Shown piece after piece: positions 1-64,000 of a DNA stretch of 64,000 nucleotides. The position numbers and the translations under genes are program-made. Below the pieces are notes generated by a model. It was given only the letters and a program-made list of their open reading frames with translations. It was not told the DNA's origin and did no database searches. This stretch comes from an uncultured Candidatus Izemoplasmatales bacterium (GTDB taxonomy: Bacteria > Bacillota_I > Bacilli_A > Izemoplasmatales > Izemoplasmataceae), in contig CAYVZR010000001.1 in assembly GCA_964456195.1 (NCBI GenBank), positions 17,591 through 81,590 of the forward strand, written 5' to 3'. How positions within the stretch are numbered: position 1 is the stretch's first letter; each line of letters begins with the position of its first letter.

Positions 1-183
1 CACGTTCTAAATCCATAGAGTCTAGTAATTGAGATTTCATATCTCTACTAGCAATTGTATGTGTTTTTTCTAGGATTCGATCTGCTAAAGTAGATTTTCC
101 ATGATCAATATGAGCAATTATCGAGAAATTTCTGATTTTCTCTTGTCTTTTTCTTATTGCTGCATAATCGATTTTTTGACTCA
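1..183 (-). CDS. lepA: Elongation factor 4 (LepA), N-terminal 61 codons; gene continues past the window start
   Basis: Manual minus-strand translation from ATG at 183: [39 protein letters not shown]..., with GTPase G1 motif [19 protein letters not shown] at ~189-195. Confidence 0.85.
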
Positions 184-260
184 TATTAACACCTCCTCTT
201 TAACGCTTATTAATTTTACATTATATTTAGTATTAATGCAATGAAAAAGATTACTTAGTT

Positions 261-287
261 TATTTAAAACGGCACAAATGAGCCGTT
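261..287 (-). terminator. Hairpin terminator downstream of yaaA-like gene
   Basis: Stem aacggc/gccgtt (268-273 / 282-287) includes the stop codon and is followed on the minus strand by a T-rich run. Confidence 0.5.
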
Positions 288-993
288 AATTAGTTCTTGT
301 GAAAACAATATTATTTATATTTGAAAGTTCTTTGTTGTATCCATAATTATTATCCTTATATTCTTTCATTTGAGAAACACTGTCAATACTATTAATAATG
401 AGGTAATTAAGGAATCTTCCTCTTTCTTGTTTTGAGTAAGTTGCTTGGTTAACAAATTTACCATTTTTAGCTTGAAGGAAGCTTATATTGACCAAATTTG
501 ATGTGTTTATTAATTTCGAAAATTCGTTTGATGCTAGATTTATTACCATTTCATTCTTAAAATAATTGTCTATTTTCCATATCGAGTAGAGATTTAGACC
601 TATATTCATTTTCATATCAAGTCTATAGGGTTTTATTAAAGTACCAGGCTCTAGTATTCCATAAAAAGCATCTATAATGATTAGTTTTTGTTGAATATAA
701 TCATATTCATTCTCGTGATATAGCTCTTTTTGTAATCCTTTAAATACAAGCCCATTAAAACTCTCAAAAGCGTTATATGTAGGTAATTTATTATAGTTTT
801 TTATGTTATTATAAGTCAAGTTTAAGAGATTATTATCGATCTTCATGATTCTTTTGATATCTGTTTTAGATAGTTTTCTTAATTGAGCTAGGATTTTCTT
901 ATGTTCTTTGATATATAATATTTCTTTATCTAATAAATAATCTGATTTTGACAAATCCTGAGTTTTGCTTGGGGATATAATAATTTTCATCAA
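286..993 (-). CDS. yaaA: YaaA-family (UPF0246/DUF328) peroxide-stress protein
   Basis: N-terminus MKIIISPSKTQ carries the characteristic ISPSK motif. The ~235 aa length is typical of the family. Confidence 0.7.
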   Translation of the reverse strand: MMKIIISPSKTQDLSKSDYLLDKEILYIKEHKKILAQLRKLSKTDIKRIMKIDNNLLNLTYNNIKNYNKLPTYNAFESFNGLVFKGLQKELYHENEYDYIQQKLIIIDAFYGILEPGTLIKPYRLDMKMNIGLNLYSIWKIDNYFKNEMVINLASNEFSKLINTSNLVNISFLQAKNGKFVNQATYSKQERGRFLNYLIINSIDSVSQMKEYKDNNYGYNKELSNINNIVFTRTN

Positions 994-1040
994 ATCACCT
1001 CCTTATTATTATATATTATGTTACAATTAAAACAAGGCAG

Positions 1041-1388
1041 GTGTTTATTATTATGAATTTATTTTATTTTCTTCAAAAATATTTAGATAAAAAGAATAAT
1101 GTAGAGTTTAGAATCACATGGGAAAAGCTTATTCAAAGTAGAATGAAGACATTTATCGTTATTATAATTCTGATATGGTTATTATCTACTGCTCTTCTTG
1201 GATATTTAATTAGTCTGTTAGTATGGACGTTTATCGCAATTGTTCTAACATTTTTCTTTGGTGCATATATCGCTTACGTTTTTTTCGTTCAAACATTGAA
1301 ATTTCTAGCAACAAACAATACAAGATATATTCAAAGTAAAATGGAAATGGATGAGAATGTCATTAATTATGATAATGTAGTTGGGTAA
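1041..1388 (+). CDS. Hypothetical small membrane protein (two predicted TM helices)
   Basis: ORF with a hydrophobic core IVIIILIWLLSTALLGYLISLLVWTFIAIVLTFFFGAYIAYVFF, followed by a terminator. The start is uncertain (GTG 1041 or ATG 1053). Confidence 0.4.
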   Translation: MFIIMNLFYFLQKYLDKKNNVEFRITWEKLIQSRMKTFIVIIILIWLLSTALLGYLISLLVWTFIAIVLTFFFGAYIAYVFFVQTLKFLATNNTRYIQSKMEMDENVINYDNVVG

Positions 1389-1408
1389 TCTTAGAAAAAA
1401 TAAAAAGA

Positions 1409-1434
1409 AAAAGACGCATTTATGCGTCTTTTTT
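1409..1434. terminator. Bidirectional Rho-independent terminator
   Basis: Stem aagacgca/tgcgtctt (1411-1430) is flanked by an A-run and a T-run. It can end both the + ORF and the minus-strand rnpB transcript. Confidence 0.65.
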
Positions 1435-1782
1435 AATATCAATACTATGTAAGCCATGTTCTGTACCCTAATAAAAGGGTGGTAACCATTTATCTACGTA
1501 TAAATACGTCTCCTCTTCGGTTCATTTACCAAGTTGGAGTGCCCCTACCATAGTTTGGGTTTCTAGCTTGTGGGGTTTACCCGTTCCACCTTCATAGTTT
1601 CCTATAAAGTTCGTCTCTGTGGCACTTTTAAAGATACTAACACCATTTAACAGGTGTATTCTCAGCCGTCACTTACGTGCATAGAGTTATTGTTTCCTCT
1701 ATCACAATCACTACAAGCATCTCAGCTTGTGCTAGCATGGACTTTCCTAACCTTTCGGCTCGATTACCCAAGTATTAATATT
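1435..1782 (-). ncRNA. rnpB: RNase P RNA, type B (Firmicutes type)
   Basis: Minus strand reads ...GGTTAGGAAAGTCCATGCTAGCACAAGCTGAGATGCTTGTAGTG... and ...ACAGAACATGGCTTACATAGTATTGATATT. These are the universal GGAAAGTCC and ACAGAA-N-GGCUUA blocks. The P1 helix pairs AATATTAATACT with AGTATTGATATT. Close resemblance to the B. subtilis rnpB as I recall it. Confidence 0.85.
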
Positions 1783-1784
1783 TA

Positions 1785-1967
1785 TTACTTATTTAGTTCT
1801 TCTTCTAGTATTTCTTCTAAATCTTCGATGCATCCACCACAAGTGATTCCGGCATCTGTTACATCACCGATCTCATCAACAGTATGTGCACCGTTCTTTA
1901 TTGCTTTAACAATTTCTTCATAAGTAATGTCTTGACAAAAACAGATTACTTCATCTTTTTTTCTCAT
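1785..1967 (-). CDS. BFD-like [2Fe-2S]-binding domain protein (60 aa)
   Basis: Cys pattern C-x-C ...(about 31 aa)... C-x2-C (ICFCQDIT...ITCGGCIEDL), typical of bacterioferritin-associated-ferredoxin-like domains. AGGAGG RBS at 1975-1980. Confidence 0.65.
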   Translation of the reverse strand: MRKKDEVICFCQDITYEEIVKAIKNGAHTVDEIGDVTDAGITCGGCIEDLEEILEEELNK

Positions 1968-1988
1968 ATAAACACCTCCTGGGAAATT

Positions 1989-1997
1989 ATTATATCA
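1989..1997 (-). promoter_or_regulatory. Extended -10 element (TGATATAAT) for the bfd-like gene / rnpB
   Basis: Minus strand reads TATGATATAAT, 6 nt after the pnp stop and ~20 nt upstream of the bfd-like ATG. Confidence 0.45.
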
Positions 1998-2002
1998 TAT
2001 AT

Positions 2003-4174
2003 TTATTCTTTTGTTTCTGTTTTTGCAATAGGGGTAGTTTTAACAACTGGTTTAACAACTGGTTTTGGAAGAGTTGCTTTTCTTGATAAATCAACTCGTC
2101 CTTTATCATCTATTCCAATTACTTTAACTGAGATCATATCATATAATTTAACAACATCTTCAGTTCTTTGAACTCTTTCATGAGCTAGTTTTGAAATATG
2201 ACAAAGACCATCTGTTCCTTTCCATAACTCAACAAAGCATCCAAATTTTTCAATTCTAACTACTTTACCTGAGTAAACTTCTCCTACTTTAGCAACTTTA
2301 ACTATATCTTCTATTATTTTTATTGCTTTTGCAATGTCAACAGTATTAGTATGCATTATTGTAACTCTACCAGTTTGTTCAATGTCGATTTTAACATCAT
2401 TACATTGTTCAATGATTTGAGTAATTTGTTTACCCCCAGGGCCAATAACGTCTCTGATTTTGTCTGGATCAATTTGCATTAATTTAACTTTAGGTGCATA
2501 TTCCGCTACTTCTTCTCTAGAAACAGCAATAATATCATTCATGTTTGCAAGAATTTCAAGTCTTGCGATTCGTGCTTGTTCTAAAGCTTCTTCCATAATA
2601 TCATTATTGATTCCATCAATTTTGATATCCATTTGTAATGCTGTAATACCATCTTTTGTTCCTGCTACTTTGAAGTCCATGTCTCCATTATGATCTTCCA
2701 TTCCTTGAATGTCAGTCAAAATTGAATAACTGTCTCCTTGTTTAACTAATCCCATTGCAATACCTGCAACTGGGCCTTTAATTGGTACACCAGCAGCCAT
2801 TAAACTCATACTACCAGCACAAATTGTTGCTTGTGAACTAGATCCATTGCTTTCAAGTATTTCTGAAACTATTCGAACTGTATAAGGAAATTCTTCTTCA
2901 TTAGGCATAACTTGTTTTAATGCACGTTCACCAAGCATACCATGTCCAATTTCTCTTCTTCCGGCTCCCATATATCTTCCTGTTTCACCAACACTGTATG
3001 GAGGGAAATTATAATGTAACATAAATTTCTTTTCTTGTCTTTCAGCAATACCATCTACAATTTTATGTTCTCTAAGAGAACCTAAAGTAGTCAATGCTAA
3101 TGCTTGTGTTTGACCTCTTGTGAACATTGCTGAACCATGAGTTCTTGTGAATAAGTCTATTTTAGATTCAAGTGGTCTTAATTCATTAAGTTTTCTACCA
3201 TCAGGTCTAACTTTATCTTCACTTATTAATCTTCTTACTTCGTCTTTTACTATGTCATGACAAACTGATCCAACATCAGATAGTAATGCTTTAAGATCAT
3301 CTTTGTCCATACCAGCGTTATCTTCTTCATATTTAGCAGTAATTGCGTCAGTAACTGCGCTTATAGCATCTTCTCTAGCTTTTTTCTCTTCAGTTTGAAC
3401 AGCTTTAACCATATCTTTTTCAACAATAGCTTTAACTTCTGCGAATAATTCAGGGTTTACTACTTTATAATCATATACTTTTTTCTCTTTTCCAACTTCT
3501 TTGATAATTTCTTCTTGGAATGCAACGATTTTCTTAACCCATTCATGTCCAAAGTTAATTGCTGCTAACATATCTGTTTCATTAACGATTTTAGCGCTTG
3601 ATTCTACCATGTTAACTGCATATTTAGTTCCTGCAACTATTAATTCAATATCAGAAAGTTTTTGTTGTTCAGTTGTAGGATTTACTATTAATTTTCCATC
3701 TACTCTACCAACATTTACTCCTGCAATAGGTCCGTTAAATGGAATTTCACTAATTCCAAGTACAATACTACTTCCTATCATAGCAGTCATTTCTGGTGAA
3801 TGATCTTGATTTCCACTCATTACTTGGTTGATTACTTGTACTTCGTTTCTAAACCCATCAGGGAATAGAGGTCTAAGTGTTCTATCAATCAATCTTGAAG
3901 TAAGTGTTTCATTATCACTTGGTCTTCCTTCTCTTTTTAAGAACCCACCTGGGATCTTACCTGCAGCATACATTTTTTCTTGGTAAATACTCATTAATGG
4001 GAAAAAATTCATTGGAACAGCTTTTTTCGATATAGCCGTAACACTTAAAAGTGCAGTGTCTTCATATCTAACTAATGCAGCCCCTGCTGCTTGCTTAGCT
4101 ACTTCTCCAATTTCTACAATTAATTTTCTACCATCAAAATCCATCTCGAATATTCTTACGTCAGTCATATTCAT
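2003..4174 (-). CDS. pnp: Polyribonucleotide nucleotidyltransferase (PNPase)
   Basis: 723 aa. Two RNase PH domains, a KH region ([12 protein letters not shown]) and an S1 domain ([20 protein letters not shown]). Confidence 0.95.
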
Positions 4175-4300
4175 TTCCTCTTTTCTTCTCGTTTTATATT
4201 TTTTATTTTATCCAATTTAATATAATACCATAAATCCGATAAAAAACATAGAAATAATACTTATTGCTAGTATTTATATTAATCTAAATAAAAAAGCAAA

Positions 4301-4972
4301 TTACTCTGCTTTCTTATTAGATATATGATTTATAAACATATCGATTGTGTTATTCAAACAGTTCACTGCATATTTATCATCTGAGATATGATTATAACCC
4401 AGTCTTAAGGCTATTTTTTGAGTAGTTGAAATCATTACTTGGGACACAAAACAAAGTGAATCACTAGCTATGAGTTCAGACTTCACTGAACCATCTTGAA
4501 TTCCTTCTTCAAATATCTCAGCAAAAGTCTGTTTTATGTAATTAATGTGTTGAAAAAACTCATTTTCATCTTCTGTTGTTTTTGAAGGAACTAAGTATGA
4601 ATCAAGGTCTTCCGTGAATTTTAGAAACCCTCGATGGTTATAATACATTTCAATAAACAATCCAAGATAGGCTTTTATTTTTTCAAGACCGTTTAACTTA
4701 TTATCTATATTGTCATGTTTATATTTATCAAATACTTCTCTTTGTTCTTTCCAGTAATCAAAAGCCACGAATTTCACTAAGTATAATTTTTCAGTGAAAT
4801 AGCGGTAGATTGAAGCTTCTCCAACATTTGCTCTTTTAGCAATATTACTTATTTTACTGTTTGTAATTCCATTTATGTTAAATTCAATTTTAGCTGCTTC
4901 AAGAATTCTTTTTATTTTTATTTGTTTTGAATCACTTAAGTCTTCTAACTTTAAATCTTTGAGATTCATCAA
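4301..4972 (-). CDS. TetR/AcrR-family transcriptional regulator
   Basis: N-terminal HTH ISNIAKRANVGEASIYRYFTEK is typical of TetR. 223 aa. Confidence 0.8.
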   Translation of the reverse strand: MMNLKDLKLEDLSDSKQIKIKRILEAAKIEFNINGITNSKISNIAKRANVGEASIYRYFTEKLYLVKFVAFDYWKEQREVFDKYKHDNIDNKLNGLEKIKAYLGLFIEMYYNHRGFLKFTEDLDSYLVPSKTTEDENEFFQHINYIKQTFAEIFEEGIQDGSVKSELIASDSLCFVSQVMISTTQKIALRLGYNHISDDKYAVNCLNNTIDMFINHISNKKAE

Positions 4973-5053
4973 ATCACCTCTCTATTCTATTATATATTTT
5001 TTAAAGCAAAATAGTAAATAATTGGCTTTTTTTATTGCATAAAGTTCTTTTTA

Positions 5054-5082
5054 TAAAAAAAACCGCCTATTTAGACGGTTTT
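5054..5082 (-). terminator. Terminator of AI-2E transporter gene
   Basis: Stem aaaaccg/cggtttt overlaps the stop codon and is followed on the minus strand by a run of eight T. Confidence 0.55.
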
Positions 5083-6179
5083 AATGGTTCAACAATTTTT
5101 AGTTTTTTTGAATCCTCTCGCAGTTCAATAATATATTCAAATGTTACTTTAATAATTCCGGTAATCGGAATTGCCAAGATAATACCCGTAACTCCAAATA
5201 AGGAACCAAAGAAGATGAAACTTGATAATATGAGTAATGGGTGAATGCTAACTTCCCTTCCCATTATCCAAGGCTGTATAATACCTCCTTGTAACCCTTG
5301 ACCAACAAAATTCACTATTATAATTGCTATGAATGTCCATTCCCCAAACATTAATTCTCCTGGAACTGTAAATGAGTATAATAATGGAAGTAACATTCCA
5401 ATAAAACCACCAATATAAGGTATTATATCTAGGAATCCTAATGTGAATCCAAAGAAAATACTTCTTTCACCAAGTCCAAGAATAAAGAATATAATTGTAA
5501 AGAAGATACTCATGATGAACATTGAAGTAAATCTTCCGTTAAAATATTTTTCAATAACAACATTTGATCTAATTCCAAGTTCTCTTAAGTCTTTTTTGTA
5601 TTTTTTTGGTACAACTACAAGTAATCCTTCAAATATCTTTTCTTTATCATTAAGAATAAAGAATAAAAATACCGGAATTAATACTATACTTAATAAAATA
5701 CTTATAAAACTTTTGAATAGGTTGAAAATGTTGATGCTTATAGCTGATACGCTATCTAAACTAACGTAACTACTAATCGATTCATAAAAATCTGCAAATC
5801 GAGAATTATTTTCAGTGAAATTTTCTATTGATGCTAAAATGCTTTCCCAGTCATATAAAACAAATACTTGTGCTTGATCGTAAATCATATTACCTACTAA
5901 TAGAACAAACAAGGCAATAACGCCTAACAACAAGATAAATACTAGGATTACACTAATCCATCTCTTTTTAATTTTTTTATCAAGTAATTTTACAATTGGA
6001 GCAAGTAAATAACTGATAAACAAAGCTACACCTAAAGGGAATATAATTGCATTAATAGCTATAAACAATGTATCAATTTGAGATCCAAATAAATCATTTG
6101 CGTATTTTATTGATATTAATAATAAAGCAATAATACCAAGGTTTTGAAGTGCCTTAACTCTTTTTGCGCTTTTACTCAT
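5067..6179 (-). CDS. AI-2E family transporter (PerM/UPF0118-type permease)
   Basis: 370 aa polytopic membrane protein. The C-terminal part ...IIPYIGGFIGMLLP...QPWIMGREVSIHPLLILSSFIFFGSLFG... is typical of the family. Confidence 0.8.
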   Translation of the reverse strand: MSKSAKRVKALQNLGIIALLLISIKYANDLFGSQIDTLFIAINAIIFPLGVALFISYLLAPIVKLLDKKIKKRWISVILVFILLLGVIALFVLLVGNMIYDQAQVFVLYDWESILASIENFTENNSRFADFYESISSYVSLDSVSAISINIFNLFKSFISILLSIVLIPVFLFFILNDKEKIFEGLLVVVPKKYKKDLRELGIRSNVVIEKYFNGRFTSMFIMSIFFTIIFFILGLGERSIFFGFTLGFLDIIPYIGGFIGMLLPLLYSFTVPGELMFGEWTFIAIIIVNFVGQGLQGGIIQPWIMGREVSIHPLLILSSFIFFGSLFGVTGIILAIPITGIIKVTFEYIIELREDSKKLKIVEPLKPSK

Positions 6180-6198
6180 AATTTAACCCTCCTTAAAC

Positions 6199-6207
6199 AT
6201 TATATCA
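6199..6207 (-). promoter_or_regulatory. Extended -10 element (TGATATAAT) for the AI-2E transporter gene
   Basis: Minus strand reads CTATGATATAATGTTTAAGGAGGG...ATG. Confidence 0.45.
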
Positions 6208-6215
6208 TAGAATTG

Positions 6216-6241
6216 TAAGAAAAAAGCGCGTTTCAGCGCTT
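6216..6241 (-). terminator. rpsO terminator
   Basis: Stem agcgc/gcgct (6225-6229 / 6236-6240), followed on the minus strand by TTTTTTC. Confidence 0.7.
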
Positions 6242-6244
6242 TAA

Positions 6245-6514
6245 TTATCTTCTTAATCCTAATTTTGTTATAAGATCGCGATATCTTTTTGCATCTTTTT
6301 TTGCTAAGTATTTAAGTAAATTTCTTCTGTGTCCTACTTTTTTAAGTAAACCACGTCTTGAATGATGATCATGTTTGTGAATTTGTAAATGTGCATTTAA
6401 TTCAAGAATTTCAGTAGTTAATAAAGCAACTTGTACTTCACAACTTCCTGTATCTCCATCTTTTTGACGGTATTCTTCAACTATTTTTTTCTTTGCTTCG
6501 TTAGATAATGCCAT
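6245..6514 (-). CDS. rpsO: 30S ribosomal protein S15
   Basis: 89 aa. ...[29 protein letters not shown]... is canonical S15. Confidence 0.95.
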
Positions 6515-6599
6515 TTTTGTTTCCTCCTTTTTTATTTTCTTACCTAATTCCTAGTAAATCGTTGGAGTATCGATAAACAAAGATATAGGCGCGATTAAT

Positions 6600-6608
6600 A
6601 TTATATCA
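6600..6608 (-). promoter_or_regulatory. Extended -10 element (TGATATAAT) for rpsO, giving a leader of roughly 80 nt
   Basis: Minus strand reads CTATGATATAATATTAATCGCGCC..., upstream of the rpsO RBS. Confidence 0.4.
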
Positions 6609-6630
6609 TAGTAGATATTTTATGCAAGTA

Positions 6631-7539
6631 TTATCGTTCTAATTCTCTAAAAGTCTTTAATGTATTTATTTTGTCATTGTCGATTTGTGCTATTAGGCCT
6701 TCAACAGTAGAAAACTTGACTTCATCTCTAAGTCTTTTAACAAACTTTATTTCAATTATTTCTCCGTAAATGTCTTTATCAAAATCAAAGATATTAGATT
6801 CTACAGATAACTCTACTCTACAGTTAAGTGTTGGATTGTGACCTACACTTGTCATTGATTCATACCATTTACCTTCTACTCTTGTTAAAGTAGCGTAAAC
6901 TCCTCTTTTAGGGATGAAGTATCCATCTGTATTAATATTTGCTGTAGGATAACCAATCATTTGACCTTTTTTTGCACCATGAAGAACTTCTCCAATTATT
7001 GAGTAATAGTCTCCTAAAACATCTTTTACGTTGTCTACTTGGCCTGATCTGATTAAATCTCTGATATGTGTGCTTCCTACTTTGAAGCCATCATAAGTTA
7101 CTTCTTTTAACACAACTGTGTTAAACCGTGAGTCTTGAAGTAATGTTTTTACATTTCCGCTTCCTCTTTTACCAAACTTAAAGTCAAATCCACATACTAT
7201 TGTATCAATATTTTTTAAGTACCTTTCAATGAACTCAAGTGGACTTAAAGAAGCTTTTTCTTTTGAAAACTCAATTACATACACAAAATCGATATCAAAT
7301 TGTTTGAATATCTCTATTTTTCTATCTAAAGGTGTTAGATATAAATAATCAAGGTCAAATAAAATACTTTTGGGATGAACATCAAAAGTTATAATTACTT
7401 TTGCATAGTTTTTCTCATTACCTATTTCAATTGTTTTTTTAATTAATTCTTTATGAGCAAGATGGACACCATCAAAAAAGCCGATTGCTGCGACTGAATT
7501 ATGTTTAATTGGGTTACCATTTAGTTTAATGATTTTCAT
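6631..7539 (-). CDS. ribF: Bifunctional riboflavin kinase / FAD synthetase
   Basis: 302 aa. N-terminal IGFFDGVHLAHKEL (GxFDGxHxxH) and a C-terminal riboflavin kinase domain (GYPTANI). Confidence 0.9.
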   Translation of the reverse strand: MKIIKLNGNPIKHNSVAAIGFFDGVHLAHKELIKKTIEIGNEKNYAKVIITFDVHPKSILFDLDYLYLTPLDRKIEIFKQFDIDFVYVIEFSKEKASLSPLEFIERYLKNIDTIVCGFDFKFGKRGSGNVKTLLQDSRFNTVVLKEVTYDGFKVGSTHIRDLIRSGQVDNVKDVLGDYYSIIGEVLHGAKKGQMIGYPTANINTDGYFIPKRGVYATLTRVEGKWYESMTSVGHNPTLNCRVELSVESNIFDFDKDIYGEIIEIKFVKRLRDEVKFSTVEGLIAQIDNDKINTLKTFRELER

Positions 7540-7553
7540 ACTTTCAACCCTCT

Positions 7554-8423
7554 TTAAAATACGTTTATTGCCTTCATCTTAGGCTCTGTAGGATGTTTAT
7601 CATAGATTGCGAGTAAATTATCATCCTCGTCTACCATTCTTGTTAAAGTGTATTCATCAAAATATTTTAAACTTATTGCCATTCCATTTTGAACATGATG
7701 TAGTAGTTCTTGTGGTATAACTAATTTATTCATATAAGATAAGGCATTTGATAGAGATATCATTGTAAAATTACCATTCTCTATTTCCTCTAAAGTGTAA
7801 CTATCTTCAACACTAAATTGACCAGCTTTGATTCTATGTAAATCGTAGCTGTGGGCTGGGTAACCTAACTTTGCTCCTATATCATATGATAATGTTCTTA
7901 CGTAAAGTCCTTTTGAACTATGAACAATATAATCAAAATATGCTACATCGTCTGAATATATAATATCATTTATCTGCTTTATGTCAAAAATATCAATAAC
8001 TCTTGAGGGAATATCATCAATCACAATTCCTTTACGAGCATATTCATATAATCTTTTACCTTTGTATTTGATTGCAGAATACATTGGAGGTGTTTGTGTA
8101 TATTTACCTTTAAATGAATTAATCACTTCATCTAAATGGTCAATTTTAGTTACTTTTTTCTCATCTACTATTGTTCCAGTTTTATCTAAAGTGTCTGTAG
8201 ATTTACCAAGTAGAACTCTAGATTGATATATTTTCTCGTCGTTGTTAAGGTATTTCATAATTTTAGTGCCCTTATTTATACCTACAACTAAAATACCGGT
8301 AGCATCAGGATCTAATGTTCCTGTATGACCGACTTTTCTTGTTTTTAAAATTCCTCTTAAAACATTAATTACATCATGAGAGGTATAATCTTTTGGTTTA
8401 TTTACTAATAATATTCCATTCAT
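7554..8423 (-). CDS. truB: tRNA pseudouridine(55) synthase
   Basis: GILLVNKPKDYTSHDV...VGHTGTLDPDATGILVVGI, including the catalytic Asp motif. Confidence 0.9.
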   Translation of the reverse strand: MNGILLVNKPKDYTSHDVINVLRGILKTRKVGHTGTLDPDATGILVVGINKGTKIMKYLNNDEKIYQSRVLLGKSTDTLDKTGTIVDEKKVTKIDHLDEVINSFKGKYTQTPPMYSAIKYKGKRLYEYARKGIVIDDIPSRVIDIFDIKQINDIIYSDDVAYFDYIVHSSKGLYVRTLSYDIGAKLGYPAHSYDLHRIKAGQFSVEDSYTLEEIENGNFTMISLSNALSYMNKLVIPQELLHHVQNGMAISLKYFDEYTLTRMVDEDDNLLAIYDKHPTEPKMKAINVF

Positions 8424-8487
8424 TTAAATCACCACCGTCATTATACAATAAAGCAAAAAAAAAACCAAGATTAACCTGGTTATTTTT

Positions 8488-8796
8488 TTATGCTTTTCTT
8501 ACCCATTCAACTAAAGCATCTTTTGGCATGAATCCTGCTCTTTGAGCAACAGTCTTTCCTTCTTTTAATACGAACAAAGCCGGAATTCCTTTTACACCAT
8601 ATTGATTAGCAAGTTCAATATTTTTGTCTACGTCTACTTTTACTACTCCAATGTCTGATTGTTCTTCAGATATTTGTTCTAAAACTGGTCCGATCATTCT
8701 ACATGGAGCGCACCATTCTGCATAAAAGTCTAATATTATTGTTCCTTTTGCTATTACTTCTTGAAAGTTGGTACTGTTTGCAAATACTACTGCCAT
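8488..8796 (-). CDS. trxA: Thioredoxin
   Basis: 102 aa with active site WCAPC. Confidence 0.9.
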   Translation of the reverse strand: MAVVFANSTNFQEVIAKGTIILDFYAEWCAPCRMIGPVLEQISEEQSDIGVVKVDVDKNIELANQYGVKGIPALFVLKEGKTVAQRAGFMPKDALVEWVRKA

Positions 8797-8872
8797 AATT
8801 ATTCCTCCTTATTTAAAAAATACAAATTTATTATACTTAAATAATCTAGATAATACAATTGATTCGCATAAT

Positions 8873-11197
8873 TTATTTGAAATTAACAACTGTTACTCCA
8901 GTTCCGCCTTCTCCACCTTCTCCATCACGATGACTTTTGACATTAGTATTCTTATCAAGATAGGTTTTTACTAATTTTCTTAATGTCAAAGTACCATAAC
9001 CATGAATTACTGTTGCGAAAGGCATATTTGTTATTAAACAGTCATCTATGTATTTATCAAGTGAAGTCTCAGCTTCATCATATCTCATTCCTCTTAAATC
9101 AAGTTCAGGGTTAACACTTTTTTTAATATTAGATCTTACTCTACTAACTTTATTGTTTTCCTTTTTAGGGTGTTCAATAAATTCAATTTCTTCTTCTAAA
9201 AATTGTGAAGTTAAAGAGCCCATCTTTACAACCCATCGATTATTCTTTTGTTTTTTTATTAATTCTGCAGATCTATTAAATTTTAAAACATTGACAATAT
9301 CACCAATCTCATAATCGTGTTTTTCTGCAGGTTTTTTCTTTGTTTCTTCAACACTAAATGATTTAACTTTGAATTTAATATCTGCAATTTCATGATCTTT
9401 AATAACACCTTGATTTCTTAGGTCTTCTATTCCTTTGATAAGGTTAAAGGCTTCCTCTTTTGTGCTCTTGATTATATGACTTTCTTCTATAGCTACCTTT
9501 TTCATCAAAGCTCTTTTTTCTACTATAAGCTCTTTTCGCAACCCTTCAGTTCTATTGACTAGCTCTTGATTGTCTGAAATTAGAGTTTCGTATTTCCTGA
9601 TTTGTTGTTCAAGAGTGTTTCCACGTTTTTCAAGCTTATTAATTAGGTCAGTGACCTCAGAAGTTGATGTTAAAACACTCGCTTTTGCATTTTTAATTAT
9701 TGTTTTATTTAGTCCTAGTCTTTCACTAATTAACAGTGCGTTTGATTTACCAGGAGTTCCAAGTAATAATCGATATGTTGGACTCAAAGTATTAACATCA
9801 AACTCAACACTTGCATTAACTATCTCATCTTTGTTATAAGCATAGGCTTTTAACTCTGGATAATGAGTTGTAGCTATAACATGTACACCTCTTACTCTAA
9901 TATAATCTAATATACTTATCGCAAGACTTGCTCCTTCTTTAGGATCAGTCCCACTACCCAGTTCATCTAGTAATATTAATGAACCTTCTGTAAGGTTATC
10001 AATTATTCTTATTATTCTAGTCATATGTGATGAAAATGTTGATAATGATTGTTCAATTGATTGTTCATCACCAATGTCAGCAAAGACATTTTCAAATATT
10101 ACTGTCTTACTTCCTTTTTCAACTGGAATTAAAATTCCACTCTGAACCATTATTGATAATAGACCCATTGTTTTTAAAGCAACGGTTTTACCACCAGTAT
10201 TTGGTCCGGTAATAATAATGATTTTTTCTTCTTCATTAAAAGTTATCGTGTTTGCCACTACTTCTTTTGCTTTAATAAGCGGATGTCTCGCTTTAATTAG
10301 GTTTATTTCATTTTCAGTTATAAGTGGTGCATTACATTCAAATTCAACTGCGAATTTCGCAACAGCGAAAATTGCATCAAGCTCTGAAAGTATTTTTAAG
10401 TTATTAGTTAAAGGATAATAGTGTTCTGCGACTTTTATAGTTAATTCTCTTAATATTCTTTCAACTTCTTTTTGTTCATCAAGTTTAAGAATAGAGATTT
10501 CATTATTAATTGCATTTACTGCGTGTGGTTCCATGAATACAGTTTCACCACTACTTGAATAATCAATTATTGAACCTTTAAAGTTATTCTTCTCGCTTAA
10601 TTTTACAGGTACTACAAAACGGTTATTTCTTATTGTTACTAGTGAATCAGCTAATTTGGTTTTGTCAGAGTTTAAGATTACATTAAGTCTGTCTGTTATT
10701 TTACGTTGTTTTGATCTTATTGAATTTCTTATTTTTTTTAAGGCTGGAGAAGCTCCGTCACTCACATCTCCACTATCAGTAATTACTAATTGAATTTCAT
10801 TTTTTAATTTTGGAATACTTTCAATATTTTCATAATAAACATCTAGAGCTATTTCTTCTATTTCATGTTCTTTTACTTGATTGTAAAATCTAACATTATT
10901 ACCCGATGCATCAATAAGTCCGATTATATCTAGAAATTCATTTGGTCTAAGAACTGAATATATTTGAGCTTTCTTTAATGTTTCTTTTAAATCTCTTATT
11001 CCACCAAAAGGAGGTTCTTTATATAATGTAATAATCTTAAGAGCGTGATCTTCCTCTTTTAATTTTCTTTCTATTTCAAGGTAATTATTAGTTGGTTCTA
11101 TTTCAGACACTAAAAATTTACCCAAAGTTGTTTGGGCATAATTTTCTATCATTGTTTTAATTTTATTGAATTCTAGTAAACTACTATCAAAATACAT
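8873..11197 (-). CDS. mutS2: Endonuclease MutS2 (MutS domain + C-terminal Smr)
   Basis: 774 aa. Walker A GPNTGGKT and a C-terminal Smr domain LDLRGMRYDEAETSLDKYIDD...HGYGTLTLRK. Confidence 0.9.
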   Translation of the reverse strand: MYFDSSLLEFNKIKTMIENYAQTTLGKFLVSEIEPTNNYLEIERKLKEEDHALKIITLYKEPPFGGIRDLKETLKKAQIYSVLRPNEFLDIIGLIDASGNNVRFYNQVKEHEIEEIALDVYYENIESIPKLKNEIQLVITDSGDVSDGASPALKKIRNSIRSKQRKITDRLNVILNSDKTKLADSLVTIRNNRFVVPVKLSEKNNFKGSIIDYSSSGETVFMEPHAVNAINNEISILKLDEQKEVERILRELTIKVAEHYYPLTNNLKILSELDAIFAVAKFAVEFECNAPLITENEINLIKARHPLIKAKEVVANTITFNEEEKIIIITGPNTGGKTVALKTMGLLSIMVQSGILIPVEKGSKTVIFENVFADIGDEQSIEQSLSTFSSHMTRIIRIIDNLTEGSLILLDELGSGTDPKEGASLAISILDYIRVRGVHVIATTHYPELKAYAYNKDEIVNASVEFDVNTLSPTYRLLLGTPGKSNALLISERLGLNKTIIKNAKASVLTSTSEVTDLINKLEKRGNTLEQQIRKYETLISDNQELVNRTEGLRKELIVEKRALMKKVAIEESHIIKSTKEEAFNLIKGIEDLRNQGVIKDHEIADIKFKVKSFSVEETKKKPAEKHDYEIGDIVNVLKFNRSAELIKKQKNNRWVVKMGSLTSQFLEEEIEFIEHPKKENNKVSRVRSNIKKSVNPELDLRGMRYDEAETSLDKYIDDCLITNMPFATVIHGYGTLTLRKLVKTYLDKNTNVKSHRDGEGGEGGTGVTVVNFK

Positions 11198-11254
11198 AAT
11201 ATCACTCCCAGCAATACTATTTTAACAAATAATATGCTAAAATAATAGTGTGAG

Positions 11255-12175
11255 GTGGTTTTTTTGAATTATGTACTTAATTTAACGGATGAATTTGTAA
11301 AGAGAGTTATTTCGTTTTACCGAGATTATCAAGCGGATTCTAAAAATGAATCAGTTCTTTTCTTTGCGAAGACTGAATTTGTTACAGTCACAGTATATAG
11401 CTCTAATAAGGTGATGTTTCAAGGTGCTGATGCGGAAGCTGAGTACAAAATGTGGATTGCAATGTTAGATTATAAAGAAGAAGTTAAGCGTCCTAAAAAA
11501 GTAAAAAAACAAATAGATACTGACTACTTTTTAATCTCTATTGGAAGTGACGAAGTCGGTACTGGAGACTTCTTTGGTCCGATTACAGTATGTGCTGCTT
11601 ATTTAGATAAGGATCATTTGGATTTTGTTAAAGGTCTAAAAATTGATGATTCAAAGAAACTAAGTGATGAAAAGATATTGGTAATTGGAGAGCAATTAAA
11701 AGATAAGATTGCATTTAGTCTACTCACACTCCATAACGAGAAATTCAATGAACTTACTAAAAGAGGCTATAACATGAATAAAATTAAGGCTTTTTTACAT
11801 AATAAAGCAATCCTTAATTTACATTCAAAGATATTTGGTAAGCCTCCTGTTATTATGGATCAGTTTGCTGAAGAGGGTGTATATTTCAGATATTTAAGTG
11901 ATGAGGATCAAGTTTTTAGAAATATTAGATTTTATACAAAGGCTGAAAGTAAATTTGCGAGTGTTGCAATTGCTAGCATTATCGCCAGATATGCCTTTTT
12001 AAAGCATTTTGATCTTATATCAGATGAATCAGGGTATAACTTACTTAAAGGCGCCTCTGCGGGAGTTGACAGTCTTGCAAGTCAAATCATTAAAGAAAAG
12101 GGAGAACAGTTTTTATCTAAGTACGCTAAAATGAATTTTAAAACACTTAATAAAGCCAAAGAACTTCTAAAATAA
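11255..12175 (+). CDS. rnhC: Ribonuclease HIII
   Basis: The motif GSDEVGTGDFFGPITVCAAY plus the N-terminal DUF-type domain are typical of RNase HIII. The true start may be TTG at 11264, after GAGGTGG. Confidence 0.8.
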   Translation: MVFLNYVLNLTDEFVKRVISFYRDYQADSKNESVLFFAKTEFVTVTVYSSNKVMFQGADAEAEYKMWIAMLDYKEEVKRPKKVKKQIDTDYFLISIGSDEVGTGDFFGPITVCAAYLDKDHLDFVKGLKIDDSKKLSDEKILVIGEQLKDKIAFSLLTLHNEKFNELTKRGYNMNKIKAFLHNKAILNLHSKIFGKPPVIMDQFAEEGVYFRYLSDEDQVFRNIRFYTKAESKFASVAIASIIARYAFLKHFDLISDESGYNLLKGASAGVDSLASQIIKEKGEQFLSKYAKMNFKTLNKAKELLK

Positions 12176-12250
12176 ATGTTTACTACGTTGCTAATCGTTT
12201 GCTTTATAGCGGTATTTATAGTATTATATTTATGAAAAGGAGAGGATACA

Positions 12251-12745
12251 ATGAACAAAAAATTAGCAGAAGCAATTAACACTCAAATAAATTATGAAAT
12301 TGAATCAGCACATGTTTATTTAGCAATGCAATCGTATATTAGCACACTAGGACTCGACGGATTTGAAAATTGGTTTGGTATTCAATATGATGAAGAATTA
12401 GCACATGCCCGTAAATTCATTAAATTTATGAATGATCGTGGAGCACGTGTAGAAATTCGTGGATTTGAAACACCACGTAATGACTTTACTTCTCTTTTAG
12501 AGGTATGCGAAGTGTCTTTAAATCATGAAAAAGGTGTTACTACTCGAATTAATAACATCATGAGCATCGCTCATGAATTAAAAGACTATGCAAGTGTTAG
12601 TTTTCTACAATGGTATGTCGATGAACAAGTTGAAGAGGAAGATAATTTCTCAAAACTTATTGATAAAATCAAATTAGTCAAAGACGCTGGACTCTATATG
12701 TTAGATAAAGAACTTCTAACACGCGTATTTGTACCATTAGTTTAA
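12251..12745 (+). CDS. ftn: Non-haem ferritin
   Basis: 164 aa. LAEAINTQINYEIESAHVYLAMQSY...EELAHARKFIKFMNDRG, with the ferroxidase-centre E/H pattern. AAAGGAGAGG RBS. Confidence 0.85.
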   Translation: MNKKLAEAINTQINYEIESAHVYLAMQSYISTLGLDGFENWFGIQYDEELAHARKFIKFMNDRGARVEIRGFETPRNDFTSLLEVCEVSLNHEKGVTTRINNIMSIAHELKDYASVSFLQWYVDEQVEEEDNFSKLIDKIKLVKDAGLYMLDKELLTRVFVPLV

Positions 12746-12763
12746 ATATACATAATAAATAGT

Positions 12764-12790
12764 TTCTCAGATGAGAAACTTTTTTTATTG
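12764..12790 (+). terminator. Ferritin terminator
   Basis: Stem agtttctca/tgagaaact, followed by TTTTTTTATT. Confidence 0.75.
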
Positions 12791-12840
12791 CCAAATAGTC
12801 ATTTAATTTAATGTAATTCTTGGAACATTATGCTCACATA

Positions 12841-13104
12841 TTAGTTCTCTACAACTTTTTCTCCAATCGAAATTGCAGATAATGCTGTCGCTCCATTTCC
12901 AAACCCCGAGCTAATTGATATAATTAAGAAAGAAATTGGAAAAGTAATCGCCATTCCCGCCAATATGTCGATACTAATTTGTCCAGCATATATACTATCA
13001 ACAACATTAAACAACGTATTGAAAGCAAAACCAACAGAAGCTGGTATTGCAATTTTTTTTAGAAGTGAATTAATATTCCCTTTTGTTAAGTCAGGATTCT
13101 TCAT
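12841..13104 (-). pseudogene. Truncated MATE-family efflux transporter (N-terminal 87 codons only)
   Basis: The sequence KGNINSLLKKIAIPASVGFAFNTLFNVVDSIYAGQIS..ILAGMAITFPI matches the N-terminus of ~450-aa MATE proteins. The ORF stops after 87 aa and abuts the ferritin terminator. Confidence 0.6.
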
Positions 13105-13260
13105 TTTATCACAATCTTTTATATCTAATTATAATATAAGTTGAATATATAAAAACATATATGCTTAAAGATACAAAAAACCCCCAATTTTGTAGTGTTC
13201 TTACAAATAAGGAGGTTTAATTGTTTATAACATAATTATGCACTATAATAAGAGCAAGAG

Positions 13261-13683
13261 GTGATGACTATTATAAAAATTAAAGAACTAAGCGATGTTA
13301 TAGATATTGCACAATGGACAAACCTGGAACAAAACTTATACTATGATAAAGATTCTCATAAAATAATAATTGACTCTGTAGAATTTTATGACGATGTTAA
13401 TCTTATGGATGATGCCAATGATGAATATATCAGTATAGTCGTTGAGCCATTTAGTAGAGATATGTTTTTAAGCTTCTTTTTAACCATTAAGAATGACACA
13501 GTAAAACAAATGTTTTTTGATAAATTCCATGGTTCTAAAAAGTATCGCAAAGTAAAGGACTTGTTTCCTCGCTATCATTTACTAGAATCATTCTATCATT
13601 ATAAAGATGATTATATGTTGAAGATAGCTGAAAAATGGTGCAACGAAAACAATATTTCATATCTCGATTTTGATGAAAAGTAA
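13261..13683 (+). CDS. Hypothetical protein, possibly UPF0158 family
   Basis: The C-terminal pattern ...FHGSKKYRKVKDLFPRY.LLESFYHYKDDY....AEKWCNENNI resembles the G-x-G-A-F-R-R-F-K / W motif I recall for UPF0158. The likely start is ATG 13264, after AAGAGGTG. Confidence 0.45.
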   Translation: MMTIIKIKELSDVIDIAQWTNLEQNLYYDKDSHKIIIDSVEFYDDVNLMDDANDEYISIVVEPFSRDMFLSFFLTIKNDTVKQMFFDKFHGSKKYRKVKDLFPRYHLLESFYHYKDDYMLKIAEKWCNENNISYLDFDEK

Positions 13684-13725
13684 ATGATTCAAAATTTAAA
13701 AAGAAAAAATAAAACTATACATGTA

Positions 13726-13926
13726 TTATATTATTGACAAGCAAAATGTTGTGCGAAAACCAAGCATGTAAAATCCGAAGAGATCCTGAAGAGGAAACCA
13801 CAATAGTGTAGAGTAGGAAAGCATTCTGTTTGTCCTTTTTTTATTCATTTTTTTATAATATTCTACTACTTTCTTTTTAAATTCTATTGAATGTTTAGTC
13901 ATATAAAAATTGCACCGTCGACACAA
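13726..13926 (-). pseudogene. Possible frameshifted relic of an IS3/IS150-family transposase OrfA N-terminus
   Basis: MTKHSIEFKKKVVEYYKK resembles IS150-type OrfA starts (MSKYSYEFKLKVV..Y). A shifted frame continues ...NAFLLYTIVVSSSGSLRILHAWF (HTH-like). No intact transposase is present. Confidence 0.3.
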
Positions 13927-14108
13927 GGATTTTCAATCCAAAATTGCAGCAAAAAAGAGAATTAATACCTCATTTTTTATTGTATTAGGCCATTTTAACA
14001 GTAAATCAATCCACACTAACAGTAATGCAGATATAAAATCATAATGAATTGAATAAGTTTACAACTTATACCACTCTCATGATAGAATATAAATGAGGTG
14101 ATAAGTCT

Positions 14109-14519
14109 ATGTTAGAAAAAAAACAAAATAACAGAATAATTTTAGTTATAATTATGATTTTACACGGAGTTTCTATTATGATTAAATACATCCCGGAGAT
14201 GATAAATCAAAAACCTTACGTTATTTATAGCATTGAATATTCTTCATATTTACATTTTATAGGAATATTTCTAGGGTTATTACTTATACTATCAGGGCTT
14301 GGAATATATTACAAAAAAATAGCAACACATTACCTTGCGCTGAGTATTTATGTAATATTTGGAATCTGGATAATTGTATGGTATATAATTGATATTATTA
14401 AGTATTCATCTTTGTCTTCATCTTCATTCCCATTACTGCTTACAATTTTAATTATTGGATATATAGCTGTAATGATTTACTTCATTCATAAATCAAAAGT
14501 GAAAATACAAAAAATGTAA
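14109..14519 (+). CDS. Hypothetical integral membrane protein (about four TM helices)
   Basis: Good RBS (GAGGTGA, 7 nt before the ATG), a hydrophobic 136-aa ORF and a strong terminator downstream. Confidence 0.5.
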   Translation: MLEKKQNNRIILVIIMILHGVSIMIKYIPEMINQKPYVIYSIEYSSYLHFIGIFLGLLLILSGLGIYYKKIATHYLALSIYVIFGIWIIVWYIIDIIKYSSLSSSSFPLLLTILIIGYIAVMIYFIHKSKVKIQKM

Positions 14520-14554
14520 TATTTGAATTTAATTATTGTATGAAAAGATAAAAA

Positions 14555-14590
14555 ACACTATAGTTCAGTAACTAACTATGGTGTTTTTTT
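14555..14590 (+). terminator. Rho-independent terminator
   Basis: An 11-bp stem, acactatagtt/aactatggtgt, followed by TTTTTT. Confidence 0.7.
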
Positions 14591-14691
14591 ATTATCTTAT
14601 TTTATATAAATAAGAAGATGATAATTAGTCTAAAGGTGTTGAAGTTACAACACATGGCTTTTCAATCTGTTATAGTCGATCTTTTTTATTG

Positions 14692-14790
14692 GGAATTACT
14701 TGTAACCCAAAGGTCTAAACCTAAAATGGTCGGGGTAAAAAAATAACCAAACCTATAAAGGGATTGGTTATTTTGGTTACAAGTAATTCC
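14692..14790. repeat. Perfect 16-bp inverted repeat (GGAATTACTTGTAACC / GGTTACAAGTAATTCC) separated by 67 bp
   Basis: Read directly: arms at 14692-14707 and 14775-14790. The right arm overlaps the acceptor end of the tRNA fragment, and the spacer contains the fossil terminator. Confidence 0.85.
14735..14773 (-). terminator. Fossil terminator immediately 3' of the tRNA fragment
   Basis: Minus strand: AAATAACCAA-TCCCTTTATAGGT-TTGGTTATTT followed by TTTT. Confidence 0.45.
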
Positions 14791-14827
14791 GGGAGGGATT
14801 CGAACCCCCGGCCGACGCCTTAGAAGT
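14785..14827 (-). pseudogene. 3' half of a tRNA-Arg(UCU)-like gene (anticodon loop to discriminator); no 5' half
   Basis: Minus strand: A-CTTCTAA-GGCGT-CGGCC-GGGGG-TTCGAAT-CCCTC-CCGGAAT-T. The anticodon loop has TCT, the T arm is intact and an acceptor 3' strand is present. The upstream sequence cannot pair as an anticodon stem or D arm. Confidence 0.55.
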
Positions 14828-14849
14828 AATGTTGACTCACTTAAAAATG

Positions 14850-14877
14850 CAAAAAAAAGATTCTCTTTTTGAGAATC
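14850..14877 (-). terminator. Terminator of the PPC-repeat lipoprotein gene
   Basis: Stem gattctc/gagaatc, followed on the minus strand by a run of nine T. Confidence 0.7.
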
Positions 14878-14917
14878 CTCTAATTTAATTTATTCAATTA
14901 TCTAGAAATTCGTTACT

Positions 14918-16345
14918 CTATGATGCCTCAAAAATTACAAATAATGTGTAATCACCATATTCTGATCTGTCAAGTCCTTTAACTTCTATGGTATATGTTC
15001 CTGCAGACAATGCAGCAATTTCTATTACAAAATCTTCATCATAAGAACCCGCTGGACCATTATCATCTTCCGCGATGATATCTCCATCTGCATCATAAAT
15101 AATCCCATAAGAGTTAAATTCACTAAATAGGTATACCATAAGTTCGCCCTCGGTTGCAACTACAATTGTATAAACATCAATACCACCTGTACTAAGTGTT
15201 TTACTAGCCGTTGTGTTCAAATCAATTGTAAAGTCATCACCATCTCCTGCAGCAGGTGTTTCTTCTACTGTATCAACATGAAGTTCATAGTCAGCAAGTG
15301 TATAATCCAAAGAACTAACACGAATATAATATACTCCTGGTTCTAAGTACAAATTATCAAATAAGAAATTGTATCCTTCTCCTCCATCATCATTATATTC
15401 AAAAGGATATGTTGCAGACTTAGATACATAGATATCTCCTTCTAAATCATAATTACCTTCAGAATAAATATTGACGGTTACCGCTTCTGTAATTGTTAAT
15501 TCAAAGTATTCTGCTCCATGTCTTTCCACTGAACTTGCTACAAAGCTATCTAAACCAACAGTAATATAGACTATTTCATCTTGAATAAAATCATAAAATA
15601 ATTCATAGTTCCCAACGTCATACTCACCAGCTCCAGAAATTTCAATGAAATATGTTCCGCTTTCTAAAAATACATCAATATAAAAATCATCACCGTTTTC
15701 TCCATCATCATTTTCTGCGACAATGTCTCCATTTGAATCATAGATAGCTCCATATGTATCAAAGAAACTATCAGTATATAGTTGAACGTCCCCATCACTT
15801 GGCACAATAAATTCAACTGTGTTTGTGACACCATTAAATATATCGTCCGAAATCATAGAGTTCATAGCGATTTCTGAAACATGTACAACAGTTGTTGCTT
15901 CAACAAGTAACTGATAAGTTCCACTTGTAGTATCTTCAGAAGCTGTTACTCCGACAAGATATGTTCCTGGTTCTAAATAAACAAGTATTTTAAAATTATA
16001 ATCTATATCACTGATATCATCATTATAAGATATAAATTGTCCTGTGACTGTACTTAAAATACCATCTAAATCAAGGTCTCCCATACTAGTAATGCTGTAA
16101 AAAGAAGCTGTATAAATATCTAGCAAGTACGCTTCCCCGTCTTCATTAAATTCTCCATTAAGTAAGACTCCTACCGATAAAGCAGCCGCTCCATCAATTC
16201 CTTCTTGTAGATCCACTGGGTCCACAACATCAATTAAATCAGTTGGATCCTTGACATTTCCTGCATCATCTGTTGCAGAACTACATCCCGTTAATAACAT
16301 TGCGATAACTAGTAAAAAAGCACACAAAACCTTCTTCATTTTCAT
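14918..16345 (-). CDS. Acidic lipoprotein with four tandem PPC-type (pre-peptidase C-terminal-like) repeats
   Basis: Signal peptide + lipobox LLTGC (Cys21). Four ~100-aa modules each end in G(T/V)Y..(V/I).....(G/A)(T/N/D)Y.L (GTYLVGVTASEDTTSGTYQLLVE, GTYFIEISGAGEYDVGNYELFYD, GVYYIRVSSLDYTLADYELHVD, GTYTIEVKGLDRSEYGDYTLFVI). The probable start is the ATG at 16339. Confidence 0.7.
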   Translation of the reverse strand: MKMKKVLCAFLLVIAMLLTGCSSATDDAGNVKDPTDLIDVVDPVDLQEGIDGAAALSVGVLLNGEFNEDGEAYLLDIYTASFYSITSMGDLDLDGILSTVTGQFISYNDDISDIDYNFKILVYLEPGTYLVGVTASEDTTSGTYQLLVEATTVVHVSEIAMNSMISDDIFNGVTNTVEFIVPSDGDVQLYTDSFFDTYGAIYDSNGDIVAENDDGENGDDFYIDVFLESGTYFIEISGAGEYDVGNYELFYDFIQDEIVYITVGLDSFVASSVERHGAEYFELTITEAVTVNIYSEGNYDLEGDIYVSKSATYPFEYNDDGGEGYNFLFDNLYLEPGVYYIRVSSLDYTLADYELHVDTVEETPAAGDGDDFTIDLNTTASKTLSTGGIDVYTIVVATEGELMVYLFSEFNSYGIIYDADGDIIAEDDNGPAGSYDEDFVIEIAALSAGTYTIEVKGLDRSEYGDYTLFVIFEAS

Positions 16346-16369
16346 TCCTCCTAGTAAATATATAACTCA

Positions 16370-16399
16370 ATTATAGTATAATATACAATCACTTATCAA
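16370..16399 (-). promoter_or_regulatory. Sigma-A-type promoter of the lipoprotein gene (TTGATA-18-TATAAT)
   Basis: -10 at 16370-16375 and -35 at 16394-16399 on the minus strand. Confidence 0.45.
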
Positions 16400-16567
16400 G
16401 AACAAAATACTTGTTCCAATCAAATCAGCATCTTATAACTTAACTTTTTTTTACTCGAAATAGTGTTTAGGGATAAAAAAAAGCTAACTTATAAGAGCTA
16501 GCTTATGTTTTAACATGGTATTACTGGCAGAAGTCAAGTGATGTATTTCCGGTGTAGTACATTTGGA

Positions 16568-16906
16568 TTATATTGTTTCGATATTTGTGATTTTATATGC
16601 TGAAACGGCTAATTCATTGATATAGACGAGCTTGTTAAATTGGTCAGTTCTTGTTATTCTTCCTTCTACTTCTAAAATGTCACCTTCATCAAAGTAAGAA
16701 ACTAATATAAGACTATTAAACAGGTTTGCAATTTCTAGCTTATAGTTTAAGTCCGCTTCTTGATCTGGACTAAGTACTGGCATTTCTTTCCTAGTTTTTC
16801 CATTTAATAGTTCTTTTAGATAATCACTTTGTTCTAAAAGAGCATTGAACGGCATCCATTTCATCATTTTACGATCATGATAAACATAGTTATCCATTAT
16901 GTCCAC
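16568..16906 (-). CDS. YolD-like protein (accessory to Y-family polymerases)
   Basis: 112 aa. The MMKWMPFNALLEQSDYLKEL pattern (K-W-x-P-F) matches YolD/YqjX-like proteins, and the gene overlaps the end of the polymerase gene. Confidence 0.6.
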   Translation of the reverse strand: MDIMDNYVYHDRKMMKWMPFNALLEQSDYLKELLNGKTRKEMPVLSPDQEADLNYKLEIANLFNSLILVSYFDEGDILEVEGRITRTDQFNKLVYINELAVSAYKITNIETI

Positions 16907-18155
16907 CTACCATCGTATTACGCGCTATTACTGTTGAATCTTTAAGCAAACTGCTTGCTCTAAGAGCAGCACTTTTTCCATACTTGTATTTAATGTTGTC
17001 AATTGATGAATGAAGTTTATGATCTTTTATTACTTTATTCATATCTTTAAAGAGATTTAGTTGAACGAAGTACTCTTCTACTAAGTTAGTAACTCTGATA
17101 GTTACTTTTCTGATTGGGGAACCGTCATAAAACTCATCAAATAGAGTAATACAAGAATTATAAATCTCCGCTTCGTTATTAGTTGGGAAAGTTAATGTCA
17201 TTTGACGATTAAATCCACCTTTAATTTCTTTAGAATAAGATATTCCTAAATTTACTGTATAAGCTTTTTTATTGCCAACTCTAAGTCTTTTTGTTACTTC
17301 GTCTGTCATTTCTAAGATGATTTGTGTAACAGTATCACCGTAGTAATCATGAAATAGAGTTTGACCCATTCCATAACTTTTAGAAACTGGTTTATAAACT
17401 AGTTTCTCGTTTATTATAGACATATCAATACCATGAGCGTGGTGATATAGTTCTTCACCCATTACTCCATAAAACTTTTGAAGTTTCTTAAGTGGGTAAT
17501 GTGCTAAATCCCCAATTGATAAGATACCTAAACGATTTAGATTACGCTCCATATTCTGACCAATTCCCCACATTTTCGAAAGCGGAAAGATAGACCATAA
17601 CTTGGTTGGAACATCATCATATGTCCATTTAGCAATGAATGTAGGTGACTTTTTACTTTCAACATCAAGTGCTATTTTAGCTAGAAGCATATTCGGACCT
17701 ATCCCGCAAGTTGCGGGTATTTTTGTTGTCTTTAAAATATCTTTTATTATTACTTCAGCTATTTCATAATCAGTTTTTTTGTAAAAAGACAGGTAACTGG
17801 TCAAGTCCAGGAACACCTCGTCTACTGAGTAAATATGCATATCTTCATACGAAACATATTTAAGGTAAATTTCAATAATCCTTGTTGAAAACTCTAGATA
17901 CTTTTTCATTCTTGGTTTTGCATAGATAATTCTAGGATCATCAGGGAGTTCATATACGCGGCATCTACTTTTTACTCCACGTCTTTTAAGGTATGGTGTA
18001 ACAGCTAGTACAACACTACCGTTTGACCGAGATTTATCAGCCACAACAAGTGGAGTTGTGAATGGGTTTAAGCCCCTTAAAACACACTCAACAGAAGCAT
18101 AAAAACTTTTTAAATCGATACAAATTATGTTTTTATGAAGTCGATATTGTTCCAT
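16890..18155 (-). CDS. Y-family (UmuC/UvrX/PolY2-like) DNA polymerase
   Basis: 421 aa. Contains ICIDLKSFYASVECV, SVDEVFLDLT and WGIGQNMERNLNRLGI motifs. Confidence 0.85.
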   Translation of the reverse strand: MEQYRLHKNIICIDLKSFYASVECVLRGLNPFTTPLVVADKSRSNGSVVLAVTPYLKRRGVKSRCRVYELPDDPRIIYAKPRMKKYLEFSTRIIEIYLKYVSYEDMHIYSVDEVFLDLTSYLSFYKKTDYEIAEVIIKDILKTTKIPATCGIGPNMLLAKIALDVESKKSPTFIAKWTYDDVPTKLWSIFPLSKMWGIGQNMERNLNRLGILSIGDLAHYPLKKLQKFYGVMGEELYHHAHGIDMSIINEKLVYKPVSKSYGMGQTLFHDYYGDTVTQIILEMTDEVTKRLRVGNKKAYTVNLGISYSKEIKGGFNRQMTLTFPTNNEAEIYNSCITLFDEFYDGSPIRKVTIRVTNLVEEYFVQLNLFKDMNKVIKDHKLHSSIDNIKYKYGKSAALRASSLLKDSTVIARNTMVGGHNG

Positions 18156-18188
18156 TATGTTACACCCCCTATCTTAAATAGTAACTCT

Positions 18189-18217
18189 ATTATAGACTGG
18201 TTTACCTTTGTTTTCAA
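18189..18217 (-). promoter_or_regulatory. Sigma-A-type promoter of the polY-yolD operon (TTGAAA-17-TATAAT)
   Basis: -10 at 18189-18194 and -35 at 18212-18217 on the minus strand. Confidence 0.5.
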
Positions 18218-18237
18218 GATGGGGAAAGTACAATAAA

Positions 18238-18272
18238 AGCTCGAAACATAACTGCCTATTATGTTTCGAGCT
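18238..18272 (-). terminator. Terminator of the phospholipase-C-like gene
   Basis: A 14-bp stem, agctcgaaacataa/ttatgtttcgagct, with a 6-nt loop. Confidence 0.65.
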
Positions 18273-18312
18273 TATTAAAAAAAATATAAAAAAAAGCAAT
18301 TATTTTAATTGC

Positions 18313-19263
18313 TTATTTTCGGTAAATGTTGAAATATTTCATTGGTTCTGGCTGGTCACAATTTAATCCTGTATTATATGAAATATTTAAAAATATCTTG
18401 CTTAGGTCAACAGGCTTATCATCAAACAAATATTCTGATACTTCCCCTATTATATCGGATGCCATAATTACTGCTTGGTCATAGAGGTCTATTACTGAGT
18501 AGTTATACTCTTCATTTGTGACAGGATGATTCCAGGGTTTTTTTGCCAAATTATGAAAATCATATTTTTCAAGATGATTATAAAATGATATATCTTGATA
18601 AAACATATCAGTTTTTTTATTAAATAAATCAATAAATTTGAAAATCAGTTTTTTAATCCCATAAGGATCTTTCATAAAGCGTTTAAGGTTTTTATACATA
18701 GATACAGTACTTATTAAATACATTACACCACCATGTTCAACTCCATATGTTTCTTTTAATGCGTAATCCATTACATTCATTGTTGAAAGTGGAGAAAACT
18801 TGAGAGGATAATATTTTTTATGTAGTTTTATTTTAGAATGTTTAATACCAAGGTCCTTTTCAATTAATAAAGCATCAATTGAACGCTCAAACTTTAAATG
18901 AAGTCCACGATAACTATGAGTTTTAGAGTCATTTTCATCATATCTTCCGACATTATAATAAATATATGGGTGAATTTTAACATCAAGTGCGTAGTGACAT
19001 ATGAATCCAGTTAAAAAGGAGAATGTATCTTTGTTAAGGTTCTTTTTAACATATTCAACCATGTTTATAAAGAATTTATCGGTATCTTTTCGATGTATTT
19101 CATCAGCACATCTTCGGTATTCTTTTTGGTCTTTACCAAAGAAATTATAATACATAGGATCTGGACCTTGTGCGGCTAAAAAGACAATTTTTTTATCAAA
19201 GTCATAATCAATTTTACTTACTACTTCTTCTGCAAGTTTCGAATGCATATAGATGTCTGCCAT
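18313..19263 (-). CDS. Zinc-dependent phospholipase C-family (PLC-like) protein
   Basis: N-terminal H-containing start (ADIYMHSKLAEEV), with ...GPDPMYY, ...IHRKDTDKF and GFICHYALDVKIHPYI. This pattern of His/Asp ligands is as I recall it for the family. Assignment is tentative. Confidence 0.45.
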   Translation of the reverse strand: MADIYMHSKLAEEVVSKIDYDFDKKIVFLAAQGPDPMYYNFFGKDQKEYRRCADEIHRKDTDKFFINMVEYVKKNLNKDTFSFLTGFICHYALDVKIHPYIYYNVGRYDENDSKTHSYRGLHLKFERSIDALLIEKDLGIKHSKIKLHKKYYPLKFSPLSTMNVMDYALKETYGVEHGGVMYLISTVSMYKNLKRFMKDPYGIKKLIFKFIDLFNKKTDMFYQDISFYNHLEKYDFHNLAKKPWNHPVTNEEYNYSVIDLYDQAVIMASDIIGEVSEYLFDDKPVDLSKIFLNISYNTGLNCDQPEPMKYFNIYRK

Positions 19264-19272
19264 GGTCTTCCT

Positions 19273-20166
19273 CTATTCTATAGATTCTAAAAAAAGTTTG
19301 AAATATTCTGGTAATTCAGAATTAAATTCGATATACTCTTTTGTTTCCGGATGAATAAATCCTAGTGTTTTAGCATGTAAGAATTGTCCATTCTCTGTAT
19401 GCGTTTTTCTTCTACCATATTTTGGATCTCCAACAACAGGATATCCAATATAGTTTAGATGAACTCTAATTTGATGTGTTCTTCCTGTTTCTAATTCGCA
19501 TTCTATAAGCGTAAATTTTTCATATCTTGTTAGTACTTTGAAGTTAGTAACAGATGTTTTTCCTTTATCAACGACAGCCATTCTTTGTCTGTTTTTAGGA
19601 TCTCTACCAATAGGTGCGTTAATTTTCCCTAGGTTGTGAGGGATTACTCCTTCTACTAAAGCTATATATTTTCTAGATACTGTTTTATTTTTCATTTGAT
19701 CTGATAAATCCGCTAATGCTTTATCTGTTTTTGCAACAACAAGTAATCCACTAGTTTCCTTGTCAATGCGGTGTACTATTCCTGGTCTTACTTCACCTTT
19801 AATAGCTTTAAAGTCTTTGACATGAAATAATAATGCATTTACTAGTGTTCCTGTTTTATTCCCAGCACCAGGATGAACAACTAGTTGATAATCTTTATTC
19901 ACAACTAGAAGATGATCATCTTCATAAACAATATCGATATCGATATCTTCTGGCTCAAGTTCAAAATCTACTTCTTCCATTTCCTCAACGGTGATTTCGT
20001 CATTTGTTTTTGCTTTGTAATTTGCTTTAACGATTACACCATTTACTAAGATACTTCCGTCTTTTATCATAGCTTGTACTTTACTTCTTGAGTATTCTAG
20101 TACTTCACAAAGTATTTTGTCTATTCTTTCAAAGTTTTGATTTTCTTCAATTCTTATTTTTTCCAT
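19273..20166 (-). CDS. rluD: 23S rRNA pseudouridine synthase, RluD/RluA family with S4 domain
   Basis: HRIDKETSGLLVVAKT catalytic motif, with the ...TGRTHQIRVHL motif. Confidence 0.85.
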   Translation of the reverse strand: MEKIRIEENQNFERIDKILCEVLEYSRSKVQAMIKDGSILVNGVIVKANYKAKTNDEITVEEMEEVDFELEPEDIDIDIVYEDDHLLVVNKDYQLVVHPGAGNKTGTLVNALLFHVKDFKAIKGEVRPGIVHRIDKETSGLLVVAKTDKALADLSDQMKNKTVSRKYIALVEGVIPHNLGKINAPIGRDPKNRQRMAVVDKGKTSVTNFKVLTRYEKFTLIECELETGRTHQIRVHLNYIGYPVVGDPKYGRRKTHTENGQFLHAKTLGFIHPETKEYIEFNSELPEYFKLFLESIE

Positions 20167-20632
20167 GAATTACATCCTCCAACAATATGTCATATGCAAA
20201 GATAAACATTCCCACAACTAAACTAACGTCAGCAACATTAAAGATTGGGAAATCATATCCAAAAATATAAAAATCTAAGAAGTCGACAACTTCTTTGAAA
20301 AGTAATCGATCAATAAAATTACCAATTGCACCACCTATAAGTAAGATAATCGCTACTGAATAAAGTTTTTTAAGTTTAAAATCTACTTCTTTAATTAAGT
20401 AATAGAACAATACAAATGCAATCAAAGTGACAAGGTAAAATATCATCATTTGACCAGTTAAAATTCCCCAAGCTCCACCTGTATTACGGTGAGAGTTAAT
20501 ATAGAAGAAATCTTTGATTACTGTAATGGATTCTCCATAATCCATCGCTTTTACGATGTATTGTTTTGTTATTTGATCTAGAAGAACAATTAACGAAACA
20601 AATATTAGGATAATATAATGCTTTCTTTTCAT
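20147..20632 (-). CDS. lspA: Lipoprotein signal peptidase II
   Basis: 161 aa. Contains NTGGAWG, GGAIGNFIDR and FNVADVSLVVG. Confidence 0.85.
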   Translation of the reverse strand: MKRKHYIILIFVSLIVLLDQITKQYIVKAMDYGESITVIKDFFYINSHRNTGGAWGILTGQMMIFYLVTLIAFVLFYYLIKEVDFKLKKLYSVAIILLIGGAIGNFIDRLLFKEVVDFLDFYIFGYDFPIFNVADVSLVVGMFIFAYDILLEDVIHGKNKN

Positions 20633-20646
20633 AGTAAGACACCTCT

Positions 20647-21018
20647 TTAAAATATTATAAAATATACAATGGTGAAGATAATTGATAATGAAACAAATGA
20701 GATAATATTTAATAACGAATAAAGATAGTTATAATCTATTTCACTTGATCTATCTCCATAGTTCTTAAAAGTTATGATAATAATTTTATTAGTAAAGTAA
20801 GATAATACCACTAATAAAATGAATAATACAATTAAAAACTGTATTAAAAGATAAGCATATAGTAGCACAATATTAACCATAAGTGTAACTAAAAGTATTG
20901 CAGGAAACAAAAAGAATAGAAAACCTGTGATTAAACAGGTGAATATTACACTATTTAAGTAGAAAATTCTTAAATCTAAAAGATGGTGGTATAATTTTTT
21001 ATTCATTAGAGTCACCAC
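20647..21018 (-). CDS. Hypothetical membrane protein
   Basis: 123-aa hydrophobic ORF that overlaps the upstream gene end by 20 nt, suggesting coupling. No recognisable motif. Confidence 0.4.
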   Translation of the reverse strand: MVTLMNKKLYHHLLDLRIFYLNSVIFTCLITGFLFFLFPAILLVTLMVNIVLLYAYLLIQFLIVLFILLVVLSYFTNKIIIITFKNYGDRSSEIDYNYLYSLLNIISFVSLSIIFTIVYFIIF

Positions 21019-22021
21019 TTTCTAATGCTAGTAAATAGTCAATTACTTCTTGGAAACTAGAAACTCCTACGAGCACCATATCAGTATCTAAAGTATTATA
21101 CGTTTTTAATGCTTCTACATAGTTATCTGATTCATCATCAGATAGATGTGGTGCGAAGAATATATCAATATTATTGATGTCAGCCGTGATAATTTTTTGT
21201 TTAATTCCACCAATTGCTCCAACACTTCCGTCGATACTCATGGTACCTGTTCCGGCAATCTTCAGTCCAAGTCCTAGGTTTAATTCAGTCAATTGATTAT
21301 AGATATATACTGACTGCATTAGACCACCACTTGGCCCTCCGGTATTAGTATCTACCAAAGTATAATCTACAACAGTACTATTGATTTCAGATATATAATC
21401 GAAATAAACACCCGGATTACATGATCCACTATCTCTCATAGTAGTATCTGCATAAACAGTCATTTCTTCGTCATTTCTTAGAATCTTAAATTCAACTGTT
21501 TCATTACAAGATACATCATTATAAGAATCAATAAGGTCAGTTCTACCATTAATTTCAAGTATTTTATCACCAAGTTCTAAGGAATCAGGAGTTAAATAAC
21601 TCCAAACTAAATAGACTGATAAATATGAATCATAATCTATCTCATAACCTGAATTAACAATTCCAATAATCAAACTTGTAGCAAGAGAATCGTCTTTCAT
21701 CAAGTAACTCATTGTATCTAAATCATCTAGGTCAACATTTTGATAATAATCGGGAAATTCATATACAGTAACTTTATCTTCAAGCGTTCCAACAATGAAT
21801 TGTAAAAGAGTCGCCTTATCAACACTTAAAACACTTGTAGTATGAAAAGATCCACTTGGATTGTATTCCTCATTTACAACAATAAATTCACTTATATCAT
21901 CATTAAATCCTGGTGAAATGAAGGAATATTCAATTCTAAAAAGACTTAAAAACATCAAAGGAATAAAAAGACTTGAAAATACAATGATTAAGATTTTGTA
22001 TCTTAATAATGTGCGTTTCAT
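20999..22021 (-). CDS. YlbL/SdrC-like membrane-anchored PDZ + Lon-type (S16) serine protease
   Basis: N-terminal TM helix, a PDZ-like region (LELGDKILEINGRT) and a Lon protease C-terminal domain (GPSGGLMQSVYIYN...IAGTGTMSIDGSVGAIGGIKQK). Confidence 0.65.
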   Translation of the reverse strand: MKRTLLRYKILIIVFSSLFIPLMFLSLFRIEYSFISPGFNDDISEFIVVNEEYNPSGSFHTTSVLSVDKATLLQFIVGTLEDKVTVYEFPDYYQNVDLDDLDTMSYLMKDDSLATSLIIGIVNSGYEIDYDSYLSVYLVWSYLTPDSLELGDKILEINGRTDLIDSYNDVSCNETVEFKILRNDEEMTVYADTTMRDSGSCNPGVYFDYISEINSTVVDYTLVDTNTGGPSGGLMQSVYIYNQLTELNLGLGLKIAGTGTMSIDGSVGAIGGIKQKIITADINNIDIFFAPHLSDDESDNYVEALKTYNTLDTDMVLVGVSSFQEVIDYLLALESGDSNE

Positions 22022-22503
22022 TTCTTTAATACAACTTCAAGTTTTGCAAGTTGTCGATACATTATTTTTGCACTGTTGAACATCCTTTTAGATGCTTTAT
22101 TGGAATCTTGTTCACTGTATTTGTCTTCTAAATACACAAGTTCTTTTATTCCGCTTTGAATTACTAACTTTGCACATTCATTACAAGGAAACAAAGTAAC
22201 ATACAATGTTGCATTATCTAAACTAACTGTTGAATTTAAGATAGCATTAACTTCTGCATGTACAACATATGGATATTTAGTATCTAGCCATTCGCCATCA
22301 TTAGACCATGGAAAAGAATCATCTTCTACTCCATAAGGAAATCCATTGTATCCAATACCAACAATTCGTTTTTTATCATTTACAATGCAAGCTCCAACTT
22401 GAGTTCCTGGATCTTTAGATCTTTTCCCAGATAATATTGCAACTCCCATAAAATATTCATCCCATGAGATATAATCAGTTCTTTTCATTTCAATCTCCTC
22501 CAA
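22018..22503 (-). CDS. comEB: dCMP deaminase (ComEB-type)
   Basis: Zinc-binding motifs HAEVNAI and PCNECAK. Confidence 0.85.
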   Translation of the reverse strand: MEEIEMKRTDYISWDEYFMGVAILSGKRSKDPGTQVGACIVNDKKRIVGIGYNGFPYGVEDDSFPWSNDGEWLDTKYPYVVHAEVNAILNSTVSLDNATLYVTLFPCNECAKLVIQSGIKELVYLEDKYSEQDSNKASKRMFNSAKIMYRQLAKLEVVLKK

Positions 22504-22537
22504 TATAAGGTTTAAAGTAATTTACAATTCTTGAATC

Positions 22538-23455
22538 CTAAGATAGTTTATTAAATTTGACACTAATTTGACTTGCTAATTTACAGTTACTGTAAACTAA
22601 TTGAATATTAGAAGCCAGAGAATTACCTTTTGTAATCTCGGCTATTTTAGCTAATAGATAAGGTGTTGTTTCTTTTCCTTTTATTCCTAACTTATCCATT
22701 TCTTTAATTGCTAAAGCAATTGCTTCATCAATAATAGTTTTATCCATTGAGTATTCTTTGCTTATTGGGTTTGTTACTAACATACCACCGTTTAATTCTA
22801 GATTTAATTGAGTCTTCCAAACTTTTGCAATTTCTTCAGGACTATCAATTCTAAAGTTAACTTTAAAATCTGATTCTCTTGAATAGAATGCTGGAAGCAT
22901 GTTTGTTTGATAACCAATAACAGGGACACCTTTTGTTTCCAAGTATTCCATTGTAAGACCTAAATCTAAGATTGCTTTCGCTCCTGCGCAGACAACTAAA
23001 ACAGTTGTTTGTGCAAGTTCTTCAAGATCTGCAGAAATATCGAATGTCTTTTCTGCACCTTTATGAACTCCACCAATTCCACCAGTTGCAAGTATTCGTA
23101 CATTTGCAAGTGAGGCAATATACATAGTGGCAGATACTGTTGTTGCACCATCTATCTTGTTTGCTACATTGTATGCAATATCACGTCGTGATGTTTTTAC
23201 AATTTTATGTCCTTGTTTACCTAAAAAGTCGATTTCTTCATGAGATAATCCAACTTTTAATTTTCCATTTAAGATAGCAATAGTGGCTGGGATACTTCCG
23301 TTGTCCCTAACAATCTTTTCACATTCTAGAGCTGTCTTAACGTTTTCTGGGTAAGGCATTCCATGGGAAATAATTGTTGATTCAAGTGCAACTATCGGTA
23401 GATTTTCATTCATAGCTTTTGTTACTTCTGTACTAAATTCTAGATATTTATTCAT
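22538..23455 (-). CDS. psuG: Pseudouridine-5'-phosphate glycosidase
   Basis: 305 aa. ALESTIISHGMPYPEN and ...GGIGGVHKG... are typical of the IndA/PsuG family. Confidence 0.85.
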   Translation of the reverse strand: MNKYLEFSTEVTKAMNENLPIVALESTIISHGMPYPENVKTALECEKIVRDNGSIPATIAILNGKLKVGLSHEEIDFLGKQGHKIVKTSRRDIAYNVANKIDGATTVSATMYIASLANVRILATGGIGGVHKGAEKTFDISADLEELAQTTVLVVCAGAKAILDLGLTMEYLETKGVPVIGYQTNMLPAFYSRESDFKVNFRIDSPEEIAKVWKTQLNLELNGGMLVTNPISKEYSMDKTIIDEAIALAIKEMDKLGIKGKETTPYLLAKIAEITKGNSLASNIQLVYSNCKLASQISVKFNKLS

Positions 23456-24347
23456 CTATTTCATCCACCTTTTCTATTGATAGTAATTCATTTGTCGAGT
23501 TGTTCGATAATAGTGTTATATATGCTGTTTTCTTAGCATATAACAATTTTTCATGATTGTTTAATGAATGAATCATTCCATGAACAAAACCACTTAGAAA
23601 TGCATCTCCTGCTCCTGAAGCATTGACTATTTTATTTGCGCCAAGAGGATTTGTGACTATTATATTATCAATTGTTGCGTAAACAATATCGTTTCCTTGA
23701 TTAGTAATTAATAGGTTAGTTGACCCTCGCGATTGTAAATGCTTAATTTGCGCTGTTACTGTTGGTCTTTTAGATATTTTATTTAATTCAAGTTGATTAA
23801 CTTTTAATAAATCAATTTTTGAAAGATGATCTTTTATTTTAGTTACTTTTTTAGTGCTTACCCCATCCATAACAATTGTTTTATGAGAGTAATTATTTAA
23901 TAAATATATAATAGATTCTTGAGTTAGGTTATTATCAATTATAATGATATCAAATGAGTCAATATATTTATGTTTTGTTTCAAAGAATTGGGGCGATAAG
24001 GCTGTTAAAATACCCATATCGTTTAGTCCAAGGAACAGGTCATTATCTTTATCCATTACTCCAAGATATACACTGTTTGAGGCGTCTTTTAAGAATAAAC
24101 TTTCAGAGATATCAACACCCATTTCTTGTAAACTGTTTTTAGCTGTCAATGAAAAGTGATCATCTCCAAAAACAGTTAGGAATGAACAATCATTTCCTAA
24201 TCTCTTTATATTTTCTGTGATATTTCTAGCAACTCCACCAAAAGCAATATGTACTTTAGCCAAGTTAGAATCATGTAATATATAATTCTCTGAGCTTTTT
24301 ACATAAATATCAATATTTTGAGCTCCAATTATAAGTGCTTTTTTCAT
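23448..24347 (-). CDS. psuK: PfkB-family carbohydrate kinase, probable pseudouridine kinase
   Basis: PfkB signature NASGAGDAFLSGF. The gene overlaps and precedes psuG. Confidence 0.65.
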   Translation of the reverse strand: MKKALIIGAQNIDIYVKSSENYILHDSNLAKVHIAFGGVARNITENIKRLGNDCSFLTVFGDDHFSLTAKNSLQEMGVDISESLFLKDASNSVYLGVMDKDNDLFLGLNDMGILTALSPQFFETKHKYIDSFDIIIIDNNLTQESIIYLLNNYSHKTIVMDGVSTKKVTKIKDHLSKIDLLKVNQLELNKISKRPTVTAQIKHLQSRGSTNLLITNQGNDIVYATIDNIIVTNPLGANKIVNASGAGDAFLSGFVHGMIHSLNNHEKLLYAKKTAYITLLSNNSTNELLSIEKVDEIDE

Positions 24348-24357
24348 AATAAACTAC

Positions 24358-24843
24358 CTACTTTATCTTTTTATGACTTCCTAAATCAATGTGGCAATAG
24401 CCATGTTGATTCTTTCCTAAATAATCTTGATGAACTTCTTCTGCTTTGTAAAAGACAAGATTAGTAGCTAATTCAATAGCTATTTCTTTATCAAATTCCT
24501 TTTGTCTTATTGCTAAATAACTCTTAATAAAAGGAATTTGTTCTGGAGTATAGTTGTATATACCGGTTCTGTATTGTATTCCTTTATCATTACCTTGTTT
24601 ATTTAAAGAGGTTGGATCAATAATATTAAAGAAATGATCTAGTAATTTCTTCAGAGAAATTACTTCATCGTCGTATTTTATTAGTACAGCTTCTGCGTGC
24701 CCACTAAAATTACATACTTGTTCGTATGTAGGTTGTCCTTCTCCGTTAATGTAACCAGACTCGGTATCATCAACTCCATTAAGTTGCTTAAAATATGCTT
24801 CAACTCCCCAAAAACATCCTCCTGCAAATATAATTGTCTTCAT
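24358..24843 (-). CDS. msrA: Peptide methionine (S)-S-oxide reductase
   Basis: Active site GGCFWGVE. Confidence 0.9.
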   Translation of the reverse strand: MKTIIFAGGCFWGVEAYFKQLNGVDDTESGYINGEGQPTYEQVCNFSGHAEAVLIKYDDEVISLKKLLDHFFNIIDPTSLNKQGNDKGIQYRTGIYNYTPEQIPFIKSYLAIRQKEFDKEIAIELATNLVFYKAEEVHQDYLGKNQHGYCHIDLGSHKKIK

Positions 24844-24881
24844 TGTATTTACCTCCGATAATTTTTTTTAACTTTAAGTAA

Positions 24882-25571
24882 CTATTCAATGATTTTATTT
24901 ATTATATAACTAGCCGCAATTAATCCCGCTGTAGCTGGAACAAATGAGTTTGATGCTGGATATTTACTTTCATAATCCTCTTTATAAGGTTCTTCTTTTG
25001 AATAAATAACTGGAACTTTTCCGCGTATTTGTTCTTCTCTTAATTTCTTTCTAATTACCTTAGCTATTGGATCATAACTAGTTTTGTTTAGCTCTGAAAT
25101 TTCAAGTAATTCAGGATGTAATTTATTTCCCATTCCCATCGATGAGATGAAAGTAATATTTCTATTTAAACACTCTTTTATTATGTCAATTTTAAAGGTA
25201 ATTGTATCTATAGCATCAATTACACAATCTATCTTATGATTGAATATCTCTTCTTTTGTGGCGGAATTATAGAATTCGTGATAAGTTACTATTTCAATAT
25301 CTTTGTTTATATCAAGTAATCTGTTCTTCATTGCTGTTGTCTTTGGAAGACCAACTGTTGATTCAAGAGCAATCACTTGACGATTAATATTAGTTTCATC
25401 AACAGAACCTTTATCCACAATTATTAGTTTTCCAACACCACTTCTCGCAAGTGCTTCAACAGCATGTCCACCTACTCCACCAAGTCCTATAACAAGTACA
25501 GTAGATTCTTTTATTAGATTAAATTTCTCTTCTCCAATAAGTTGAATTGTTCTTTTAAATTTCATAGGCAT
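24882..25571 (-). CDS. tcdA: tRNA threonylcarbamoyladenosine dehydratase (ThiF/TcdA family)
   Basis: Rossmann motif GLGGVGGHAVEALARSGVGKLIIVD. 229 aa. Confidence 0.7.
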   Translation of the reverse strand: MPMKFKRTIQLIGEEKFNLIKESTVLVIGLGGVGGHAVEALARSGVGKLIIVDKGSVDETNINRQVIALESTVGLPKTTAMKNRLLDINKDIEIVTYHEFYNSATKEEIFNHKIDCVIDAIDTITFKIDIIKECLNRNITFISSMGMGNKLHPELLEISELNKTSYDPIAKVIRKKLREEQIRGKVPVIYSKEEPYKEDYESKYPASNSFVPATAGLIAASYIINKIIE

Positions 25572-25602
25572 CTCCTGACAAAAATGACTACCTAGGTAGC
25601 CA

Positions 25603-26031
25603 TTATCTTCTTAATAAATTCATGCTGAAATATTTTTCACCTACGATGAATAATATTAAATATGTGAATAAAAACAGTGGAATAATAACATGAGGTATAT
25701 AGAATAACGGACCTCCAAGATATATAAACAAGACAGATATTCCTAAGATTCCAAAAGCAGCTATAATAATTAGAGACAGGAATTCTCTTTGATATGATGC
25801 TTTTAATTTTCTTTCAAATCGATCTCTCGTTAAAAAGATATAAAGCGTACCTAAAGCAAAGATAACTGCAGTAATAATTGTTGCGATTAAGATAATATTA
25901 GTTACACTAGTAACAGTTTGTAAGTCAAGTATATAAGCTATAACTAACAAGATAGGAACTAACATAACACTAAACGAATAAAATACTATTAGGTTTATTT
26001 GGAATAGATTGTAAACTTTTTTTCTTTTCAT
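25603..26031 (-). CDS. Hypothetical membrane protein (four TM helices)
   Basis: Hydrophobic 142-aa ORF whose start abuts the stop of the upstream AI-2E gene. Confidence 0.4.
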   Translation of the reverse strand: MKRKKVYNLFQINLIVFYSFSVMLVPILLVIAYILDLQTVTSVTNIILIATIITAVIFALGTLYIFLTRDRFERKLKASYQREFLSLIIIAAFGILGISVLFIYLGGPLFYIPHVIIPLFLFTYLILFIVGEKYFSMNLLRR

Positions 26032-27164
26032 CAGACACTAACTGGAGGAGCATTAATTTCTTTTGCTCGTATACTTTCTTTCTTTTCATTATAAAACGCG
26101 AAAAGAACTCTAATTGTGGCCGCAATTGGTGCTGCGAACACTACTCCAAGTGTTCCAAATAAACTACCAAAGAATAAGATAGAAACGATAATTAACAATG
26201 GGTGAATTTGTAACTGTTTACCCATTATAACTGGTTGGAAGATATTCCCTTCTATTGTTTGTAATACTAAGTTAACCATTACAACAATAACAGGGTTTGG
26301 TCCAGTGTCTTTAGTGATAATTGCATAAGCAACTACTGGAACCATAGCGATTATTGCTCCAAAATATGGAATTATGTTGGTAATACCAACAATAATACCA
26401 AAGACGAAGAAATATTTTAATCCAATTAATTTATAGACAATTGTAGCTACAGCACCAATGGCAATCATTAGGATTAGTTGACCACGTACATAAGCTCCAA
26501 CTGTGCGATTTAAACGATGTCCTAATTCAGAAGCATCTTTTTCATATTTGATAGGGATGATTGAACGAATTGAATCATTTACTAATTCGTAATCAAGTAA
26601 ATAATAGAACAAGAATACTGGTAAAATCAATAAAACAATACCAAGACGCATTAGTGTACTTGATAGTGATCTCGTTATTGAGTCAATTATTGAACTGATT
26701 CCATCTTCAATAATAGTAGATTCGCTTATTGTCTCAGCTATCCAGTCATATAGATCTACACCAAATGGGAAATCTATTCTAAAATCATTTTGAAAATATG
26801 CAGTAATTTTTGGAACGTCACTGTCGAAGAAATCAACTATTTGACTACCAATAAATGGAGCTAGATACATAACTGCTACAACAAGGATAATAACTGTACC
26901 AAAATATACTATTGTTGCACTTAAACCTCTTGGACCTACTCCTCGTTTTTCAAGTAATCTTATCATTGGATAGATGATTAATGAGATTAACCATGCTAAA
27001 ACAACAGGAACGAGTACGGCTTTAACTGCATTAATAATTTTTGTCCATAAATCACTAAATTGACTCGCCATAAAAAGCACTGCAAGAAATAATAATACTA
27101 TTCCAAGTATTTTTAGAGTCTTGTTAAGCACGGCTTCGCTGAATATTTTATTTTTCTTGTCCAT
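26031..27164 (-). CDS. AI-2E family transporter (second paralogue in the window)
   Basis: 377 aa. NIIPYFGAIIAMVP...QPVIMGKQLQIHPLLIIVSILFFGSLFG parallels the ORF at 5067-6179. Confidence 0.8.
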   Translation of the reverse strand: MDKKNKIFSEAVLNKTLKILGIVLLFLAVLFMASQFSDLWTKIINAVKAVLVPVVLAWLISLIIYPMIRLLEKRGVGPRGLSATIVYFGTVIILVVAVMYLAPFIGSQIVDFFDSDVPKITAYFQNDFRIDFPFGVDLYDWIAETISESTIIEDGISSIIDSITRSLSSTLMRLGIVLLILPVFLFYYLLDYELVNDSIRSIIPIKYEKDASELGHRLNRTVGAYVRGQLILMIAIGAVATIVYKLIGLKYFFVFGIIVGITNIIPYFGAIIAMVPVVAYAIITKDTGPNPVIVVMVNLVLQTIEGNIFQPVIMGKQLQIHPLLIIVSILFFGSLFGTLGVVFAAPIAATIRVLFAFYNEKKESIRAKEINAPPVSV

Positions 27165-27221
27165 AAAATCATCACATCCTTCAATCCATTTAATTATATC
27201 ATAATATCATTATAATAAAAA

Positions 27222-28967
27222 TTATTTAATAGTTTTGATTGATAATTCCTTTAATTGTTCTTCTGCTACCTTACTTGGGGCTTCTGTAAGTAAACATTGT
27301 GCGCTATTCGTTTTTGGAAATGCGACAACGTCTCTGATGTTTTCAGTATGTACTAAAAGCATAATTAATCGGTCAAATCCAAATGCTATACCACCATGTG
27401 GTGGAGTACCATATTTAAGTGCATCAAGTAAGAATCCAAACTTAGCTTGTTGTTCTTCTTTAGAAATACCAAGAATATCAAATACTTTATTTTGAATTTC
27501 TTCTTTATGAATTCTAACACTTCCACCGCCTAGTTCTTGTCCTTGTACTACTAAGTCATAGCAATAAGCAAGAGCCTTTTCAGGTTCATTATCAAGATAT
27601 TTAAGGTATTTTTCTTGAACCATAGTGAACGGATGATGAAGTGAGAAGAATCTTTCATGTTCATCTTTATATTCAAACATTGGCCAGTCAATAACCCATA
27701 AGAAATCGTAATCATCACTACTAAATAGTTGTTGTTCTTTTGCAATATGGTTTCTTAAATTACCAAGTGATTGGTTAGTAACACTTTCCTTATCTGAAAC
27801 TATTAAAAGTAAATCATCTTTTTCAAGATTTGTTCTTTCAATAATCTCTTTTTGGATATTTTCATCTAAAAACTTAATGATACTTCCACTAAGTACTTCG
27901 TTATATTTTAAGTAAGCTAACCCTTTTGCTTTGAATTTCTTAACATAATCAGTAAGTTTGTCTATTCCTTTTCTAGAATAAAGAGATGCTCCATTTTTAA
28001 CATTAATTGCTTTAACAATTCCACCATCAGCGATATTTTTTGTGAAGACAACAAAATCTGTCTTAGCAGCTATATCAGTAATGTTTACTAAGTGCATTCC
28101 AAATCTAGTATCTGGTTTATCCACTCCATATTTGTCCATAGCTTCTTTATATGTAATCCTTGGGAATTTTTCTAGAAGATCAACATTCTTTACTTTTTTC
28201 ATAACTGCTTTAATCATTCTTTCACTTACATCTAAAATTTCATCTTGTTCCATAAAGCTTGTTTCAATGTCTATTTGAGTGAATTCTGGTTGTCTATCAC
28301 TTCTTAGATCTTCATCTCTAAAGCACTTAGCTATTTGATAATATTTCTCAAAACCTGATATCATCAGTAATTGCTTAAAGATTTGAGGAGATTGAGGTAA
28401 AGCATAGAATTCACCATTATTAATTCTAGAAGGAACTAAATAATCACGTGCACCCTCGGGTGTAGATTTAGTTAGTATAGGTGTTTCAACTTCAATGAAT
28501 CCTTCTTTATCCATGAATTCTCTAACTGCCATATTAGCTTTATGTCTAATAATAAAGTTCTTTTGTAATATAGGTCTACGAAGATCTAAATATCGGTATT
28601 TTAGACGTGTTTCTTCAAGCGCATCAGTATCATCTTGAATAAGTAATGGAGTTTGAGCTGAAGTATTTAATACATTTAAAACTGTTACTTCTACTTCTAC
28701 ATCACCAGTAGGAATTTTCTTATTTTTTGAACTTCTTTCAATTACTTTTCCTTTGATTTCAAGTACAAATTCACTCTTAATACTCAAAGTGCTTTCGTAT
28801 AGTGGAGAATCAGGATGAAAAGCAAGTTGAGTTATTCCAAAACGATCTCTAAGGTCAATAAATACTAATCCACCTAGATCTCTTTTCTTTGATACCCAAC
28901 CTTTTAATACTACTTCTTCATTTAAATTATTGATGTTTAATTCACCGTTATTATGTGTTCTTTTCAT
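27222..28967 (-). CDS. aspS: Aspartyl-tRNA synthetase
   Basis: 581 aa. Class II motifs (FRDEDLRSDRQPEFTQID; GGGSVRIH; GIAFGFDRL). Confidence 0.95.
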   Translation of the reverse strand: MKRTHNNGELNINNLNEEVVLKGWVSKKRDLGGLVFIDLRDRFGITQLAFHPDSPLYESTLSIKSEFVLEIKGKVIERSSKNKKIPTGDVEVEVTVLNVLNTSAQTPLLIQDDTDALEETRLKYRYLDLRRPILQKNFIIRHKANMAVREFMDKEGFIEVETPILTKSTPEGARDYLVPSRINNGEFYALPQSPQIFKQLLMISGFEKYYQIAKCFRDEDLRSDRQPEFTQIDIETSFMEQDEILDVSERMIKAVMKKVKNVDLLEKFPRITYKEAMDKYGVDKPDTRFGMHLVNITDIAAKTDFVVFTKNIADGGIVKAINVKNGASLYSRKGIDKLTDYVKKFKAKGLAYLKYNEVLSGSIIKFLDENIQKEIIERTNLEKDDLLLIVSDKESVTNQSLGNLRNHIAKEQQLFSSDDYDFLWVIDWPMFEYKDEHERFFSLHHPFTMVQEKYLKYLDNEPEKALAYCYDLVVQGQELGGGSVRIHKEEIQNKVFDILGISKEEQQAKFGFLLDALKYGTPPHGGIAFGFDRLIMLLVHTENIRDVVAFPKTNSAQCLLTEAPSKVAEEQLKELSIKTIK

Positions 28968-28998
28968 TTCTTTTTCTCCTTTAAAATCAAATTATTAA

Positions 28999-30318
28999 TT
29001 ATTCGCATTCATCGCAACTGTCTTCTTCGCAGCTTTCACAGCTTTTTGAAGGAGTCATTAGTTCAGCAACAATGTGATTGTATAGTTGATGTTTATCTAT
29101 TGTAATTTCTTTTCCAGTTTCTTTGTCTTTTATATTAATTACATCTTTTGCTTTTTCATTTGCTCCATAGATTGCAATAAATCTAGCATTTAAGTTATCA
29201 GCTAGTTTAAATTGTGCTTTTAAGTTTTTATCTAGAAAATCAATATCACTAAATAACCCACCTATTCTACATCTATTTAACATTTTGATTCCATCTGCTT
29301 TTTGTTCTTCTCCTAAAATCATTAAATATAAATGTAAGTAATCAGGTGCTCCTTTAAAGTTAATACTTTCTAATGCAAACATTAGTCTTTCTAAGCCGAA
29401 TGCAAATCCTACACCAGGAATATTTGGTCCACCAAGTGATGAAACTAGATTATTATATCTTCCTCCACCACAAATAGTTTTTTGCGCACCTAATGTATCT
29501 AAGTTTGCATCTACTTCAAAAACAGTGTGTGTGTAATAATCAAGTCCTCTAACAAGTGATGAATCAACAACATATTTTATTTCCATTGCATCTAAATATT
29601 GTTGTAATTTTTCAAAATGATCTTTTGATTCTTGATTTAAATAATCAATTGGTTTAGGAGCATTAATAAGAAATTCACTGTTCTTATCAATTTTGCAGTC
29701 TAAAATTCTTAGGGGATTAGTTACATATCTTCTTTGACAATCGCTACATAATGAGGTAATGTCAGTTTTTAAATATTCAACTAGTGCTTTTTTATACATT
29801 GTTTTAGATTCTTGATCACCTATCGAATTAAGATGAACTTCTACATCTTTAATCTTAAGTGCTTTTATTACAGTAACCGCGTAACTTATTATTTCAGCAT
29901 CAAGAAGTGGAGAGGTGCTACCAAAAGCTTCTGCTCCAAATTGAGCAAATTGACGGTATCTTCCCTTTTGAGGTCTTTCATATCTAAACATTGGCCCCAT
30001 ATAATATAACTTCTTAATTGGTATTTTATCGGCATATAGTTTGTTTTCAATATAGCTTCTTACTACAGGAGCTGTACCTTCAGGTCTTAATGTGTTTGAT
30101 CTATTTCCTCTATCAATAAAATCATATGTTTCTTTAGAAACGATATCTGTATCTTCACCAACGCTACGGTGAAACAACTCTGTGTTTTCAAAGATTGGAG
30201 TTCTAATTTCATCATAGTTAAAGATTTTACTGACATTTCTTATAGTTTTTTCAAGAGCTTGCCATTTATTTGTTTCTTTTGGTAGTAAGTCATATGTTCC
30301 TTTGACTTTTTGATACAT
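28999..30318 (-). CDS. hisS: Histidyl-tRNA synthetase with an extra Cys/acid-rich C-terminal tail
   Basis: 439 aa. Contains YYMGPMFRYERPQKGRYRQF and GGGRYN motifs. The tail is SKSCESCEEDSCDECE. Confidence 0.95.
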   Translation of the reverse strand: MYQKVKGTYDLLPKETNKWQALEKTIRNVSKIFNYDEIRTPIFENTELFHRSVGEDTDIVSKETYDFIDRGNRSNTLRPEGTAPVVRSYIENKLYADKIPIKKLYYMGPMFRYERPQKGRYRQFAQFGAEAFGSTSPLLDAEIISYAVTVIKALKIKDVEVHLNSIGDQESKTMYKKALVEYLKTDITSLCSDCQRRYVTNPLRILDCKIDKNSEFLINAPKPIDYLNQESKDHFEKLQQYLDAMEIKYVVDSSLVRGLDYYTHTVFEVDANLDTLGAQKTICGGGRYNNLVSSLGGPNIPGVGFAFGLERLMFALESINFKGAPDYLHLYLMILGEEQKADGIKMLNRCRIGGLFSDIDFLDKNLKAQFKLADNLNARFIAIYGANEKAKDVINIKDKETGKEITIDKHQLYNHIVAELMTPSKSCESCEEDSCDECE

Positions 30319-30349
30319 AAAATCACTCCTTATTAGTAAAAAAATATAA

Positions 30350-30545
30350 AAAAATCGCCCCTAAATCTAAGGGCGAATTAATTCCGCGGTACCACCTTAG
30401 TTCCTAGTTAACTAGGCCCTTAACTCTTAACGCGAGTGACGTCTCTTTCTACTTATTTCAAAAGAGCCCTCAAAAGTGTCTTCGTAAACAATCGCTGTAG
30501 ATACTTTCACCAGTGTATCTTTCTCTATGACAACGAATAATCAAC
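30350..30545 (-). promoter_or_regulatory. T-box leader (tRNA-sensing riboswitch) controlling hisS-aspS
   Basis: The minus strand has CTGGTGAAAG (distal loop GGUGNRA), GAA-GAC-A (specifier context) and the T-box core AAGGTGGTACCGCG (30386-30397). The terminator is CGCCC-N10-GGGCG + TTTTTTT (30350-30376). Confidence 0.8.
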
Positions 30546-30589
30546 TACTATTCTTTTTCATTGGTTTTATAAGTAAGATTATACCCTTA

Positions 30590-31195
30590 TTATGCCTTAG
30601 AGTCAACTTTTAAACCCTTTTTAAATTCCTCAATCCACTTAATTTTTCCTTGATGGTAATCTTCAATTGTTATTGAAGTGATTACTTCATCGATAATTTC
30701 ACCATCATAATTTTGAAATTTATTTCTTAAAATACCTTCTTCAACAAATTCAAGTTTTTCACAAACTCGCTTGCTGCGGTTGTTAAACATAAAATATCCG
30801 TATTGTAATCTTTTAAGATGTAATATTTCAAAAGCATAGATAATTGCTGCTTTTGCAGCTTCTACCGCTATACCTTGTCCCCAATATATCGGATTTAATA
30901 CAAACCCAATTTCAGCTTTATATTTATTATATGAATGGATTTCTATCGTACCCACCATTTTTCTATTTTCTTTAATAATGATCGCATATATTCCAGGTTG
31001 TCCAAAATCTCTTTTCTTCATAGAGTAATTAATAAAAGCTTCTGATTCGCTCTTTGAAACATGTGGTCTCCAACCTGCATTAGGGCCAACCTTGTTACTT
31101 TTTGCATATTCAAAGACATCATCGATATCAGTTAATGATAATTGTCTTAAAATCAGTCTTTCTGTTTCTAGATTAGGTAATAAAACTTTCATCAC
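30590..31195 (-). CDS. GNAT-family N-acetyltransferase (RimJ/RimL-like)
   Basis: LETERLILRQLSLTD start and the acetyl-CoA site motif WGQGIAVEAAKA. Confidence 0.75.
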   Translation of the reverse strand: MMKVLLPNLETERLILRQLSLTDIDDVFEYAKSNKVGPNAGWRPHVSKSESEAFINYSMKKRDFGQPGIYAIIIKENRKMVGTIEIHSYNKYKAEIGFVLNPIYWGQGIAVEAAKAAIIYAFEILHLKRLQYGYFMFNNRSKRVCEKLEFVEEGILRNKFQNYDGEIIDEVITSITIEDYHQGKIKWIEEFKKGLKVDSKA

Positions 31196-31200
31196 TTAAA

Positions 31201-31992
31201 TCACCTCTTATTCATCATAACCCATTTTTCAGTATCTTTAAAACCTAGTCTTTTATATATAGCTCCAGCTTTGGGATTATCATAAAAAAGACACAAATAT
31301 TTGTTTTTTTGTTTGTATTCATTCATTAGATGAATCATTAATTTTGTAGCAAGACCTCTATTCCTAGCTGATTCATGAGTTGCTACACCAACAACGATTG
31401 CATTTATAGTAGTTTCAGCTGTAGCTGCTACTGTAGATATTGCTTTATTATTTTCTTCAAGGTAATATGTTGAACCCATGTTTAGTCCTTTCATTTTACC
31501 TTCAATAAAATAATCTAACTCTTGATCATTAACACCAAACTCATCTACTGTTTCTAATAAATAATATATTTTAGTAGCGTCTTCTCTTGTTTCTAGTTTA
31601 ATTGGTTTTAGTAATTCATCATTCTCTAAAGATTTTATATTAAATGCTTCAGCAAAGTACATTTCCTTATAATCAAAACCTTTTAAATGCGGAGAAATTA
31701 GCTCCATTAAAGTAACACGGCCATTAAAATAACTAAACTTATTTTCATTAATAATTATGAGCCATTCTAGATTAAAGTGGTCAATATGAGAATAAAATAC
31801 TGCATTTTCACGATAAAATAGCAACACTGATTTGTACTTATTTTTTTGGTCAAATTCACCATAAATTGACTGAAATTCTTGTTCAAAACCAAATGCTTCA
31901 ATATCACCAATTATGAAGATGTTTAAAGAGGCGTCTTTGTAAAGATAATCTAAAACCTTTGAGCGGTCTAATTCATTAAGTTTTCTGATCAT
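31201..31992 (-). CDS. GNAT-family acetyltransferase with an N-terminal extension
   Basis: The C-terminal part VGVATHESARNRGLATKLM...YKRLGF is a GNAT core. Confidence 0.6.
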   Translation of the reverse strand: MIRKLNELDRSKVLDYLYKDASLNIFIIGDIEAFGFEQEFQSIYGEFDQKNKYKSVLLFYRENAVFYSHIDHFNLEWLIIINENKFSYFNGRVTLMELISPHLKGFDYKEMYFAEAFNIKSLENDELLKPIKLETREDATKIYYLLETVDEFGVNDQELDYFIEGKMKGLNMGSTYYLEENNKAISTVAATAETTINAIVVGVATHESARNRGLATKLMIHLMNEYKQKNKYLCLFYDNPKAGAIYKRLGFKDTEKWVMMNKR

Positions 31993-31996
31993 ATGA

Positions 31997-32440
31997 TCAC
32001 TTGCTTTCTAATAATATTGTTACAGGACCATCATTAATCAAAGATATATCCATATGTTCTCCGAAAATACCATTTAGTGTTCTTATATTATATTCTTTAT
32101 TTAAGATTTCAGTAAGCTGCAAATAAAGGTTCTTAGCAGCAATCGGCTCCATAGAACTTGTAAATGAAGGTCTGTTTCCCTTGGAAGTATTTCCATATAA
32201 TGTAAATTGAGATATTGATAGAATATCGTAATTCATGTCAATAATACTTTTATTAAGTTTGCCATTTTCATCTTCAAAAATGCGTAGATTAGCTATTTTT
32301 TTAGCTAAGTAAGTTATTTCAACAAGAGTGTCAGTATGAGTTAATCCAACAAATAAGAGATAACCATTCTTGATTTCGGATACTAATTCACTGTTTACTG
32401 TGCAACTAGCATTAGTAACTCTTTGAACTAAAACTTTCAC
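31997..32440 (-). CDS. dtd: D-aminoacyl-tRNA deacylase
   Basis: 147 aa. MKVLVQRV... and SQFTLYG... motifs. Confidence 0.9.
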   Translation of the reverse strand: MKVLVQRVTNASCTVNSELVSEIKNGYLLFVGLTHTDTLVEITYLAKKIANLRIFEDENGKLNKSIIDMNYDILSISQFTLYGNTSKGNRPSFTSSMEPIAAKNLYLQLTEILNKEYNIRTLNGIFGEHMDISLINDGPVTILLESK

Positions 32441-34611
32441 TACTTCATCATCCTCTCAATTGAGTATACATGACTAATTTTCTGAAGATTTATGATGATA
32501 TTTTCTAGTTCTTTCTTGTTTTTGATGTTTAGTTTTAGTTTGATAACTCCTTCTAATCTTTTATTTGATGACGCAACAACTTGTGATATTTTACCTTTAG
32601 TGGATGTAACAGTATTGATTATTTCAGCTAATACGTTGTCTCTATTTGATACAATAACTTTAATGTTTACTTCATAAGATCTGCTTTTGTCATTTCCCCA
32701 ATATACATCAATTAAACGGTTTGGGTCTAATCCTTTTAAGTTGTTACATTTTTGGCGATGGACAGCTATTCCTACACCTTTAGAGACGTAACCTACTATT
32801 TTATCTCCAGGAATTGGAGTACAACAATTTGATAATTTAATTGAAGGTGTATTTAATCCTTCTACAATAATATTTGATATGCTTTTTAAATTTGGAGTAC
32901 TTGATTCATTTATTTTTTGAATTAAATCTTCATCAGTATATTTTGTTTCACCAACTAAGCTATTAATAGCACTTACTGGTGAAATTGTATTTTTTCCTAT
33001 TTCATAATATAAGTCGTCAATTGTATTGGCACTTTTATGTGAAAATAATTTACTTATTTGCTTGTCCGTAAGTTTAAGTTGAAGGTTTCTTGATTGCATT
33101 TCTCTTTGGAAATCTTCTTTTCCCATTTCAACTAAAACGCTTCTTCTTCTTTTATTTAGATAATTCTTTATTTTAGATTTTGCATTTGATGTTTTTACAA
33201 TCTTTAACCAGTTGTCATTCGGACCAAATGAGTTTACACTTGTCTTCATGTTTATAATATCTCCTGTATTAAGAACGTATTCTAAAGGGACTATTTTACC
33301 ATTAACGATTGCACCTACTGTTTTAATACCTACTTGGGTATGTATACGAAAAGCAAAATCAAGAGGTGTTGATCCTTTAGGTAAGTCAATTATGTCTCCG
33401 TCAGGAGTGAATACATAGACATTTGATTGAAAAATATCATCTCTTAGCAAATTAAGAACTTCATTTTCATCTTCAGTTTCTTTGGTGAAATTAATTAAAT
33501 CACCATACCACTTAAGGCGTTTAGATACTTCTGTGGTTAAATTACCAGCTTTATTAGCATTTTTATAAGCCCAATGCGCGGCAACTCCAAACTCAGCAAT
33601 TTGATCCATTTCTTCAGTTCTTATCTGAATCTCATAAACTTTACCATTTGCAATTACAGATGTATGTAATGATTGGTATAGGTTTGGTTTTGGCATTGCA
33701 ATATAATCTTTAAACCTGTTTGGAATTGGTGTCCATTTAGAATGAATAACACCAATAGTGCGATAACAACTTTCAATATTATCAACAATTATTCTAATTG
33801 CGAGTAAGTCAAAGATTTCATCAAATTCTTTTTTACGGTTAACCATTTTTTTATGGACAGAATAGATGTTTTTAATTCTTCCTTTTATATCACAATTTAC
33901 ATTGTTTTCAGATAAAAGATATTGAATATTAGTTTGCATGATTTCAAGATCGCCTTTACGGCTAGCCTTACTATCAGAAATTAATTTTGCAACTTTTTTA
34001 TAGGTATCAGCATCAATATACTTAAATGATGTATCTTCTAGCTCTGCCTTAATTAAGTTCATCCCTAAACGATGAGCAAGCGGGGCATATATATCCATAG
34101 TTTCCCTTGCTATTCTACTTTGTTTTTCAGGCGGGAGATATTCTAAAGTTCTAATATTATGTAATCTATCTGCTAGTTTAACAATTATAACTCTGATGTC
34201 TTTTGCCATAGCAAGTAACATCTTTTGATAGTTTTTAGCCTGTGCTTCCATTTTATCTGATTCTTTATTTATTCCTTCAAATTTATATTTACCTAATTTA
34301 GTAACTCCATCTGTCAATAAAGCCACTTCTTCACCAAATTTATCCTTAATATCATCAAAAGAAGTATCAGTGTCTTCTATTACATCATGTAATAATCCAG
34401 CAATGATTGTTACATAATCAGTATGTAAATCACTAAGTATTATTGCTACTAATAATGGATGTATTACATATTCTTCTCCTGATTTTCTTAATTGTCCTTT
34501 ATGTTTGTTTTTGGTATAAGAATAAGCCTCTTGAATTAACTCAAGATGCTCTTTATTTTCAATGTATTTTGAAACATTACTCATTAATTTTTGAAATTTA
34601 GCTGAAGACAT
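32440..34611 (-). CDS. relA: Bifunctional (p)ppGpp synthetase/hydrolase (RelA/SpoT homologue)
   Basis: 723 aa with HD domain (HPLLVAIIL..LHDVIEDT), synthetase domain (YIAMPKPNLYQSLHT), TGS and ACT regions. Confidence 0.95.
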   Translation of the reverse strand: MSSAKFQKLMSNVSKYIENKEHLELIQEAYSYTKNKHKGQLRKSGEEYVIHPLLVAIILSDLHTDYVTIIAGLLHDVIEDTDTSFDDIKDKFGEEVALLTDGVTKLGKYKFEGINKESDKMEAQAKNYQKMLLAMAKDIRVIIVKLADRLHNIRTLEYLPPEKQSRIARETMDIYAPLAHRLGMNLIKAELEDTSFKYIDADTYKKVAKLISDSKASRKGDLEIMQTNIQYLLSENNVNCDIKGRIKNIYSVHKKMVNRKKEFDEIFDLLAIRIIVDNIESCYRTIGVIHSKWTPIPNRFKDYIAMPKPNLYQSLHTSVIANGKVYEIQIRTEEMDQIAEFGVAAHWAYKNANKAGNLTTEVSKRLKWYGDLINFTKETEDENEVLNLLRDDIFQSNVYVFTPDGDIIDLPKGSTPLDFAFRIHTQVGIKTVGAIVNGKIVPLEYVLNTGDIINMKTSVNSFGPNDNWLKIVKTSNAKSKIKNYLNKRRRSVLVEMGKEDFQREMQSRNLQLKLTDKQISKLFSHKSANTIDDLYYEIGKNTISPVSAINSLVGETKYTDEDLIQKINESSTPNLKSISNIIVEGLNTPSIKLSNCCTPIPGDKIVGYVSKGVGIAVHRQKCNNLKGLDPNRLIDVYWGNDKSRSYEVNIKVIVSNRDNVLAEIINTVTSTKGKISQVVASSNKRLEGVIKLKLNIKNKKELENIIINLQKISHVYSIERMMK

Positions 34612-34622
34612 AAAACCACCTC

Positions 34623-35135
34623 TTAATAGCGCATTAGAGATAAAACATTGTAATTTTGTAGCTTTTCTCTACCTTTTAAGAATTCTAATTCAATTAAGAA
34701 AGCTATTCCAACTACAATTCCACCTGAAGCTTCAACTAGTTTTATAGTTGCTTCAATTGTTCCACCTGTAGCTAGTAAGTCATCAATAATAAGTACTTTT
34801 TGACCAGGCAAAATATCACCTTTATGTAGACATAGAGTGTTTTTTCCATATTCTAAGTCATAACTAAACTCAATTACTTCTCTAGGTAGTTTCCCAGGTT
34901 TTCTAACAGGTACAAATCCAATTTCAAGATTAGTTGCAACTGGACATCCAAAGATAAATCCTCTTGCATCTGGCCCTACTATTATATCTGCACCAATTTC
35001 TTTAGTAAATGCAACAAATAAATTAGTTGCATGTTTGAATGCTTTACCGTTTCCAATTAGTGGTGTAATATCCTTAAATTCGATTCCTTTAATTGGAAAA
35101 TCAGAGACATTTGCAATGTAATCTTTTAAATTCAT
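34623..35135 (-). CDS. apt: Adenine phosphoribosyltransferase
   Basis: PRPP-binding motif [13 protein letters not shown]. Confidence 0.95.
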
Positions 35136-35218
35136 TTCTATTCCTCCATTTATATATTCTATATATATTCAGTTAATTATAACAAAAATCTTAATAATAA
35201 AAATACTTAAATTTATTT

Positions 35219-36790
35219 TTATCCAATTACATAATCTTCAATTAAAATTTGTTTCTTTGATCTACCTCTGAAAGTGTTTATATCTAGGCGTCCAAGCAAA
35301 GTAACTTTACTTGTTCTATTAATTAAAGAATGTAACTTTTTATTATTGAAAAATATCGCTTCTGAGTTAGAATCAATAAGAATTTTAGAGTGTTCTCCTT
35401 TAATGAGATATTTACTTGAAGGAGTAATTTCTTTGAAAATAAATAAAGAATTTTTTAAATCATATTGATCTAGGTCAATTATTTGCTTAATGTCTAAGGT
35501 AGAAATATCAACTACACCTTCTGCAGTTATGAATTCTTCTCTATGAGCTTTTGGTATTAAACTATTAAATCTTCTCTTAAATTCATCAAAGTTTTCTCTT
35601 CTAAATTCGAGTCCAGCAGCATTTTGATGCCCACCATATCTAACCAATAGTTCTTTTAGTTCACTCAGTACATAAATGATATCGACTGATCCATAGCTTC
35701 TAATGCTTCCCTTAAAAGTAAACTCTTCTTCTTTTAACACAATGCTTACTTTTGAATATTCATTTGCGAGTCTTGAAGCAATAATTCCTAATACACCTTC
35801 GTGCATAATTGGTGAGTGAATAATTATACTTGGTTCATCTTCTTTAAGTTGTGACAAAGCTTCTGTATACAACATACTTGTAAGTTTTTTTCTTTTATTA
35901 TTAATTTCTTCAATTTCCTCTAAATGTTTAATCGCAGTCATATTATCTTTTGATAATAAAAGTTCAACGGCTAATTTAGCACTTTTCATTCTTCCACATG
36001 CATTTAATCTTGGTGCTATTTTATATTGTACATCTGCCACAGATGTAGCGGTTAAATCAAGGAATGAAATTAATTTAGATAGACCAATATTTTGAGAATT
36101 CTTCATCTTTTTTAATCCTAGATTTACTATTGCTCTATTTTCATCAATTAAAGGCATCATATCAGCAATAGTTCCCAAAGCTACTATATCAATATAATCT
36201 AAAGCAGCATCACCTATTAATGCTTGTGCAAGTTTGAAGGCAACCCCTACGCCAGCTAAAGGTTTAAAAGGATAATCTGATAACAAAGTATGAATAATAG
36301 TATACGCATCGGGTAATGATCCTTCTTTTTCATGGTGATCAGTAATTATTAAATCGATGTTGTTTTCTTTTAGGACTTTTGCTTCGAATATTGACTTGAT
36401 ACCATTATCAACAGTAATAATTAAATTGAATTCCTCGTCTATAATTTCGTACACTTTTGAATAAGATAATCCGTATCCATCTACGAAACGATTTGGAATG
36501 TCATAGAATACATTCCCACCTAAATCTAGAATTGTTTTATAGAGAATAAATGTGCTGGTAATACCATCAACATCATAGTCTCCATAGATAAGAATTTTTT
36601 CTTTAGATTCAACTGCTTTCATAATACGGTCAACACTCTTTTTCATATCCAGTAAGAGGTATGGATCGTTTAGATTTTTTTCATCTAAACTAAATAATTC
36701 GAGGTAATTTGATACTCCTCGAGAATGATAAATGTCTTCGACCAATTTAGTTTGGTCTAATTCTTCATTTTTTATCTTCCACTTATACAT
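35219..36790 (-). CDS. recJ: Single-stranded-DNA-specific exonuclease RecJ (short, DHH/DHHA1 only)
   Basis: Contains DYDVDGITS, ITDHHE and GGHQNAAG motifs. Located upstream of apt-relA, as in Bacillus. Confidence 0.8.
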   Translation of the reverse strand: MYKWKIKNEELDQTKLVEDIYHSRGVSNYLELFSLDEKNLNDPYLLLDMKKSVDRIMKAVESKEKILIYGDYDVDGITSTFILYKTILDLGGNVFYDIPNRFVDGYGLSYSKVYEIIDEEFNLIITVDNGIKSIFEAKVLKENNIDLIITDHHEKEGSLPDAYTIIHTLLSDYPFKPLAGVGVAFKLAQALIGDAALDYIDIVALGTIADMMPLIDENRAIVNLGLKKMKNSQNIGLSKLISFLDLTATSVADVQYKIAPRLNACGRMKSAKLAVELLLSKDNMTAIKHLEEIEEINNKRKKLTSMLYTEALSQLKEDEPSIIIHSPIMHEGVLGIIASRLANEYSKVSIVLKEEEFTFKGSIRSYGSVDIIYVLSELKELLVRYGGHQNAAGLEFRRENFDEFKRRFNSLIPKAHREEFITAEGVVDISTLDIKQIIDLDQYDLKNSLFIFKEITPSSKYLIKGEHSKILIDSNSEAIFFNNKKLHSLINRTSKVTLLGRLDINTFRGRSKKQILIEDYVIG

Positions 36791-36825
36791 AGACGTCTCC
36801 TAACTATTGGAATGGATAGACCACC

Positions 36826-38478
36826 CTACATTTTATTTGGTGCACTAACTCCAACTAAAGATAATGCATCTTTAAGTACAGTTTTTGTAGCATTTAGCAG
36901 CGATAGTCTTTCCATTGTCTTTAACTGGTCACTACTAATTACTTGTTCGTCATTATAGAAACTATGAAATGCACTTGCAAGATTTTGAACATAATTTGTG
37001 ATTTTATGCGGTGCTCTTTGCAACGCTGCTTGCTTAATTGTGATAGGATAATTTACTAAAATTTGAATCAAATCAAAAGTTTTTTTACCTGATAAAGTTG
37101 TGAATTTACTAGGCAAGTTTTCGATGTCAAATCCTTTAGTTTTTGCAGCAACAAATATACTATTAATTCTTGCATGTGCGTATTGTGAGTAATATACAGG
37201 ATTTTCATTTGTTTGTCTTAATGCCAAGTCCAAGTCTAAATCCATTTGAGTATTTAGACTTCTCATTGCAAAGAAGTAACGAATTGGATCCACTCCAACT
37301 TCATCAATAATATCTCTTAAAGTAATAGCTTTACCACTTCTTTTAGACATTTTAACCTCTTCGCCATCCTGAATTACTTTTACCATCTGGAGAATTTCCA
37401 CTTCTAAAAGGTCGCTTTTTCCTCCAACCATTTCAATTGAAGCTTTTAATCGATCAATATATCCATGGTGATCTCCACCTAAAATATCAATTAACTTTGT
37501 ATATCCTCTATCAAGTTTATCTTTATGATATGCAATATCGGGAGCCAAATAAGTGAATGTTGAATCACTTTTAATAATAACTCTATCTTTTTCGTCATTA
37601 TACTTACTAGTTTTAAGCCACAAAGCTCCATCTAACTCATATGTAAAGTCATGTTTAGTAAGATAAGCAATTGTTTGATTAACAAGATCTTTATCATATA
37701 GTGATTTTTCGCTAAACCATACATCAAAAGTTACACCAAAATCACTTAGGTCTTTTTTTAATACTTCAAGAAGAGATTTTACACCATATTCCTTGAAGAA
37801 ATCATAGCTATCTTCCTTTAAGTATTTGTCACCATATAGGGATTTGAGCATTTCTGCAGCTTTAATAATTTCAGCACCATAATATCCATCTTTAGGCATT
37901 TCTATTTCAATGTTAAACAGTTGCTTATATCTAGCATCAATACTCAACGCTAAATTATGGATTTGATTTCCAGCATCATTAACATAATATTCTTTTGTAA
38001 CATCAAATCCAGCCTTCTTCATTATTCTACTTATAGAATCTCCAGCTGATGCACCTCTTGCGTGTCCAATGTGAAGGCTTCCTGTAGGATTTACACTAAC
38101 AAATTCTATATTGTAATGTTCGCCCTCACCTAAATCCAAATTACCATAATCAGAACCTTTATCATTAATTACAGATATAATATTAGAAAGAAAAGATTTA
38201 TCCAGGTAAAGATTGATAAACCCTGGTTTTGCAATCTTTATTTCTGTAACAAACAAATCTTTCTGATTAAATAGTTTAACAATCTCTTCAGCGATACTGA
38301 AGGGAGATTTTCTTGCTACTCTAGCTAATTTCATGGCCACGTTAGTTGAATAATCACCATTATCATTTCCTTTTGGAACTTCTAATTCTATATTGAAATC
38401 CTCGGAATAATAACCTAGATTGACCAGCACATTTTTAAATTCATTCTTAATTTGATTTACTAGAAATTGTATATCCAT
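36826..38478 (-). CDS. argS: Arginyl-tRNA synthetase
   Basis: 550 aa. Class I HIGH motif (NPTGSLHIGHARG) and KMSKRSG. Confidence 0.95.
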   Translation of the reverse strand: MDIQFLVNQIKNEFKNVLVNLGYYSEDFNIELEVPKGNDNGDYSTNVAMKLARVARKSPFSIAEEIVKLFNQKDLFVTEIKIAKPGFINLYLDKSFLSNIISVINDKGSDYGNLDLGEGEHYNIEFVSVNPTGSLHIGHARGASAGDSISRIMKKAGFDVTKEYYVNDAGNQIHNLALSIDARYKQLFNIEIEMPKDGYYGAEIIKAAEMLKSLYGDKYLKEDSYDFFKEYGVKSLLEVLKKDLSDFGVTFDVWFSEKSLYDKDLVNQTIAYLTKHDFTYELDGALWLKTSKYNDEKDRVIIKSDSTFTYLAPDIAYHKDKLDRGYTKLIDILGGDHHGYIDRLKASIEMVGGKSDLLEVEILQMVKVIQDGEEVKMSKRSGKAITLRDIIDEVGVDPIRYFFAMRSLNTQMDLDLDLALRQTNENPVYYSQYAHARINSIFVAAKTKGFDIENLPSKFTTLSGKKTFDLIQILVNYPITIKQAALQRAPHKITNYVQNLASAFHSFYNDEQVISSDQLKTMERLSLLNATKTVLKDALSLVGVSAPNKM

Positions 38479-38487
38479 ACTGCACCT

Positions 38488-39312
38488 CTACTTATTAAAT
38501 TTTAAACTAATATCCATTGATTTATACGAATGTGTTAATGCTCCTACACTAATAAAATCAACTCCAGTTTGAGCCACTTCTTTAATTCTACTTAAAACCA
38601 TATTACCACTTGCTTCAAGAAGTTTGCCTGAATTTTTAGCAACACATTCCTTCATTAAATCGTTATTCATGTTATCTAACATGATAATATCACATTCAGT
38701 TTTTGAAGCTTCAATAAATTGGTCAATAGATTCAACTTCAACTTCAATTCTGATATTTTGGTCAATTTTACTTTTGATAATTCTGACTGCTTTGTCTATT
38801 GAGCCAGCACTTTTTATGTGATTATCCTTAATCATGACTTGATCACTAAGTGAAAATCTATGATTAATTCCACCACCGTGAACTACTGCCATTTTTTCTA
38901 AAATTCTTAGATTTGGTGTAGTTTTACGTGTATCTAATATTTTAGTATGATTGTTTCCAACCTCTCTAACAAATAAATTAGTTAAGGAAGCAATCCCACT
39001 CATCCTTTGCAATAAGTTTAGAGCTACTCTTTCGCCCTTTAAAATTGATGAGGTTCTACCGCTAATTATAGCAATAATCTCTCCTTTATCTACAAATATA
39101 CCATCACTGTTTAGAACTTTAATAATAATTGAAGCATCCAAAATTTCAAACACTTTTTTCATTACTTCTACACCACTAAGAACTCCAGGTTCTTTTGCGA
39201 TAAAAACACCTTCACTAATTTCATCTGTAAATAAGTTATCAGTTGTAACATCAATAGTTGGTATATCTTCTTTTAAAGCATCTTTAATAATCTTAATAAT
39301 TCTTTCATCCAT
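38488..39312 (-). CDS. nadC: Nicotinate-nucleotide pyrophosphorylase (quinolinate phosphoribosyltransferase)
   Basis: QPRTase pattern (LDTRKTTPNLR, HRFSLSD.VMIKDNH). The likely start is ATG 39312, after GGTGA; the track uses GTG 39321. Confidence 0.85.
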   Translation of the reverse strand: MDERIIKIIKDALKEDIPTIDVTTDNLFTDEISEGVFIAKEPGVLSGVEVMKKVFEILDASIIIKVLNSDGIFVDKGEIIAIISGRTSSILKGERVALNLLQRMSGIASLTNLFVREVGNNHTKILDTRKTTPNLRILEKMAVVHGGGINHRFSLSDQVMIKDNHIKSAGSIDKAVRIIKSKIDQNIRIEVEVESIDQFIEASKTECDIIMLDNMNNDLMKECVAKNSGKLLEASGNMVLSRIKEVAQTGVDFISVGALTHSYKSMDISLKFNK

Positions 39313-39317
39313 TTCTA

Positions 39318-40409
39318 TCACCTCAATTTAAGATCAAGCTGTTCAAATGAGAGTTTATTGTTATTACTCTTGACCAATTTTATCCACTTTGCACTTCGAC
39401 CTTTTCCAAGTGGTCGAATCATTTCATCATCCCTTAATCTCTTTAAAGTTCTATTAATTGTAGAGTCAGAAATATATGGATGTATATTTCTGATATCATC
39501 TTTACTAAATACATCTGGTAGCTTAGTAATTGTATTTTCAACATTATTTGATTTATTAAGTTGACTATCATATTCATAATCACGTATCAAACCATTAATT
39601 TCGTCATATGCAAATGTTGATATTTTTAATATAAAACGGTGTAAAGGAAGAACTTGACTAAATCCTTCAGTCCAGTTGAATGAGGCATTTCGAACTTCAG
39701 AATCAAACTCAATTTTGTTTTTTAATATTAGTTCCATGAAGCTAATATATTCAAAAACTTCAAAGGAATTGGTTAATAATAAAATATAGAGTAAAAGCAA
39801 TCCTATTTCAGTATTCTTCTCTTCAAAAGGAGCTATATTTATAAAATCAATATAGAAGTTTTCGATAATAAATGATATTTCATATCTGTTTTCCTTAATT
39901 TTTTCTTTGTACAATGTTATTAAATCTTCAAGACTCTCTCTCTTTGACATATAATTGCCACTTAAAAGGCTGATCTTGTTTGATTTTCTTGCGACTTTCT
40001 TATATTGAATTTTGTTATCAGAAAGTATGTCTTTATATAAGAATTTTAGCAAGTCGAAAATCTCATTTGGCAAAAGCTCAAATGTAGAGATGTCTTTGTG
40101 AATTTTTGTAAATGCTTTTTTTAAATTTAAAATAAATCGTTCATCTTTATTTTTCGGCATAACGTCTTTGTAAATCAGTGACTTTAACCTAGCATCAGTT
40201 ACACTAATAGAACATATTTTGGTAAAAAAATGCGTATCGTTATTGATTGTTTGTCGCACCATTACTTGATAATCAGAACTCAAAGTCTCATGGTTATAGT
40301 GATTTATCCCAATTGACTTATATAAGTTAATATAAGTCATGATAACATCATGAGGAACTTGTGTTCTATTCAAATTTGTTAAGCAATTCATATTTACCAC
40401 CTCAAACAT
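39318..40409 (-). CDS. Fic-fold protein with a degenerate active-site motif and a C-terminal winged-HTH-like region
   Basis: FYIDFINIAPFEEKNTEIGLLLLY aligns to the Fic core (f..IHPFxDGNGRxxRLL), with H replaced by A and DGNGR replaced by EKNTE. The C-terminal TINRTLKRLRDDEMIRPLGKGRSAKW is like Fic-associated wHTH regions. Confidence 0.5.
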   Translation of the reverse strand: MFEVVNMNCLTNLNRTQVPHDVIMTYINLYKSIGINHYNHETLSSDYQVMVRQTINNDTHFFTKICSISVTDARLKSLIYKDVMPKNKDERFILNLKKAFTKIHKDISTFELLPNEIFDLLKFLYKDILSDNKIQYKKVARKSNKISLLSGNYMSKRESLEDLITLYKEKIKENRYEISFIIENFYIDFINIAPFEEKNTEIGLLLLYILLLTNSFEVFEYISFMELILKNKIEFDSEVRNASFNWTEGFSQVLPLHRFILKISTFAYDEINGLIRDYEYDSQLNKSNNVENTITKLPDVFSKDDIRNIHPYISDSTINRTLKRLRDDEMIRPLGKGRSAKWIKLVKSNNNKLSFEQLDLKLR

Positions 40410-40531
40410 AACATTTACAGTTCTATTTTACTATATTTATGGTATTTTTCCAAATTAATAACACATTATTATGGTCATTTGTGTTTTATTTGAATATATT
40501 AAATATAAAAAGCAGCGTTAGCTACTTTTTA

Positions 40532-43042
40532 TTAAAATAATTTTTGTTGAATTAAATCTATATCTTTCTCTTTTTTGTACTCACTAATATTAGGAATTAG
40601 TGGATCAATTTCTAATTCTTCAATATTGATAAACAGTGGTTTTCCAAGTTTTGGCTTAACAAATGTTTTACCAGTAACAGTTTTATCAGTTTTTATATCA
40701 AATGCATTTAGTTCAACTAACATTTGTGTTGTATTTATCATGATTTTTGCACGATTCTTATATTGAGTTGAGTTCATTAAACACAAATCAACAACTTTAT
40801 AAGGATTTGACTTAACATCTTTGTATAATTTTGTACCTTTATTAGTTCTTCTTTTTCTAGGTACAACATCTAAATCAATTCTCTTAATTGTTCCTCTATG
40901 TGTTAAAACTAGTAAATCATGAAAATCTTTTAATACAATTCCAGCTGCAAGTTTCTGCTTTGGATTCAAATTAAGACCTTTAACACCTTTAGCAGTTGTT
41001 GAAGTAACAGAAATTTCTTCTAAACTGAATTTCAGTGCAGTACCTTTTGTAGTTACAATTAGCAATTCATTGTCTATTGAGTCAGTAACATCTACTGATA
41101 CTACTAAATCTCCTTTATTCAAATTGATTGCTTTTATAGTTTTTGAATATCTTGAAACATTAAAATCTTCAAGTTTTGTTAACTTAATTAGATTATTTTT
41201 AGTTACAAAAACTAAGTGTTTATCTTCTTTAAAGTTTCTAACATGTATAATTTTTATAATTTTCTCATCTTGCTCAAGCTGAACAATATTATTAATATGT
41301 GTTCCTAAATCTTTCCATTTTGATTCAAGCACTTTGAATACTGGAAGATATATATAATTACCTCTGTCAGTAAATATTAAAACAGTATCAAGAGTTGAAA
41401 CTTCTTTAACAAGTAACATTGAATCATTTTCTTTAACATTAGGCTTATCTGTTGCTTTGAAAGATCTAAGTGATGATCTTTTTACATAGCCTTCTCTTGA
41501 TATTCCTAATACAGCTTGTTCATCTAATACAAGTTCTTCCTCTAAGATAGTTATTTTCTCTATTTCCAATTGTAATTCTGACTTTCTAGGAGTAGACAAT
41601 TTTCTACTTACTACCTTTAGTTCAGCCTTAATTATATTTTGAAGGTCTTCTTCATTATGAAGAATTAAATCTAATTGATGAATTTGTTCATCTAGTTTCT
41701 TTTGTTCCTTTTGTAGTTCAGTTATATCTGTACTTGATAATCTATAAAGTTGCAAAGTAACTATTGCCTCAGATTGTTCTTCAGTAAACTTGAATTTCTT
41801 CATCAATCTATTTTTTGCATCTCTTTTATTTTTTGAAGCTCTGATTAATGCGATTACTTCATCAAGAATATCCATCATTTTGATAATTCCTACTACAATA
41901 TGTAATCTCTTTTGAGCTCTTCTAAGTTCATAATTTGATCTATTTGTAGTGACTTCTTTTTGATGTAAGATATATGCATCAATTATAGGTAAAACTCCCA
42001 TCAACATTGGTCTCTTGTTACTTATGGCAACCATGTTGTAGTTATAAGATTTAGATAAGTCTGTTTTTTTATGGAGGAAAGATAATATAAATTCAGGATT
42101 AAATCCTTTTTTTATATCAATTGCAATTCTTAACCCTTCTCTATCTGATTCATCTCTTACTTCAGCTATTCCATCGATTCCTTTTTTAATTCTAATATCA
42201 TCGATTTTTCTAACTAATGTTGCTTTGTTAACTTCATAAGGAATTTCAGTAACGATAATTGATTGATCAATAACCTCGCATCTAGATTTCATTATTACTC
42301 TACCTTTACCAGTTTCAAAGGCTTGTCTAATTTGGTCTTTCCCTTGAACAATGGCTCCAGTAGGGAAATCTGGTCCCTTAACAATTTTTAAAAGGTCGTC
42401 AGTTGTCATGTTAGGATTATCAATTCTGCTTATAACAGCTTTAACAATTTCACGTAAATTATGTGGTGGAATATCTGTTGCATAACCTGCTGCAATACCT
42501 GTAGCACCATTAACAAGTAAGTTAGGATATCTTGCTGGAAGTACAGTAGGTTCATATTCTTCATCATCAAAATTGGGAATGAAATCAACTGTTCTCTTCT
42601 CGATGTCTTTCAATAATACTTCACTTGAAGTACTCATTCTTGCTTCTGTATATCTCATTGCTGCAGCGCTATCACCATCAATAGAACCATTATTACCGTG
42701 CATATCTATTAATAGATTTCTTATTTTCCAAGGTTGTGACAATCTTACCATTGCATCGTAAACTGAAGTATCACCATGAGGGTGATACTTACCAATTACG
42801 TCACCGACTATTCTTGCAGATTTTTTATATGGTTTGTCACTAAACATTCCTAGTTTATACATTGAAAATAGAATTCTTCTTTGAACTGGTTTTAATCCAT
42901 CTCTAACATCAGGTAAAGCTCTTTCTTGAATAATGTATTTTGAGTAACGGCCAAATCTTTCTCCAACAATATCTTCCAAATTTTCAATTGATATTTTTTC
43001 ATCAACAAATTTATTAATGTCTTCTATTATATTTTTAGCCAT
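40532..43042 (-). CDS. parC: DNA topoisomerase IV subunit A
   Basis: 836 aa. Active-site AAMRYTEARM. I saw no GyrA-box (QRRGGKG). The order is parE-parC next to plsY, as in B. subtilis. Confidence 0.85.
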   Translation of the reverse strand: MAKNIIEDINKFVDEKISIENLEDIVGERFGRYSKYIIQERALPDVRDGLKPVQRRILFSMYKLGMFSDKPYKKSARIVGDVIGKYHPHGDTSVYDAMVRLSQPWKIRNLLIDMHGNNGSIDGDSAAAMRYTEARMSTSSEVLLKDIEKRTVDFIPNFDDEEYEPTVLPARYPNLLVNGATGIAAGYATDIPPHNLREIVKAVISRIDNPNMTTDDLLKIVKGPDFPTGAIVQGKDQIRQAFETGKGRVIMKSRCEVIDQSIIVTEIPYEVNKATLVRKIDDIRIKKGIDGIAEVRDESDREGLRIAIDIKKGFNPEFILSFLHKKTDLSKSYNYNMVAISNKRPMLMGVLPIIDAYILHQKEVTTNRSNYELRRAQKRLHIVVGIIKMMDILDEVIALIRASKNKRDAKNRLMKKFKFTEEQSEAIVTLQLYRLSSTDITELQKEQKKLDEQIHQLDLILHNEEDLQNIIKAELKVVSRKLSTPRKSELQLEIEKITILEEELVLDEQAVLGISREGYVKRSSLRSFKATDKPNVKENDSMLLVKEVSTLDTVLIFTDRGNYIYLPVFKVLESKWKDLGTHINNIVQLEQDEKIIKIIHVRNFKEDKHLVFVTKNNLIKLTKLEDFNVSRYSKTIKAINLNKGDLVVSVDVTDSIDNELLIVTTKGTALKFSLEEISVTSTTAKGVKGLNLNPKQKLAAGIVLKDFHDLLVLTHRGTIKRIDLDVVPRKRRTNKGTKLYKDVKSNPYKVVDLCLMNSTQYKNRAKIMINTTQMLVELNAFDIKTDKTVTGKTFVKPKLGKPLFINIEELEIDPLIPNISEYKKEKDIDLIQQKLF

Positions 43043-43044
43043 GT

Positions 43045-44976
43045 TTAGTTCCCAATCACAAAGTCATCTTCACTACCGAATTCAACATTTGCTTCAATCC
43101 AGTCGCGTCTAGGTTCAACTTTGTCTCCCATTAGTATAGTAATTCTTTGATCTGCATCAGCGAGATCATCTACATTAACTTGAATAAGTGTTCTTGTTAA
43201 TGGGTCCATTGTAGTATCCCATAACTGATTTGCATTCATTTCACCAAGTCCTTTGAATCTTTGAATAGAAGTATTTTTGTATTCTCCAGTTATTCTATTA
43301 AGATCCTCCTCAGTCCATGCATATTCAAATACTGTTTTACTTTTTACTTTTCTAGATACCTTATACAGTGGAGGAAGAGCGATATAGACTTTCCCAGCTT
43401 CTACTAATTCTCGCATATATCTAAAGAAAAATGTAAGAAGAAGTACTTGGATATGAGCACCATCTGTGTCGGCATCGGTCATAATTATTACTTTTGCATA
43501 GTTACATTTATCAATATTAAAATCAGGACCAAGTCCCGCACCAATTGTATGTATTATAGTATTTATTTCTTCATTTTTAAGAACGTCTTCAATTTTTGCT
43601 TTTTCAGTATTAATAACTTTCCCTCTTAGAGGTAGTATTGCTTGAAATTTTCTATCACGGCCTTGTTTAGCACTTCCTCCTGCACTATCTCCCTCAACTA
43701 AGTATAGTTCATTTCTTTTTGGGTTCTTCGATTGTGCTGGAGATAACTTTCCAGATAGATTTATTTCAACTTTGCTTTTACGTTTTTCTAAACGTGCTTC
43801 TTCTCTTGCTTTTCTCGCTGCATCTCTTGCATTAGATGCTTTAAGTGATTTTTCGATAAGAGTATATGTTAAATTATTATTTTCTTCAAAGAAATAAGTC
43901 ATTTTTTCTGATACTACTTGTTCAACTGCAGTTCTTGCATCAGGTGTTCCTAATTTATTTTTTGTTTGTCCTTCAAATTGTAGAAGATTTTCAGGAATTC
44001 TTACAGACAATATAGTTGTAAGTCCTTCTCTTATATCTGCACCTTCTAGTTTTTTACCATTTTTTATTAATCCTATTTTTTGACCATATTCATTAAATAG
44101 CTTAGTTAAAGCAGATTTAAATCCTGTCTCATGATTTCCACCATCTTTAGTTCTTACATTATTTACGAATGAAATCAACTGATCAGTATAAGAATTTGTG
44201 AATTGAAAAGCTACTTCCACTTCAATGTCATGAGCAGTCCCTTCGAAAAATCTAGGTTCATGTATTGCAGTTTTTTTTGAATTTATAAAATCAATATAAG
44301 ATATTATACCATCTTCATATTGGAATATTTCTTGTGTTTTTGAACGTTCATCATTAAGAATTACTTTTAGTCCTTTAAGTAAAAAGGCACTTTCTCTCAA
44401 ACGTTCTACCATTGTTTGATAATTAAATACTGTAGTTGTAAAAATTGCAGAATCTGGTTTAAACCATACAGTTGTTCCAGTAGTTTTTGATTCACCAACC
44501 TCTTTAAGTTGAGAAACATTTTGTCCACCATTAGTAAATTTCATATTGTAGATCTTATTGTTTCTAAAAACAGTAACATCGACAAATTCACTTAAAGCAT
44601 TTACAACACTTGCACCTACACCATGAAGTCCACCAGATACTTTGTATCCACCAGCTTGTCCAAATTTACCACCTGCATGTAATTTTGTGTAAATGATTTC
44701 AATTGCACTCTTCCCACTTTTATGTAAATCAACTGGAACTCCACGACCATTATCTATAACAACAATACTATTATCTTCTTTGATAGTAACAGATATTTCG
44801 TCTCCGAAACCTGCTAAAACTTCATCAATAGCATTATCAACAATCTCCCATACTAAGTGATGGAGCCCTCTAGAGTCTGTACTACCTACATACATACCCG
44901 GTCTTTTTCTTACTGCTTCTAGCTCTTCAAGAATCGTTATCGACTCAGCATTATAAAATTCTAAGTTCTGTTCCAT
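43045..44976 (-). CDS. parE: DNA topoisomerase IV subunit B
   Basis: 643 aa. GHKL ATPase (GLHHLVWEIVDNAIDE), Toprim EGDSAGG and PLRGKVINTEKA. Confidence 0.85.
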   Translation of the reverse strand: MEQNLEFYNAESITILEELEAVRKRPGMYVGSTDSRGLHHLVWEIVDNAIDEVLAGFGDEISVTIKEDNSIVVIDNGRGVPVDLHKSGKSAIEIIYTKLHAGGKFGQAGGYKVSGGLHGVGASVVNALSEFVDVTVFRNNKIYNMKFTNGGQNVSQLKEVGESKTTGTTVWFKPDSAIFTTTVFNYQTMVERLRESAFLLKGLKVILNDERSKTQEIFQYEDGIISYIDFINSKKTAIHEPRFFEGTAHDIEVEVAFQFTNSYTDQLISFVNNVRTKDGGNHETGFKSALTKLFNEYGQKIGLIKNGKKLEGADIREGLTTILSVRIPENLLQFEGQTKNKLGTPDARTAVEQVVSEKMTYFFEENNNLTYTLIEKSLKASNARDAARKAREEARLEKRKSKVEINLSGKLSPAQSKNPKRNELYLVEGDSAGGSAKQGRDRKFQAILPLRGKVINTEKAKIEDVLKNEEINTIIHTIGAGLGPDFNIDKCNYAKVIIMTDADTDGAHIQVLLLTFFFRYMRELVEAGKVYIALPPLYKVSRKVKSKTVFEYAWTEEDLNRITGEYKNTSIQRFKGLGEMNANQLWDTTMDPLTRTLIQVNVDDLADADQRITILMGDKVEPRRDWIEANVEFGSEDDFVIGN

Positions 44977-45102
44977 CTCATATACACTTCCTATTCTGCT
45001 AACTACTTTATCTATTATATCAAAATGAATTTGGTTTTAATAGTGAAATATTTTTTTTATTATGGTACAATTGATTATAAATATCTATTTGAGGTGAAAT
45101 TT

Positions 45103-45699
45103 ATGGCATTTAAATATATACTTTTAGCAGTTTCTTATCTGATAGGAGCGATACCATTTTCCATAATTTTTGGCAAATTATTTAAGGGTATTGATGTACG
45201 TCATCATGGTAGTGGTAATCCAGGTGGAACTAACTCTTTAAGATTTTTAGGTGTTAGAGTTGGATTGTTAATAATATTTGGAGATATTCTTAAAGGAGCA
45301 ATAATAGTAATTTTGATTAGGGCTGGGGTATTTGATGATTATGAACTATTCCATCCACTAGCATACAGTTTTGTAGCAGCATTTGGTCATGCTTATTCAG
45401 TCTTTATTAAATTCAAAGGCGGAAAAGCTGTTGGGACTACATTTGGTGGAATTCTAGCATTTAATCCATGGATTGCATTAGTAGTTGCAATTGTTGGATC
45501 AATCACGCTAAAGACTACTAAATACGTTAGTGTTGGATCAACTTCAATAGCTTTAACATTTATTTTATGTGCATTGGTGATTGGAGATTACGAAGTCTTG
45601 CTTTTTGCAACTCTGTCAGCTGCTCTAATAATTTTTAGACACCAAAGTAATTATCGAAACATTAAAAATAAAGTTGAACCCAAAGTTAAATGGTTATAA
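45103..45699 (+). CDS. plsY: Glycerol-3-phosphate acyltransferase PlsY
   Basis: GAIPFS...HGSGNPGGTN motif. The start is taken at ATG 45103, after GAGGTG; the track ORF starts upstream at 45025. Confidence 0.9.
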   Translation: MAFKYILLAVSYLIGAIPFSIIFGKLFKGIDVRHHGSGNPGGTNSLRFLGVRVGLLIIFGDILKGAIIVILIRAGVFDDYELFHPLAYSFVAAFGHAYSVFIKFKGGKAVGTTFGGILAFNPWIALVVAIVGSITLKTTKYVSVGSTSIALTFILCALVIGDYEVLLFATLSAALIIFRHQSNYRNIKNKVEPKVKWL

Positions 45700-45702
45700 A
45701 AA

Positions 45703-45727
45703 AACGAAGAATTTTCTTCGTTTTTAT
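45703..45727 (+). terminator. plsY terminator
   Basis: Stem cgaaga/tcttcg followed by TTTTT. Confidence 0.75.
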
Positions 45728-46083
45728 TTTATAATATCTGTAGCAAATTGTTCAATAATTAATGACCATCAGTAAGCAATTACAATTGTACTCATAGATA
45801 TATTTAATTATTAATATGGTTATAATAATGTAAAATGTAAAATTTATAATAATATCTAATCAATAAATGTCCTATTCCATTATATTATATTTCTTGATAA
45901 ATTTGTATAAGCCTTTAAAAAAAGTACATTATAACCTATTACAATATTTTGCTGACTGTTTTATATATATAATAATTGTACTTTTGATATAGGCAGTTAT
46001 AATGATGAATTATTATATTATAGTTATTAAAAATTATACCTTTAAACTGATTAAATTAATTGACCATAATTAAGATAAATAAA

Positions 46084-46115
46084 AACCTCCAAAATTTGGA
46101 GGTAATTTTTATTTT
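46084..46115. terminator. Bidirectional terminator at the yneF 3' end
   Basis: Stem cctcc/ggagg (46086-46102) flanked by A- and T-runs. Confidence 0.6.
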
Positions 46116-46330
46116 GCTTGTTCCATTGATGCCATTACTTGTCTAACTTGTTTTTCAGAAGGTTTTCTTCCCATTTGCATCATCATAGCTCTAATCATAT
46201 TTTCATTTACTGGTGGGTTGTCTTTTAGGTATTTCTTAAAATATCTTTGTGATAAAAAGAATCCGATAATTGCTCCCACTAGTAAAGCTACTACTAATAA
46301 CACAATAAATAACCATATTGCCATTTCCAT
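46109..46330 (-). CDS. yneF: UPF0154 (YneF-family) small membrane protein
   Basis: 73 aa. An N-terminal TM helix followed by ...[25 protein letters not shown]..., which is typical of YneF. Confidence 0.75.
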
Positions 46331-46393
46331 AAAATCACTCCTTATTAAATCTCTATACTATTTTACAAGATATTTAGAATAAAAACAAGTTAA

Positions 46394-47257
46394 TTATTTT
46401 TTTCTTGTCTTGAAAAAAAGATATAGTAATACTGATGAATATGTATATTGAATTATAAATTGTATTACTTCTGGCTTTGAATACCATCCTATACTTGCGT
46501 ATAGTAATATCCCAGCTAATTCTTCTTTATGATTTAGAAAAGTACCTGATACATCAAACAGCTTAGTAAAGAGAATACTGTCATCACTTAACACTTGTTC
46601 TACTTTCAAAAATGATAGAAATTCATGTACTGAATACCCTAACATAAATCCAGCTTGAAGGATCAAGTAAACTAGTGTAATATTAAAAATTAACTTTAAA
46701 TTTACTTTGATTAAGGACTTGTAAATTAACACTACAAGTAGACTAGAAAATAATAACCCTAAAAGAGTACCAATAATGTAAGAATATGTATCTACTGAAG
46801 TGAAAACGAACAAAGTAATTTCAGCACCTTCTCTTGCAACCATTACTGCAGCAAGTAAGATAAGGCCAATCTTTGATATTGAACTATCCATTTTATTTCT
46901 AATTTCTGAAACTATCTTATGTCTATTTTTAATCATCCAATAAATAAACGTAGTAATTAAAATTAATGCTATAAAAGAACTGATAGATTCCCATAATTTT
47001 CCTATGTTACCCGATTTACCTATAATAGAAGATAAACCATACAATGCTCCACCAAAGAGCAAGGAAGCTACTATACCAACCTCTAGACCGGTATATACGT
47101 ACTTCTTATATTCTTTTTTATCACTTTTATTTAAATATTCTAACATAATAGCAATTATTAAGAAGGCTTCTAGTCCTTCTCTAAAACCCATAATTAACCC
47201 AGGAATTAAATCAATATTGAACAATATAATCATCCTCTCAAACATATTGTTTTCCAT
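46394..47257 (-). CDS. FTR1/EfeU-family high-affinity iron permease
   Basis: Two REGxE motifs (FREGLEAFL, AREGAEITL) in a 7-TM-like protein. Confidence 0.75.
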   Translation of the reverse strand: MENNMFERMIILFNIDLIPGLIMGFREGLEAFLIIAIMLEYLNKSDKKEYKKYVYTGLEVGIVASLLFGGALYGLSSIIGKSGNIGKLWESISSFIALILITTFIYWMIKNRHKIVSEIRNKMDSSISKIGLILLAAVMVAREGAEITLFVFTSVDTYSYIIGTLLGLLFSSLLVVLIYKSLIKVNLKLIFNITLVYLILQAGFMLGYSVHEFLSFLKVEQVLSDDSILFTKLFDVSGTFLNHKEELAGILLYASIGWYSKPEVIQFIIQYTYSSVLLYLFFKTRKK

Positions 47258-47425
47258 TTAGTAGGCATATACTAATTCAATTGCAAAAGTAAAGCAAGTA
47301 TAATTATATATTTTATAAATAAGGATTAATTTATTATAAAGTTTTTTAAAAATATGTTTACATTTATTATATAATCTAATACAATATATATGAGATTAAA
47401 AAGTCATTAAAGGAGGTACTACAAT

Positions 47426-47593
47426 ATGCCAAGAAGAATTAATGAAGACTGTATTGCATGTGCAGCTTGTGTTGCAGAATGTCCAGTTGATTGTATTTCT
47501 GAAGGAGATATCTTTGTTATTGACGAAGACGTTTGTATTGACTGTGGTGCATGTGAAACTGTATGCCCTGTAGAAGCTATACACGAAGTATAA
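47426..47593 (+). CDS. fdx: 2x[4Fe-4S] ferredoxin, 55 aa (absent from the ORF track because it is under 60 aa)
   Basis: Manual translation: MPRRINEDCIACAACVAECPVDCISEGDIFVIDEDVCIDCGACETVCPVEAIHEV. Two CxxCxxCxxxCP motifs, an AGGAGG RBS 8 nt upstream and a terminator immediately downstream. Confidence 0.85.
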   Translation: MPRRINEDCIACAACVAECPVDCISEGDIFVIDEDVCIDCGACETVCPVEAIHEV

Positions 47594-47599
47594 AAAAAA

Positions 47600-47620
47600 A
47601 GAGTTTATAACTCTTTTTTT
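47600..47620. terminator. Bidirectional terminator shared by the ferredoxin (+) and nif3-like (-) genes
   Basis: Stem agagtt/aactct between a run of nine A and a run of seven T. Confidence 0.7.
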
Positions 47621-48392
47621 ATACAAATTTATATGGATTTGTGTCAATTTTACTAACTAAGATGTTGGAAGTAATTCCAGCATCTTTTAATATGTTTCTT
47701 AATTCAGAAACAAAGAATTTCTCAATATTGTGTCCTATATCTAGGGCATTCAATCCAATAGCTAAGGCATCATGAGCGTGATGATAAGATAAATCACCTG
47801 TAACATATAAATCTGCTCCCATTTTCTTAGCGTTATAGATATTACTAGATCCACTACCACCTGATATTGCAATTTTAGCAACTTTACTATTTAAGTTTCC
47901 TATAAATCTAGCGTTCTCTACTTGGAACGTTTTTTTTACATAATCAATTGCGAATTGCATATCACATTGTTCAATTTTACCAATTCTTCCTAATCCTTCA
48001 TTTTCAGTAGTATAATCTAAAATCTGTTGGTTTTTAAGATTAAGCATATTAGCTAAAATTAAGTTCATACCTTTGTTACTAATATCAAAATTGGTATGTG
48101 CTACATACAACGTTATATCATGTTTAATAAGCTTTTCAATTTGTTCGCCTTTATATGTATCTGTGTTAATACTATTGATTGGAGAAAATATTAGGGGATG
48201 ATGAACAACAATCATATCTGTTTGTTGTTTGATTGCCTCATCAATAACTTCTTTTGTAACATCTAGAGTTAATAAAATTGTATTAACTTCTTTTTGTAAT
48301 GACCCAACTTGAAGGCCTACATTGTCCCAATCGTATGCTAAGTTCTTTGGGTACATTGATTCGAAAATCTTTATTATATCTGTCCCTTTCAT
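47619..48392 (-). CDS. Nif3-family dinuclear metal-centre protein (YqfO-like)
   Basis: 257 aa. Contains DMIVVHHPLIF and ...HTNFD... motifs. Lies downstream of trmK, as in Bacillus. Confidence 0.8.
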   Translation of the reverse strand: MKGTDIIKIFESMYPKNLAYDWDNVGLQVGSLQKEVNTILLTLDVTKEVIDEAIKQQTDMIVVHHPLIFSPINSINTDTYKGEQIEKLIKHDITLYVAHTNFDISNKGMNLILANMLNLKNQQILDYTTENEGLGRIGKIEQCDMQFAIDYVKKTFQVENARFIGNLNSKVAKIAISGGSGSSNIYNAKKMGADLYVTGDLSYHHAHDALAIGLNALDIGHNIEKFFVSELRNILKDAGITSNILVSKIDTNPYKFV

Positions 48393-49042
48393 TTCAATGC
48401 CTCCTCTAATAAAGCTATTGTTTTCTTGATTTCGCTTACTCTTTCAGAGTCGTTTAACTCTTCAAGCAAGGAATAAAGTCTATTTAGCTCTTTTTGAATT
48501 CTTAAAACAAAATAATGTGATTTGATCTTTAGATTTACAGGACCAAACATGATTTGAAGTGGAGAATATTCTGGTTTTCCTTTTTCTAAGATAATTAGAT
48601 CATAAAACTTATTAGTCTCACTTATAACTAATTCATCAATTATATAATAGTCGATTGATGAAAGAACAGCACGGATCTTTTCAGCATCATTATTAGGTTG
48701 TAAGATGAATCTTTTTACAAATCGACAACTATGATTTTGCAGAATAGTAGATATTAAGCTACCACCCATCCCGCTAATTACAACAACGTCAACTTGATCA
48801 TCTATTTTTTCTAATCCATCGCCTAAAATGACTTTAACCTTATCTGATACATTACTTTCATTTACATTATTATATGCGATTCCAAAGGGTCCGATTTTAT
48901 TATCTATTGCTAGTGCATTTAAGACGAATCCTTCTTGTACTGCAGCGATAGGAAGTAACGCATGGTCAGTTCCAATATCAGCTAGCTTGTTAAAACCTTT
49001 TGTATATTGAAGGCAACTAGATAATCGCTTAGTTAATTTCAT
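48389..49042 (-). CDS. trmK: tRNA (adenine22-N1)-methyltransferase TrmK (YqfN-like)
   Basis: DIGTDHALLP motif. Positioned between sigA and nif3. Confidence 0.75.
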   Translation of the reverse strand: MKLTKRLSSCLQYTKGFNKLADIGTDHALLPIAAVQEGFVLNALAIDNKIGPFGIAYNNVNESNVSDKVKVILGDGLEKIDDQVDVVVISGMGGSLISTILQNHSCRFVKRFILQPNNDAEKIRAVLSSIDYYIIDELVISETNKFYDLIILEKGKPEYSPLQIMFGPVNLKIKSHYFVLRIQKELNRLYSLLEELNDSERVSEIKKTIALLEEALK

Positions 49043-50298
49043 TATTTTCCACTCATAAAGTCCTTAAGTCTTTTAGATCTTGATGGATGTCTTAATTTTC
49101 TTAATGCTTTTGCTTCGATTTGTCTAATTCTCTCACGAGTTACTCCAAATTCACGTCCAACTTCTTCTAGAGTACGACTTCGACCATCTAAAAGGCCAAA
49201 ACGCATTCTAAGAACTTTTTCTTCTCTATCAGTCAATGTCTCTAAGACATTATCAAGTTCACGTTTTAACATAATTTTAGATGTGAACTCCATTGGAGTT
49301 AGAGTATCAGGGTCAGGAATAAAGTCACCTAAACTAGAATCCTCTTCTTCACCGACAGGACTCTCTAAAGAGATTGGTTCTTGTGCAACTTTTTGAATTA
49401 TTTGCACTTTTTCAACAGTGATTCCCATTCTCTCTGCAACTTCTTCAGGAAGAGGTTCACGCTTCAATTCTTGAATTAATTGACGTTGAGTTCTAACTAA
49501 TTTATTTATTGTTTCAACCATATGAACTGGTATTCTAATTGTTCTTGCTTGATCGGCTATTGCTCTTGTAATAGCTTGTCTAATCCACCAAGTTGCGTAT
49601 GTAGAAAATTTGAATCCTTTAGTATGGTCAAACTTTCCAACTGCTTTCATTAATCCCATATTTCCTTCTTGAATTAGGTCGAGAAATTGCATTCCTCTAC
49701 CTACATATCTTTTTGCTATAGAAACTACTAATCTTAAGTTTGCTTCTACTAATTTGTTTTTGGCTAATTCGCCCATAAACATAATTTCTTCAACTGTTTT
49801 TTTGTATTCAGGTGTAATTTCTTCACCACCAGCTACTAACTCGTCAAATTGTTCATTTGCCATTTTAGCATTTGCTATATCAGTTGCTAGTTCAACTTCT
49901 TTTGTTCCTACAAGTAAGTCTACACGTCCAATTTCTTTTAGATACATTCTAACTGGGTCATCAACTTTGATTGAGATTTGACTTTCAAAAGATTTATCAT
50001 GAAGTAATTCTTCTTCAATATCTTTTGTAAAATTCAAATCTAAAACAATGCTTGGATCTAATTCATCATCTTCAATCGCAAATTTTGATTCTTCTTCCAG
50101 TTTTTCAATTTTTGTCATGTCATAACTAACCATTTCGTCTTCACTTACTACATCAACTTGTCTCTTTTCAAGTGCTCCGACGATAATATCAAAATCCTCT
50201 GTTTCATCACTAACATATTTTAGAATATCTTTAATTGCTAAATAACCTTTTGATTTATTAATATCTACAAGCTCTTGAATAATCTTATCTTTGTCCAT
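49042..50298 (-). CDS. sigA: RNA polymerase primary sigma factor
   Basis: Conserved regions 2-4 ([51 protein letters not shown]). The start is taken at ATG 50298, after GGAGGC; the track ORF starts at 50325. Confidence 0.95.
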
Positions 50299-52063
50299 GT
50301 TTTGCCTCCTTAATATATACATCACGATACTTTGCTAGTTCTATTTTTTCTTTTACAGTTGGTGCAACTCTTATTTTCTGCTCAAATTCTTCTTGAAGCA
50401 AAGAGTTTAGGTAATCCTGAATTGTCGAAATAAGGTCATCATACTCTTCATCAAAATGTTCAATCATCTTATTTTTTACCTTGGTATTGTAAAAATGTAA
50501 TTGTTCTTGACTAAGAATACCTTCTAATTCATCTTCTTTAATTTCAGAATTTTCATGATCTTCTAAATTTTTATAATGTTTATCTTCGATTAAATGTTTT
50601 ATGTCTCTACTAGTAACATCTATATAAAACAAATCTCCAAATTCAACATTAAACTTTAAAACATATTTAATATCATTAATAAAATAACTTAATAATCTTC
50701 TTTCTGCAAATAGGTGTTTTGGTTCTATTGGTACAGAACGTTTTGTTTTCCTACCTATATTTCTAATATTTTTCTTTGTATATTGATAGAAATCTTGTCT
50801 CACTGATTCATGAGAAACGCTAATATCAGTAGCTAAACGTTTAATATAGCTTTCTATAATAGTATTTGATGTGTTCTTTATAAGATCAAAAATTATTTTC
50901 TTAAAATGTTCAATATCAAGCATTTTAGTAAAATCAATATTCATATTATTTTTTAAATATGAAAATTCTATTTTATCAATCCACTTCTCATTAATAAATG
51001 TATTTAGTTCAGTTTCAGAATATTTTGTTAAGTAGTCATCTGGATCCATATTATCTGGCAATAGAACAATTTTGATTTCCATTTTTTCATTTTCAAATAG
51101 TTTTATTGCTCTTGTAGTGGCTTCAATACCAGCCGGGTCTCCATCATAACAGATAGTTACATTTTTAGTATGTCTTTTAATTAATTTAACTTGTTCAACA
51201 GTTAATGATGTGCCCATTGAAGCTACACTTTCTTTTATGTTTGCTCTAAAAGCAGCTATGACATCCATATAGCCTTCAAATAAAACTACTCTGTTATTCT
51301 TTTTGATTTCATTTAAGGCATTACTTAAATTATATAATACTTTGCTTTTTGTAAATACTTTTGTCTGAGGACTATTGATGTATTTAGGAGAATCTTTTTT
51401 TGCCTCTAAATAACTTCTTCCAGAAAATGCAACAACATTTCCTCTGTCATCCATAATTGGAAACATGATTCTTTCTCTGAATAAATCATAAAATGAATCA
51501 GTTTTGCTTTGTTTTACAAGACCTAGGTCATGCAAGTCAGAGACAAGTATTCCCTTATCAGTAAGAGTTTTATATAAAACATCATATTCTGATGGAGATA
51601 ATCCAATATTGAAATGGCTAATTAATTCATCAGTTATTCCTCTTTTGTGAAGATATTCCTTAGCGATAATCCCTTGTTTAGTACTACTTAGGTAAAGTTT
51701 ATAAAAGTTAAGTGAATCTTGATTGATTTCAAAGAACTTTTTATTTGGATTTTCTTTTTTGAAAGATGATATGTTTAAATCAATATTAGCTTTTTTTGCT
51801 AAATCCTCAACTGCTTCTAAAAAAGATAAGTTTTCGGTTTTTTGTTTAAAAGTAATTGCATTTCCTTTTTCACCACAAGAGAAGCAGGTATAAATTTTTC
51901 TTTCAGGTTCTACAGAAAAAGATGGTGTCTTTTCATTATGGAAGGGACACAAACCAAAATAACTCTTTCCTTTTTTAGAAAGAGAAACTTTTTCAGATAC
52001 AACGTCAACTATATCTGTTTTTTGTAGAATTTCTTTGATTACCTCTTCGCTTATTCTTGGCAT
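50285..52063 (-). CDS. dnaG: DNA primase
   Basis: Zinc finger [13 protein letters not shown]...CFSCG, plus a Toprim region (EGYMDVI). Confidence 0.9.
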
Positions 52064-52071
52064 TTAATCAC

Positions 52072-53451
52072 CTAATAATATAGTTTTTCCATCAAATATG
52101 GAATTAATTCTTCTTTTGATAAAATGATTTGTTCCATTGTATCACGACTTCTTAATGTAAACTTGTTTTCTTTAATTGCTAAATCATCAATCGTTAATGC
52201 AAAAGGCGTACCAATAGCATCTTGACGACGGTATCTTCTTCCGATTTTTCCAGATTCATCACCTGTAACTGTAAAGTACTTACTTAAATAAGTAATCATC
52301 TCATCAGCTAATTCTTTATGATACTTTTTAATTAGTGGAAAGACTGCTACTTTATATGGAGCTAAACTTGGTAATATTTTAAGATTTATTCTTTCTTCAC
52401 CATTTTCTAATTTTTCAACAGTGTAGGCTTCAGATAATACAGCTAAGAATAATCTTTCTACTCCAAGTGATGGTTCTATAACATATGGGATATACTTTTC
52501 ATTTGTTACTGGATCTAAATAATGAAGAGCTTGTTTTGAATGCTCTTGATGTTGTTTTAAATCATAATCTGTTCTTGATGCAATACCCCAAAGTTCATCA
52601 AATCCCCAAGGGAATTTGTATTCAATATCAGTAGTTGCATTTGAATAATGAGATAATTTTTCAACAGCATGATCTCTCATTTTTATATTATCTGGATTAA
52701 GACCTAAAGATACTAAAAAATTATAAGATTCATTCTTCCAATAATCAAACCATTTCATTTCAGTCCCTGGTTTTGTAAAAAACTCAAGTTCCATTTGTTC
52801 AAATTCTCTTGTTCTGAAAATGAAGTTACCTGGAGTAATTTCATTTCTAAATGATTTTCCAATTTGCCCAATACCAAAAGGTACTTTCTTTCGAGATGTT
52901 CTTTGAATATTCTTAAAGTTTAAGAATATTCCTTGAGCAGTTTCAGGGCGTAAATATATATCGTTATTAGAGTCAGAAACAACTCCTTGACTTGTTTTAA
53001 ACATTAAATTAAATTCTCTAATTTCAGTATAATCTAGCTTTCCACAATTAGGACATACTACATTATTTTTAATAATATATTCCATCATTTCTTCATTAGA
53101 CCAACCATCGGCATCAATAGTATTTTTACTATGATTTTCAATTAATTTATCTGCACGATGTCTTGTATTACAATTCTTACAATCTGTTAGTGGATCACTA
53201 AAACCACCAATATGTCCACTAGCTTCCCATGTTTTAGGATTTAAAAGAATTGAACTATCTAGTCCAACATTTAAATTATTTTCTTGAACAAACTTCTTCC
53301 ACCAAGCACTTTTTAGGTTATTCTTGAGTTCAACACCAAGAGGACCATAATCCCACGTGTTAGCTAATCCACCATATATTTCGCTACCTTGAAACACAAA
53401 ACCATAGTTTTTAGCGTATTTTACCAACTCTTCCATTTTTATTTTACTCAT
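52072..53451 (-). CDS. glyQS: Glycyl-tRNA synthetase (single-chain alpha2 type)
   Basis: 459 aa. Contains [30 protein letters not shown] and [10 protein letters not shown]. Confidence 0.95.
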
Positions 53452-53535
53452 ATTGCTCCTCCTAAAAATTCAAATTTGGACATAAATATGCAGTCTATAT
53501 TATAACACAAAATCAAAAAAAAGAGACAAGCTCTT

Positions 53536-54258
53536 TTAGTATTTTTGTAATTGTAGCAGTATTTTTCTTGATTTAGTCCTAAAACTTACATATTGATCAA
53601 ATAATTGATCAATAATATGTCTTATAATTACTAATTGATTATCTGTCACAATAGGTATTTCAAAATCACTAATATCTATATAATATAATGAAATTAGAAT
53701 TTTATAGATATCACTACCATAACTCTCTTGTTTGAATGAAAGATGTTCAGGACAAACAAGACCACCACTATCAATACTAAACACAAGATTCTCAGTCTTT
53801 CCACAAATATTGCATTTTTTAAAATTCAAACCATATCCTAAAAAGAACAACAGTTTCAATTCAAAAACGAAACTGAGAATTTCAGGATTGTATTGATCAT
53901 TAAATAAATTAAACAGTCTTTTTAAAAATGAAAACATTTTTGAGTGATTTAAATCTTCTGAGATTGTATTGTTTACTAATTCCATAATGTGATTCATATA
54001 TGTATAAGCTAATATATCTTCTTTAATCTTTGGATAATCATTAATTAATTCTCCCTCTTTCAAAGAAGGGAATTTACCACTTGAGTGTGTAAATCTAATT
54101 AGGTTACCATTTTGACTAAGAAAACGATTTATATTATTCATTTTCTTTACACCATGAGCAATAATACTTAAAAGACCTTTTTCTGTGTACAGATAAAGGA
54201 TTTTAGAGCTGTCTTTATAATCTAAAGATTTTAAAACAATACCTTCTATAAAATCCAT
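53536..54258 (-). CDS. recO: DNA repair protein RecO
   Basis: 240 aa. An OB-fold N-terminus and a CxxC...C zinc motif (CNICG...CPEH). Lies downstream of era. Confidence 0.8.
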   Translation of the reverse strand: MDFIEGIVLKSLDYKDSSKILYLYTEKGLLSIIAHGVKKMNNINRFLSQNGNLIRFTHSSGKFPSLKEGELINDYPKIKEDILAYTYMNHIMELVNNTISEDLNHSKMFSFLKRLFNLFNDQYNPEILSFVFELKLLFFLGYGLNFKKCNICGKTENLVFSIDSGGLVCPEHLSFKQESYGSDIYKILISLYYIDISDFEIPIVTDNQLVIIRHIIDQLFDQYVSFRTKSRKILLQLQKY

Positions 54259-54266
54259 ATTATCAC

Positions 54267-55169
54267 CTATTTTAGTTCTTCTTGATACCCAAAATTTCTT
54301 AAATGGAAATCTTTATTGCGCCAGTTTTTAACAACCTTACAATGTAAATCTAAATATACTTTTGAACCGAGTAAATGTAAAATATCTTTTCTTGCTAAAG
54401 TCCCTATTTCTTTTATCATACTTCCACCTTTACCAATAATAATTCCTTTTTGAGAATCTCTTTCAACTATTATTGAAGCATGGATATTTAACAATAATGG
54501 ATTTACATCATCCTTTTGAACATATTCAATTAATACCATAACTGAGTGTGGTATTTCTTCTTTTGTTAGTCTTAATACTTTTTCACGTATAAGTTCACTA
54601 ATTATAAATCTTTCAGGATGATCAGTTTTCTGATCATCAGGGTAATACTTTGGTCCCTCTTCAAGTTCATTTTCAATATCAACCAATAGTTTATCTAAAT
54701 TATCTCCTCTTAAAGCACTTACAGTAAATATTCCTTTGAAATTAAACGCTGCTTTAAACTTATCTATATATAATTTAAGTGGAGCAATATCTTCTATTAA
54801 ATCAACTTTATTGACAATCAAAAATACTGGAACTTTTACACCTTTTAGAAGTTCTATAATAAATTGATCTCCCTTGCCAAAATATTGAGTACTATCAACC
54901 ATAAGCATAATTAAATCTACGCTTCTTAAAGTGTTGATAGCTGCTTTTGTCATAAATTCACCAAGCTTATGTAATGGTTTATGAATTCCTGGAGTATCAA
55001 TAAACACGATTTGCGAGTGTGGAGTTGTTAAAATACCAGAAATATTATTTCTGGTTGTTTGAGGTTTGTCCGAAACAATAGTAATCTTTTCTCCTAAAAC
55101 ATTATTTAGAAAAGTTGATTTACCAGAATTAGGTCTGCCTACTATAGTAACAAATCCTGATTTAAACAT
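54267..55169 (-). CDS. era: GTPase Era
   Basis: G1 GRPNSGKST, G3 DTPG, G4 NKVD and a C-terminal KH domain. Confidence 0.95.
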   Translation of the reverse strand: MFKSGFVTIVGRPNSGKSTFLNNVLGEKITIVSDKPQTTRNNISGILTTPHSQIVFIDTPGIHKPLHKLGEFMTKAAINTLRSVDLIMLMVDSTQYFGKGDQFIIELLKGVKVPVFLIVNKVDLIEDIAPLKLYIDKFKAAFNFKGIFTVSALRGDNLDKLLVDIENELEEGPKYYPDDQKTDHPERFIISELIREKVLRLTKEEIPHSVMVLIEYVQKDDVNPLLLNIHASIIVERDSQKGIIIGKGGSMIKEIGTLARKDILHLLGSKVYLDLHCKVVKNWRNKDFHLRNFGYQEELK

Positions 55170-55561
55170 TATAAATCATCCTCAGTAAAGGCATAAGGTA
55201 ATAAGTCCCTATTCTTAAGTGTTTTTATTTCGCCTTTGTTGTTAGCAAGATGCACAAGTGCATCCGCAGGCATTAATTCACTCATTACTTGACGGCAAGC
55301 TCCACAAGGAGAAATAAAACCATCTTGTTCTGTAGTAATCAATATTTCAGAAATGTCATCTTTTCTAATTCCTTTGGAATAAGCTGTAAATAACGCACTT
55401 CGTTCTGCACAGTTAGAAAGTCCAAAAGATGCATTTTCAACATTAACTCCTGTAATTACTTCACCACTTTTTAACTTAAGTGCTGCAGCTACTTTGAAAT
55501 TTGAATATTTTGAATACGAGTTTGGTAAAACATTCTTTGCTTTTTCATATAATTTATTCAT
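55169..55561 (-). CDS. cdd: Cytidine deaminase
   Basis: Zinc-binding motifs CAERSA and PCGACRQ. Confidence 0.9.
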   Translation of the reverse strand: MNKLYEKAKNVLPNSYSKYSNFKVAAALKLKSGEVITGVNVENASFGLSNCAERSALFTAYSKGIRKDDISEILITTEQDGFISPCGACRQVMSELMPADALVHLANNKGEIKTLKNRDLLPYAFTEDDL

Positions 55562-55570
55562 TTAAGTCAC

Positions 55571-55996
55571 CTACCTATTAAGTTTTGATTTATGTAAAAT
55601 TGCTTCTTGAAGGTTTGTCATTTCAGTTTCTTCTTCAACTGTATTATGATCATATCCAATTGAGTGAAGGAAACCATGCAATACTAGGAATCCTAATTCT
55701 CTTTCAAATGAATGTCCTAATTCTATAGCTTGTGAGCTGCATTTAGGAATAGAGATGAATATATCTCCAAGGTTGTTTAAATAACCATCTAGAAATGTAA
55801 GAACATCAGTAGCATAGTCTTTTTTACGATATGTTTTATTCAATTCTTTAATTTCATTATCATCAACTAATACTATATTGATACTTTTATTCTTAATTTG
55901 AAGTTTATTTTCAGCATTCTTAAGTACTTTGTTTATCAGATCAAGATAATTTTCATCATTATATTTATTTATTAAATTAACTTTCATATTCTTCAT
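55571..55996 (-). CDS. ybeY: rRNA maturation endoribonuclease YbeY
   Basis: Metal-binding motif HGFLHSIGYDH. Confidence 0.85.
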   Translation of the reverse strand: MKNMKVNLINKYNDENYLDLINKVLKNAENKLQIKNKSINIVLVDDNEIKELNKTYRKKDYATDVLTFLDGYLNNLGDIFISIPKCSSQAIELGHSFERELGFLVLHGFLHSIGYDHNTVEEETEMTNLQEAILHKSKLNR

Positions 55997-56945
55997 ACCT
56001 TTCTAGGACTTTTTGAACTAATGGATGTCTAATAACATCCACTCTTTCAAATGCAATGATTTTGATACCTGCAACGTCTTTTAGTATTTTTATTGCATTT
56101 ATTAGTCCACTTTCAATTCTTTTTGGAAGATCTATTTGTGTTATGTCCCCTGTTACTACCATTTTTGAGTTAAAACCTAACCTTGTTAAAAACAATTTCA
56201 TTTGATTGAAGGTTGTGTTTTGTGCCTCATCAAGTATTACATATGCATTTTCAAGAGTTCTACCTCTCATATATGCTAAAGGTGCGATTTCAATTACACC
56301 TTTTTCAATTAAATCATCTGTTTGTTTCTTACCTAAAACTTCATATAAAGCATCATATAATGGTCTTAAATATGGATCCACCTTTTCTTTTAAATCACCA
56401 GGTAGAAATCCTAGGCTTTCTCCAGCTTCAACTGCAGGCCTTGTTAAAATTATTTTCTTTATTCCTCCAGCCTTTAGTTTAGCAAGAGAATTTACTACAG
56501 CAACATAAGTTTTCCCTGTTCCTGCTGGTCCAATACCAAATACAAGATCATTATTATTAATCGCTTTTAAATAATTTAACTGATTTAATGTTTTTGCATG
56601 GATTGGTTTACCCGCAAAGGTTTTAGTAATTAACACCCTATTTACATATATATCGACAATCTCGTCTTTTTTCTTTTCTTCAGCAAGTTTTGCGATATAA
56701 ATAATATCTCTTTCTGAAATAATTATATTGCTATTTGCAATTGCAATCAGCGTCTCAAATATTTTTTCAAAAAGGATTATCATATTATTGTCATCTGTAG
56801 AGACAAAAATATCCTCGCCTTTAGTAAAAATATCAATATTAAAAATCGAAATAAGAACCTTTAAATTCTTATCACTACTACCCATTACAACTCTAAAGCT
56901 GTTTAATTCACCAAATTTGACTTCTAATTTTGTCAATTTAACCAA
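55977..56945 (-). CDS. phoH: PhoH-family ATPase
   Basis: Walker A GPAGTGKTY and the ...VILDEAQN... motif. TTG start as given in the track. Confidence 0.85.
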   Translation of the reverse strand: MVKLTKLEVKFGELNSFRVVMGSSDKNLKVLISIFNIDIFTKGEDIFVSTDDNNMIILFEKIFETLIAIANSNIIISERDIIYIAKLAEEKKKDEIVDIYVNRVLITKTFAGKPIHAKTLNQLNYLKAINNNDLVFGIGPAGTGKTYVAVVNSLAKLKAGGIKKIILTRPAVEAGESLGFLPGDLKEKVDPYLRPLYDALYEVLGKKQTDDLIEKGVIEIAPLAYMRGRTLENAYVILDEAQNTTFNQMKLFLTRLGFNSKMVVTGDITQIDLPKRIESGLINAIKILKDVAGIKIIAFERVDVIRHPLVQKVLERYEEYES

Positions 56946-57010
56946 ACTACCAAGCCCCCGTCATGTATTTAACTCCATTATATCACAGTATATAATTTTT
57001 GAGAAAAAAA

Positions 57011-57033
57011 TAACGGTATTATATACCGTTATA
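57011..57033 (-). terminator. rpsU terminator
   Basis: Stem taacggtat/ataccgtta, followed on the minus strand by TTTTTTT. Confidence 0.65.
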
Positions 57034-57035
57034 AA

Positions 57036-57212
57036 TTATTTATTTCCTCTTTTTTGATTAGCTTTTTGTTTTATTTTTTTAGAAATACTAGGTTTAACAT
57101 AGTATTCTCTTTTTCGAGCTTCTTGTAGGGTACCCGAACGTGATACGTCACGTTTAAATCTTCTTAATGCATCTTCAATAGATTCATTATCTCTAATTAT
57201 AGTCTTTGCCAT
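57036..57212 (-). CDS. rpsU: 30S ribosomal protein S21 (58 aa; absent from the ORF track)
   Basis: Manual translation: [67 protein letters not shown]. Confidence 0.9.
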
Positions 57213-57375
57213 AAGGTTTCCCTCCTTTCACTCTTTGATTTTCCGATATAATAATATCAAATAACTTTATGAATGTAAAGTTTTTTAGGAAAAAGCTTTC
57301 TTTTTAATCGAAATATAGAATAAATGGCTCATATATGGTATTATATTTGTATAAAATCAAGATGGAAGTGATAAA

Positions 57376-57936
57376 ATGTCATTAACCGATTTAGTAGAAT
57401 TAGCAAAGGATAATTTGATTGTTACAATAGTCATAGGGTTACTGATACTGTTTATTATCTTTAGACTCAATAAAGCTATCCACATTCATTTAGGTGCAAA
57501 AAAATATGTTAGAAAATCCAAAAAACTTAGGGGAAAAAAATACAATGGTGTTCGACTTGGAGTTTTAATAAAAAGCAAGAGAAAGAATGGCACTAATTCA
57601 TATAAAAAACTGCGAGGCAGAGCTAAGAGAATGGTTAAGAAATACTTTAATTATAAATTAGAAGAATTACCTATTATTACTAAATATTCTTATGGAAAAC
57701 TATACAAGGTATCACACGATAGATTAATAATTTTCGCTAAAAATAAAAAGAGAATAGTAAAAAAAGTTAGAATCAAAAAAGGTCTAAATGATTTAATTGA
57801 TTTTACTAATAAATATGAATGTTTAGATGAAATGGTTCTCTTCTTACATAATTTACCTGAAGCTATTTTAGAAAAACAAAATTATGATGTTTATGTAAGT
57901 GAACAAGACATTTCAATAGGATATAAAATTAAATAG
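57376..57936 (+). CDS. Hypothetical, extremely basic protein with one N-terminal TM helix
   Basis: 186 aa. TM helix LIVTIVIGLLILFIIF, then K/R runs (KKYVRKSKKLRGKKY, KSKRKNGTNSYKKLRGRAKRMVKKY, KNKKRIVKKVRIKKG). GGAAGTGA RBS. No motif recognised. Confidence 0.45.
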   Translation: MSLTDLVELAKDNLIVTIVIGLLILFIIFRLNKAIHIHLGAKKYVRKSKKLRGKKYNGVRLGVLIKSKRKNGTNSYKKLRGRAKRMVKKYFNYKLEELPIITKYSYGKLYKVSHDRLIIFAKNKKRIVKKVRIKKGLNDLIDFTNKYECLDEMVLFLHNLPEAILEKQNYDVYVSEQDISIGYKIK

Positions 57937-57975
57937 GCTAGTCATTTCTAAAGGCTAGCTTTTGCTTTATAATGA

Positions 57976-58018
57976 CATTCTAAGAGGGATTTGAACCTGC
58001 GACCGACGCATTAGAAGT
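57976..58018 (-). pseudogene. Second, more decayed copy of the tRNA-Arg(UCU)-like 3' half
   Basis: Minus strand: ACTTCTAATGCGTCGGTCGCAGGTTCAAATCCCTCTTAGAATG. 34/43 positions are identical to 14785-14827 by my manual alignment. The T-stem no longer pairs fully. Confidence 0.45.
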
Positions 58019-58085
58019 TTTTTTTGTCCAAATTCGTGTTGTTTGATATTTTATTGAATGGATACCAATACAGTAAAATGGAGAA

Positions 58086-58117
58086 TAGAAAAAGGTAATC
58101 ACATTTTGATTACCTTT
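58086..58117 (-). terminator. Terminator of the ATPase/Toprim operon
   Basis: A 10-bp stem, aaaggtaatc/gattaccttt, followed on the minus strand by TTTTC. Confidence 0.6.
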
Positions 58118-58179
58118 GATTTATGTTTTTAGATTCTTGTAAAGATAAAGAATTAAATAGATGTTTCTATTATTCTTAT

Positions 58180-58956
58180 TCACCTAAACAATAAATTTGA
58201 ATATTTCTTATAAAAAGTTTCAGGAAGTAAATCAATTATATAGAAAATAGATGTATTGATTATATATATTTCACTACTTTTTCCAAACAGTGTATTTTGT
58301 AATGTGAGTAATCTCTTTAAGTTTTCATCATTCTTAGAAATGTACTCATCTATTGTACCGCAATTATATTTCCCATTCAGAAGATAATTCATTTTCGAAT
58401 AATGGTGATATATAAAATTTATTACCACTGCAAAGTTGTACTTGTTCAAATCTGTATATGATGATTCATCTCCGACAATCCTTTTATATTCGTAACAATC
58501 TGAATGAGATACTTTACTAAGTTTGAAATTTGGATCTGGTATTCTACTCATATGTCTATAAGATTGCATCATTGGATAATTTAAAAATAGTTTTCCATAT
58601 TCTCTTGAGTCATTAAAAAAGTTATACATATCATTAATTATATCAGCACTATATTTCTGATAATGTGGATCAAAATCAAATATTAAATAAATAGATTTAT
58701 ACCTTCTACTTAATATTCTTTTTTCAGATTCATCATTACTATTTTCTTTTAGTAATCCTTGCAATGTCAAAAAATCGTCTTCTTTTAACTCAATATACAA
58801 CTTGTGCATTTCATGAATAGTTGTACTAAAAGAAAAGATTGAATAGATATTATTGCTATCAATAACTTTGTTAAGTTTTCTTAATAATTTCCCTTCATCT
58901 TCTTCACCTTCAACAATAAATAAAATATTACTGGTTACATTACCCAACAAATTCAC
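58180..58956 (-). CDS. Toprim-like (RloB/AbiLii- or DUF4435/AriB-like) putative nuclease, 258 aa
   Basis: N-terminal ILFIVEGEEDE (Toprim-type Glu) and IYLIFDFDPH ~80 aa later (DxD), then FLNYPMMQSY (compare RloB SNPxFE.W as I recall it). The GTG start overlaps the ATPase stop by 17 nt. Confidence 0.55.
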   Translation of the reverse strand: MNLLGNVTSNILFIVEGEEDEGKLLRKLNKVIDSNNIYSIFSFSTTIHEMHKLYIELKEDDFLTLQGLLKENSNDESEKRILSRRYKSIYLIFDFDPHYQKYSADIINDMYNFFNDSREYGKLFLNYPMMQSYRHMSRIPDPNFKLSKVSHSDCYEYKRIVGDESSYTDLNKYNFAVVINFIYHHYSKMNYLLNGKYNCGTIDEYISKNDENLKRLLTLQNTLFGKSSEIYIINTSIFYIIDLLPETFYKKYSNLLFR

Positions 58957-60046
58957 CTTGTTTAAATAATTTTTCTAAATTATGAGCTTCCCTAAGTTCT
59001 CTTTCTGTTAATTTCGGAAGGGATGTCAGCTTACTATTATTAATAATATAGTAACAGTCTGGTCTCAAAATGTCATTGTTTAGCAAAGTTGTGTTATGTG
59101 TTGTAAAAATTACTTGTACTTTTGCTTTACTAGAAATATCTTCCAGAATACTTTGAGCTAATTCATAATGATAGAATGCGTCAAATTCATCAACAAATAA
59201 GAATGATGCTTTTTCGAATCCCATACTCCAATAAAAATATAAAGTAAGAGATCTAGTTCCACTTGAAGCAATCTCCCAAAAACTTAACGGTCTATTTTCG
59301 TGATTACTAAGCAGGGATTCTTTTCCTGTAGCATCTTTACCCACACTTAATTTATAATCCATTCCAGCCTTTTTTAGGAATTTATCAAATTTATTTACGT
59401 ATCCCGCTTTAATTATCTTCTCCATAATAAAATCAGTTCCACTTTTGAAGCCGATATAGGATTTATCTTGAACAGATCTAAACCATAGCATATTATTTAC
59501 GAATTTCATAAGACATCCTATATACTTGTTTTGCTCTTGTCCTGGAAAAGCTGAAATATACCTCAAAATAGACTTGTCATTTTTAGGAAATTTATAATTA
59601 TAATCTTGTGCTCCTATTAGTTCAAGATCACCTTTGTCAATTTTACTATTCTTAAAATTATAAGCAAATATTTTATTTCCATTAATGAATAACTCTTCAT
59701 AAAGCAAGCTCTTAGCTGCAGTTTTCTTGTAAGAATATGTAATAATCTCACCATTAAAATCGAAAGTATAAGAAAAAGATGCATAGCCTTCTACACTATC
59801 CGCATTAAGATAATTATTAATTTGATCATTAATTTGTTGTTTATCTACTAAATGTAAAGTGATATCAAATATTGCTAGACCTAAGTTGCTTTTTCCAGTT
59901 GCGTTTTTTCCGTAAATCACCATTGTGTTAATCATATTGTTTTTAACAGCATATTGATTAAATTTATAATCCTTTTTATCACTAAAATCCAATATTAATT
60001 CATCTTTAAAATTCTTATAGTTTTTTACTTTGAATATCTTCAACAT
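58940..60046 (-). CDS. ABC-type AAA ATPase (AAA_15/AAA_21-like), 368 aa
   Basis: Walker A GKNATGKSN, signature-like SSGTRSL, Walker B FLFVDEFD and H-loop TTHN. The start is taken at ATG 60046, after GGGGTG; the track's TTG 60064 lies in the -10 box. Confidence 0.75.
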   Translation of the reverse strand: MLKIFKVKNYKNFKDELILDFSDKKDYKFNQYAVKNNMINTMVIYGKNATGKSNLGLAIFDITLHLVDKQQINDQINNYLNADSVEGYASFSYTFDFNGEIITYSYKKTAAKSLLYEELFINGNKIFAYNFKNSKIDKGDLELIGAQDYNYKFPKNDKSILRYISAFPGQEQNKYIGCLMKFVNNMLWFRSVQDKSYIGFKSGTDFIMEKIIKAGYVNKFDKFLKKAGMDYKLSVGKDATGKESLLSNHENRPLSFWEIASSGTRSLTLYFYWSMGFEKASFLFVDEFDAFYHYELAQSILEDISSKAKVQVIFTTHNTTLLNNDILRPDCYYIINNSKLTSLPKLTERELREAHNLEKLFKQGEFVG

Positions 60047-60063
60047 TTTTATCACCCCATACA

Positions 60064-60092
60064 ATAATACACCTTCCGTATATTTTTGTCAA
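60064..60092 (-). promoter_or_regulatory. Sigma-A-type promoter of the ATPase/Toprim operon (TTGACA-17-TATTAT)
   Basis: -35 at 60087-60092 and -10 at 60064-60069 on the minus strand, with 17-nt spacing. Confidence 0.55.
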
Positions 60093-60229
60093 ATCAAATG
60101 TAATTTTTCTACGGTATTTTTTTTACTATGCCTTCGACAGATTTAATAGAGGTATAATAGTCATATTAGATTATTTTTGATAGCATGATAGTTTTACAAA
60201 TAAAGGTTAGACTACTCTGAAAAAAAGAA

Positions 60230-60640
60230 ATGGCTTAAGAATGAAACTTGTCTACCCATCTTCTATAATCGATATTTTCTCTCCAAAATCCTCTGAAAAA
60301 TTTCTTTCAATATGAGCATTGTATTTTTTACTTATTGCATTAGTAATTGGCATCCCTATCCTAATTTTATAATCTATGTCCTCTCGTTTTTAAATGATGA
60401 ACAATTAAATACAAATTCTCCATTTTCTTTTTTAGATACAAGAAAATGATCTTAGGATAAGTTATGATTTCATCATTATCAATGAGTTTATCATCAATAA
60501 ATATTAGGATATTGTTCATATCAATATTAATATTATGCTCACCAACATTTGAAATAATGATATTATGTTCTCTTTTATTTGATCTTTCTGATTCAGAAAT
60601 ATCATCAAGTTCTTCTATCTCTTAAATCATATCAAAGAGA
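60230..60640 (-). pseudogene. Frameshifted/stop-interrupted relic of an unidentified gene
   Basis: Three protein-like minus-strand segments in different frames: EIEELDDISESERSNKREHNIIISNVGEHNINIDMNNILIFIDDKLIDNDEIITYPKIIFLYLKK / ENGEFVFNCSSFKNER / MPITNAISKKYNAHIERNFSEDFGEKISIIEDG. No ORF of 60 aa or more. Confidence 0.35.
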
Positions 60641-60681
60641 CATACTAGATTTAAATAAAAATCTAGTATGTCTTTTTTTTT
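60638..60681. terminator. Strong hairpin downstream of mtaB
   Basis: A 13-bp stem, agacatactagat/atctagtatgtct, with a 10-nt loop. There is a run of nine T on the + side and a moderately U-rich tail on the minus side. Confidence 0.6.
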
Positions 60682-60715
60682 ATAATGTCTGTTTTAAGGT
60701 AATACTTTCTTTGGA

Positions 60716-62008
60716 CTAGCTTATTATTTTGCCTAAAGTGTCTTTGTAAACGGCTGATTCAATTGCCACATTTTTGATTTCATTATGAAGTTTTTCATCT
60801 TTTTGAACTTTTATATAGATATAAGTACTACTGTGCCCGTATGTAAATTCTTTATCTGTTTTTTCAAAGAGAACACTTAAGTCTTTATCTTTGCTATCAG
60901 TAATGAATTTTGTTGCTAAATCAATGTTAAGATTAAGTAATTGATTTACTCGATATGATTTTACTATACCATTAATTTGATCTTTCATCTCGGCAGCTTT
61001 TGTTCCGCTTCTTTTTGAATAAGGAAAAACATGTAGTTCACTGAAACCTACTTCTTTGATAAATTCATACATTTCATTAAACATTTCATCTGTCTCAGAA
61101 GGGAAACCAACAATTACATCGGTTGTTATTGCTACTCCAGGTATCATTTTACGTAATTGTTTAATATGATCCATATATTGTTCTTTATTGTATTTTCTTT
61201 TCATTAACTTAAGTATTTCATCACTTCCACTTTGCAATGGTACATGTAGATGCTTAGCAAATACTTCATGTTTTGAAATTAAATCAATAACCTCATTTGT
61301 CAATTCACTTATTTCAATAGAAGATATTCTTAGTCTTTTCAATCCTTTTATATCTTTCAAATCATTTAGTAAGTCATAGAAACTATAATGATCTAAATCT
61401 TGCCCATAACCACCAGTATGAATCCCAGTTAAAACTATTTCATGATAGTTGTTTTCTACTAGCATCCTAGCTTCTTCTAGAATTGAATCTTTATCTCTAC
61501 TTCTAACTGGTCCTCTTGCATAAGGAATAATACAATAGGTACAAAAGTTATTACAACCATCTTGTATTTTAAGAAATGCTCTTGTGCTTTCAGTAAAATT
61601 AGTAACGCTCACCTTGTCAAATTCACGATATCTAGAAACATCTGTTACATCTAGTATCCGTTGTCTTTCATTTAAGACCTTTTTAACCATGCCAAGCAGG
61701 TTCTCACGGTGTTTTGTACCGATTACTATGTCAACTCCATCAATTGAGAAAACCTCGTCTGGCGCAAGTTGAGAATAGCATCCCATGACTGCGATTACAG
61801 CTTCAGGGTTGATTTTTATTGAATGTCTAATAGCTTTTCTGCTTTTTGAAGCACCTGAGTTAGTGACAGTGCAAGTATTAATTATATAAACATCAGCGAA
61901 TTCTTTATGATCAACTCTAGTGAATCCAGCTGTTTTGAATAATTCCCATATGCTTTCAGTCTCGTATGTATTTACTTTACATCCTAATGTATAAAACGCT
62001 ATTTTCAT
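60716..62008 (-). CDS. mtaB: tRNA t6A37 methylthiotransferase MtaB (YqeV-like radical SAM)
   Basis: 430 aa. UPF0004 N-domain (FYTLGCKVNTYE), radical-SAM CNNFCTYCIIP and a TRAM-like C-terminus. Confidence 0.85.
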   Translation of the reverse strand: MKIAFYTLGCKVNTYETESIWELFKTAGFTRVDHKEFADVYIINTCTVTNSGASKSRKAIRHSIKINPEAVIAVMGCYSQLAPDEVFSIDGVDIVIGTKHRENLLGMVKKVLNERQRILDVTDVSRYREFDKVSVTNFTESTRAFLKIQDGCNNFCTYCIIPYARGPVRSRDKDSILEEARMLVENNYHEIVLTGIHTGGYGQDLDHYSFYDLLNDLKDIKGLKRLRISSIEISELTNEVIDLISKHEVFAKHLHVPLQSGSDEILKLMKRKYNKEQYMDHIKQLRKMIPGVAITTDVIVGFPSETDEMFNEMYEFIKEVGFSELHVFPYSKRSGTKAAEMKDQINGIVKSYRVNQLLNLNIDLATKFITDSKDKDLSVLFEKTDKEFTYGHSSTYIYIKVQKDEKLHNEIKNVAIESAVYKDTLGKIIS

Positions 62009-62061
62009 TTTTCCACCTACTCATATTAATAATAATTTCCTTCTAAATTATAACACAAATC

Positions 62062-62093
62062 AAAAAAAAGATTACAAAATGTAATCTTTTTTT
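62062..62093. terminator. dnaJ terminator (bidirectional hairpin)
   Basis: Stem gattac/gtaatc between a run of eight A and a run of seven T. Confidence 0.7.
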
Positions 62094-62094
62094 G

Positions 62095-63192
62095 TTATTT
62101 TTTTATAGCTGCTTTAAACTTGTCCCAAATACTTGAATCAGTTGTTAGGTCTGTTTTAGAAAGTTCACCAAACAATTTAGTTTGTTGTCTAGAAAGTTTT
62201 TTTGGAGTTACGACATTAATAATTACATGTTCGTCTCCATTTCTTTTAGATCTAACATTTGGTGCTCCTTTACCTCTTAAACGGAAAGTAGTTTTACTTT
62301 GCGTTCCGGCAGGTACTTTTAATTTAACTTCTCCATAAGGAGTTGGTATTTTAACAGTATCACCCATTGCTGCTTGAACAAATGTAATAGGAACTTCGAT
62401 AATTAAATCATCATTGTGTCTTTCATATAAAGGATGTTTTCTAACATTAAATAGAATGTATAAATCACCTGATGGACCACCATTTTGACCTTTGTTACCA
62501 TAACCTTCAAGTCTAATTTGTTGTCCACTATCAATTCCAACTGGAACTTTAACTTCAATTTCCTTGTTGTGTGATTCAATACCTTCACCATTACAAGTGG
62601 CGCATTTTCTAGTTACTTCTTTACCTGTACCATTACAAAGTGGACATGTAGTTTGTGTTCTGGTAGTACCAAATAATGATTGTTGTTGAACTATTACAGT
62701 ACCTTTACCATGACATTTACTACAAGTTTTAACATCTTTTTTCGAATAAGCCCCTGTTCCATGACAAGTATGACATTCATCATGAACTGTTACTTTTATA
62801 TGTTTTTTTGCTCCAAAAATTGATTCTTCAAAAGCGATATTCATTCTCTTTTGAATATCTTGACCTTTTCTTGCTCTATTTGATGTTCTTGGAGATCCTC
62901 CTCCACCAAAAAAGCTTGAGAAGATATCGTTTATATCAAAATCAAAACCAGAAGAATTGAATCCTTGTCCATTATTTGCTTGATGACCAAAACGGTCATA
63001 TTGACCTTTTTTCGAAGAGTCACTTAGAACCTCGTAAGCTTCTTGAACTTCCTTAAATTTGGCTTCAGCATTGTCTTCAGATGAAACATCAGGATGATAT
63101 TTTTTTGCAAGTGTACGATAAGCTTTCTTCACATCTGCTTCATTTGCACTCTTATCAATTCCTAATACTTCATAGTAATCTCTTTTACTCAT
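62095..63192 (-). CDS. dnaJ: Chaperone DnaJ
   Basis: J domain with HPD, a G/F region and four CxxCxGxG zinc repeats. Confidence 0.95.
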   Translation of the reverse strand: MSKRDYYEVLGIDKSANEADVKKAYRTLAKKYHPDVSSEDNAEAKFKEVQEAYEVLSDSSKKGQYDRFGHQANNGQGFNSSGFDFDINDIFSSFFGGGGSPRTSNRARKGQDIQKRMNIAFEESIFGAKKHIKVTVHDECHTCHGTGAYSKKDVKTCSKCHGKGTVIVQQQSLFGTTRTQTTCPLCNGTGKEVTRKCATCNGEGIESHNKEIEVKVPVGIDSGQQIRLEGYGNKGQNGGPSGDLYILFNVRKHPLYERHNDDLIIEVPITFVQAAMGDTVKIPTPYGEVKLKVPAGTQSKTTFRLRGKGAPNVRSKRNGDEHVIINVVTPKKLSRQQTKLFGELSKTDLTTDSSIWDKFKAAIKK

Positions 63193-63252
63193 AATTCCAC
63201 CTCATATTATAACGATATGAAGCAGGTAACCCTGCTTCATATATTATTTAAT

Positions 63253-64000
63253 TTAAACTTCTTCGTATTCTGCATCAACGATTGTTTCATCATCGTCTTT
63301 GCTTTCTTCTTCTGTTGTATCTGCTCCATTTGCATTTTGTGCAGCTTCTTGTGCTTTTTGTGCTTGCTCATATGCTTTGGTAGCTAAGGCTTGAGCTAAA
63401 GTATTTAGTTCTTCTTTTTTAGCTTTAATTTCTTCTAAGTCTGTTCCTTTTAATGCTTCTTTAAGTTCATCACTTTTTGCTTCTGCATCTTTTTTCTCAT
63501 CTTCACTTACGCTTTCACCTAAATCAGTGATTGCTTTAGAAGTTGCAAAGATTAATTGATCTGCTTCATTTCTAAGGTCTGCTTCTTCTTTTAATAGTTT
63601 ATCTGCATCAGCATTTTCTTCAGCATCATGAACCATTTTCTCAATATCAGAATCTGATAATCCAGAGTCATTTTGGATAGTGATGCTTTGTGATTTACCT
63701 GTTCCTAGATCTTTCGCTTTAACATTAACAATACCATTCGCATCAATATCAAATGATACTTCTATTTGAGGAATTCCACGTGGTGCTGGTGGGATATCCG
63801 TTAATTGGAATCGTCCAAGTGTTTTGTTTTGGTTTGCCATAGGTCTTTCACCTTGTAATACATGTAAGTCTACAGCTGGTTGATTTGCTGCTGCTGTTGA
63901 GAATATTTGTGATTTTGATGTTGGAATAGTTGTATTTCTTTCAATTAACTTAGTAAATACACTACCTAGTGTTTCAATTCCTAGTGATAATGGTGTAACG
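63253..64000 (-). CDS. dnaK: Chaperone DnaK, C-terminal part (gene continues past the window end)
   Basis: ...[34 protein letters not shown]... The reading frame stays open upstream of the track's internal Met, up to position 64000. Confidence 0.95.

Follow-up and report, generated by a model that had tools for sequence, protein, structure and literature searches.

Within the window, by which we mean the whole 64,000-nucleotide stretch analyzed here, two overlapping genes on the reverse strand (A and B) were found with promoter-like and terminator-like signals of their own. Both were matched by the models of PDC-M12, a 'phage defence candidate' of PADLOC-DB v2. The features of the cassette are as follows.

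58091..58117, reverse strand: intrinsic-terminator-like hairpin, an 11-bp stem followed by a T-run, 3' of gene B
58180..58956, reverse strand: gene B, PDC-M12B, predicted nuclease effector, 258 aa from GTG 58956
58940..60046, reverse strand: gene A, PDC-M12A ATPase gene, 368 aa from ATG 60046
60064..60092, reverse strand: promoter-like TTGACA-17 nt-TATTAT, upstream of the ATPase gene

The ORF coordinates agreed with the 17-nt overlap of two minus-strand frames described in the first-pass annotation. With a TTG start the ATPase frame extends to 58940..60064 (reverse strand, 374 aa). Public gene calls place an alternative start of gene B at TTG 58947 (255 aa), 5 nt downstream of a Shine-Dalgarno (SD) sequence AAGGTGA at 58959-58953. 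The overlap with gene A was 17 nt from GTG 58956 and 8 nt from TTG 58947, so the genes overlap either way. The promoter and terminator that had been assigned to the pair were both recovered. TTGACA-17-TATTAT agreed with 11 of 12 consensus positions and was the top promoter candidate between 57 and 61 kb, where promoter-like sites as a class showed no enrichment (31 against 28.7 expected). The closest homologous cassette (L084) sits in another genomic context and keeps the −35, the 17-nt spacing, a −10, and the SD, and this retention in a different context gives independent support for the promoter. The putative promoter and SD move together with the cassette. As the predicted −10 lies only ~6 nt upstream of the SD of the ATPase gene, the leader would be very short. 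Terminator-like sites were enriched in the region (7 against 0.7 expected).

The ATPase matched Pfam AAA_21 at 3e-17, with 64 bits against a cut-off of 27 bits, and PADLOC PDC-M12A (PDLC04426) at 1.5e-128, where residues 1-366 aligned with positions 1-367 of a 369-position profile. NCBIfam gave no match. The ATPase motifs claimed earlier were all located: Walker A GKNATGKS (residues 46-53), signature SSGTRSL (261-267), Walker B FLFVDEFD (282-289), and H-loop TTHN (315-318), and all four were invariant across 37 homologues. The AAA_21 score, together with the Walker A, signature, Walker B/D-loop, and H-loop, places the protein in the AAA_21/AAA_15 group of ABC ATPases. Its AF2 model had a pLDDT of 90.4, and Foldseek retrieved PtuA (1e-11, best matches), Rad50 (2e-10), and Ts OLD (6P74, 2e-8). 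A profile of the ATPase searched against PDB sequences matched AriA and SMC heads. The protein can be described as a compact Rad50/SMC/PtuA-like ABC ATPase, and it is predicted to have no long coiled coil. The closest named relatives came from Izimaplasma, Izemoplasmataceae, and Acholeplasma MAGs.

The partner protein encoded by gene B matched PADLOC PDC-M12B (PDLC04431) over its full length at 5.3e-46, and four more B models matched as well. No Pfam family scored above threshold; Toprim (PF01751) reached 15.9 bits, below its gathering score of 23.1, and RloB (PF13707) reached 13.6 bits, below 31.5. The Pfam OLD-like_TOPRIM model and NCBIfam gave no match, and at E≤1 neither DUF4435/AriB (Pfam, PADLOC) nor AbiLii models (PADLOC) matched the partner. 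Across the B family, Pfam Toprim matched weakly in only 4 of 48 members and RloB weakly in 20 of 48 (best member E=1.7e-4). When the B-family profile was searched against PDB sequences, only noise (TolC, E ~2) was returned and no solved structure was matched.

A Toprim core is defined by a β-α-β-α-β-α-β order in which strand 1 is followed by a conserved Glu and strand 3 by DxD (Aravind, Leipe & Koonin 1998). The AF2 model of the partner (pLDDT 93.5) showed β1-α-β2-α-β3-α-β4 with strands at 10-15, 37-42, 88-94, and 122-127; E16 followed β1 and D94-x-D96 ended β3, so both topology and acidic residues of the Toprim core were present in model and alignment. E16, G17, E21, F93, D94, N126-Y127-P128-M129, S132, Y157, and K158 were invariant in 48 homologues, and position 96 was D or E. 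The invariant E16, E21, and D94 and the D/E96 fall at Toprim metal-ligand positions, in line with the Glu...DxD arrangement that had been read from the sequence.

Foldseek against BFVD gave one significant fold match, the 'RloB-like protein' A0A8S5LTA7 (E=4.3e-4, probability 1.0), aligned over 235 columns with TM 0.40/0.47, and by this match the partner is similar to an RloB protein in its whole fold. Against the PDB nothing was significant. The top matches there were the Toprim regions of topoisomerase II and gyrase, weak at E=0.025-0.36 and TM ~0.22 with topoisomerase II the best at E=0.025, and the suggested comparison with OLD, GajA, and AriB came to nothing, as none of them was retrieved. 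Given no above-threshold Pfam family and no PDB match, the Toprim assignment rests on topology, motifs, and the one BFVD match. Since no fold other than that of an RloB-like protein was matched significantly, the partner appears RloB-like and not DUF4435/AriB-like. This moves towards RloB-like a choice that had been left open, with the weak RloB matches on the same side. We therefore describe the partner as a probable RloB-like Toprim-fold protein and predicted nuclease. A bona fide RloB protein was sought among the fetched loci and none was found; only DUF4276- and DUF3226-type partners were present.

The A and B models both matched, on adjacent genes of the same strand and in the same order, and by these profile matches the locus is a divergent member of the catalogued candidate defence family PDC-M12. 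The outcome of the profile-HMM and PADLOC searches, Pfam AAA_21 for A and PDC-M12A/B for the pair, together with the folds and the pairing, bears out the first-pass reading of an ABC ATPase plus Toprim/RloB-like candidate defence or abortive-infection module. Its further suggestion of an undescribed minimal subtype did not hold, as A and B match PDC-M12 over their full length. PDC-M12 (CAS_00072, FAM_01143>>FAM_01648) is one of 145 candidates without an assay (Payne et al. 2024, bioRxiv 10.1101/2024.01.29.577857), and its candidate status comes from cassettes that lie inside loci of BREX, DISARM, or type I R-M systems. The window pair is of the same kind but stands alone, not inside an R-M or BREX locus. 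In the literature we found no published phenotype for any PDC-M12 member and no paper mentioning PDC-M12. The window B protein shares at most 46% identity with its best genome relatives; in the closest metagenomic pair, A and B were 73% and 55% identical, respectively.

In 74 of 77 loci, A immediately preceded B, with both genes on one strand and mostly overlapping. The paired loci span Bacillota, Acholeplasmataceae, Spirochaetes, Saccharibacteria, and Methanomassiliicoccales, and A-B pairing is obligate in PDC-M12. Besides the pair itself no neighbour was conserved (172 Pfam families among 134 neighbours). Defence-type neighbours occurred at some loci (PDC-S01, type IV REase, PbeA, other ATPase+Toprim-like pairs). 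The immediate neighbours were ordinary genes for the most part. R-M, BREX, and DISARM genes adjoining the cassette were absent in the window and in most of 63 non-redundant loci.

The B family is large, with representatives of 1,804 clusters at 50% identity, each ~250 aa long, and is covered by neither Pfam nor NCBIfam. A PDC-M12 pair was also present on the 4.4-kb ColE1-like Escherichia plasmid pEA04.6, where the two genes are the sole annotated ones beyond the backbone and small hypothetical ORFs. Further mobilizable Escherichia plasmids of 4.0-4.4 kb matched PDC-M12, and filamentous Vibrio phages (inoviruses) carried the pair as cargo. NZ_CP130162.1 (genes 52-1900) is an example of a 4.4-kb Escherichia plasmid with a homologue of the pair. 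These plasmid and phage homologues were matched by the same PDC-M12 models as the window pair. PDC-M12 is a highly mobile family: miniature plasmids and inoviruses carry it, and its hosts include archaea and bacteria of different phyla. A general location beside tRNA genes was considered and rejected, as any tRNA lay within 10 kb in only 5 of 60 loci.

The insertion site was read from an allele comparison by blastn, in which the window-type contig L085 (window = 63213 − L085 coordinate) was compared with two others, L091 with the empty site and L086 with the alternative cassette, and the junctions were read directly. The features of the site are as follows.

57936..57961, reverse strand: right junction, a diverged full palindrome copy AAGCTAGCC-TTTAGAAAT-GACTAGCC
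57953..60713, no strand: inserted segment of about 2.75 kb that the empty-site allele lacks
57977..58018, reverse strand: degenerate 3'-half fragment resembling tRNA-Arg(UCU), within the insert at its right end
60714..60722, reverse strand: left junction, where half of the ancestral palindrome is kept as AAGCTAGTC, with the stop codon of mtaB in it

In sister lineages with ~90% identical flanks, exactly this position was either empty or occupied by a TA cassette of the Panacea/MqsR-like type. The empty-site allele held a perfect 28-bp palindrome, AATAAGCTAGTCAATTGACTAGCTTATT. As the right junction keeps a diverged full copy of it, the insert is bordered on both sides by an imperfect 9-bp direct repeat, AAGCTAGYC. 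The insert comprised the promoter, both genes, the terminator, the tRNA-like fragment, and 0.6 kb of non-coding spacer in which a terminator-like hairpin lies at 60638-60677. More distant relatives showed mtaB-orf186-rpsU without a cassette, and the pair was absent from all 80 distant mtaB loci. A metagenome scan with MtaB reached relatives at ≤68% identity only and is informative solely on the cassette-free ancestral arrangement; a scan with orf186 found nothing. In the window, the cassette sits alone among housekeeping genes and outside any defence island. The empty-site and alternative-cassette alleles support the accessory status proposed for the cassette, which is horizontally acquired and occupies an insertion site that varies between strains and has a housekeeping gene on either side.

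The T-loop motif GGTTCAAATCC lies within 57977-58018 (reverse strand), and this pattern occurred twice in the window against 0.01 expected. The fragment was identical at 34 of 42 positions to a better-preserved one at ~14765-14806 (reverse strand), whose sequence corresponds to a tRNA-Arg(UCU) 3' half starting with the anticodon loop CTTCTAA. Neither ARAGORN, even at 70% thresholds, nor Rfam called a tRNA at 57977-58018, so the tRNA-fragment scar reported earlier stands as a degenerate 3' half and not as a tRNA-finder call. A decayed gene had also been reported next to the cassette. The 600-bp spacer 60100-60700 showed no significant tblastn similarity to proteins encoded in 80 related loci, and this claim found no support there.

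Several known systems combine an ABC ATPase with a Toprim protein. AbiL of Lactococcus (AbiLi/AbiLii), an experimentally shown ATPase+Toprim abortive-infection system (PMC13064643), and RloA/RloB likewise consist of two genes for an ABC ATPase and an RloB-type Toprim protein. The ATPase matched the AbiLi model PDLC02335 at 5.7e-41, although the profile was covered only in part (49-282 of 326), and the partner resembled RloB by its weak RloB HMM and fold while remaining below the RloB threshold and lacking an AbiLii match. PARIS also joins an ABC ATPase sensor/antitoxin to a separate Toprim nuclease effector from overlapping genes, and its mechanism (PMC11464382) serves as the template for the one proposed for PDC-M12. 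The A profile matched AriA chains 8UX9 and 8V45 (1.3e-5), with the alignment confined to residues 215-322, and the AriA model PDLC02980 matched the ATPase at 5e-20 with coordinates identical to those of generic AAA_21. AriA has 464 aa, compared with 368 aa for the window ATPase, which is predicted to lack a long coiled-coil/helical bundle; the partner had no DUF4435/AriB match and its fold did not retrieve AriB.

OLD, GajA (Gabija), and HEC-01/HEC-04 likewise combine an ABC ATPase with Toprim. They are either single fused proteins (OLD, GajA, HEC-04) or have another partner family, whereas A and B are separate genes in the window. HEC-01A and GajA models gave weak PADLOC matches, and HEC-01, a related ATPase+Toprim candidate, showed no defence in assays (Payne et al. 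2024, bioRxiv 10.1101/2024.01.29.577857). PtuA (Septu / retron type I-A) was the best structural match of the ATPase (1e-11), but it has ~550 aa and is paired with the HNH nuclease PtuB instead of a Toprim protein. In E. coli, AAA+TOPRIM_OLD/RloB-like pairs were experimentally validated as TA pairs (PMC10440598); by accession numbers we found no overlap with PDC-M12 in the part of that dataset that was covered.

The most likely function of the cassette is that of a toxin-antitoxin-like abortive-infection module. By analogy with PARIS (AriA/AriB), AbiL, and the AAA+TOPRIM_OLD toxin-antitoxin pairs, we infer complex formation, nuclease activity, trigger, target, and antiphage effect. Gene B would be translationally coupled to gene A, and its product would act as an RloB-like Toprim-fold metal-dependent nuclease that an oligomer of the ATPase keeps inactive. 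On sensing a phage- or mobile-element-derived cue, the ATPase may release or activate the nuclease, and the freed nuclease may then abort the infection by cleaving DNA or, as PARIS does with tRNA, RNA. By the same sequestration logic, the pair would serve small plasmids and filamentous phages as an addiction module. Taken as a whole, this explanation, a horizontally acquired PDC-M12 cassette of an ATPase and an RloB-like Toprim nuclease working by sequestration and abortive infection, is in our judgment reasonably probable. Against it count the lack of a published phenotype for PDC-M12, the negative HEC-01 assays, the missing Pfam and PDB matches of B, and the position of the window cassette outside any defence island.

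The addiction property could also be the entire function, with B as toxin, A as its neutralizer, death on loss of the cassette, and no antiphage role. Apart from its backbone, a tiny ColE1-like plasmid has no annotated cargo but the pair, a classical MqsR-like toxin with a Panacea antitoxin occupies the same chromosomal site in a sister lineage, and AAA+TOPRIM_OLD pairs show TA behavior in E. coli, where one AAA-neutralized pair had no phage hits (PMC10440598). However, TA behavior and abortive infection are not exclusive, PARIS being both. PDC-M12 was recovered through its position inside R-M, BREX, and DISARM loci, defence genes are among some of its neighbours, and the fully conserved ATPase hydrolysis motifs exceed the needs of a passive antitoxin. 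We consider pure addiction unlikely. A narrower defensive role is a PARIS-like 'anti-anti-restriction' sensor that fires only on an inhibitor of R-M or BREX, for example an Ocr-like DNA mimic. The definition of PDC-M12 from cassettes within type I R-M, BREX, and DISARM loci, the AriA match of the ATPase profile, and the first sighting of RloA/RloB in type I R-M loci (PMC10440598) all fit such a guard. It is nevertheless quite improbable, since in the window and in most non-redundant loci no R-M, BREX, or DISARM gene adjoins the cassette, B is not AriB/DUF4435-like, and A lacks the long helical insertions/coiled coil that build the AriA hexamer.

A housekeeping role in DNA repair, analogous to RecF (ABC ATPase) with RecR (Toprim protein), would account for the likeness of the ATPase fold to Rad50, SMC, and RecF-type heads and for a Toprim-like partner. 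But the pair varies between ~90%-identical lineages and is missing from the more distant mtaB loci, its phyletic distribution is patchy with no conserved context, and small plasmids and inoviruses carry it. This makes a repair role very hard to credit. The abortive-infection module stays the preferred reading. A more novel reading holds that PDC-M12 is a functionally distinct minimal ATPase-Toprim immune branch, with a coiled-coil-less ATPase and an RloB-like nuclease, whose assembly, trigger, and target differ from those of PARIS, OLD, and Gabija, and which also maintains miniature plasmids and inoviruses. This is a tentative possibility that we regard as somewhat doubtful; if true, the three site alleles (empty, TA cassette, PDC-M12) would constitute a natural population-level test of cost and benefit.

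The conceptual gain is small, as ATPase+Toprim defence modules are well recognized and PDC-M12 is already in PADLOC, and the value is practical. The placement of PDC-M12B as an RloB-like Toprim protein gives defined invariant residues to mutate, and the site in the window is a clean hotspot of insertion, for which empty and alternative-cassette alleles exist as well. The 4.4-kb Escherichia plasmids offer an easy experimental entry to this candidate system.

The gene pair at 58180-60092 was read in the first-pass annotation as a split-OLD, AbiL/PARIS-like candidate defence module. The core of this reading, an ATPase (A) with a Toprim/RloB-like partner (B), was supported with corrections. Judged by its sequence, the pair is a new and divergent addition to a candidate family already catalogued, PDC-M12 of PADLOC. 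Both overlapping ORFs were recovered together with their 17-nt overlap.

58940..60064, minus strand: ORF of A, 374 aa from TTG, 368 aa from ATG 60046
58180..58956, minus strand: ORF of B, 258 aa from GTG, 17-nt overlap with the A ORF
60092..60064, minus strand: promoter-like site TTGACA-17-TATTAT, top-scoring match of the region
58117..58091, minus strand: terminator hairpin, found by terminator search

Where identical metagenomic contigs have public gene calls, these start B at TTG 58947 (255 aa, 8-nt overlap with A), 5 nt downstream of the Shine-Dalgarno AAGGTGA; the overlap holds with either start. The hairpin agrees with the claim that the operon has its own terminator, and the region has more terminator-like sites than expected (7 against 0.7). 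Promoter-like matches were no commoner in the region than in shuffled sequence (31 against 28.7), and therefore the site alone is little proof, but it is the best regional match and is conserved in L084, the nearest homologous cassette (73% identity for A, 55% for B). This cassette lies among unrelated DegV, PadR, and PTS genes and kept TTGAC, the 17-nt spacer, a −10 TAGAAT, and the ribosome-binding site GGGTGATA. DNA similarity between the two cassettes ran from ~70 nt upstream of the ATG to inside B. As the promoter signals and upstream similarity are shared in an unrelated context, the promoter travels with the genes.

All ATPase and partner motifs quoted earlier were present. Across 37 aligned homologues of A, the Walker A residues G46, N48, G51, and K52, the signature residues S261 and G263, the Walker B/D-loop residues D286, E287, and D289, and the H-loop residue H317 were invariant. 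A scored 64 bits against Pfam AAA_21 (threshold 27) and matched the PADLOC model PDC-M12A end to end (1.5e-128). Weaker matches were found to AbiLi (5.7e-41) and to AriA, the latter over the same coordinates as the generic AAA_21 match. The AF2 model of A (pLDDT 90.4, pTM 0.90) matched PtuA from Septu/retron complexes (1e-11), Rad50 (2e-10), the heads of SMC proteins, and OLD of Thermus (2e-8). A sequence-profile search of solved structures retrieved SMC heads and AriA. The stretch from Walker A to the signature motif is predicted to form a β-rich subdomain with short helices and no long coiled coil. A is a compact ABC ATPase of the Rad50/SMC/PtuA-like class with intact hydrolysis motifs, and belongs to a very large family of 5,716 database clusters (E ≤ 1e-20).

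B matched five PADLOC PDC-M12B models (best 5.3e-46) and showed no match to the AbiLii or AriB models. No above-threshold match was obtained in Pfam or NCBIfam; B scored 15.9 bits against Toprim (cut-off 23.1) and 13.6 bits against RloB (cut-off 31.5), and is therefore not filed under either. When 48 family members were scanned one by one, weak RloB matches appeared in 20 (best 1.7e-4) and weak Toprim matches in 4, and no other family recurred in more than 2. In the same 48 homologues E16, G17, E21, F93, D94, G121, N126-Y127-P128-M129, S132, Y157, and K158 were invariant, and position 96 was D or E. The confident AF2 model of B (pLDDT 93.5, pTM 0.90) showed a β1(10-15)-α-β2(37-42)-α-β3(88-94)-α-β4(122-127) core, with the C-terminal half helical. 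E16 directly follows β1 in this model, and D94-x-D/E96 ends β3. A Glu after β1 with DxD at the end of β3 is the Toprim-defining arrangement, reportedly set out by Aravind, Leipe and Koonin in 1998.

Foldseek of the B model against the PDB gave no significant match; the top matches below significance were topoisomerase II and gyrase cleavage cores that contain Toprim (E = 0.025-0.36, TM ~0.22). Among predicted viral structures, the sole significant match was an "RloB-like protein" (235 columns, E = 4.3e-4, probability 1.0, TM 0.40/0.47). We conclude that B is probably a divergent RloB-like Toprim-fold protein in a family of its own. The choice between RloB-like and DUF4435-like, left undecided before, falls on RloB-like by fold and weak RloB matches. 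At E ≤ 1e-3 the family has 1,804 cluster representatives (50% identity), at E ≤ 1e-30 it has 660, and almost every one is ~250 aa long, so the shortness remarked on earlier is, for B, the family norm.

PDC-M12 belongs to a set of 145 "phage defence candidate" systems that Payne et al. derived from gene cassettes lying inside BREX, DISARM, and type I R-M loci, added to PADLOC, and call untested (bioRxiv 10.1101/2024.01.29.577857). Its supplementary-table entry gives CAS_00072, FAM_01143>>FAM_01648, an adjacent number 272, and the remark "Assign as candidate PDC-M12" (bioRxiv 10.1101/2024.01.29.577857). A full-text literature search for "PDC-M12" returned no paper. The module is therefore catalogued and functionally uncharacterised, and not the undescribed minimal subtype that had been considered. 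The PDC-M12B family is large and unannotated in Pfam and NCBIfam.

Relatives of B were searched in one genome per species; 175 were found, and the best 80 belong to Clostridia, Erysipelotrichia, Acholeplasmataceae, Haloplasma, Spirochaetes, Negativicutes, Bifidobacteriaceae, Saccharibacteria, and Methanomassiliicoccales-type archaea. Upstream DNA could be read for 77 loci, and 74 of these had an A homologue (E 1e-49 to 1e-132) immediately before B on the same strand, usually overlapping; the two proteins show obligate co-inheritance and translational coupling, with the acidic residues of the RloB-like partner conserved. In non-redundant loci, 134 genes lie no more than two positions from the pair; they matched 172 different Pfam families, none of them more than 4 times, and no conserved neighbour was found besides A-B. 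The pairs therefore do not sit in a conserved non-defence context, the setting that the first-pass annotation had named as counting against its claim. There is no strong defence-island signal either: defence-type neighbours were a minority, namely PDC-S01 (4), other AbiLi/AriA-like ATPases (3), and type IV restriction enzyme, PbeA, and ResIII (2 each). Three unrelated genomes carried an extra ATPase + Toprim-like pair within a few kb of the PDC-M12 pair, which suggests local clustering of paralogous modules.

L065:13390-15140: AAA_21 + DUF4276 pair
L075:11917-13710: AAA_15 + DUF3226/OLD-like_TOPRIM pair
L035:275-2105: AAA_21 + weak DUF4276 pair

PDC-M12 is mobile. Pairs on mobile elements were confirmed by PADLOC (1e-81 to 1e-176). 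Apart from Rop and small hypothetical ORFs, the pair is all the cargo annotated on the ColE1-like mobilizable 4.4 kb plasmid pEA04.6 (L098, NZ_CP130162.1, 4403 bp). Similar Escherichia plasmids of 4.0-4.4 kb carry B-like genes adjoining an ATP-binding protein gene. These native plasmids offer an easy test ground for PDC-M12. Filamentous Vibrio phages (Tubulavirales, 10 kb; L099, PQ189311.1) also carry the pair, with the ATPase labelled 'Paris_II__AAA_21' and the partner unannotated.

Contigs of closely related populations, retrieved by exact RpsU and MtaB protein look-up, showed presence/absence polymorphism at the window's locus. Window-type contigs (99.9% identical) read mtaB - A - B - orf186(reverse) - rpsU. 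Three contigs with ~90% identical flanks (L086, L088, L089) hold a different cassette at the same place, encoding a 106-aa protein with a weak MqsR-toxin match, a 322-aa MqsA-like/SocA_Panacea antitoxin (5e-15), and a 60-aa ORF (junctions L086:3290-3345 and 5260-5290). L091, with ~91% identical flanks, has no cassette (L091:195-235); its empty site is a perfect 28-bp palindrome, AATAAGCTAGTCAATTGACTAGCTTATT, spanning the stop codons of the convergent genes mtaB and orf186. The PDC-M12 cassette and the unrelated MqsR-like/Panacea TA cassette both lie at the palindrome centre, and the three alleles (empty, TA, PDC-M12) make a neat natural comparison.

60714-60722: left half-site AAGCTAGTC, window-type allele
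57936-57961: diverged full palindrome copy holding the right-end imperfect repeat AAGCTAGCC, window-type allele
~57953-60713: insert, ~2.75 kb
60638-60677: terminator-like hairpin with a 15-19-bp stem, at the start of the 60100-60700 spacer

The half-site is repeated imperfectly at the right end, so an imperfect 9-bp direct repeat (AAGCTAGYC) flanks the insert. In more distant relatives (MtaB 65-68% identical) the order is mtaB-orf186-rpsU with only ~760 bp between mtaB and rpsU, and A or B occurred in 0 of 80 mtaB loci. Together with the alternative and empty alleles, this marks the cassette as an insertion specific to its lineage, at a site that is used repeatedly, in line with the accessory status proposed for it. 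No integrase, transposase, or other recombinase gene is present with the insert, and its G+C (26.5% against 29.8% for the window) is no outlier; site-specific recombination at the palindrome and exchange via flanking homology are candidate routes.

Between the cassette and rpsU, orf186 (57376-57936, plus strand, opposite to the cassette) encodes a protein that is rich in lysine, has a hydrophobic segment at its N-terminus, and matched nothing in Pfam or PHROG. It is kept beside mtaB/rpsU in the more distant relatives (48-55% identity) and therefore belongs to the core genome, not to the insert. Upstream of the promoter, 60100-60700 is ~600 bp of non-coding insert with only short broken ORFs. 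It showed no similarity to proteins of related loci, which leaves the suggested decayed gene unsupported. A hairpin related to that at 60638-60677 lies at the opposite end of the alternative cassette (L086 5197-5233).

A role of the pair in defence or abortive infection is, by analogy, somewhat favoured. Its working would most resemble AbiL/RloAB and PARIS. AbiL is an abortive-infection system of the ATPase + Toprim type (PMC13064643), but B has no AbiLii match and so falls outside AbiL proper. In PARIS an AriA hexamer holds AriB until a trigger frees it to cleave tRNA-Lys (PMC11464382); B has no DUF4435 match and so falls outside PARIS as well. The third analogy is with AAA + TOPRIM_OLD/RloB-like pairs, which act as toxin-antitoxin pairs in E. 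coli (PMC10440598). Following these three, an oligomer of A would sequester nuclease B and sense an infection cue, whereupon B would be released or activated and would degrade tRNA, RNA, or DNA, aborting the infection.

Acting in this way, the pair would also stabilise the miniature plasmids and inoviruses on which it is carried. A pure addiction module is an unlikely reading. Against a defence role count the absence of a published phenotype for any PDC-M12 member in our search, the Toprim assignment, which comes without a significant solved-structure match, and HEC-01, a related ATPase + Toprim candidate that gave no defence in the assays of Payne et al. (bioRxiv 10.1101/2024.01.29.577857). 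A PARIS-like variant acting as "guard of restriction systems" is improbable, and a housekeeping repair module is given very little weight.

A tRNA-fragment scar had also been proposed. Tracing it gave the following features.

57977-58018, minus strand: fragment with the T-loop motif GGTTCAAATCC, right part of the insert
~14765-14806, minus strand: related fragment, 34/42 identical

The T-loop pattern occurs 2 times in the window against 0.01 expected. The second fragment reads anticodon loop CTTCTAA, stem, variable loop, T-arm GGGGG-TTCGAAT-CCCTC, and acceptor strand, followed by a terminator; we infer a well-preserved 3' half of a putative tRNA-Arg(UCU)-like sequence with no 5' half. tRNA-targeting integrative elements carry or leave such 3' halves, so the scar idea is plausible for 57977-58018. 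However, tRNA finders called no tRNA, intact or otherwise, in the 64-kb window, the fragment lies inside inserted DNA and not at a host tRNA gene, and PDC-M12 loci in general are not tRNA-adjacent. Beside the fragment at ~14765-14806 lie two ORFs without Pfam match (13261-13683, 14109-14519), a gene for a secreted protein with a PPC domain, and a YolD + UmuC-like (IMS) polymerase pair (16568-18155); this may mark the border of a further integrated-element remnant.

The window's gene order is dnaK-dnaJ-mtaB...rpsU-phoH-ybeY-cdd-era-recO-glyQS-dnaG-sigA. Taken with the 29.8% G+C and the two RNA features below, it suggests that the host is an uncultured, low-GC, Bacillota/Mycoplasmatota-like bacterium with the standard genetic code.

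1445-1775, minus strand: RNase P RNA, class B (Bacillota/Mollicutes type)
30366-30570, minus strand: T-box leader
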